DNA of 45,308 bases, filler included, from Sphacelaria rigidula (taxonomy: Eukaryota): assembly GCA_964200075.2 (NCBI GenBank). It is 2 parts of 2 records of this genome, joined end to end, with 100 filler letters (N's around TTAATTAATTAA, not from the genome) between each part and the next. Parts side by side here need not be neighbours in the genome. Positions count along the whole stretch, not along the records: positions 1 to 22,606 come from CAXNAA020000325.1; 1 more part is not named here. One strand, given 5' to 3'. The notes under the pieces are model-generated. The model made no database searches, was not told the origin of the DNA, and worked only from the letters and a program-made list of their open reading frames with translations. A program made the position numbers and the translations under genes. Positions within the stretch are counted from its first letter, which is position 1, and each line of letters begins with the position of its first letter. Positions 1 to 45,308 of the stretch are shown one piece after another.

Positions 1-146
1 CCGAGGTTTCGAGATTGGCCGCTGAACAATAAGTCGTGTGCAATAGTCTGTGCTTGCTAACATCACTCCGCCCAATAATCGGTGGAGATCGCCATAGATT
101 TTATTGCACACGGAATATTGTTCAACGGCCACTCTCGAAACCTTGG
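1..146. repeat. Inverted repeat / MITE-like hairpin, 45-bp arms (left arm may extend outside the window)
   Basis: 1-45 ccgaggtttcgagattggccgctgaacaataagtcgtgtgcaata matches the reverse complement of 102-146 (ccaaggtttcgagagtggccgttgaacaatattccgtgtgcaata) with 6 mismatches. Confidence 0.85.
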
Positions 147-629
147 AGCTAGGCGAACCTGAAAAGTGGGCTAGGCTCCTCTCTGTGAGGTGATGCAAAC
201 TGTATGAAACAATCGTTTTCGATCGAAAACATGCGGTCGAAAGGCACGAAGCGGCGCTTGACTCCAATCTTTTAGATTACCACGCCAGATAACACCTCTT
301 CACAGGACCATGCAAACTCCATCCAACTCATTCTCAGTTACTTAGCCATAAATTCCGCTCAGGTGCGTTAGCCGTTAGTGCACGTGCATGTAATTACTCT
401 TGTGTTCGTGGAGAAACACCTGAGCCCTTCGAACCGATGGTTACGGATTTATTGTGCTGCACGATCTTGTTTCGAAAATGAATATAGAGCAGAAACCCCC
501 GAGCCGTCCAACCCCGTGGTTGCGAACTTGATGAACTGTACGGTCTTGTTTCGAATAAAAATAGTACAGTCTGTGGTGTTGCCAGATGATATCGCCTAGC
601 TAGCTACCTAGCTACCCAGCCATATATCC

Positions 630-925
630 AGCAGACGGTCCACGAGGGAAAGGCAGTGCTGATTCCCTGTCAGGCCGTTTCTTATAGACTGAAAACAAAT
701 CTGCCCTTCTGAACCTTTCATCACGGATTATTGGCGGAATACGGGCCTTGGCGGATTTGGCCTCCTCGGAAAGATTTGCTCTATTTTTCACGAGGATTCC
801 AGCACGTTTGTCCGATATTTCACACTCCCAGTTTTTCTCTTGGCCGTATTCTGGATTTTTTCAGTCAGTCTGAAGTATTTGACCACGACAACCGGTCACC
901 TGCTGACGAGGCGTGGATATCTGCT
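630..925. repeat. Degenerate inverted-repeat element (old MITE?)
   Basis: Nested complementary patches: agcagacggtccacg / cgtggatatctgct, gactgaaaacaaatc / gattttttcagtc, gaatacgggcc / ggccgtattc. Confidence 0.35.
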
Positions 926-2242
926 CTTTTCATCTTATCGTCAACAGAGGTATATCCAACTTTTCTCTCGGTTTCTTGGTTTATTCGCTGGCTCTTTGTT
1001 CTATTTTTTTCAGTCCGAGTTTGAGATACTACTATTAATAATTTAAACATTCTTTGGTGGAGTGTTTAGTAGATATGACGACGGTGAATGTTTCTTCCCC
1101 AACTATTGTGATGCGTTGAACACGAGGTCAACACCCGAATAAACGTCTCTTGAAAATGATCAGTTGGACTGCTTAGTAATAGCACGGTAGGTGCAGCCTT
1201 GTATACAGGACTATTTCTACCTCACCTGTTAATAGTATGTCCATATTACAGGAGAGTGCATTCGTACTACGGATTCATGTTCAAAAGGTGTAGCTCTGCA
1301 TGCAGGGCTTTTATAAACTGTTGCTACCAAGGTACACTGACAGCTCAACAAATAGCTCTGCATGCAGGATGAACAGTGTTCTAGTGAGCTTGAGAGTAGA
1401 TACTATACAGTGAAAACGTAAAGCGGTCAATCAGTGAATGATTTGTTTCAAATCCTACATGCACTTCCACCACGCACTACATGCTATCTGTGGTAGCTTG
1501 TCACCGATGCCCTTCACATCCCTCGGTATGATGTCGACGTGTCGCTGAATGCAAACGCCGGTGATGGGGGCAAAGAAAAGAACATACGGAATGAATGTTT
1601 GCCCAAGTGAAAGCGAATGATCGAAGGTACTTTCCATTGGCGCTCTACTCTCGACTCGTAGCACTCATGCCATCAGCCGATGAACTATATCGATGATCAC
1701 ACTGTGAAAAGATACCCCGCCATGAACACGTTTTTGTGGTTCTAGTTCCTGTTTTGAGTTTTGCTCGATCTTGAGGAGGATTTTGTGGTTCGGGATCGGC
1801 ACCCCGGGAAATATAGCCAGTGTGGGCAACTTTCGATACCCACAACACCCACCACCAGTATCACATGACACCTGAACCTCACAGGTAATGTACCGGTGCA
1901 CCTCGTTTGTGCCCCGCAAAAAAAAACGCGGTATAAGATCCTTTGCCGACAGAGAAAACTCGGCAAAAGTGGTGAAAAATGCGAAATGATACATGTACAT
2001 ATGTGTATTAGTAATGAAACTCATGAATATGAGAGGAGTAGCAGGAGAAGGACTATACGGCATGGGTGTGATATTATTGGAATTGAAATACGCGAGACAC
2101 AGAATTGAGTAGAACGAATGAAAAGTGTGAAGAATGCGGAATACCCTAATATGTGTCACCACCGACATTTCGTTCCGATGAGAAAAAAAGTAGAACCCGG
2201 AGTAAAAAGTAGATTAGTCATTGAAGAGTAGGGAATTGTACA

Positions 2243-2541
2243 GAAGTTGACAATTTGCTTACGAAAGAGCAAAATCTCTATGTACAACAGTCGGTTAAAA
2301 TCTGATCCAACATATACGACATTTAACGAAAAAAGCTGTACTTTTCAGGACAGTAAAAAGTACACGACTACAAATACCGAGGCTACGATTTCACCGAAGT
2401 TGATAATTTGCTCACGAAAGAGCAAAATCTCTATGTACGACAGTCGGTTGAAATCCGATCCAACATATACGACATTTGACGAAAAAAGCTGTACTTTTCA
2501 GGACAGGAAAAAGTACAAAACTACATGTACGGAGGCTACGA
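2243..2541. repeat. Tandem duplication, 153-bp period, 2 copies
   Basis: gaagttga(c/t)aatttgct...ggctacga at 2243 and 2396; also visible as the duplicated peptide in ORF 2247..2558. Confidence 0.95.
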
Positions 2542-2739
2542 CGGACAACATGGGCTGAAACCCACTGCGAGAAAAACTTCCGATGGAAAAACGTTTTTCC
2601 TGAAAAACCTGCTCGCAAACAATCGCAGAAAGTAAAGACGGAAACGTAAAAGCATACGACAACACCCTCGCAAAGCAACCGGTGTCACACTCCCACTATG
2701 CATGTAACTCACGAAGAAGCAATACGAACCTTTACAGTC

Positions 2740-2945
2740 GCTCCGGTCTACACCTTTCGGTATATATACATATATGTGCGGGCACCAGCTGGGGTCACAG
2801 AGGAGCTTGATATTTTTAATTTGTTTTCACTGCAGCGCTTGCCTTTATTTTTTATCGCGAGAAGGGTTCAGCAGTCCCTTCCTCTCGTAGTCGATTTTTG
2901 TGTACCCACGACATGTTCGCTCTCCACTGTTGGGCATGGTGTGAT
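2740..2945 (-). mobile_element. 5'-truncated copy of the SINE family seen full-length at 37391-37752
   Basis: Shares gtctaca(c/t)ctttcggt, cagc(t/c)ggggtcaca, ggttcagca(g/c)tccc, agtcga(t/a)ttttgt and tctccact(g/t)ttgggcat blocks, in order, with the reverse complement of 37490-37720; tRNA-like head absent. Confidence 0.75.
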
Positions 2946-3003
2946 GGGAAGACATTTGTCGTAAAAAAAACTTCATGCCAACGAATACACATAGTCAAGA
3001 CGT

Positions 3004-3051
3004 GAATCGGCATCATTTTCAGTGTTTTTCAAGATAAAATGATGCCGATTC
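3004..3051. repeat. Perfect 16-bp inverted repeat with 16-nt loop
   Basis: gaatcggcatcatttt (3004-3019) / aaaatgatgccgattc (3036-3051). Confidence 0.85.
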
Positions 3052-3117
3052 TCAAAGTGACCCGTCCAGCATCCCGAGAAACATATTCACCAAAAAGGGA
3101 ACTTCTACCATAGCATG

Positions 3118-3185
3118 GCTCCGGTGTACACCTTTCGGTATATATATGTGGGCGCACCAGCCGGGGTCACACAGGATTTTTTTTA
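3118..3185 (-). mobile_element. Short 3' fragment of the same SINE family
   Basis: gctccggtgtacacctttcggtatatatatgtgggcgcaccagccggggtcacacagga is nearly identical to 2740-2805. Confidence 0.7.
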
Positions 3186-3387
3186 TTTTCTTTGTTTTTA
3201 GTACGCCACCTTGACCTCGCTTACGATGGCAAGCAATGAAGACTGAAAGCAAGACACAGGAGAAGGTCGTGGGAGTTGGCCGGAACAAAAAACGGGTACT
3301 TCCGTCTGTTACGCGCAAACGTTCGAACACTGACAGATTGGGTCGTTCACACAAATGTGATGTCTCCTGTATATTCGTGTATGCATG

Positions 3388-3467
3388 TTCCCGTTTTTCA
3401 GAATCAAATTTCCGTCTTTCAGAATCAAATTTCCGTCTTTCAGAATCAAATTTCCGTCTTTCAGAAT
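3388..3467. repeat. 21-bp minisatellite, about 3.8 copies
   Basis: (tttccgtctttcagaatcaaa)n. Confidence 0.95.
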
Positions 3468-6400
3468 TCAAGCGTGAGATCCACGATGAGGGTTCCGCGT
3501 ATTGCCTGTCACGCGCGAAGTTTCAGGCACTCTTCTGCTCAATAATTATCTCTTTGCCTTTTTTGTCCACCTGTGGACCCTTTTTTGTGAAGTGGTGACC
3601 GTACAGCCGGCTTAGGAGAAGATACGCCGAGCAGTCACTACCATAGCCATTTCGGTCAAATTACCCTCCCACCAAGTGAGGCCGAAACCGAAGGTCGAAT
3701 CTCGCCCTCGTCGATGGTGACCGGTCATGGGAAATCATTGCACTGTCTCATCAAGCTTTCCAAAACGAAAAATGTCGCAGGGTGAGAGTAGAGCTGAAGG
3801 GTTTTTGTGAAGTGTGCTGTTTTAAGACTAGGTCTAATTGACCCGCCTGCACGGGAGCGTTCACACGCAATATTAGTACATGATCACAACAGCCGCTAGT
3901 AGATGTAAGGCAGTGCAAGTACTACAATCGCTCCAGACGTCTCGGCTTCTGCACCGGAGCTCTGACACGAAGCAGCCGCTAGAGTTGTCTTTCTTCTGTG
4001 AACTCCCCCTCTGAAATTCGACACTTAAAGGGATGCTCGCTGTTGAAAGGCGGAATTGCCTGTTGTGCACAGCCGCACAGAACGAAGTAGCAGCGCCTGC
4101 CGACACGCACCCAAACTGCATGTCGTGACAACTTGCGGCGAGAAAAAACAAAACATGCGCACCGATTTTTTTTAATTTGCGATGTTGGACCTCTATTACG
4201 ATAGCGCTAGACACTAATCCTCAACCCAAAAGTGCCGATCGCGCAACGCATAGAACTCGGTGACGAAGCAGATGGTTGGACTGCCGTTTCTTGCGTGCGC
4301 TTCCCACACACCCAAGCTAGATCAACCTAAATAACTTTTTCGTTTGAGCGTGATACTGAGCCCCAACAAACCCAAACGAACAAAAATGAGGTGTTTTGCG
4401 CTCTGGGAGGGGGTTTCTCGCTGCTGGGGCGACGCCAGAAAAATGTGAAATGGGTTTCTCCTAGATCTTGTGTGTGTGCGGGGATGAGTGAAGTGCCGTA
4501 GGCTGCCTTGCTTTCTGTGTCGAGAATCGCGCGATATCCCGTGCTAGAGCTGTCCCCTAGTAAATCAAGTTTATAAGTGATGAAGCGTGCGTTCTGCTCG
4601 AGAGCGCCTCGGCACAGGTGCGACCACCTACTGACGTGTTCATTATTCCTCCACACTTGTGTTTTTTCTTAGTTTGCCGTTGATTTGTGGTCGTTAGGCC
4701 CTCCAGTCCCACCCATAACATTACACGACAATGCCGGGCTGTAATACACGATGTTACAGTTAGTACTGTAGAACAGTGTGCGACAAGAGTGAAGTACGAG
4801 TGCAGTTCCGTACATCACCCTGCAACTTCGTCGGCAACAAACAGTGGGATAATACAGCAGCGGTCGCTGTGGTGATGCGTACGCCGTGCAGTGCGGTATA
4901 GTACCATCGCCGCAGGGCATGGCATAACACTTCTCATCCGCTTGTCGAACCCCTTGTGCACCACCGTTGCTACGACGCGGTCCCAGCAGCTGGCGCAGGT
5001 AGACACGGTCTGTGCTGTCACGAGACTGTCTGCTGCTGCGCTTCCAAACGATTGAACGCCTGTTGTCCTACTATCGTGCGTCACTGTACGTGCGTCGCCT
5101 TCCTGCAGCTTCGGAAGACCTCAACTTTCCCCTGGTCTGTAGCGCATATTCGGAAACCCTCAATCTCAGCTCCCCTGATGTTCGTACAGATCGAGATTTG
5201 TGTCGCCATCAAAGCTAGACTTTTCCCCGCCCGGGTCAACCCAGTTTCCCTCCAGCTGGGGATCAAATCACTCTATCCATTCTTTAGACACGATGGGGGT
5301 TGTGATCTCCCGTATTCGCCAGTTACATAGGCATGAAAACACGAATGACGATGCCCCCGAACACGCAGGGGGCATCTTGAGGCCTTGTCTAGCACATAAT
5401 CTCCCCATGTGACCCCATCCTCCTCCCATTTCCTCTCCCGGGGATGAAATCAACACATCCCCTCCCAAAACAATCTCAGCGAAAATCCCAGCGAAAAACG
5501 GGGTGTTATCAGACGTTGGGTCATTTGCGGTTGGAAAACAACGAATCTGAACACGTGACTGTTACTAATGAGAAGCGAGGAATATACCACATCAAGTGAT
5601 ACATGTCGTTTTTTCGTCACGAGGTTACGGACACGGCGGGGAAGATCTTGTTCCACTCCCTCGCTGAACATGGGCAGGGGTCATTATGCACCGACTAGGG
5701 TATATTGCGTACGAATGGTGATGTCCCTGTACACTCAGCAGGCATTATCAGACCGAAGTCCAAAATCAAATTCCTTCCGCATTACCTATCCAATAGTCGC
5801 ATACATGGTATCATATCGGCCGTAATGAACAAACGAAGAGGTTGATAGTCGCATTTGTGTATAGCAGTGGCGCTAAGGACGAAAATGTACCTCGACTGAT
5901 CAGCGCTCCTCAATTTCTTCTGAAATCGAAAATATGTCTTCTTAGCCCAATTTGTACCCAATCTCCACATGCTTCGACTCGTAGTAACCGCCATCAGCTC
6001 GGGAGTCTAACAAAGAGAACAGATTTGCAAGCTGTTACTCTTACAATGGGATCAAGCTATACCCTGAACCGTCGTTTTTCGGGGATACGGGGTTTTAGCG
6101 TTGTCGGATTTCCACTGATGATACGCACGAAGGACCCAGGAAGCCTCTTGACGTGTTCCCTTATATATGTTGTGGAAAAGCTCAGATCGCCCTCAAACGT
6201 GGCAGTTCTGCAAGTATGGGTGCTCCAAATGAAGAAAAAGAAAAGGATGGCGATGAAAATATTCCAAAGATTCTCTGTTTTCACCGGCTGTCGGGGGTCC
6301 CAGCCTGAAGATCCCCGGAAGGCGGTACAAAACGCCTCAAAACAACATAAGTATATTGCGCCCCGCGATAGTCCGAGGAACACATGTACAAAGTTTGGTC

Positions 6401-8521
6401 ACAAAACTCGAAAACCTCATACTGTTTTTCTCGCATGAAGTTGAACATACGCGGAAAAGACTCCTTCATATTGAGAAAAAACAGTTGAGAGTTTGCACGT
6501 TTGAAGCTCACTTAATCACACAAGAGCTCAAAACTTCATGCCGCTGTTGGAGTCTCGAAAATTTGCGCACGCGCACCATGGTTCGTTACAAACATTGATG
6601 GACGACAGATTTTAATTTTTTAATTTTCACTGTTTATCATGGGTCCTACGGGGTCCTTCGTGGGACCCCCGGGAGACCGGCGGAAATAGTCGGACGGTGA
6701 AAAGGATCTCCACCATCGACAGTTTTGTAATGATACATACAGTGTAGCACATCCGTGGAACATTTCAGGGTCTAACTCCTAGAAATGGCGTGAAGCTTTG
6801 CAGATGAAGTACCTGTAGAGTGATGAACGTGAACCAGGCTGTAATTTCGTCTCGAACACTCTCACCCAGGGGGTGCTACTCGAACGTGTGGGCCGTTCGC
6901 GGGCGGGGTGCAAAATGCTTCTGAACGCATGACAGGTATCGTCAAGAGATCGACACCTTTACTATGTACTCCTAGGATAGGCAGGAGCACCATCCTTCGT
7001 TTGAGACGAGGCAAAACGGTGAACACTACCCGCGTGGGCGGCTACTTGCCTATCCCTTGTGAAGTTCCACATGAGACCCCATCAGTGCATGGAAGATGTT
7101 ATCTATATAGCCGGACATGACATGCAGTAGTGTTTCGACGCTTGATGAGGGTCTTGACTGTACTGAAATCGCCGAAAACAGAGCGGGGCAACACTAGCCT
7201 GCACTTTGGTACAAATGCAAATGAATTGGCCAATGCCAGTCGGTGTAAGAGCTGAAACCTCACTTGGTGTTTGTCAAGCCTGACATGACCCAACTTCCAC
7301 AAACGATATGTCTACCCCCACTAATTACATAGCGCAGTTTCGATATCCGCGTTGCCTCTCTCGATATCTCGCCTTGAATACCCCGAGTTGGCAACGTGAA
7401 ATTTTCAACGATCTTTATAATATGTGTTGATGTCGCAGAGGGCATCTCGGATTCGGCGTCTCGACCTAATTTTCAGCCAGGACATATATTTTTGTAGATT
7501 CTAAGTCAGAAAGGAGCAGGCGAGACTTTAGCCTTGAATAGCGTGGGAGTAGCCCCTAGCCTCTTCGTTCGCGGCAACAGTGCATTCGCGAATTCAACGC
7601 GTATCTCCACCCTTCCCCCAGAATGCCGCCAAGACGCTACACCAATGACGAACCGAAGCGATAAAGTGCCAACAATAAAAACACTAAGCTGTCATCATTC
7701 TGGTTGCTCCTGGATTGGAGTCGGTTGTCTAAAAGACCCTCGTTCGGCAAAAAAGCTCACAGCGTTGCCCATACATGAACACTGGAAACCTAGTGCAGCA
7801 CCATATGAAAAGCTTCCTTCCGTTTGCCGTCTCGTGTGATGAATCTCAAATGTCATTAACAAACTACTAGGAACACCCCATATCCCGTCACTGGAAAAAA
7901 TCACACCCCCAAAAAGCTCGTCGAGAGATCAACATCAACATACCCCGTGATTGGTGGTGGTCAAAACCGCCCGCGTTCGACAGGGAAAAACAATTACACA
8001 AGAGCAATCAACCGGTGTTCCAATGCAGTGCGAGAAAGCAATAAAAGCCTCATTACAGTTCAGGAGAATTACAAGAGCTGCACGCCCATAATATCACTGT
8101 TCCACCCACATTCCCACGACAAACAGAGGTCTGCGCTGTCATGCACTACAAGTAGTGCCACGGTAACTCTGCCAACAAAAATGACAGCACCTCTGGCCAG
8201 ACAAAACTCACACGATAAAAACGATAATACTACGTGGTAGTTGGTAACTTCTTTAGTGAACAGATGCACGGCTATGCGTGAGTTGTACCCCATGACGGTT
8301 TTGGCCACCTGCACGCGAGCGCAGCAGCATCAAAAGTACGTGGGGTGAGGCAACGTGCGTGGTTCGGACTTTGATTGAGGATAGGGTGTGACTTCGAAGT
8401 CAATTCCACGTTGGTGTTAGGTCGACCAAAGGATTGATTTTTGTTCACTCTATCTATGATTCTCTTAGCCTTCGAGCTGCCTCCCCCATGGCTGAGAAAC
8501 GTCGCAGCTGCCGTCCCCCCA

Positions 8522-8616
8522 AACGGTGCTCCATCTCGAAAGGGACGCGTGGTCAATGGTCAAACGACTAAAGCGAGCAACAAATGACACAAATGAGTAC
8601 GCCCCCCCATCCCCCC
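8522..8616 (+). mobile_element. Extreme 3' end of LINE family A (same family as 34501-36300)
   Basis: Translates NGAPSRKGRVVNGQTTKASNK* followed by gagtacgcccccccatcccccc; homologous to the reverse complement of 34501-34590 (NGATSRKGGVVNSQMTEANNE*). Confidence 0.75.
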
Positions 8617-10082
8617 ACTCGTGCGTGTCAACCGTTGCCATCAATGGACGAAATAATCATAGCCTCCTCGTCGGAACTCTGCTCGCTGTCGGTGATCGAA
8701 ACAATTAGAGCTGTTGGTGCTTCAAGCGGGATGTCTTGATCCGTGGTCACCTCCCCCCGCCTCTATTTTGTTCGGGGGGCGCCGCAGGCATTACGCCCCC
8801 CCCCCCCCCCCCCCCCCCCCAAAAAGGGGCCAGGGGGGGACCCCCGCGGCGGGGAAAACACCCCGGCCCCCCGCCGCGCCCGGCGTTCTCGACAAATGAC
8901 AACGAGGAGGGGGAGACTACGGTACCCTACAAGGGTGATGGGTTTCGGTGTTTGGGGGCAGATGTTGAGGCGGCGGTTAGTTACGTGACTTATGAGAGGA
9001 GAAGCGGGGGGACTGAGAAATGAAACATGAGCTTAAGGGAACAGCAACTTGGCTGGAAAAGCAACATGTCTTCACACCAAGGAAATAGAACAACAGACGG
9101 GCCCCACAGCACAAAAAAGAGACATGCACCACACACACACAACACGAAACTCATCGCACAAGGCCATCTCTGTTCGAGAATTGGATTGTCGTGTGTTGTT
9201 CTCTTTGTTCCTTCAGCTCTGGGACATGCGATACAGCGTCAAGCTCTAAAGCAGGGAATATCACCACAACGTGTCTCGGGTATTATGCATCACCTTACGG
9301 AGACGAATCTAGCCCACTTCCTCGATTTGCTAAGCGCTGAGGTGTCCAGAATAACCTCCGGATAAGAAAGAACATACAAATATCGTTTTGTGTTGATATT
9401 GTTTGCTCTGATATTCATAACAATGGCCATAGCCTTCGCATTACAATATCTTCATTCCGACGACATCCCCTGTCTTCGGTCCACAAACGTTTTCGAATGT
9501 TTCAAATGTGAAATATCCAACCAAAACACATCTAGTCCCCACACCAGACGGCCTGAGGATAAACGGTCGATGCCGTTTTTATCATACTGTTAACATACAG
9601 TACACGAGTAAACAGAGCAACCGGGTGTACGTCACTCAGGATATTCAGCAATAGGACAAAGGAACCACACCCCACGACACACGCTCATACATTCATTTTT
9701 CCTTCGCCTCTTCTTCGGGGCCCTTCCCGCAGTCCCCAGCCCACTACTGCTACTGCAACGGCGACGACAACGACTTGGGATTGGTGGAGAAAGGTTGCCC
9801 ATGACCCTCTTTACTGGCCTTCTCGCCCCTCTGTTCGGGGTGTTTCACCGTGATGCCCATTGTCCTCCTCATTACTCCCCGAAACTTCTTGTAAGATCAC
9901 AGTCTTCCAGGGGGGTGACGGCCGTTTCCGCTGACCCGACCGCTTTGGTGTTAATCACGAAAAACCTCCCTTTACCAACAACGAGCCGTTCCTAATCTCA
10001 CGAACACGTTGTTCTTCAATACCAGTCGAGAACATGAGGCGCGACAGCTCTGGGGCAAAATTCTACCCATCACGGCAGAAGA

Positions 10083-10133
10083 GTTGTTGTTGTTGCTGTT
10101 GCTGTTGTTGTTGTTGTTGTTGTTGTCGTCGTC
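10083..10133. repeat. (GTT)n microsatellite
   Basis: gttgttgttgttgctgttgctgttgttg...gtcgtc. Confidence 0.9.
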
Positions 10134-10357
10134 TTCACATTAAAAATCGTTCCGATATCTGCTCGCTACATTCGTACTGAGCATCTGATGCGGACGCCTT
10201 ACGTGGTCACAGGCTAGCAAAAAAAAACAGAGTGCATCTTCATATTTCGATGCTCATTACGCAGGTCCTCACCGCTTATCTTCAGAAACAAACCCATCCG
10301 CGATAGAAGAAATTATCCTCAGAAGTGAAAATGAACCTTGAAACGAAGTGTTTATCC

Positions 10358-10679
10358 AAAAACGTGCTTTCCCGACCCAAAGTCATGACAAATGACTTCC
10401 GTATGGACGACCTAAAGCCCCCCTTTCTTCCTGAAACTATTTTCGGGGAATTCCCGTTTCCGTTCCCCCAAAGGGTATGTGCGAAACGCCGTTGTCGGGC
10501 TAAAAGCATTCTTTCTTTTCAACCCAAAATCGAAGCAAAAGGATACTTTTGCACATAGCCTTTGGGGGAACGGAAGACGAGGAACCCCTCAAAATAGTTC
10601 CAAGGAGGTCGGGAGACGTAAGGTCGCCCGTATAAAAGTCAATGTTCATGACTCTCAGGTCAGGAAAAGCACGTGTTTT
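10358..10679. repeat. Fold-back / MITE-like element, about 130-bp arms and 60-nt loop
   Basis: 10358-10486 (aaaaacgtgctttcccgacc...ttccgttcccccaaagggtatgtgcgaaa) matches the reverse complement of 10547-10679 (aaaacacgtgcttttcctgacc...ttccgttcccccaaaggctatgtgcaaaa). Confidence 0.85.
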
Positions 10680-10969
10680 CTGTAGTTGATGGTCATTGCA
10701 ATGTCCAGCCTCATTTATCAGGATCTTGTCTTCAATGTATATTATTCCGTGTTGTGGCTACCATGATGAATCGGAATATCCATTGCCATCCAAACCATTA
10801 CCGAGCCAATGGCATTCTCTCGTTCCCATCCAGATCGTTACTGAGCAAATCATGTTCTCTAATTCCCGTACGAACAAATAACCGCGCAATTTCACTGCTC
10901 CCAATTACTGTACAGCAAATCAAAATGAACTCGTCCCTCTGCTCAGTCAACATGACGTTCAGGTGGTAG

Positions 10970-11110
10970 TCCTGAAAAAGAAGGTTGAACAAAAAATGAG
11001 CCTCAATCCAAAAGAGTGCTTTCCGTACGCTACAGGAGTTACTCTCGGTGTAGGGAAAGAACTGTTTCGGCGTCAAGACTCATTTTTTTGTTCAACGTCA
11101 TTTTCCAGGA
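10970..11110. repeat. Fold-back hairpin, about 60-bp arms
   Basis: tcctgaaaaagaaggttgaacaaaaaatgagcctc...ctttccgtacgc versus reverse complement tcctggaaaatgacgttgaacaaaaaaatgagtctt...ctttccctacacc. Confidence 0.8.
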
Positions 11111-11814
11111 TCCTCTCTTCATCTGAGCTTGGTAAACAACACGTCCTCTTGCATGTGGTCCACGCACGATTTCGAAATGCTCGCATGTCTTGTCAAAATA
11201 CGTCATGACCATGAGTTGCCACCTGGTAAAAACAAAAATACGAGAAACAAAAACGCCATCACCACCATCTCGACTGGTTCCCGTACAAATGACCACCAGG
11301 GTGGCACATTACCATAAAAAAGTACCGTGCATTACCGTTGTGGCTGGATACGGTGGTTGATGTGACCAACCTCTAAAAGGCATACCAAAGCGGCTCCACG
11401 CCCATAGATCTGCCTCGCGATTGATATCCATCGCATTGAATTCAATTACGTTAACCACCGGTTATATTATGCGCCACGAACAGTGTAACAACTACGCAGT
11501 TGTTATTTGGTGTCGAGCATATGGAGGCATATCTCTCGACTTACCAGGAGCTCAGGAATGATGGCTGCACGCACACAAAGAATAATGGCGACAAGCTCTG
11601 GGTTCCCGGTATCTTCATGAACTACTATTAATATATTGGAAATATGGTACCACCTTCCCGCACCCGCCCGTTTTATATTGTGATCACTATACTACCGCCC
11701 TGCACCCGCCCGAGCCCGGGGCTTCACATGTGTATAAGGCAAAAACTATCCTTTGTATAGAGCAATGAGGATGACCTAGGTGAACGGACGACGACTGCTA
11801 CTTGACCATTCGTC

Positions 11815-12255
11815 CAGTGTTCGAGGCCTCGCCTGGGCTCTGTTTTCCCGCTCGTGGTGCCCGAGCAGAACACGTATTCTTCATATACCGCGAGTCGACT
11901 TCGAGCCCTGGCTCGGGCATTTGTTTTTTCGTCCGTGATGCGGTATTAAAAGCACAGTTTTTCTACACCGGGAGTCGTTTTCGTTTTTGTCACACGACTA
12001 CAACAGCTAAAAATTGAAAAGTGCTCTGCCGAGACTTGAACTGAGTGATTTTCTCCGCCTCTCGTGATGCTTAGATGGAACAAGTTTTCTTCACACCGGG
12101 GGTCGAGTTCGAGTCCTGGCTCGGGATTTTTTTTTTCCCGTTAGCGTTGCGTCATAAGAACACAGTTGTTTACACTGGGAGTCTTTTTTTGTTCTTGCCA
12201 AGCAGTGACGAAAACTAAACACTGAAACTGCTCTGCCGAGACTCGACCTCAGGTC
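11815..12255. repeat. Degenerate higher-order tandem repeat (about 80-bp subunit, about 207-bp period)
   Basis: ttcgag(t/c)cctggctcggg near 11900 and 12107 with a variant at 11819; gctctgccgagact at 12023 and 12230; acaccggg(a/g)gtcg repeated. Confidence 0.7.
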
Positions 12256-14902
12256 CAGGTTTGTCGTGGCGTAGTCGATACCGTTCATCACGTTCATCAC
12301 ATGTTCAACGGCTACAAGCACAAAGTGACGGCCAATGATCGTCACGTATTTCTGCCCGTGTCCCCGCCGACCCGCCAGCTGGGAGCAACGCGGAAACAGT
12401 CTGCTCTGTTTTAGTCGTGCGGTTAATATACTACGCACCGCCGACTACACCGCTTGCCGTGCAAAACAATTGCTCTTCTGCGCTTCCGAATATATATATA
12501 TATATATATATATATCGTCGAATGAAATCAATGAGATAAATCAACGGAACAGAAGGGGCACAAACCAATTCCCAAACCCGCCAATATGACTAGGCAAAAA
12601 TATAAAGACAATCATTAAAAAGGCACTAGTTTCAACATATAATAACGTCATGTAGTTCATTATTCCCCGAAAAGACCACACCCGGCGCCACCAACGGAGC
12701 ACGGATAAGCCTAAACATACCAGTACCAGCACACCAGCGACACCACCAACAACGATCAATGATGTACCAATACCTTTATAATTGTAAGAAAATAACCAAA
12801 GCATCTGTCCCCCGAGTTGATCAGGGTTCAGGTAAAAACACGCCAATCAGATCTGCTACTGTAGCATACAGACGAAAAAAGGAAAGGAAGGAGCGATTTC
12901 AATGAGTACCGAGCGAGTGTCGAAACAACAACCCCAGACTCCCTCGACATTCTTCTACAATGGCGTTTTTTTTTTTTTTACCATGCGTCGACAAAAATTC
13001 CGTCCAATATGGTACGGCTGAGACTCAAAAGCAGGTCTACGTTTCTTGCGACGCAATCGGTAGCATTCGCGACGTCCATCGCTCTTCCACGCCTGCTAGC
13101 AATCACACAGCAGCGGCCGATTGTCGTCACGTATTCTTCATCGTCTACCCGCCAACCCTCCCGTCGAAACCGGCCTCGGAAGCGTATGGTTCATGCTTCT
13201 CGTGCGGTTGCTATACTGCACCGGCAACTGCACCGCTGCCGGTGCACATGATATATTATGCTCCTTCCAGCCTCCCCAAAAAACAAAAAGACACTAGCTA
13301 CAACAAAATAGGAGAGCTTGGTTGTCGATAGCACTTCAGCTGAAACATCTCAAACTATGTTCACCTCATCTTCTTGGCCCGCTGAAAAAAGCACCGCAGC
13401 CGGCCGAAGGCCGGCAAGGGCTTTCGTGGGATAATTTGATAATGTCCCTTGTATGCTTGATGTATGTTGTCTCATCTCTAATTTTCATATATTCCCCTGA
13501 CTCGATATACCTATCCGCCGATATATCCGCCGGCGGCGAGGGAAGTACATGTTGAAACACGTTGCTCGGGAGGCAACCTCGTGTCCAGCACATGCCGACA
13601 CAAACGGAAGGGACGTTACGGCCGCTATACGTCATATAAGAGCACACGTCAAGACCCGAGTGGATACTATCTACGATGCATAGTATCGCCATGTATCAAA
13701 AACCGCATCGACCCGTCTAGGGTGTGGCTCCTACCCGCCATGTATTTCCTTCCGAGGGCAAGTTGGCAGGGCGTGACATGATCAGGGTAGGTTACAAGGT
13801 TGTTGTCTGTGGAGGAGCGCTTTTGCAGGATGGCATCAGAATAACTGATGGCATGCCAGCGGGGATATCATAGTTGGCAACCAGAGACGTGAAACACCGT
13901 GTTGTCGGCGTGGGAACAACAAGTCAGGCACAATTGCAGTTACCGTAAGTCACGTCGAATAAGAGCAAGAGCAAGAGCAAGAGTGGTTCATGTGATGGTA
14001 GGTTTGTAGCACCAGTGTCTTCAACCGATTGTGTGTGCCCTATTTTCATCACCCTATTTTGAATTCCTCCCGTCGCTCGATTTTCCACGATGAATAGGGA
14101 GTGACTACGTTTTGTTCACCTCGGGTGCGTCTACTTTGTGACCACGCCTCGATTCCTCGGGGATCACTGAGTGTGCGACAATCACACAACACGGTAAGCC
14201 CATATGCGGCACTAGGAATAAATAAACAGATGCCACCACATGTACAAAGTAACCATGAAGCGAACGCCGAGGTCCCAAGCACTTGAGTCTGTCGACTTGC
14301 TGCAGTAAGTGCTTCCAACCGTTACTCCCGATCTCGTGTTGGGGGCTGAGTGTGGTTTGATCCTAGAGTGATTTTCCCACGTCCTCCGCACTGAGATGGT
14401 AGGTGCTATCATGTGCCGATCTTCTCGCTTGCCGGAAGCGCCATTTCCCCCGGGGTGATGTGTCCAATATGTTACTGCAAAACTTGCTTCTTTTAACGTG
14501 CTCCTGACTTGCGCTTTTTTGCTCCAACACCTCGGTTCCAGTCCATACCAAACGATCCAACTTTACCACCACCATATATTGTGGGGTGTCGTAATCGCGT
14601 GGTTGTGTGATATATCGTGACACACACTGGGGGCGGTGCCTATAGTGTATGTCCCTGCACATGTGAAGCCATATTCATTCGCAAACTCGGCATCAATTCT
14701 CGAGGCATACTATGGGGGGGCGTCAAGTAGATGGGGCGGTCCATTATGCCGTCCTGGCGGATCGTGTATTTCTTGAGGATAAATGATGTGGCCATTCATT
14801 CTACAGGAGCTGTCTACCGGAATTAGTCGGGATTGTCGTGTACCGGTGTTGAGGCGGGAGTTGAGCTTTCTATAAACTCTAACCAACGCGAAATTAATGT
14901 AT

Positions 14903-15158
14903 TTAAGACTGCTGCCGAGATAGCCCCCCCCGAACCGGCCGAAAAAGTGCACGGAGGCGATGATCGTAAATGCTGTTAGAGCTGGTTTCGTGCTTCACGG
15001 CGCGACTCATTCGGGCGTTATAGCTGATTTCGAACTGCTACAACCCGGTCATGTGGGCGGAATCGCTGCAAACGAGCCCAATACTGGGATCGCAGCCGGC
15101 TTGTCGTACGGTCTCCCGTGCACTTTTTGTGGGGGGGCTATCTCGGCATTAGTCTCAA
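14903..15158. mobile_element. MITE with about 50-bp TIRs and TTAA/TCAA ends
   Basis: Left ttaagactgctgccgagatagcccccccc...aaaaagtgcacgg; right reverse complement ttgagactaatgccgagatagcccccccacaaaaagtgcacgg. Confidence 0.75.
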
Positions 15159-16576
15159 GCATGGACTTCACCGCTCATGCGATACCGTGACTTTACCACG
15201 TCCCTACGGAATGGACAGTCCGTCGCCGATAGACATTGATACATCCTACTCTTCGATCGAGTCGACTTGAGTGAATTTCTTATCCTACATTTCAAGGTGT
15301 ATCATTTACTCATTCATCTCTCGTCTCCTGGTTTCGTTGAGTCTATGTGTGCAGAGTAGGTCTAGCATTCAGCAAGGCGCTGACTTTAGCGTCTCGCATG
15401 AAGAGGCAGGAATGCCAGTATGTGTTACTTTTGTTCTCATAACCGGTGTTTTCGAGGTGCCTTCTCCTCAGTACGTCGTATTTCTGAGCTCTCGCTTGGT
15501 GGATGGGCCGATATTGACCGAGAACAAAGTAGGATTCCGTACATTTTCGGTAGAATTGCCGACTCATTCATGGAGAGATCAAGTGTGGTTGTTTTTTGTA
15601 GTGCAGTTTCACGTGCTTGTTCGATTAGTTCACGTACTCGTGTGGTGCATGCATGTCAACGGGTTTTGCGGATACTGAAGGTTTGTATCCATCCGTCGCC
15701 GAGAATCCAACCTGCCTTCTGAGGCCCGGAGTCCTCGGGCGGTTGTGTCACTACGCACTACTACATCGGCAGCAAGTAATAATACAGAAATATTCAGTAT
15801 GGTACTTATGACGACGACCCTGAAATGCTCTCAAGCATACCACTCCTTACGATCAGATAGCTTGAGTAGAGTGGAGGTAGTTTTAGAGACACCTGTACTA
15901 TACATACATTCGAATTTTGTCAAGCTTTCTGCATGACGCAACTCACGACATCGAAGGGTGGGCTACGAATTCCTTGTAGAGGCTCGAGATCTAACTTTCA
16001 ATGACGAAAACAAATACATCTCGTAGTTTGTTTTTCGATCGATACCATTTACCCGTACTGCTGTTTTCGGCCGTAGTGTATGGCATGTGTTGGTGTTACG
16101 TTTTACATGAGCTGCCCAATCCAGTGGAGAGTCCAGTGCAGGAAATATACAGGGTTTTGCCAAGTTCACCACCAGAAAAATCAGCTGCACCACGTTCTGT
16201 TTTGGAAATGGAACGTTCGACAAAGCAAACGCCTCACAGATCTTATCACATAGTGAAGGCCCATTTAAGGTATAAACAGCCTGTGTGTGCCATGCTTCCT
16301 CGAAGTTCTGTATGTCGCGGTTGACGAACACTTGGCAATCTGGACGGCTTTTGAACCGTTTGATATCCTCAGGCAACATCAGGAGGAACTGCCTGCTTGT
16401 CTTGTTCGGCCATGTGGCAGTGGGACTGCTAGAAGCGGCCGAAATTGTGTGCGCTAAAGCCTCTCGCTCTAGGGGTGATACGAGCTTGGCAGTGCCCCTA
16501 GGAGGGCTGCTTGAAATGGCCATCAGATGGCGTGACGGGCGTCAACGTCGTGAAGGTGTCGGCGAACAGGGTTGGG

Positions 16577-18885
16577 ATGTTTGATGAAGTGAGCAAGGAT
16601 TGCGGGAACGACAACTGCTCCAAGAAGCCATCGTACGGTGTAATGGGAAGCCGGAAGGCGGAGTTCTGCGCCGCCCACGCCAGTTCGAGGATGACCACTT
16701 TGACGAGCAAGAAGTGCGGCAACGAGGGCTGCTTCAAATACCCATCTTACGGTGTAGAGGGAAGTCGGAAAAGGGAGTTCTGTGCCGTGCACGCCAGGCT
16801 GGGAATGGTGAACGTATCGAACAAAAAGTGCGGCAACGAGGGCTGCTCCAAAGTCCCGTCGTATGGTGGTAGCGGGAAGTCGGTTGGCGGAGTTCTGTGC
16901 CGACCACGCCAGGTCCGGGATGATAGATGTGAGGAGCAAGAAGTGCGGCAACGAGGGCTGCTCCAAACAATCATCTTACGGTGTTGCGGGAAGTCGGAAG
17001 GCGGAGTTCTGCGCTGATCACGCAAGGGCGGCGATGGCCAATATCGTGAGGAAGAAGTGCGGCAACGGAGACTGCTCCAAAGTTCCGTCCTACGGTGTAG
17101 CGGGAAGTCGGAAGGCGCAGTTTTGTGCTGATCACGCGAGGGTGGGGATGGCCAATGTAATGAGCAAGAAGTGCGGCGAGGGCTGCTCCAAACTCGCGTC
17201 CTACGGTGTAGCGGGAAGTCGGAAGGCGCAGTTTTGTGCCGACCACGCGAGGGTGGGGATGGCCAATGTAGTGAAGAAGTGCAGCGACGAGGGTTGCTCC
17301 AAACTCCCGTCGTACGGTGTAGCGGGAAGTCGGAAGGCGCAGTTCTGTGCCGACCACGCGAGGGTGGTGGGGATGGCCAATGTAGTGAAGAAGTGCAGCG
17401 ACGAGGGCTGCTCCAAACTCCCGTCGTACGGTTTGGCGGGAAGTCGGAAGGCGGAGTTCTGTGCTGATCACGCCAGGTCCGGGATGATGGATGTGAGGAG
17501 CAAGAAGTGCGGCAACGAGGGTTGCTCCAAACAACCATCTTACGGTATAGCGGGAAGTCGGAAGGCGAAGTTCTGTGCTGATCACGCGGGGATGGGAATG
17601 GTGGATGTGAGGAGCAAGAAGTGCAGCAACAGGGGCTGCTCCAAAGTTCCATCGTACGGTGTAGCGGGAAGTCGGTTGGCGGAGTTCTGTGCTGACCACG
17701 CCAGGTCCGGGATGATAGATGTGAGGAGCAAGAAGTGCGGCAACGAGGGTTGCTCCAAACAACCATCTTACGGTGAAGCGGGAAGTCGGAAGGCGCAGTT
17801 TTGTGCTGATCACGCGAGGATGGGAATGGTGGATGTGAGGAGCAAGAAGTGCAGCAACAAGGGCTGCTCAAAAGTTCCATCGTACGGTGTAGCGGGAAGT
17901 CGGGAAGGCGCAGTTCTGTGCTGATCACGCCAGGTCCGGGATGATAGATGTGAGGAGCAAGAAGTGCGGCAACGAGGGCTGCTCCAAACAACCATCTTAC
18001 GGTGTAGCGGGAAGGCGCAAGGCGCAGTTCTGTGCTGATCACGCGAGGGTGGGGATGGCCAATGTAGTGAGCAAGAAGTGCAGCAACGAGGGTTGCTCCA
18101 AACAACCATCTTACGGTGTAGCGGGAAGTCGGAAGGCGGAGTTCTGTGCCGACCACGCGAGGGCGGGGATTGCCAATATCGTGAGGAAGAAGTGCAGCAA
18201 CGAGGGCTGCTCCAAACTCCCGTCGTACGGTGTAGCGGGAAGTCAGAAGGCGCAGTTCTGTTCTGATCACGTGAGGGTGGGCATGGCCAATGTAGTGAGC
18301 AAGAAGTGCGGTAGCGAGTGCTGCTCGAATTGGCATGTGTACCACGTTGATGACGTCAAACAGGGTAGCGCATGCCAACATGCCGTATTTCAAGCGGCCA
18401 AGGGAGGGCAACATGGAGACATGTTAAATGTAACTTTCACCCAGGATGGACAACCCAATCATTCCACTAGTCACAAGGGTGGTGCGTGTGATGTCGGCTT
18501 CGGCTCTGTCTTGCTTGTACGGTCCGAACTTGTTGGTTCGCAGCTTCCCGAGGGCGCTGAAGGAGGACCTTTGGGGACAATACCGCACGCGAGGGTGAAG
18601 TCGGAAGAATCTTCCCCCCTTCAGCATCTGGAGCAGAGCCTGCAGATGAGGGTTTGCGTGGCCACTTACTCTGCTGAAGGTGGGAGCAGCAGGATTGGCA
18701 GTAACTCCAGAGATAGTTGTGGTGGAAGAATGAAGAAGCGGATTTGCAAGGCGCAATCTCTCGTTCGTGAACACGTTCGGCCAGAAGATGCCCCTGTGAA
18801 TTCTTCCTCGGTGGTGTTCCAAGGGAAGGAGGAAGGCTTGAAGGTGGAGCTGGCAGTTTCGGCTCCGCTGCCCCCCCTTGCGTAA
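16577..18885 (+). CDS. EsV-1-7 cysteine-rich repeat protein (putative CCCH zinc-binding array): 15 full + 1 degenerate 38-aa repeats plus a low-complexity C-terminal tail; two +1 frameshifts (16868, 17904), so either a pseudogene or sequencing error; about 768 aa if corrected
   Basis: ORFs 16511..17017, 16863..17924 and 17941..18885 join into one array of MxDVRSKKCGNEGCSKxPSYGVAGSRKAEFCADHARxG (C-x4-C-x16-C-x2-H). This is the motif of the EsV-1-7 family (Ectocarpus siliculosus virus-1 ORF7; Ectocarpus IMMEDIATE UPRIGHT). The ATG at 16577 starts the first intact unit; TAA at 18883-18885. Confidence 0.9.
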
Positions 18886-20557
18886 GTGTTCTCAACACGA
18901 ACGAGAGTGTGAGTGATTCTGACATGCTTGCTGCACGCCGACCTGTAGCTCACCGCCAGTTTTGTCGGAAGCGTTTGGTGATATATTCGCATTCGCCGCC
19001 GCAGCCCTCTTTTTCGTGCGTGTCGTTGCGGCAGGGTGGAGCTGTTCCTTGTTGTGACCATGATGATGCCTGCGCCAGAGTTCTGGTGTTTCAATTGAGT
19101 TCTTCGTGGGAGACGTAGTTGGCGCAAGTGTGTGTTGTTGTTGATGCGGGTATGAACGCTGTACAGCCTGTGCTGTGAGTACTGTACCAGCACCCTGGTC
19201 TCTATTTTCGCTCCAAAGCAATTCTGTATCGCCAATGGAATAAGCGGCTTGTCGAGGATGTCACATGTTGGTAAGAAAACGTATGACTTGTGCACTTGTC
19301 AGTTCTCAACACTTGGCAGAGGGGACATGTGAGTCAAGGGTGTCAGGCGGCTCAGCGAGGAGTGTAATTGTGGTATCGTGGGTCAGCGGGACAGGCATTT
19401 ACATGGTTCTTTAGGCGTGAGGGGCAAGTGAATACGGAGAGGAATTAAAATGAATCGTCACCAGGTCGATAGCAGCCTAGACAGTACTTCAGCGGTCGGA
19501 ACGGGGTGTGTCATCCGTTCGACATCCGTCGTTGCTACTGCCTCGTTCTCCTCTCGCTGTCTCTGGTCCTTGTCGGAGCAACAAGAGTGGTTGATCGATG
19601 TCCATTGATTTCAACGCTCGGGCTATAAGTGTATTTGTGCTACAGCCCGGGAGTAGGATCTGGACAGGGTCGCAATTTGTTCACCTGTAGTGGGACCAGC
19701 TTGTGAAGGCCTGCATCAATGCGGAGAAACATCGAATTAGGTCCGCTAACCCCTGAATCGATAGGCAAAGTTCCTGCTTCATGCTGTTGGTCCGAGAACT
19801 GGATGAGTAACTGCGGCACCCCCGAGTCGAGGGAAGGTGATCGTACGCGTGTCTCAGTTTGATCATGAATACATGGTTTGAATCCATTGTAATGCGGTGC
19901 CAATGAACGGTATTGGTGTGCTGTTCTCTGGTATATTGGTTTCATGTTGCCATGATTGAGCATGTCCTCGGCGTTCGCAGACATGAAATCGGGTTGCCGA
20001 TGTAGGGATTCGAGCAAACCTGCTGTGTTCGACTCATTTTCATGGGGGCTAACCTCGATTCTGTAGAGACCTCAACCTGTGCAAACCCGGGGGGACTCTT
20101 GCGCGAAAGTCAGATCCATGAGGACCGTTTTATAGCGTCAAAGATTCGTGAAATTGTTCTGTACACGCGTGGTCATTTTCGGAATAAGTGTGGTCTCGCG
20201 TACTTCTAGTGAAGCCGGAGAGCAGGCAGGCGCTGAATAATCCTTGGAGTACAGTACACTGTCGTATCATGATACCCTAGGGTAGTACGTACAGTGCAGG
20301 ACACTTCATCACTACAGCTCACGATGATGGCGTGTGGTGAAACACCATGTCACAGTCGGTGTTGCGAGAACAGTGATGGGTGCGCGATAAGAGTTCAGTA
20401 GTGCAAGTGCAATAGCCCAAAGTGTACGACGTGATGCACGAGACAGAACAACGCAACCCTTATGAAACCCCACAGCTTGGCATTGAAAGAGAGTATGTAT
20501 TACTGGAAGCGTTGTATCCTTGATGGGAACTCGAAACGTTTGACACGGCACTTGTCG

Positions 20558-20857
20558 CACAATGTTTTCGTGAGATTGAGAGTAGAGGATACGATCGAGA
20601 GTGGAAAGCGGTCAATTACTTAATTAATAGTTCCAGTTCCGAAATGCCCCTTCACGAGGCCCGATACGCTTTCTGCAGACTCTCGCCACTGAAGCCCTTG
20701 ATATCCCTGACGAGAATACCGTCGTGTAGCTGTAAGCACACACCAAAGCTACAGGCAAAGGAAAGCACACACCGAATGAGCAATTGGTCGAGTTGAAGCG
20801 TATGATCCAACCCACTCCCAATCAACGCTCCGTTCTCGATTGCACGAAAACATTGGT
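20558..20857 (-). mobile_element. MITE family M, copy A (about 300 bp)
   Basis: TIRs caatgttttcgtgagattgagag / ttctcgattgcacgaaaacattg; the whole element is the reverse complement of copy B. Confidence 0.85.
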
Positions 20858-20885
20858 GAACATGAATCAACTAGAAAAGACGAAT

Positions 20886-21186
20886 AGCAACGTTTTCGTG
20901 AGATTGAGAGGAGAACGCTGATTGACAGTGGCTTTGATCATTCGCTGTGACGTAGCCAATTTTTCATTCCGTGTGTGCTTTTCGTCTCCATCAATGATAT
21001 GTGCTGACAGGTACACGTCGATATCCCCCTCAGGGATCTCGAGGGCCTCAGGGGCAAGCACACCACTACAGAAAACATATCGGGCCTCGTGCAGGGGCAT
21101 TTCAAAACTGAAACGATTCATTCGCTAATTAACCGATTTTCACTCTCAATCTTATCCTCTACTCTCGATCTCACGAAAATGTTGCT
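20886..21186 (+). mobile_element. MITE family M, copy B, 4-bp TSD GAAT
   Basis: TIRs agcaacgttttcgtgagattgagag / ctctcgatctcacgaaaatgttgct; gaat at 20882-20885 and 21187-21190. Confidence 0.85.
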
Positions 21187-22606
21187 GAATTTGAAGATGT
21201 ACCTAACCTACGGGCATACGCACGCACGAAGCGTATGTTGTTCCTACTATATTTGGTTGATGTGTAGGCCGTTTCTTTCGTTGCTCCACCCCAGGGGTAG
21301 GGTTTTGCGGAGGCGGAGCGTTTGCGAAACGACTTTGAGTAGTCGTTGTCGATTATTTTTTTCAGAGGCACATGACGCTCGGCGACCTCATCACAAGAAC
21401 AATACTAAGTGCAACACATTTTCACCGCGTCGTCGGTGGTTCAAAAACTGTACGCTTGAAACTTGGAGGCGTACGTTGATCCTTTCCGAATCGGACTCCC
21501 TCTCACCAATGCCGCTTCACAGAACAAATCCCTTACCCCCCGGTTAGTCCACTACGGCCCCAAAAGGGTCACTGTAACCCTTTCGGAATCGTCGGAGAAT
21601 TGACGACTTACATTTGACGTTTTTTCGAGGAAGAAATGATTATTTTTCTACAACCTTTGAGCAAACGACTATAGCCCAAAGCGTTTGTTTCAGGCCCGTG
21701 CGAATGGAACGTGGAAGAAAAGAAGGTTGTCTATTTTACGGCTATGACGAATTGTTTGACCCGTCGGTGTTTTCTCACCCGTTAGAGTGCATGTCTGACC
21801 TTTCCTGAAGCAGTCTTCACGCCGCACCTGCAGTAGATGCTTCGTGCCGCATCATAGCAAGCCTGCGCCTAAGTTACAGTAACAAAGGCGAGGCTGACGG
21901 CGCGTGTAACTCAGTTAGGCCTCTGTCTACTATCTGTATTCGGAGACAGCCACCGTCAGGTCCTGTGGGGATGTGTCACCGATTCATTGGTCATTTGCCC
22001 GTCGACTGGGCTCCATGTGTCATACTTTTGTCATGCTTGGTATCAGGTTGATCTCAGCACGTACAGCAGCTACTAGCCTGTCGCCAATGATACAAAAAGC
22101 ATTCACGCCATCCATGGACTGCGATGTCAGAGGTGTCGCTGATCCTCGTCTAAAGTAAGCCTGACTTGCCTGCAGCTGGTGTTGCCTCGAGCATGCGCTG
22201 CAGGTGGAGAGTTCTTTTGGACCAATTTGCATGCACAATCATCATCGAACTCGGTCGGATCCTGGTGCTTGCATGTCTTCTGAGATGACTACACGGGTGC
22301 CCACGAACTGGTACCCTTCACCTGTCGACATCCACCACGTGATTCGTGACATGGTGCCCGACCCGTAGTCTACTTGCGTGCCGATGGTGTCACCCCCGGC
22401 TACGTCCCACCAAAAACAACGAAAATAGGTTTCTTGGAAGGGGTGTTATCGCGTCATGGGTTTGATCTGCACTGCAACATCAATGTGCCATGTATCCTGG
22501 TTTGGCTCTTGCACTCTTTCGCTCTATCATCTACTTACCATACAACAGCCGATTTTATATTTTGGGGTTCAAACAAAATATGGGGCTGAAGTGGCATATC
22601 TGTCTT

Positions 22607-22706
22607 NNNNNNNNNNNNNNNNNNNNNNNNNNNNNNNNNNNNNNNNNNNNTTAATTAATTAANNNNNNNNNNNNNNNNNNNNNNNNNNNNNNNNNNNNNN
22701 NNNNNN
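22607..22706. other. Assembly gap with artificial six-frame-stop linker
   Basis: 44 N + ttaattaattaa + 44 N = exactly 100 bp. Confidence 0.95.
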
Positions 22707-24923
22707 TGTTCCGAGCCTCTTCTTTGTTTTGTTTCTTGGGGGTGGGGGGGGGGGGGGGGGGGGTGCAAAGGTACCCCTGTACAATTTGTGCGTTGGACGA
22801 CCTCACGTAGGCGCCTTTGTCGCCGATTTTGGATGAAAACGCGTTCTGCACACCCTAGGAGCACTCGAGACATTCAGCCCCATCAGAGATTTAAATCTCT
22901 GTTTTGACACGAAAATTATGTTATGTACACCATGGGTCTGGGGCGACGGACTGGGATAAGCTCTACTGGACAAGCAGGCACCATCAACAAATCAATGTTT
23001 TTAAATTGTTACTTCTGTCTCATTTTTTGCTCATTTTTGTTTCCGGCCGTCTGTTGTTGCTGCAGGTCAGGCGGGATCTGTTGAACTATGATCAGCAGCA
23101 GCCGTACCAACATGCCGTATCCAACTTGGCAGTGGCTACGGAGAACCCCCGGTATGCATTACGTATTCATGTACCCCCTTTGAAAAGCTCTTTTGAGTAC
23201 ACGCAGACGAATGCCTGAGCCTAAGAAGTCGTTTTTTAGGTGAACGTTGTGTACAGTCAGCAGCAGTCACTCACACACACACACACGCAGCTACCTGGGC
23301 GAGCAAGGCTGACATCTTCTCTCGCGAAACTCTGTGCGTGCCTATCTACCCCCCCCACCATTTTTGCGACTAGTTTTTCCCCGCTGACGCTGGCTCACCT
23401 TGATTTTCTTCTCATCCATGGACCGATCGCGAAGCGATGGATATTTAAGCTCACGTGCGTCAATGAATTCCAGGATATATATATATATATTTATAGCTGC
23501 TCCTTCAAAAGTGAAGAACCCGAAATCTTAGCTTGGCCGTGGTCCAAGCGTTAACGTCAACCCCTTGACCCCGTCAGGGAGGTTCACACGGGTCTTCCCG
23601 TCGTTCTTCAAGTGAAAATAACGCCGATTTAAGAGATGAAGCAATTCGAGCTACAAGATTCCCTCGCTGTTGCCCATGTGAAATGGTGATGAACATTTCG
23701 ACAGATTATGTGGGAAAAATGCTTGCTCTCTCTCTGAGGACCTGGAGGATTGGATGCCCTACCCAAATAGTGGGATTCCCAGATATCTGAGTGGTCCCCT
23801 GCTTCCACGACATGATTTATTGCAAGGCCGGCCTCCTTACGTGGGGTCCTGACAGGAGCCCATCGTGTTTTTTATCGGGACCGCAATTGAAGCTCGGTCT
23901 TGCTTTTTATTGTTGCCGCACTGTGTTTCATCTTTTTTCCACCTTTTTCAGTTTAGGGATGTTATTAACGGGTCCATGCCCCCCTCCCGAATCTCCAAAC
24001 TTTTCGGGAAAAGCAAGGTTGTGCGAAAACGGTCAGAGCAGATTTCTTGATTAGTTCCGCCAATAAATCGATTCAAGAGTCACTACTACGGAGTGTTCCG
24101 GAAATATTGCGTCGGAGTCTTCTCAGCAATTTTATTTCTGGGAGAAATCGAAAAAACAAAATCAATTCTGCGCAACGAGTAAAACCTGGAAAACTTGTCC
24201 CGCTAATTTGAATATTTTACTCTGTTTCCTGCTTTCCTTCTTTTTTGCTTCAATTTCTTTCTTTTGCTTTTGTTTTTGCTTTTCTATATTTTTCTCGCTT
24301 TTTCTCTAATTTCCTTCATTTTATCGATCGCTTCCGTTCGTGTCGCAGTAGGCTAACGTGCATGTGTCCATCTTATGACTTGAACCACGGCTGGAATCGG
24401 AGCGGACTCGTTTACTTTTACGTTCATGTTAAATGTTAAATGTTGAGTGTTGAATGTTAAATGGTAATGGTAATGTTAATGTTTATGTTGATGTGCGACG
24501 ATCGATCAAATCAGTCGATCAATAGGGAGTGGTGGCGGACATTCACATGCTTGTCGAAGGGTAGGGAAGCAGTTTTGTACAACCCCAACGGCTCTCCGAT
24601 GTTACTGCCATTATCTATGAGTGGTGGGTTTGTTTACCCGTCGCTGTTGTTGCGGTTGCGGTGTGCGGTGTACGTGTTACTCAAGTTTTGGCCATACATG
24701 CATAACATGAATCATCACTGGGGTCATTCTCTTTTTACATGGATGACTCGTGTCTTTCCCCTTTTTCTGCAATAATTACAGTAACATAATTGAACTTCGG
24801 CGTGTTTTGTTCCTGCAGTTCTACAAGTCAGGTCCCCTAAGCTACTTCGACGAAGGGGCTTTCCCCCATTTATAGGCAGGCTGGCTAGCTGATCCGGTCC
24901 CAAAAAGAGATATCTCTCGACCA

Positions 24924-25935
24924 TTAACCCTCTTGGGACCAGGCCTCTAGAACGACTGATGAGGTTGCACTTTCATGACGTGTCTGGCGTCTGCACGAAA
25001 CATTGTCGTGTTGCTGAAAATCCGCGTATGTAACCGCAGGCTTATGAAGAAGACCGAAAGTTTCATCCAATCTATTTTCAGGTGCAGGACACGCATTAGG
25101 TGGTGTACATCTGATGTAGCAAGCAGTATGGGTCGTGGTAGAGGGCTTCCAACAGGATGCGGCGACGGCGGGCCGCTTGCCACTTGTGGCTTTGGATGAC
25201 TCTTTTGTCCAACACCTTGCGACAAGGCCCTTTGTGATCGGGGTGGGCCGTGATTTCCCTCTTTGTTGCAAGCGACAAATTCTCTTGGAAGGAAATGGGC
25301 ATTGCGGCGCACATAGAGTACAGTGCAGTACAGTACAATAGTGTAGTACGCCTCTCCAACTGAAGCAGCAGCTGCCGCTGCATACTCCCTTGCACGTTCT
25401 GGGCAATTCCAGCTTCCGAAATCAGCTGCCTATATACAGCTTTGTCATCCCCGTCGGCTACAAACATGTGGACTGCACACTGCAAGTAATCGGCAGAGGG
25501 ATACGCAGAATTCATCACAGCCCACCTGGATTTTGATGCCTCGTGAAAATGACTACATGGTGGCATGTACACCCCTTCCGGGGTTTCCCCGGTCCACCCT
25601 GTGATGGTGTAAATTACTACGTTTCAGTATAGAATTGGGACCCATAAAACACTCCGGAAAAACTCGGGAACGGTATACTGAGTGCAAGTAATACCATAGA
25701 ACCAAGCTGCGACCACCCTGCACTTGGAAACCCGGGGAGGCTTATCTAGGCCGGCCCCACACGATCTTTGCAGTGGCATCACATCCGACAACAATCCCCG
25801 CGCTGGTCGTTCGGGTCTGGTCGATGAATTCCGCCTCCCTGTGATTGGGTAGGTCGCTCGAAGACTTATTTTTTATTATTCCACTAACACAGGGTCAACC
25901 TTGTGTTAGTGGGGGTCCGGTCCCAAAAGAGTTAA
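24924..25935. mobile_element. Non-autonomous piggyBac-like element (about 1 kb), TTAA TSD
   Basis: ttaa|ccctcttgggaccag at 24924 and ccggtcccaaaagag|ttaa ending at 25935 (reverse complement ttaa|ctcttttgggaccgg); no transposase recognised inside. Confidence 0.6.
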
Positions 25936-26745
25936 GGGGTGATGTGCGGCACTGCACTACCGAACTCTGCTCGCGCACTGTTTGTTCTCTTTTCTCGCAA
26001 CACCGGATGTGCCATCATGTACTACCACAAGGCATTATCATATGTACTGTACTGATGAAGTGTCCTACACTACATCGCCCTAGGGTATCAAGGTACTACA
26101 CTGTACTCGGAGGATTGTTTACCGCCTGCATGCTCTTCGGCTTTATGTACGAGTACGCAGTACCACACTCATGCAAAAAATGACCCTCTGTGTACAGAAC
26201 CGTTTCACAAATCTATGATACTGTACCGCCTGTACCATAAAACGCCCCTCCCGATTTCGAGATCACGAATTTGAGTCCCCCCGAGTTTTTCAGAATCGGG
26301 GTCCCAAAAAATTGATATTCGTTTGCCATAAGAGTGAGTCTTGCACGCTTGACTAAATGTATGCCGGAAGGTGTCGAGAATTTTTGCTCCGCCGGATCGC
26401 GAGGTAAGAGTTGCATAGTCTTTGACTAAAATATTTTTTTTCTGTTTCCTGTTTCGAAGAATTATATCTCGAGGATTTGAAAGATTGGACATGTGCACTT
26501 GATGATGCGCACGCCGTACTGCAAGATGGGCGTGAAATAAACCTCACCTGAGGGGCTTGATTTCGCACTACGTTGCAAAGTTAAATGCTTGTCTAAACCG
26601 ATACTCGGTGTGCACTGCGTTGCTTGCACCATTGGAAGGCGCAAAACGTGGGAGTCTGCGTTTTCAAATTTCTAAGTATGGATATTACTCTATTTTCGCG
26701 ACAGCTTGGTTTTGAATCTTGGTACACTGATCGGGATCTTTGAGC

Positions 26746-27025
26746 TGTAGAGTAGTCCACCTCCAGTACACGTACGTGCAGGTTCATGATGATCTACAAG
26801 TGGAACAATCTGTTGTAGGCGTTTTCTATGGGTTGACGGACTTGCGGGTCTAATCGGCAGACTATGTGGATTTGAACATCACATGCTTCACGCCTGTGGT
26901 TACTTCCGATAACGAAGGCTGTGTCTTTATGAATAACAACTGTCTTGAAGTCTCCAGGCCCTAGTAAGGGAGGAAGCCCTTGGAGCAATCTTGTGACCTT
27001 GTTCTGCGTCCAGGAGGGCTCTATA
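26746..27025 (+). repeat. 5' LTR
   Basis: TGTAGAG...CTCTATA; identical to 28818-29097 except one base (gagggctc/gagagctc). Confidence 0.9.
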
Positions 27026-27197
27026 ATAAACGTTTATTAAGAGGAACCCGCCGGTTTCTGGAAGAGGTTTTTCAGCTGTGGGCAGCTGCGCAGAAATTAT
27101 ATCAGATTTTGTACAGAGGAGTGTGCACTCTGTAAAGTGAGGGAGCTCGCTGACAACGAAGAGACGGCGAGGTTGGCTGGAACTGTCGCGTGCAGCT

Positions 27198-28706
27198 ATG
27201 GCAACGCGCAAGAAAGTGGGTGATGGCGATGCAGGCGAAGAGGTGAAGTTTAAGTTTACTGAGCTTATGCCTGCAGGATCGCTGAAAGCCCCAGAGTACG
27301 GACGGCATATTAGCGAAAATGCGTCCCGACGTTTTTACCAGAAATATGTCGAGTATGAAGAGGCGGTCAAAATGAACAACAAAGGGCGTAGTATGCAGGC
27401 CGACTTACTGACTGTTACTGAACTAGTGCCGAAGCACATCCGTGCGTGTTTGTCACGCACGAGTTTTGACGGATCCGTGCTAGGCGAAGATGATCTCAAG
27501 GAGGCACTAGGCCGACACGCGTAATGTTGGGAGGATGAAGAAATTGATCCTTCAGTCGCTGCAGCTGGTGTGCGGAAAGCGTTCGCGGCCCGCAACGAGC
27601 AAACTGCAATGGGAAGAGTAGAAGGGCAGTGGGGTGCCCTGAAGGAATTTTTTGCGGAGAATGCTAGCGCTGAGCGTGCGTTCCGCGATGATGCAGATTT
27701 CAAACCAGGATCTGCTCAAATCATAACACGTGAAATGTTGAATGGACTAACCCCCCCCCCCCCCGAATTCAAAACTTAAGTCCTCAACATGTTGAACATG
27801 AAGGGGAGGTGGAAGGAGGACCCTGGGCTTGTGTTTAACACGGCTCGGGAAGCAGCGGAGGCATGGCAGACGGTGGAAGCGGCGGATAAGCAGCGCCGTC
27901 AGCAGCCGCAGCTGAAACAAAGGAGTGGCAGCAGGACTTCCGGAAGCAAGCGCCAACCAAATGGTGGGAAAACGGCGAGCAGTGGAAATGGGACTGTCAG
28001 GTCCGGGAAAACCCGCAAACCAGGCTCAAACTATGCAGAATGTTTAATATGTGGAGACAAGGGCCATTTCCGGAAGGAATGCAGGCAGCAAGGCCAGGCT
28101 GCTGCTACACAACGTCGTGACAGTGGGTAGACAAAGGCTGGCGACAAGCAGCAACAACAATAGCAGCTGTCGCAGGGCCCAGGACAGGTGCCTCGCGGAG
28201 GGGGCACGAGTTCCGCCCCTACAAGGGCTGTCTTTTCAGCCGATGGACAAAGTGCTCCCAGCGGAGGGGCGACGTTGCCACAAGAACCGGCCGCTTCTAC
28301 TGGTGGCGTGCAGCAGACCATCTCCTCGCACTCGTTCCCAGGTTCGAAATCTGCGGCGGTGCCAGCATGGAGATCGCTCAAAGCGGGTGAAGTGTCAGGT
28401 TTTCAATCTGAGGGTCTGCAAGTATATCACAAGGAAAGGTGGTGCCTTGCGGACTTGTCTGTCCCGAGTGCAGGGGCAAAGGGTGTTTGTCCGGTCACGG
28501 CAATTTTAGATTCAGGATCTGGACTTACGACCATGTCAGCTGGTGTGGAGGCGAAATTGCAAGCCATGGTTCCAGATGTCCAAGTGGTGAGACCGATGGC
28601 TGGTGACCAGTTGGTGAAATTGGCAAATGGCAACGTTGAGCTTGAGACATTGTCTTTGAGTGTCGATGTTCAAGGTTGTTCGCGTTATTGTTTTTGTGGA
28701 ACATGA
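27198..28706 (+). pseudogene. gag: gag-protease polyprotein pseudogene (one frame, four in-frame stops, pol deleted after about 28640)
   Basis: ORFs 27198, 27570, 27789 and 28188 are all in the same frame; CCHC knuckle CLICGDKGHFRKEC at 28041-28082; retropepsin motif AILDSGSGLTTMS (D at 28509); stops at 27522, 27777, 28128, 28161. Confidence 0.85.
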
Positions 28707-28817
28707 AAGTACAAGGTCGTGTGTCACTACCGGGGGGACAAAGGTAGCATACGTGATAGTTGGAGTCTACTGTTTTGTCAAACTCGCCTCCTACTTCGAG
28801 TAGTGCGGAGTTTTGGC

Positions 28818-29097
28818 TGTAGAGTAGTCCACCTCCAGTACACGTACGTGCAGGTTCATGATGATCTACAAGTGGAACAATCTGTTGTAGGCGTTTTCTA
28901 TGGGTTGACGGACTTGCGGGTCTAATCGGCAGACTATGTGGATTTGAACATCACATGCTTCACGCCTGTGGTTACTTCCGATAACGAAGGCTGTGTCTTT
29001 ATGAATAACAACTGTCTTGAAGTCTCCAGGCCCTAGTAAGGGAGGAAGCCCTTGGAGCAATCTTGTGACCTTGTTCTGCGTCCAGGAGAGCTCTATA
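28818..29097 (+). repeat. 3' LTR
   Basis: Direct repeat of 26746-27025. Confidence 0.9.
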
Positions 29098-29167
29098 TAG
29101 CGTAAGAATTTGAATGAGGTTCGAACAGAGGATTTCGGAGAAACTTTTCGAAAGGAGGGGCGCACTC

Positions 29168-29760
29168 ATTATCATCATCATCATCATCATCATCATGATT
29201 ATTATTTTTTTATTTTTTTATTTTTTATTTTTTTTATTTTTTTTTATTTTTTTATTTTTTTACTATTACTATTACTATTACTATTACTATTACTATTACT
29301 ATTACTATTACTATTACTATTAATTTTACTATTATTATTACTATTATTATTACTATTACTATTACTATTACTATTACTATTATTATTACTATTATTACTA
29401 TTACTATTATTACCATTATTATTATTTCTATTATTACTATTACTATTATTACTATTATTATTACTATCATTATTAATATTACTATTATTGTTATTACTAT
29501 TACTATTACTATTACTATCACTATTACTATTACTATTATTATTACTATTACTATTATTACCATTATTATTTCTATTATTAATATTACTATTATTGTTATT
29601 ACTATTACTATTATTATTATTACTGTTATTACCATTATTATTGTTATTATTACTATTATTACTATTATTATTATTGCTGTTGTTGTTGTTGTTGTTGTGG
29701 TTGTTGTTGTTATGATTGTTATTATTGTTATTATTGTTATTTTATTATTTCCGCCCATTA
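29168..29760. repeat. Compound microsatellite (CAT)n / T-rich / (TATTAC)n / (TAT)n / (GTT)n
   Basis: Seen directly; produces the spurious poly-Leu and poly-Ile ORFs. Confidence 0.95.
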
Positions 29761-31716
29761 TTAGTCAGATCTCGCGAACCCGTGGTCACAGACGTAGGCT
29801 CGCCTTTCCAATACCATTTCCTGCTATTTTTTACAAGACACATTACAAAAAAATAAAAAATAAGAAGAGAGACGCCACGAATAGCGGTGAGAAGTAGCTC
29901 CCCCGAGTTCACCATGATACTGGTATGTAGTGTCTGTGAGGGCAGGCAGGTGCGATTTTTCCCCGTAAGTGCCTGTTTGGTGACGTGTGTAGTTTGGAAA
30001 GATATCTCTGCTCACATGATGAGTTGTTATCGTCCGGACTGGTTTCCTGTAAACCTACAACTGAAATGTCAGTGCAAGCGGGGTATTCGAGTGAACAGCC
30101 TTTTCAGTATAATCGACAGTACTGATCAACCCTTGTGCAGCAGTACTTGTCTTTCCGGGTTTTGACACTTACATGCGTCGCGGCCAAGGGGTTGAGAGAA
30201 GCAAGGGTTGGTCCAGGCAATACCAAGAAGAAGAAAAACAACAATAACAACAACAAGAAGGAGAAGAAGAAATAGCGCAGAGACGCAGAACTGTATACAC
30301 CTCGAGTGCACCATGTTATGCAGGTGGTGAAATGTTCTGCCCTTTCTTGGGGTAAACGAACATGTTGATCTTGGGCGCTTGAGCTGCCGTCATGACATTG
30401 TTCACGCGGTATGTGGAATATAGGGCGTGGACCAGAACCGGTTATCATGCGCTTTTCCCTTTTTTCCCGGCAGAAAATGAAGAAGCCGCTGGAAAGGTTC
30501 CAAAATCATTTCTACTTGGAACAGGCATGAAAACACGATACACTGCAAGCTGACCGATATTCACAGCTTTTACTACGTGGCAACCTTATTTCTCTGCTCC
30601 CGCTTACTACGAGCACAATTTGCTTGCTGCATCTCGGCCTCCAGCCATAGACCCTGTTACACATGCAATCGTGTCTCACGCGAATGGTTGCTACTCTGTT
30701 CACCACACTCCCGAACCCTGATTGACTCGTTTTTATATATTTAGCTGAAGTGAACGGTGATAATTAGCAGTGCTGGCTTCGTAAGGTTGGCATCTTTGTA
30801 TTTCCACGATAAGATCCTCTATCTACAGTGTCGGGTGCTTCAAATCAACGTCGATCTCCTATGTCGATTCCTGACGTTGCTCATGCGATCTTGACGAGAA
30901 TTATCTCGTCCGATTCTTCCGCAACCAGTCTGAGTACACATCGATTCTCTTCGAACCCCTCCTGTATTTTGATCGCTATTTCAACGTCCAGGGTCTTCGT
31001 CGACGTGTACATCAGTCATTCACTACCTGCCCTCGGTAAACCCGTTTATATGGCTATTCTTGATGTCGGTAAGTGCACCCGTAGATGTGCCTCTGAGTGT
31101 ACTCGCCCGTGTTACAAGCATACACGGGCAACTGGCCGCTGGTACACGCTACCCGCGTTTAGAGTCATTCAAAGCCATGCGTACAGCATGAATCGGATTG
31201 TGATCGCGCGTGTTTGTTGCCATTATTTATAACCCGCCCATATCCTGGGACATGTATTTTGCAACCTGGTTCACGCTGTACACGTGCTGTTAAACCTACC
31301 GATATCCTGGGGACGCTCCGATATTCGGACAACGTGTACTAGCGGCAACTCGCATAGGCTGGCTTAGGGTAAAATCTGCACGTTCATCACCTCTGAGGCA
31401 GGAGTGGCACAAGCGCATGCGCTGCCGAGACCCTCGACGTTCCCCCCAAACCTCTTGTATACTGATACTCCCTAGCCGTTTTGATTAGTTTGGACTTACC
31501 ATCCTTGTGTCAAGAACAGCGAGGGTGCTATGAGTGACGAGGTCAGCGACACGAGATTCTACCAAGTATATATCGCTACGTCGGCTACGTTCAAGTATGA
31601 TGCCGCCATAGCTCCCCCCCAAACCAGCCCCAAAACTGTCACGGAAACAAACGTGGCCACACAGCGCATGATAGCCGGTTTCAGGCTTTACCAAGCCCCT
31701 CATATGGGCGACGTTC

Positions 31717-32142
31717 AACACGAGATCGTACAAATTGGGGATGGGAAACCCGGAGAATACAAATCTTCGTATCCACACCAAATCTTCGAGATATGGTTCC
31801 ATTTCTTCACCTACTGATAGCTACTGACAACTGCTACACGCGATAGAAATTGGGATTTCGATCACCGAAATGTTGGGGTCCTAGGTGAAAAAACATTGTC
31901 GGAACCATATTGGCGTCCGCTCGGACACTCGGAATTCCCCACAATTGGTTTTTCCCCTAGGACCCCAACATTTCGGCGATCGAAATCCAAATTTCTATGG
32001 CGTGTAGCAGTTGTCAGTAGCTATCAGTAGGTGAAGAAATGGAACGATATTCTAAAGATTTGGTGTGGATACGAAAATTTTAACTCTCCGGGTTTCTCAT
32101 CCCCAATAAAAGATCCATCCCCAATTTATAAAATCCCGTGTT
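31717..32142. mobile_element. Fold-back element F, copy 1 (about 180-200-bp arms)
   Basis: Left arm ...atccacaccaaatctt...ttcttcacctactgatagctactgacaactgctacacg...aatgttggggtcctagg is complementary to right arm cctaggaccccaacatt...cgtgtagcagttgtcagtagctatcagtaggtgaagaa...aagatttggtgtggat. Confidence 0.9.
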
Positions 32143-32301
32143 ATTCGCGGGAAACATCCCAAGCATGGGAGTTGCCAGCTGCTCAGTTTGCTCGGCTTTC
32201 GTCATTTTGGTTTACATGCAGAAGTGTACCTCCTCAAACCGACCATTTTCTGGGGGGGGCATCGCGTCATCACTCTCAACGCATTCACTAAACAACGGTG
32301 T

Positions 32302-32747
32302 AAACACGGGATCTTACAAATTGGGGATGGATCTTTTATTGGGGATGAGAAACCCGGAAAATGCAACTCTTCGTATCCACACCAAATCTTCGAAATATGG
32401 TTCCATTTCTTCACCTACTGTCAGCTATTAACAACTGCTACACGCCATAGAAATTGGGATTTCGATCACCGAAATGTTGGGGTCCTAGGTGAAAAACCAT
32501 TTTCGGAACCATTTTGGCGTCCGTTCGAACACCCGGAATTCCCCAAAGTTGGTTTCTCACCTAGGACCCCATCATTTCAGTGATCGAAATCCAAATTTAT
32601 ATGGCGTGTAGCAGTTGTCAGTAGCTATCAGTAGGTGAAGAAATGGAACTATATTCCGAAGGTTTGGTGCGGATACGAAAATTTTAACTCTCCGGGTTTC
32701 TCATCCCCAATAAAAGATCCATCCCCAATTTGTAAGAACCCGTGTTT
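32302..32747. mobile_element. Fold-back element F, copy 2 (about 200-bp arms)
   Basis: aaacacgggatcttacaaattggggatgg...ccatccccaatttgtaagaacccgtgttt; direct paralogue of 31717-32142 including the loop. Confidence 0.9.
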
Positions 32748-33969
32748 GTATCGGAAATGCGCCACAGTCCGTGGGAAGCGCAGTTCACAGGACACACAGC
32801 GATCGAACGGTGTAAAGCAACACCAAATCCTTGAGTGAGTTTGAGCATCCAAACGACTCGACCACGTTGCTTGTTCACAGGGAGCGGCACGCGCAAGGTA
32901 CTTGGTGGCACGTGTGCCAAACCTTCCCGAGAGGCTGTGGAGTAGGTGGGAGTGTTGAGGATGATCAAGGCCCTATCTGCAAGGTCAATACTTTTGAGAG
33001 AGCCAGCTCTGTGAAATTACGTACCTAAGTTTGGATGACTGCATTGAGACTCTCAAGACATGCACAAGATTGGCACTTTCACGTGTGCTGCATCAATGCC
33101 AATGCCAAGAATTCGTTTTAGCAAGAATGCGGTACCGCGCCAGCGGGATCGGTACGCCTAAAAAGGTCTGGACACCCTGAGTATCCGTTGGTTTGATAGC
33201 TAAGAGTGAATGCTTAAGTGATTCACAATTGGACAATTTGAGTAGCTATAAATCCCATAAGCGCATCTCAACTGGCTGTGTGTAGCAACGGGGTTTCATC
33301 GACTGAAATGAAACCATTGCGCGAAAATGCTGATCGGCATACTTGACCCAGGTATCCGCACCCGATTCCTCCGGAGAACAACTCGTACGGCGCGTACACA
33401 ACATAGTCATACCGCATGTGCTGAAACACCCCGCGATGAGCCAGCCAAGTGTAGGCCCCCACTCCCTCCCCCCTCCAACCCCCTTCGTTTAGAATTCTGA
33501 ATGAGGGGTCAACGCGAGTGGCAATCCGAACCGGAAACAAAGCCACAGTCTCGTTCCCCACCACCCACTCCGGAAACCTGCGGTTTCAAACGAAAGGTAC
33601 TTCAAGATGTTTTCGTTTAACAATAAACACACCGGCCTCCTGCAGGTGGTGCTACACTTCGACGTATAGCTATAAACCGGATGTTGAAGCGAATACGACG
33701 ATAAAAAAGCTTCCACCTGCCACTCAGGTAAAAATAAGACGATATGATGGTTCTCGCTACGGTGCTAACTTGTGCTAAGGGCAGGCGTAACCGTCCGTAT
33801 TCATCGCTCTCCGCGGCATAAACAGGTTACGCTCCCCATTGCTTTCTCGCCGTCCAGGGTCCAAGCTGGCTTCTCCTTCAATCAAAATGCCGTAGAAGTC
33901 AGCGGCGCGCTGGGCCCGCACGGTGTGCTCCGCAGGGTAACAAGGCAAATCCAAATAGCGACAAATTTT

Positions 33970-34044
33970 TCAGGATCGTATGTCTTCCGGCAAGTCCTCT
34001 ATCTTCAACGTTTCCAGGTCGTAATAGAATTGAATCGCGTCCAC
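33970..34044 (-). CDS. Mpr1/SPT10-like GNAT N-acetyltransferase, terminal exon (VDAIQFYYDLETLKIEDLPEDIRS*)
   Basis: Acceptor ...tactttacgcgcgcgcag|GTG; phase 0 matches the donor at 41530; the join gives GNLKGIDGL-VDAIQFYYDL, a plausible C-terminal strand for this family; TGA at 33972-33970. Confidence 0.85.
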   Translation of the reverse strand: MDAIQFYYDLETLKIEDLPEDIRS

Positions 34045-35576
34045 CTGCGCGCGCGTAAAGTATGAAAACGGAAACGGGCTGATTATCGAGGAATGAAGCG
34101 AGAACGTAATCAGGATTCATTGAAAACATCTCACACTTCAACCGACGCCGGAGCATACAAATGGGGTTCATTGTTACGGCGAACATGCAGGTATGGCAAA
34201 AAGGATTGTCTCCGACGTCCATTGTCAAGAATCAGCGAGCGTTGGGATGTCATCGGGAAACCCTCCGTGACTTGCACATCAACCGTAGCGGAATCATCAT
34301 GATGAACGGAGATCAGACGGTATCGTAGGGTAGTCGTCGGAGAAACCCACTAGATTCGGGTTTATGGAGTAAAAGCGATTGAGAAGGCATGAGTAAGACC
34401 AGCCGCAGCTTTACCAGGGAGGACTGGGAGGCGCACAAGAAGGGAGAAAGATCTCAGTGAGGGTGGGGTGACCAGGAGCGTCCGACAGCAGACAACAGAG
34501 GGGAGAGGTGGCGTACTCATTCGTTGTTTGCCTCCGTCATTTGACTATTGACCACGCCCCCCTTCCGAGACGTGGCGCCATTTCCATTCCAAATAGAGAC
34601 ACCTCAAACGTTTGGGCGCTCGGTACGATTTTCCCATACGCCACGCGATGAATATTCACTCATTTCATCCCGTTCCTGTTTCGCTGCCTGTGGTCACCAT
34701 CTATCTCCTAGAATAGAGATCGTGTTCTCCCTAACATTTACTATACCAAAAGATTACATGTTACGTTGGCTTTCGTCCCTCATCTCTAAAACGTCCCGTT
34801 CCTTGTACGGTTCACATACTCCCACTACATGAGTTCTACTCTCTGTTGTTGCTTGTCACATTGCCACAGGAGCAATTCTTTGTATCTATTACTTTCTCCA
34901 CCCAGCTTTAGATCCACTCATTTTCTCATTCTGGTAGGCCCAGGCCTCCCGCCCGGAATCGACTTTCCAACGTTGCCGCGTAGAATAGTGCGCCGTGCGA
35001 ATATGTAAGTCCTTATCTCTTTTCAATCCTTCGTATATCTTCAAGTTTTGTCCCCCGTCCACCTCATGTCTGAGCGCTATATTTCCCCTCATTTCTGTCA
35101 TTTCGATAACTTTTCCCTTGCACCCTCAAAACTTTTTCATGGGCAATATCTCGTCTTGGTTTCCTCCTATATCCTTCCATATTTCTCGACTACACTATTC
35201 CGACGTACTCCAGTTTTGCCTTTTAGCTACATTCTTCCACACAGCCCTCTCGACGTTGGACGGTAATCTCTCTTTGGCATGCTTCCAACATGACATTGAC
35301 ATTCCAACGCCCTCAAGACTCAATTTCTTTCTAAATGGGCACTTTCTGCGGTCAAGACTGCATTCATATATTTAATCGTCGCTTGTGAGTAACCATTTTC
35401 CCAGCTACTATAATCTATACTGCTCCCAGCTGCTTCACGAACTTCGCGTCCCCGCATACTTCTCCTGCATAGTCTAGCTTTGGTGCAATCACATTCATCA
35501 GGGTACATGTCTTAACCCTAGTGTCGAGGTGCGGGTCTGCTGGGATCACGTCTATCTTGCCTAAATGTGATACACC

Positions 35577-36211
35577 TGTTGCCGAAGGATCTCCAGAGCG
35601 AGGCGGAATTTTCTCTCTTACCAAGTAGGCAAGGATTTGGCCGTGACCGGTGGTGGGCGAGAAGAAGTAGTGAACGAGCATGTACGGCAGTACCGGCTAC
35701 GTTCAACCAGGGTTCATGCGATGACCCCGTTGTTCGAGCTCTTTCAACCGGAGACCATGTTGCCCAGGTTGCCAAATATCCAGTTTCACAGGTTTGAACG
35801 TTTCGGGTTCGCTCATGTATGTCATTGGCGGACCCCGTTCCTGAGACCATTTCTCCAGCTCACGTGTGTATTCTGGTGTTCATTACTCTCATACATGTAG
35901 AACAAGGTTTTCGTGAGATTGAGTTGGGTGCGGATTGAGAGTGACTTTGATCATTCGCTTTAACTTGGCCAATTTTTCATTCCGTGTGTGCTTTTCTTCG
36001 TCTCATCACTGTCATGTGCTTACAGCTACACGTTGATATCTTGCTCAGGGGTATCCAGGGCCTCAGTGGCAAGCTACTACAGAGTGAGTATTGGGTCTGG
36101 TGGAGGTGCATTTCGGAGCTGAAACGGCTTAGTCACTATTTGACCGCTTTTCACTCTCAATTGTACCTTCAACTCTCAATTTTAGGAAAACGTTGTTGTA
36201 TGTTCTCCACA
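35577..36211. mobile_element. Solo-LTR-like repeat, copy 1 (about 334 bp net), carrying a MITE insertion
   Basis: TGttgccgaaggatctccagagcgag...ctccaCA; colinear with 42893-43231; splits the LINE peptide between IGKG and VSHLG. Confidence 0.65.
35901..36197 (+). mobile_element. MITE family M, copy C
   Basis: aacaaggttttcgtgagattgag...ctctcaattttaggaaaacgttgtt, colinear with 20886-21186; flanks gtag/gtat; empty site present in the paralogue at about 43215-43225. Confidence 0.85.
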
Positions 36212-36799
36212 TGCCCTTTCCTATTACTTCATCTATGTGCGCATGCCAATAGCAATACTTCTGAAATCTCTCCGTCAGGAAACGTACACTGCTGAAGGGG
36301 GGCACCATGGACAGAATCCGGCAAGTGGTCAAGATTTCGATGATGTTTAGGGTGGAGATGTTGATGGAATGGGGGAAAGACAAGCATGAAACAGGAGTTC
36401 ATGCGCACTGCTACAAGCGTTTAGGCAAGCAGGCTCTAGAGGAAGGGAGTAGGCCATGGTCGTAACTAACAAACTGCACGCGGCGTGGGAGCACTGATGG
36501 TGGAGGCGAAGTGCACAAGCATGTCAAACTAAAAGCGCAAGATGGTTTACATCAGGTCTCGATTTCCCACTCACTGGGGCGGGGGGCGAAGACGGTTTCG
36601 ATGGCATGCGAGAGTATCTGGGAAAACTACCGGTGGTAACACTATCTATGATTGGATAAATGGATTCAACCGTTACGTTTGTACAGCAGCAGGTACTGTG
36701 GCTCTTTAGTGAATGGATCTTGGAACGTCCTGTGCACTAGTGCAGAGCAAGGGCTATTGTAGGGTTTATATGTACAGTAGTCGCGCATCCTAATTTCAC

Positions 36800-37072
36800 T
36801 TTTTAGCTGTACTGCGCTGCTTGCCCTGTATACTCAAAATCATACTGCGTGTACTGTACTGTGTACTCAATTTCTCGCGTGTACTGTACTGCACGGCGCT
36901 GCTCGTACCGTATGTCCGATCACACTGCGTGTACGGTATACTGAGCTGCTTGTACTGTGTACTCAATTACACCGCGTGTGCGGCCCTGTGCTGGGCCGTA
37001 TAGTCTGTACTGCTGTGCACTCTACTGTTTGGCATGCCCGGTGTACTCTTCTGCTGGGTGTGCTGTACTGTT
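36800..37072. repeat. Degenerate GTACT-rich low-complexity repeat
   Basis: Recurrent gtactgtactgtgtactcaatt-like units. Confidence 0.6.
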
Positions 37073-37149
37073 TTGACAGAGATGTTTCGTGCTGATGTCT
37101 GTAAGGGGCTTTCTACACTCTAGAACGATATATTTTTGATGTCAGCACC

Positions 37150-38222
37150 CTGTCGTATGTTGGATTTGACGTCAACACGTCGGAGATATGGCATGTTATA
37201 TCTCAACCCCTCAACCAGGATTGGAGGAACGCCAACTCACGAAGTGTCCCTTAACTTCACGGGTGCTTTATTTCATGTTTTGTTTTTGCTGGGTGGTGAT
37301 TGCGTGGACCTTGCGGTTCATTCGAGCTATCGTTTGTCGAATTCGACGCCAACACGCCGTAGATATACCATTTTATATCTGGACCCCTTGGCCGGTCGCC
37401 CCGGTGGCTCAGTTGGTAACCTCGACACCCTCTTACGGTTGGGTCGTGGGTTCGAATCTAGGTGCAGTCACACGATCTGGGATTTTTTCTCACATAATGC
37501 CCAAAAGTGGAGAACGACTATGTCATGAGTAAACAAAATTCGACTTCACGGTCGACGAGGAAAGGGGAGTGCTGAACCCCTGTCGAGAAGAAAAATACGA
37601 CAAGAACCGCAGAAGGAAGGTGGAGAACTAAAACAATAGAAAAAAAACTCCTGTGTTGCCCTTCCTCCTGTGTGACCCCGGCTGATGCGCTCACACAAAC
37701 CGAAAGATGTAGACTGGCGTCCAGAATAGATGGGATGACAACACACACACACGCCCCTGAACCAGGGTTGGAGGGACACCATCAGGAAACATTCACGAAA
37801 CGTCCCTGAACGTCTTGTGTACATCTGTCTCTTTGATTTTTGTTGCTTGACGGTCATCACGTGGACCTTGCGGTTCATCCGAGCGATATCGTTTGTCGAA
37901 TTTGACGTCAACATGTCGGGGATATGGCATGCCATATCTCAATCCCTGAACCGGATTAGGAGAGACACCAACAGGAAACATTCGGAAAGTGGGCACTAAC
38001 GTCTTGTGCACATTTGTCTCTCTGATTTTTGTTGCTAGACGGTCATCACGTGGACCTTGCGGTTCATCCGAGCTATCGTTTGTCGAATTTGACGTCAAAA
38101 CGCCGGAGATATGGCATGCCATAGCCTCAAATTCTTGTGTGCATCTTTTTTTGTTTCGTTATTGCTGGTCCCTGACTGCGTGTACCTTGCGATTCATCCG
38201 AGCTATCGTTTGTTGAAATCGA
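37150..38222. repeat. About 189-bp tandem satellite, about 4 degenerate units, interrupted by a SINE
   Basis: ggaccttgcggttcat(c/t)cgagc...tcgtttgtcgaatt(t/c)gacg at about 37306, 37863 and 38052 with a variant at about 38183; gatatggcatg recurs. Confidence 0.85.
37391..37752 (+). mobile_element. Full-length tRNA-derived SINE with (CA)n tail
   Basis: Pol III A box tggctcagttgg (37405-37416) and B box ggttcgaatc (37449-37458); non-tRNA body shared with 2740-2945; acacacacacac tail; short cccct duplication at the flanks. Confidence 0.85.
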
Positions 38223-38259
38223 CCCATGACACATAAACGCTTGAGTTACGTCCCTTCAT

Positions 38260-38628
38260 GTATCCACTCCTACTAACAATCTTCCTCCAGAATAGCCCTC
38301 TTCGTTACTTTGTTCCATACAGCTTCATCAGCCACGGCTGGCAACCTCTTTCGTGGCATCCTCCTTGCGCTATTGACACTTCAATTTTCTCTTGTCGCTA
38401 TTTGTTTCAAGTGGTTACAATCCCAATTCTGCTCTCAAGACTGCATTACTCGTCGTTTTTGGCCATCCAAGTATTTTCTCATCTGCCACCACCTGTATTG
38501 TTTCCAGCTGCTTCACCAACTCTGCGTTACCTTTCCATACTTCTCCTGCATGTTATAGCCTAGCCTCAGTACAATCACATTCATCAGAATATATCTCTTG
38601 ATCCTAGTATCGAGGTGCGAGTCTCCAT
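38260..38628 (-). mobile_element. Internal fragment of LINE family A
   Basis: DSHLDTRIKRYILMNVIVLRL / AGEVWKGNAELVKQLETIQ...TTSNAVLRAELGL, paralogous to 35420-35540. Confidence 0.75.
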
Positions 38629-38699
38629 GATGGACATGAGCATTAAGTTGAACCAACATCAATCCAAGCGCCGGGGTCCGTTTTGGGGCGTTCGGTAGC

Positions 38700-40260
38700 T
38701 GTAATGCCGTATCAGTAACTATCGACCGAGCCGTCATCGAGAACATTGCGCAACGACCGACCGTGCTGTCACAGGGAGACCCGCCAAGTCCGAGTGAAAC
38801 TGAGGAGGCTCTGAGAGCTATGGTGAACGGCAAAGCCACGGGTCCGGCTCCGCATGGTCCAACTGCTGAAGTCCCCAAGCTTGGACTGAGCGGCGAGCCT
38901 TCCGAGATCCTGCACCACTTCGACAGCAACATCGCTGCGGTTTGGACGTCTACTGAGGTGCCGAACGAGTAGAAACATGTCACTCTCAAACTAATGCTCA
39001 AGACGGAGGTGAGGGCCGAATGTCGTAACTGCCGAGGCATCTCACTCGTGACACATATAGGCGAACGTTCGCTTCAAAATCGAAGCCAACAGGCTCAGTA
39101 ATTTCTGCAAGGAGGAAAGGATCTTCCCCAAAGAGCAGTGCGAATTCCGGCGCCAACGATTGACCACGGACAACATGTTCCTGGCCTACGCCGACTTCAG
39201 GAGTTGGGACGTCCCACGAAACATGCGTTTCATCGACCTGCGCAGACGGGGTACGGCTCCGTGGATCGCACGCCCCTGTGGGAAGTACTTGCCCGGTTCG
39301 GAGTTCCGCCTCGAATGCTTGCGGCCATCCGTACATTTTGCGACGGCATGCGAACTGTCAAAATGGTTCAACGTCTGCCAGGGCCTCAGAGAAGGTAGCG
39401 CTTCGTCTCCGCTGGCTTTGAACAGCTTCGGCGTAGCCTTGGTCGACTTGATCGTGCAGCGGTATGCGGCGAACCCAGCCATCTTCTCAGACTTGGTACT
39501 TCTAGATGATGCACCAAAAGGTGACCGAGGTGAGCTTCTGGAAGAGACCGCTGGAGAAGGTACGACGCGCGGTGTGGGCAACGCTTTAGGCAGACAACGC
39601 CGGCATAGCCTCGGGGTCCCCAGACGGGCTTGCTGAAATGGTGGCCGTGGTAGTGGTGGCCTGTCAGGAGTTCAATCTGACGGTATCGGAGAGTAAGACA
39701 GAGTCCATGCGCCTGCGGTCAGTACCCGGCTCCGCATAGTCCACCTTGCACACCAGCGCGCCGGGCAACGGTATAAGCAGACGGTCGAGTTTGTTCACCT
39801 CGGTGGGGCTGTCGGCGGGGATGCGAAAATGTCCATCAAAATTCTGCCGCCGGATCAGTGCTGCGTGGGCACGCGTCTGAACGTTCCCAACTCTAGGATC
39901 GACCCAACGCCCAGCTATCTTGAAACGTCCGGCTGCTAAAAGCGGAGGTGGCAGAAGCTCTGTTACACGGACGTGCTACATGGACGCTGCGTTCCGAGGA
40001 CTTTTGCCAGTCTGCGCATTGCCCGCCACAACTTCTTTCTGCCGGTGGTTGGATGCCTCAGGAAAGATCGAAATGACTACAAGATTTTTTCATACACAGC
40101 TGTGCTCGGAATGACCAACTGCGAACGTACGGAGACGACCATCTGCAAGCGTGACCTCTGGTTCGCGGGGCCCCTTGCCTGGTGGGACGAAAGACGTCTT
40201 CCAAAACGCGTCATGCACGGACGTTTGCCGCACAAGGGTCCACGGCGGCTAGCCGGGGGT
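38700..40260 (+). pseudogene. Non-LTR (RTE-like) reverse transcriptase pseudogene
   Basis: Frame-hopping RT motifs: EEALRAMVNGKATGP, CRNCRGISLV, PKEQCEFR, FIDL..YGSVDR..LWEVLARFGVP, QGLREGSASSPL, L*ADN at 39587 (YADD), FNLTVSESKTE, FVHLGG, RLPKRVMHG. Confidence 0.9.
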
Positions 40261-41530
40261 ACAGGTTCGGAAGGTCGAGACACGTGAAGAAGCCATGCCT
40301 TTTCGAGAGGTGATCGCAACAACACTCCGGACAAACCTGTATACGCGCTATATTCGGGCATAGGATCAGAGGCACGGCCCGAGTGGCAGTGCCGCGTCTA
40401 TCCACTTGCTGGCCCCTCAGTTAGAGTGTACATGGAAGAGTGATGCATTTACGGTGTAGGTGTACAATATGTGCGTAAAACTCAGGGAGACACCCACACA
40501 ACAAGGCACCAATAGCATTGGTCACGCACGTGGCAGAAAAGGGAGCACACCCAGGACAACGATTGACACCAACGGTCGATGAGATGGATCGAAAAAATGG
40601 GGGGACGGGAGAGCGGGGACGTTTGTATATACACGGTTGGGGGATGTACTGGATGGAGATGAGGGGAGGAATAGTATAATAGGACAGTGCCGAGGGGGGG
40701 GAGTGTGGCCAATGCAAGAGGAAAAGGCGAACATGCGTGGGGCGAAAATTAAAATACCACATTTCTCAACTAAGCAATACGTCAGGGAAAGGTGTATCGG
40801 TCTGGGTTCACGGAGTGACAGAATCGCTCGGGATAGGCGGGTACGCAAGCCGCCGAGACGAACATGACAACCATGATTAGCTACACGATGGGGAATCGGA
40901 GCAGGTGAGGTACACAACACCCTCCTCTCCCATCCATGCTGTGACGGTCTTCGAGGGGAGGAGGGCTCTAGTAATGCAGGATATTGCCATCGTTGAGAGG
41001 GAGAGTGCGTGGAATACAAAACAAAAGAGGACCACGCGCGGGGGCGCGTGAAAACCAACAGTACTGGATTCACCAATGGAGCAATCGTGGGTTGGGGAGC
41101 GTATCACCGGGAGCGATAACAAACTTAATATCGATTTCATCTCCTGTAAACAAGGCCTCGCACTACCCTTGGCAATCCACGTTAGTATCTCGAGATGTTT
41201 CCGACAAAACGACTATCGGCGGCGTGGCCATATAACTCTTGTTCAAAATTCGACGTCGACGTTTTTCATGACGCGAAGCCACAAATCTCGCAAATACGTA
41301 CCACGCTTGAGGTTAAACTATGGATGCAAATCGCCGACGCGCCAATTTGCGAATATCTGCTCCACAGCACATTAACGAACCTCGCGTACTTACCCACGAT
41401 TGTCGACACCGCCTAAATCATATGAGATCGGTTCCGGGTACTATCCCATAGACTATGTGAAAAATGGTACCATTTCAGCACGACCGTACACGTTGCCTGG
41501 AAAACCAACGGACGAACGCCCAATGCTCAC

Positions 41531-41635
41531 CAGCCCGTCAATTCCTTTGAGGTTCCCAGCCTTCGGCACCACTGCTAACTCGGTGAAGCCCAACGTGCGC
41601 CACAATCGAAGAGAAGCCTCGTTTGTCCGAAACAC
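41531..41635 (-). CDS. GNAT acetyltransferase exon (VFRTNEASLRLWRTLGFTELAVVPKAGNLKGIDGL)
   Basis: ctgagcag| acceptor, |gtgagc donor, 35 codons, GNAT motif B N-x-A-S-x-x-L-W-x-x-L-G-F. Confidence 0.9.
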
Positions 41636-42488
41636 CTGCTCAGCATTGTGTCAAATCGATAAAAAAGCGGTAGAAGATATACCCAACTTGAAAGGGGGCG
41701 CATATTCTTCATCAGCTACCTGACTGGGAATTTGAAGGAGCAACCTACCGAGCGCTTCAGCAAGCCAGTTGCCTGGTACGACATCGAGCACTGAAATATC
41801 TACACTGTTGCTGCAGCCTTCGGGACTCGTTGCGTACTTTAACGAAAACTAGCGCGTCGCAACGGGCTCCGAATCTAAGCGACATTCCGGATGCACCCAC
41901 GCTACTGCCTTGACGTCAAGTAACCGGGAAAAAGTACGCGCACGCTGAAAAATTCAAAATGAGATCTCAACTGCCTCGTTCAGTATGTATTCCCCTCTGG
42001 GGTTAGTGCTCGCGCACACTAAAACACACCACATGAAGGGCAGGTACACAACGCCTGTGACCTTGTCTCCACCTCAACCCCCTCGCAACCCAGGCGGGCG
42101 CTCGTTGAGAGCTCGAGAAGCGGGGGGGCTGAAGTCGACCTTGGCTTGTTGTGTACTCAAGTTGCTGAGCAGGTTTTCAAAGACGCAAACTTGGGCGAGG
42201 CAACATCACGCGTTTCGAGAACCGTAACGGAGGCTAAAATCACTCCTCTGCTACAGCGCGCATGCCTTGCAGCTTTTTACGGGCGTGGTTGCTCATGTTC
42301 GAGCTGAGCACGGCCACCTTGCAAATCGTGAGGTTATTTCACTATGCTATGACGGTCCGACCCACACGCATGCCCCAGCAACGCACGTAACACAGATTTG
42401 CACATCACCAATGCACACAGCTCAGATGCAATAACGCTCGTGGGGCCTACAATACACTTTTACCAACACAAATGGACTAGATGTTCAC

Positions 42489-42709
42489 CAAATTGAAGTA
42501 GCTAGCCTTGTACCCGAGGTCCTTCGCTAGCCTCAAAAATGCGTAACCCATGAGCTTTCCCACTCCTCGTCTTCGACGCTGCGGATCCGTGATGAACCCG
42601 CCGTTACAAAAGTGTGAGCATCGCCCGGGAAAATTGGTCTTGATATGAAACGTCCCCCACACCTCCGACGTCCAAGTGTTACTCGACTCTTTTGCACCAT
42701 CGCTGCCGC
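42489..42709 (-). CDS. GNAT acetyltransferase exon (...WGTFHIKTNFPGRCSHFCNGGFITDPQRRRRGVGKLMGYAFLRLAKDLGYKASYFNL)
   Basis: Mpr1/SPT10-family signature F-x-I-K-x-N-F-P-G-R-C-S-H-x-C-N-G-G-F and acetyl-CoA motif A RxxGxG; caccag| acceptor (phase 1), |gtgaac donor (phase 0). Confidence 0.9.
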
Positions 42710-42892
42710 CTGGTGCTTCCCGCATGAAACGGTTGGCAAAAAGCGACCGAAAGACGGGGAATGCATGAGCGCAACAGATGCTGAAATCCTCCTCTTTTCG
42801 GTGGTATTTGTGGAGCGTGTTCATCTGAACTAGGCTTCGCTAGGGGTGAGGCAGTAGAGTTACGGGTCCCGAAGAAGAACATTGTCGTACCC

Positions 42893-43231
42893 TGCTGCCG
42901 AAGGATCTCCAGAGCGAGACGTAATTCTCTCTCTTGTCATTTAGGCAAGGATTCGGCCGTGACCGATGGTAGGCAAGGAGAACAAGAAGTGAACGAGGTG
43001 GTAAGGTAGTGCCGGCTACGTTCTACCGGGGTTCATGCGATGCCCCCCTTGTTCCGGGCTCTTGTACCGGGGACCCCTGTTTGCCTAGGTTGCCCAAGAT
43101 CCAGCTTCACAGGTTGGAACGTTTCGGGTCCGCTTATGTCTGTCACTGGCGGACCCCGTTCCTGAGACTGTTTCTCCGGCTTACATGTGTATTTGGATGT
43201 TCATTACGCTCATACATATGTGGTCTCCACA
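42893..43231. mobile_element. Solo-LTR-like repeat, copy 2 (intronic)
   Basis: TGctgccgaaggatctccagagcgag...ctccaCA, colinear with 35577-36211 minus the MITE; no TSD seen. Confidence 0.6.
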
Positions 43232-43339
43232 TTCAGGAGCGATGCAAGGTAACTAACTCTACATCCATGTTCAAAAATCTCGTCGGCGTCGGCTTCAACT
43301 GTGTTGGCCTTGTTGGCCTACCCCTTCCTTGATATCCAC

Positions 43340-43445
43340 CTTTTTGCTCCGGAAAGGCGCGTACGACGAATGCTGCCGCGTTGCCCATGAAGTACGACTT
43401 GAACCCTGCCAAGTCGAGCTGGTCTTCAAAGGGCCAGCTCAGTCC
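43340..43445 (-). CDS. GNAT acetyltransferase exon (GLSWPFEDQLDLAGFKSYFMGNAAAFVVRAFPEQK-G)
   Basis: taaag| acceptor phase 0; AAAG|gtggat donor phase 1 (alternative in-phase donor at 43321); joins as NDVIEE-GLSWPF. Confidence 0.8.
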
Positions 43446-44104
43446 CTTTACTCCCCATGACAAACGACGACATATGCATAGGTGGTAGGGCATGTGCACG
43501 TTGGTTTGACCATTGACTGAGAAAGACGCTTTGGCAGCTGGGTCTTGTATATTGCGTGAACCCTTCGTACGCCAACCTCTGCTCAGGTGGAGGATAAATG
43601 GGCCACTCTGTACCACAAAAGATCGGAATACCCTTAGCTACAGCACCTGCCTCGAGGCATCGGGGATATGTATAGGATGGGATACAGAACGGGGTATAGG
43701 AGAATCCCTCCGCTGTTTCAACTGCGACCAGTTCGTTGTTGTGTCAGTGTTTGCTGCCATGATTGGCTTGTTGGAGACTTGGCGCATCGTGTGCATATAC
43801 CCCTGAACGCTGCAACATCCGTGTTGTGGGCAGTGCTCTCGCTGTGCGGAGCTGCCGCGCCGTCGTCACTTGGGTTGCCTCTGCGCTTGAGTACGGTCGC
43901 AGCATGAACGTGTATATATATATTTCGTAAAGCACGGGCAGGCTAGCTGGTGTGGTAAATATCCGTACTGCCGCCTCCATACATAATGCAGAGCAGAACT
44001 AGCGTCCCGTTGCCACCCCTACTCTGCCCTGCAGCGGATGTAGGCATTGCGACTATTTGGGACAAACTTGTTGCGAACTCCGTCGCACTGTATGGCTTGC
44101 TCAC

Positions 44105-44150
44105 CTCTTCTATTACATCGTTGAGGAGTTGGCGCCCCGCCTCCAGCTCG
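44105..44150 (-). CDS. GNAT acetyltransferase exon (ELEAGRQLLNDVIEE)
   Basis: tttgtag| acceptor, GAG|gtgagc donor; in phase with the next exon. Confidence 0.8.
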
Positions 44151-44930
44151 CTACAAACATAGCACCATAGCACCATAGCACCATAGCAGCGAACGCGGAC
44201 CGAAAAAAACAAGACAAAAAAATACAAAAATGAAACGACTCAACGAGGAGGCGCGGCGGATCGAATGTCCAGCAACGAAGGACAAGACTGACCGGTTGGA
44301 GCCGCTGCTTAGTTGCGCAAGGACAATTGCGAGCAGCTCCGACTCGACAGCACGCAAATGCTGCGCAACAGAAGCAGAGCGGAACGTTCGTCGCTACGTT
44401 GGTTAACATGTCATTTTTTCTAACGGCCATGTTCTGCGGCAGACAGCGAAAAATCCTGATGATGTTTTTTCCCCTCCGCCGTCATTTTGAATGATAGACC
44501 TTTTGTGCGGTTCATATCTCGAATACACCATGTTGCACACATGGAGAGTAACAGGCCGGGAGAATGCTAAACCTATTCCGCAGATTTCGGGAAAATCAAA
44601 TTTGGAACGTTCCATACTTGATCGCTTTGAGGGCTTTATGCCGACAAAAGGAGGGGAGCTTGAAAAAATGACTCGTGTAACCTACATCTCTGTTCACAAC
44701 CGCTAGGAGAGTAAAGAACGCGGCAGCTAGGCAACGTACAAAACAGCCAGCACGATGGGCACAAGCAATAAAAACGCAAGACACGTGCTGTGTTTGTGCG
44801 TCGTCACAAGAAGTGGACAACAGGAATAACTCAACAGGTCTCTTTCGATCACGGCGGATAGCCGTTCTGTGTGCTGTGGATAACCGATACTTCAAATACG
44901 GGTGTATATCGTGTAGTGAGACGTGTTCAC

Positions 44931-44969
44931 CAGGACGAATGTGACATCGGTTGCACCTCGACCAGTGCC
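44931..44969 (-). CDS. Tentative upstream exon of the GNAT gene (ALVEVQPMSHSS-C); may extend to about 45109
   Basis: TG|gtgaac donor in phase 2, matching the phase-2 start of exon 44150; ctgagcag| acceptor identical to the one at 41636. Confidence 0.45.
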
Positions 44970-45246
44970 CTGCTCAGCCCTATTAGTTTCAGCTTGACAT
45001 GTGGCCAGCAGGAACGATCATCAACGGAAAGCACCGTTTGGATCAAGACCAAATCTGGGATGCGCAAGACGACGGGCACACTCGCGCCAGAATCACCGTA
45101 CATGCGAACTGCATTGCGATGAGGTTCCCAGCCGACAATTTTGGCTTTTGGAAAGCAACACCCTGCACCAGGCAGTTGCGAATGATCTCGGTTATTAAAA
45201 TCGAGACAAGTCAAATGACAAAACGTTCGGCGTCGTGGCGCCAACC

Positions 45247-45308
45247 GGGGGGGGGTGTACTCATGATCATGCTTGCCATAGTCATCAGACCATTGACCTC
45301 GCATCCCT
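45247..45308 (-). mobile_element. 3' end of LINE family A (runs off the window)
   Basis: Reverse complement reads GCEVNGLMTMAS... then tgagtaca followed by a C run. Confidence 0.7.

Follow-up and report, generated by a model that had tools for sequence, protein, structure and literature searches.

A frameshifted EsV-1-7 repeat array in Sphacelaria rigidula and repeat positions that resist homogenisation across the EsV-1-7 family

The window, by which the whole analysed stretch of 45,308 nucleotides of Sphacelaria rigidula DNA (GCA_964200075.2) is meant, harbours a single tandem array at positions 16591-18326, with a period of 114 nt, 15.3 copies, 82% matches and a score of 1918 (Tandem Repeats Finder). 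The Pfam profile PF19114 (EsV_1_7_cys) matched the array with an E-value of 8e-129, and the three open reading frame (ORF) pieces over which it is spread scored 419.5, 139 and 110.8 bits (cut-off 25). The assignment to the EsV-1-7 family made in the original prediction was therefore correct. The array consists of tandem units of ~38 residues with the spacing Cys-x4-Cys-x16-Cys-x2-His, which is exact in 14 of the 15 units, while unit 6 has C-x3-C; the C...C...C-x2-H ligands are present in all 15. It had been described as 15 near-identical 38-residue CCCH units, and the number of units and their ligands were indeed found, but "near-identical" was generous, as nucleotide identity between units is 69-96%. 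The named relatives of the array in the database are from brown algae, the best showing 51-60% identity. The features of the locus are as follows.

16502..16600, + strand: degenerate edge unit ("unit 0", ...CLKWPSDGVTG...VGMFDEVSKD), seen in the three-frame translation and preceded by a stop at 16499-16501
16601..16828, + strand: units 1-2 (X, the residue following C-S-K, is K, Y), diverged edge units with 69-80% nucleotide identity to the others
16829..16943, + strand: unit 3 (X = V), 115 nt, with frameshift 1, where the ORF switches from 16511-17017 to 16863-17924
16944..17849, + strand: units 4-11 (X = Q,V,L,L,L,Q,V,Q) in a single frame; Pfam matched 10 stretches in ORF 16863-17924
17850..17964, + strand: unit 12 (X = V), 115 nt, with frameshift 2, located by comparison of the units
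17965..18306, + strand: units 13-15 (X = Q,Q,L) in a third frame; Pfam matched 3 stretches in ORF 17941-18885
18307..18885, + strand: degenerate last unit (CGSECCSNWHVYH...) and a tail of ~190 residues up to the stop, from translation; PF19114 is the only Pfam family in this ORF
16747..18414, - strand: antisense ORF of 555 residues, the longest at the locus, from the ORF listing

The ATG at 16577, which had been taken as the start of the gene, falls inside the degenerate edge unit. Only 8 residues lie between this ATG and unit 1, with the upstream stop just before the edge unit. An orthologue of IMMEDIATE UPRIGHT (IMM) would be expected to have an IMM-specific N-terminal domain preceding its repeats, of which five are quoted for IMM (10.1101/2024.02.19.579948) against the 15 units found here. 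Within the array, unit 6 lacks two codons, and unit 7 carries an additional Val codon and is one codon short elsewhere. The tail of the array gene carries no domain recognisable by Pfam. Its comparison with the alignment of a viral nuclease-like domain described below (alignment A2; tail 18307-18882, hhalign) gave a probability of 0.06% and thus no nuclease, and comparison with the tails of family proteins gave weak matches only (best E-value 0.13), several of which fell in the C-terminal tails of Sphacelaria proteins. The antisense ORF was rejected as the coding strand since the PF19114 matches sit on the sense strand; it is a mechanical by-product of a repeat that is free of stops. Elsewhere in the 45 kb no further EsV-1-7 motif was found, a Pfam scan of the 75 other ORFs of at least 110 residues revealed no recognisable neighbour gene (a sub-threshold zinc knuckle only), and Rfam gave no matches in the window.

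As assembled, no single open frame runs through the array, which is readable only across three frames (ORFs 16511-17017, 16863-17924 and 17941-18885). Frameshift 1 is an additional G in unit 3 at 16868/16869 (ggtGgtagc versus ggtgtagc in other units), and frameshift 2 is an additional G in unit 12 within 17902-17904 (tcgGgaagg versus tcggaagg). No intron bypassing the frameshifts was found at the locus. Loose contig ends and joints were considered as splice junctions and rejected; they do not occur in the window and were read as contigs of paralogues. None of the 15 units contains an in-frame stop, which indicates that the damage arose very recently or stems in part from an error of assembly. 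The gene could accordingly be intact and functional if one or both of the additional Gs were assembly or consensus errors, or occurred in one haplotype only. Such a reading would fit with the finding that both lesions lengthen a G run by one, with the past purifying selection on the scaffold of the repeat (dN/dS 0.22, see below), and with frameshift 1 being known from the assembly and spanned by none of the listed contig pieces. However, frameshift 2 also occurs in run X6 of a separate study, where a contig covers 17874-17955 including the extra G with no differing letters and no gaps. Furthermore, in four runs that were compared no indel row was reported at either frameshift site, though one was reported at 16500, and the two insertions, at +2 in total, fail to restore the frame. 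An intact gene is therefore considered doubtful. The two +1 frameshifts would disable the gene as assembled, and a pseudogene that decayed recently is the most likely reading of this copy. The array appears to be an unremarkable member, probably in decay, of the known and very large EsV-1-7 (PF19114) family. Run X6, guessed to be RNA, has bins without cover at 16300-16386 and 18562-18648 and is uninformative on expression.

Alignment of the 15 units gave the same series of residue X (position 9 of the unit) as in the original listing, namely K,Y,V,Q,V,L,L,L,Q,V,Q,V,Q,Q,L. The claim that X is the single hypervariable residue of each repeat did not hold, X being one of several variable sites. 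In units 3-15 positions 29 and 32 showed higher entropy (1.88 and 1.67 bits) than position 9 (1.58 bits), followed by positions 35 (1.31 bits) and 21 (1.30 bits); over all 15 units positions 29 and 9 reached 2.09 and 2.07 bits. By a hand sum, position 9 accounts for ~9% and positions 27-36 for ~48% of the amino acid differences among units. The variable sites of this array are positions 9, 29, 32 and 35, whereas positions 11 and 36 hardly vary. Only three X states occur in the core units, two of which are aliphatic (V and L), and these states are tied to synonymous codons of the following Pro and Ser residues (Q = CAA CCA TCT, V = GTT CCA TCG, L = CTC CCG TCG). The edge units are the most diverged, and unit subfamilies are formed by {3,10,12,8}, {9,11}, {6,7,15} and {4,14}. 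In 10 of the 13 core units X is the same as in the nearest-neighbour unit. X states descend together with the unit subtypes and do not arise at X itself.

The suggestion that parts of the unit recombine semi-independently was borne out, unit halves having been reshuffled and Q being found with four linker types. The N-terminal half of unit 8, for example, resembles unit 7 and its C-terminal half unit 12. Local duplications are also visible, units 9-10 resembling units 11-12 and unit 6 resembling unit 7. A higher-order repeat of four units was rejected, as the 457-nt period showed 80% matches versus 82% at 114 nt (Tandem Repeats Finder), arguing against a strong four-unit order. Unequal crossing-over and gene conversion, acting among a small number of unit subtypes, would account for the growth and reshuffling of the array, and these processes alone would yield the Q/V/L pattern at X. 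Among units, pS was 0.289 and pN 0.117, and dN/dS was 0.22 after removal of codons 9, 29, 32 and 35, for which pN is 0.48-0.59. The scaffold of the array shows past constraint by purifying selection.

A metal-free AlphaFold2 model of the unit (pLDDT 87.9) has strands at residues 12-14 and 32-34, with a helix of three residues at 24-26. The repeat had no matches among PDB sequences (phmmer), the array model gave nothing at E <= 0.001 in Foldseek, with weak rows for LIM, PHD, FYVE and ArfGAP-type zinc domains (all E > 1), and VIA-align in its wide setting returned no chains at Z >= 2. None of these searches revealed a solved homologue of the repeat, and such null results would argue for neither a novel nor a known fold. 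Domain company in the family was analyzed in 81 of 279 family proteins, namely those with the largest non-repeat parts. No nuclease or transposase domain was found among these 81. PF19114 was the sole Pfam family in 75 of them, and the remainder showed ELO, ETF, C2H2, DUF723 and an overlapping Zf_WRKY19; the ELO and ETF matches are probably due to merged gene models. In transposases and in nucleases of the type described below, the N-terminal position is usually occupied by the DNA-binding part. It is at this position that an EsV-1-7 domain has been reported in the Ectocarpus Tc1/mariner transposase TcMar-2_Ec32, in the part of that source available (PMC12477816); unlike that locus, the window harbours no transposase by Pfam among its 75 other ORFs of at least 110 residues.

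The PF19114 family comprises 9997 representatives at E <= 0.001. Two samples of the family were analyzed, one of 73 arrays and a second of 104 additional arrays taken from 50% identity clusters. The sampled arrays are related and were chosen by likeness to the query, so that Wilcoxon p-values overstate their independence. Pairwise difference between units of the same array was highest at position 9 (0.81) in both samples, followed by positions 35 and 36 in the 73 arrays and by positions 36, 11 and 35 in the 104 arrays. Position 9 shows a moderate excess (0.81 versus 0.67-0.73). The ratio of within-array to between-array difference was 0.95-0.96 at position 9 and 0.75-0.81 at the equally diverse positions 2, 4, 7, 24, 25 and 29. 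Global entropy of position 9 was 3.41 bits, ranking fifth after positions 7, 14, 25 and 2. Positions 2, 4, 7, 14 and 25, with a global entropy at least equal to that of position 9, are nevertheless homogenised within arrays, while positions 9, 11, 35 and 36 are not. Across the family X is the most variable position within arrays, but it does not stand alone, sharing this behaviour with positions 11, 35 and 36. Acidic residues are rare at these four positions (D+E 1.5%, 0.1%, 1.8% and 5.1% at positions 9, 11, 35 and 36), compared to 13-42% at ten other variable positions (1424 units), and the conserved residues of the repeat include the basic K8, K37 and K/R38. Resistance to homogenisation together with exclusion of acidic residues at positions 9, 11, 35 and 36 constitutes a reproducible family-wide signature. 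The window array only half fits this patch, as it varies at positions 9, 29, 32 and 35 and hardly at 11 and 36.

A search of viral contigs with the window protein as single query gave no relatives. A degenerate DNA pattern for the repeat alone revealed 15 viral loci in giant-virus contigs of IMG/VR (L001-L015), 12 of which carry arrays that match PF19114 with E-values from 1e-88 to 1e-164. In 11 of the 12 arrays the protein ends in a domain with the pattern ...RPD...ECDExQH...NPD, in which E-C-D-E-x-Q-H is invariant; the twelfth is cut by the contig end. The domain had no Pfam matches, a best E-value of 0.017 in Foldseek and an E-value of 0.87 when its profile was compared with PDB sequences. 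The best VIA-align match of its model (pLDDT 66.5) was I-Bth0305I (3r3p_B; Z 8.3, rmsd 3.2 over 95 of 98 residues), followed by Vsr (1cw0_A, Z 7.6) and 3hrl_A (Z 7.2). This match is middling and points to a putative nuclease fold of the Vsr/I-Bth0305I type (EDxHD). The viral proteins share with the window array the PF19114 repeat and variation at position 9 within arrays; in the viral arrays variation is found at positions 9 and 11. They differ by the nuclease-like C-terminal domain, which the window gene lacks, and by their units, which are mostly of 37-38 residues and rich in G-G-K-G-R-F-C.

TALE repeats are metal-free helical hairpins of 33-35 residues in which nearly all variation is found at residues 12/13. 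The original prediction compared the window array to such proteins, which are known from Xanthomonas and Ralstonia, and both are indeed long arrays of similar repeats with variable residues in a constant frame. However, the window unit has 38 residues and is of the Cys3His type, with at least four positions varying to the same extent. Variation is not confined to one or two adjacent residues in the window array, and its unit is no two-helix repeat of 33-35 residues without metal ligands. Polydactyl C2H2 arrays are a parallel in being tandem arrays of small zinc modules that evolve by unequal crossing-over; in those of the KRAB-ZNF and PRDM9 type, variation sits at a few ligand-facing positions and the scaffold is homogenised. 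They differ in order and spacing of the ligands, having a C-x2-4-C-x12-H-x3-5-H beta-beta-alpha module where the window unit is Cys3His with two short strands and a three-residue helix, and Pfam found no zf-C2H2 in the array ORFs.

A programmable reader of the TALE kind, with one base or ligand unit specified by the X of each unit alone and the target set by unit order, is considered very unlikely. It would agree with the otherwise invariant local block C-S-K-X-P-S-Y-G around X, with the first rank of position 9 in both family samples, with the similar look of the viral array L008 (C-T-K-X-P, X = K,Q,I,R,I,H,Q,Q,I) and with the X string RWQG conserved in a trio of related Ectocarpus proteins. 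However, positions 29 and 32 match X in variability here, four positions stand out family-wide, the three core X states, V and L among them aliphatic, are inherited with unit subtypes, and the unit is predicted to be a zinc module of beta/loop type, unlike the helical TALE repeat. Furthermore, between close viral orthologues position 9 had changed in 30 of 83 paired units, which does not exceed the level at some seven other positions, including 3 (33 of 72 paired units), 4, 7, 25, 35 and 36, and in six pairs of related proteins X differed in 9 of 30 paired units, much as positions 11, 28, 29 and 35 did. The one-residue code of the original prediction, and its suggested use against TEs or viruses, thus find no support. 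Alternatively, positions 9, 11, 35 and 36 may simply be the least constrained surface sites, at which crossing-over shuffles old variants without functional meaning. The co-segregation of X states with synonymous markers and unit subfamilies and the unexceptional, fifth-ranking global entropy of position 9 would be expected in that case. Nevertheless this explanation is held to be quite unlikely, as the equally or more diverse positions 2, 4, 7, 14 and 25 are homogenised within arrays, unconstrained sites would not shut out D and E almost completely, and pN of codon 9 (0.55) exceeds pS of the whole array (0.29) roughly twofold.

LIM, PHD and RING zinc modules often bind proteins, and V and L, two of the core X states, are poor base readers. 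EsV-1-7 arrays might be scaffolds for proteins or other partners than nucleic acids, the variable patch selecting protein partners. The weak LIM, PHD, FYVE and ArfGAP-type rows in Foldseek are in line with this, as are PF19114 being the sole Pfam family in most of the scanned proteins and the statement, in the available part of a preprint, that Ectocarpus EsV-1-7 proteins have no other Pfam domain (10.64898/2026.04.27.720984). The acid-depleted patch next to the conserved K8, K37 and K/R38, and the position of arrays N-terminal to the putative nuclease fold and to the transposase, argue against it, and a protein scaffold is regarded as unlikely. The rank of position 9, the depletion of D and E, the viral fusions to a putative nuclease fold and the Ectocarpus transposase together lend circumstantial support to nucleic-acid binding, the part of the original prediction that survives in this weaker form. 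DNA binding through a multi-residue patch is plausible judging from these sequence patterns, while a TALE-like code is not supported. Each repeat is predicted to be a small zinc module, in which a basic, acid-free surface patch would flank the zinc knuckle, made up of positions 9 and 11, which follow the second Cys, together with 35 and 36, which precede the first Cys of the next unit. The patch differs from repeat to repeat and would most likely contact DNA, and the array would read its target like polydactyl C2H2 fingers, by several residues per module and not by one as in TALEs. That the window array is a PF19114 member shaped by turnover and recently decayed, from a family that binds DNA via such a patch, is given an even chance.

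The type members of the family are reportedly the EsV-1-7 gene found in Ectocarpus virus EsV-1 and IMMEDIATE UPRIGHT. The window array is like the brown-algal and phaeovirus members in its tandem C-x4-C-x16-C-x2-H-x12 repeat and its lack of another domain; it differs from the type members in its two frameshifts, in being only 51-60% identical to its relatives and in being the sole EsV-1-7 motif in 45 kb. In the available passages of recent preprints, EsV-1-7 is the largest orthogroup across brown-algal genomes and its repeat defines the developmental regulator IMM (10.64898/2026.04.27.720984; 10.1101/2024.02.19.579948), and the family has undergone a very large expansion, to 234-335 members in some species, its members often occurring in clusters (10.1101/2024.02.19.579948). 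EsV-1-7 protein is still termed "of unknown function" in the literature as far as accessible. In agreement with the original prediction, the accessible portions of the literature on EsV-1-7 name no established ligand, and those on EsV-1-7, alone or together with DNA-binding, contain no analysis of variable positions of the repeat; preprint supplements (Table S17 and others) may hold repeat-level data. The window array alone adds little, being a broken copy whose variable residue is not unique. The positional signature and the viral Vsr-like fusions, however, indicate which residues and proteins to target, and make the question of the ligand of the domain directly testable.

It may tentatively be proposed, at less than an even chance, that EsV-1-7 arrays represent an additional class of natural DNA readers with a modular build. 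The acid-free patch of each Cys3His unit would then set its share of target choice. Giant viruses would use EsV-1-7 arrays to aim Vsr-like homing nucleases, and brown algae would have expanded the arrays into hundreds of regulators, IMM included. The window array would be a recently disabled example, with its Q/V/L, S/A/V/M and R/V variants as surviving specificity variants.

The tandem array occupies 16591-18326 on the plus strand as a single block (Tandem Repeats Finder: period 114 nt, 15.3 copies, 82 % matches, score 1918), an alternative period of 457 nt (80 % matches) being no better. Translation gave 15 units of the form C-x4-C-x16-C-x2-H-x12, with one degenerate unit at each edge. Counting from the first Cys as position 1, the residue after C-S-K (X, position 9) runs K,Y,V,Q,V,L,L,L,Q,V,Q,V,Q,Q,L through units 1-15, letter for letter as originally predicted. 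All three ORF pieces over the array match Pfam PF19114 (EsV_1_7_cys; 419.5, 139 and 110.8 bits, cut-off 25 bits), and the claimed EsV-1-7 array is thereby borne out far beyond chance. The closest database proteins share 51-60 % identity, the named ones all being from brown algae (Sphacelaria, Ectocarpus, Pylaiella, Laminaria, Scytosiphon). No further EsV-1-7 motif was found elsewhere in the 45-kb window, and Pfam recognized nothing in the 75 other window ORFs of at least 110 aa but one sub-threshold zinc knuckle; the array thus lies outside any gene-dense viral insert or local gene cluster. The non-repeat ORF tail (18650-18800) gave weak BLAST matches (best E 0.13), some of them in the C-terminal tails of six EsV-1-7 proteins from Sphacelaria rigidula and others elsewhere, which hints at a short tail motif common to these proteins and the window ORF.

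The locus is a new, broken member of this known family. An intact array was not recovered, since three frames are needed to read it and units 3 and 12 each carry an extra G:

16511-17017, plus strand, ORF piece over the array
16863-17924, plus strand, ORF piece over the array, second frame
17941-18885, plus strand, ORF piece over the array, third frame
16868/16869, plus strand, frameshift 1, extra G in unit 3 (DNA alignment of the 15 units)
within 17902-17904, plus strand, frameshift 2, extra G in unit 12 (same alignment)
16747-18414, minus strand, antisense ORF of 555 aa, the longest over the array, crossing both frameshifts stop-free

The two insertions sum to +2, neither offsetting the other. 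Contigs of four public sequencing runs compared with the window showed no indel at either site; the same comparison did report one at 16500. A contig of one of these runs (X6, from a separate study) spans 17874-17955 with 0 differences and 0 gaps, so that independent data bear out frameshift 2 as real; nothing in the four-run contigs contradicts frameshift 1. None of the 15 units contains an in-frame stop, and the frame damage is therefore recent or partly error. That the gene is actually intact is considered unlikely. The antisense frame follows mechanically from the codons that the repeat uses, and gene-calling software could be misled by it. The variant at 16500, just 5' of the array (A>C plus an inserted G), occurs in one contig in each of three DNA runs at about 1/4 to 1/3 of local depth, and is an allele or close paralogue of the array 5' edge.

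The original prediction regarded X as the single hypervariable residue of a candidate TALE-like modular code. Inside this array X does not hold that position, entropy in the core units being higher at positions 29 and 32.

Entropy of the most variable unit positions in core units 3-15
Position 29: 1.88 bits (S4 A2 V5 M2)
Position 32: 1.67 bits
Position 9 (X): 1.58 bits (V4 Q5 L4)
Position 35: 1.31 bits
Position 21: 1.30 bits

When all 15 units are counted, positions 29 and 9 come out level (2.09 and 2.07 bits), and by a hand sum of the position table X accounts for ~9 % of the among-unit amino acid differences and positions 27-36 for ~48 %. Among-unit codon differences amount to pS 0.289 and pN 0.117. 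Leaving out codons 9, 29, 32 and 35 gives a dN/dS of 0.22, indicating past purifying selection on the repeat scaffold. At these four codons pN is 0.48-0.59, about twice the synonymous level, an excess that X has in common with the three others.

Hypermutation at X was considered and rejected, as X states come with old unit types. The synonymous Pro and Ser codons adjoining X are state-specific (CAA CCA TCT for Q, GTT CCA TCG for V, CTC CCG TCG for L). Units fall into subfamilies of 90-96 % identity ({3,10,12,8}, {9,11}, {6,7,15} and {4,14}; edge units 1-2 share 69-80 % with the remaining units), and the closest unit carries the identical X in 10 of 13 core units. Units breaking this rule are chimeras; unit 8 resembles unit 7 in its N-half and units 3, 10 and 12 in its C-half. 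The predicted reshuffling of units is therefore real, but ordinary unequal crossing-over between a small number of old unit types accounts for it. Linker S-G-M-(I/M)-D-V-R-S-K-K precedes a Q unit in 4/4 cases and M-G-M-V-D-V-R-S-K-K a V unit in 2/2, a pairing explained by a two-unit duplication (units 9-10 resemble 11-12).

Family-wide variability was analyzed in two samples. From 149 relatives, chosen by likeness to the query, a 38-residue unit profile cut 1017 units, of which 654 were kept (all four ligands, at most 2 gaps) and 363 discarded. Global entropy of position 9 in these 654 units is 3.41 bits, ranking only fifth behind positions 7, 14, 25 and 2, and by this measure X is no more variable than other positions. 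Within the 73 arrays that offered five or more good units (76 proteins left out), mean pairwise difference is 0.81 at position 9, 0.78 at 35 and 0.75 at 36, and in the 24 most homogeneous arrays 0.78, 0.70 and 0.71, the next position reaching 0.50. Within/between ratios are 0.95 (9), 0.93 (36) and 0.91 (35); at positions 2, 4, 7, 24, 25 and 29, which are just as diverse between arrays, the ratio lies at 0.75-0.81. An exhaustive profile search (9997 family members at E <= 0.001) supplied 130 further proteins, less redundant because they represent 50 %-identity clusters, with 1194 units (770 good) and 104 usable arrays (26 proteins left out). Here pairwise difference is 0.81 (9), 0.80 (36), 0.78 (11) and 0.78 (35), next 0.73; ratios are 0.96, 0.94, 0.93 and 0.92, respectively; and the 31 homogeneous arrays gave 0.73 (9), 0.71 (11), 0.68 (36) and 0.63 (35), next 0.50. 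Position 9 is joint top in 21/73 and 24/104 arrays. The excess within arrays is moderate in size, and arrays in both samples share kinship. Asp or Glu is rare at these four positions (1.5 % at 9, 0.1 % at 11, 1.8 % at 35, 5.1 % at 36; 1424 good units) and makes up 13-42 % at ten other variable positions. X thus appears, from these alignments, to be part of a reproducible repeat-variable patch (9, 11, 35, 36).

Orthologues argue against a one-residue code. In six related protein pairs (71-86 % identity; a seventh, redundant within the Ectocarpus trio, was left out) X differs in 9/30 paired units, compared with 10/26 at position 35, 10/29 at 29 and 10/30 at 11; all three proteins of that trio share the X string RWQG. 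In nine close giant-virus pairs, with an overall change rate of 0.19, position 9 changed in 30/83 paired units, and change was higher at positions 3 (33/72), 36 (21/47), 4 (35/80) and 35 (24/58). Unlike in TALEs, no single EsV-1-7 position acts like a repeat-variable residue, and the data do not support a code in which each unit is read through one residue. The broader part of the original prediction, a repeat array that binds nucleic acid, is nevertheless plausible, with X lying within the variable patch; none of these results bears on TE or virus targeting.

The link to DNA comes from giant viruses. A DNA pattern of the repeat motif alone retrieved 15 loci from IMG/VR viral contigs, 12 with an ORF of at least two repeats, and 11 of these 12 ORFs terminate in a conserved domain (...RPD...ECDExQH...FxRxNPD); in the twelfth (L008) the contig end cuts the ORF. 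Two pairs have identical translations (L002 = L003; L004 = L013). The ORFs, of 495-749 aa, combine 8-15 repeats with the C-terminal domain, in which RPD...ECDExQH...NPD is invariant, for example:

L014, 2408-4654, plus strand, viral fusion ORF (IMG/VR)
L001, 1204-3000, minus strand, viral fusion ORF (IMG/VR)
L006, 1490-3427, plus strand, viral fusion ORF (IMG/VR)
L011, 2-1486, plus strand, viral fusion ORF (IMG/VR)

Between close viral relatives the last 170 aa (putative nuclease part) are 83-98 % identical versus 77-93 % for the whole protein. Pfam identified no family besides PF19114 in the fusion proteins. Foldseek with the domain model (pLDDT 66.5) gave weak matches, nearly all PD-(D/E)xK nucleases (best E 0.017), and VIA-align against 48,161 chains placed the I-Bth0305I catalytic domain first (3r3p_B, Z 8.3, rmsd 3.2, 95/98 residues aligned), followed by Vsr with DNA (1cw0_A, Z 7.6) and 3hrl_A (Z 7.2). 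The DNA-binding region of I-Bth0305I is described as the part N-terminal to its catalytic domain (PMC3239194), and an Ectocarpus Tc1/mariner transposase is described with an EsV-1-7 domain at its N-terminus (PMC12477816). The viral and transposase architectures make DNA binding the best-supported, putative job of the repeat. In contrast to the viral ORFs, the window gene has no nuclease-like domain (hhalign probability of its tail against the viral domain alignment 0.06 %), nor was one found in any of 81 scanned family proteins. The cut-off giant-virus MAG contig (L008:2282-3622, plus strand) ends within a 10-unit array of very high homogeneity, C-A-H-P-D/N-C-T-K-X-P-x-F..., whose X series is K,Q,I,R,I,H,Q,Q,I and which looks the same as the window array; pN at its codons 36, 11, 21, 9 and 19 is 3-4 times array-wide pS (5 units compared).

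AlphaFold2, given an alignment that included 60 relatives, modelled units 7-11 at pLDDT 87.9 and pTM 0.48, predicting for each unit two short strands (12-14 and 32-34), a bridge (22) and a helix of three residues (24-26). For the array no solved relative was found by phmmer (0 matches), Foldseek gave no match at E <= 0.001 (weak ones being LIM, PHD, FYVE and ArfGAP zinc domains) and VIA-align no chain at Z >= 2. Positions 9 and 11 would directly follow the Cys1-Cys6 knuckle, and 35 and 36 the last strand, 2-3 residues ahead of the next knuckle, so that all four could surround one knuckle. It is hypothesized that the four make up a patch that lacks acidic residues and varies from repeat to repeat, within a zinc module that reads DNA, and this family-level hypothesis is the useful product of the analysis. 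Neither the patch nor any ligand was found described in the EsV-1-7 papers open to searching.

Elsewhere in the window, an imperfect (TTG/CTG)n trinucleotide run at 10085-10128 is poly-Cys in one frame and was rejected as kin of the Cys-rich repeats. The two 44-N runs (22607-22650 and 22663-22706), within the filler between the joined records, were taken as masked letters or an assembly gap. The sub-threshold zinc knuckle (PF13696, E 6e-4, 20 bits, cut-off 27) belongs to an ORF at 27780-28127 (plus strand), in a stretch with G-rich skew, which may be a decayed retroelement Gag. An ATTATT microsatellite of ~93 copies (29198-29749) gives the 29-30 kb bin the highest AT content in the window (GC 0.276). 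A 153-nt tandem duplication (2243-2541, 2 copies, 91 % matches) and a 21-nt repeat (3391-3467, 3.7 copies, 98 % matches) lie in otherwise featureless sequence.
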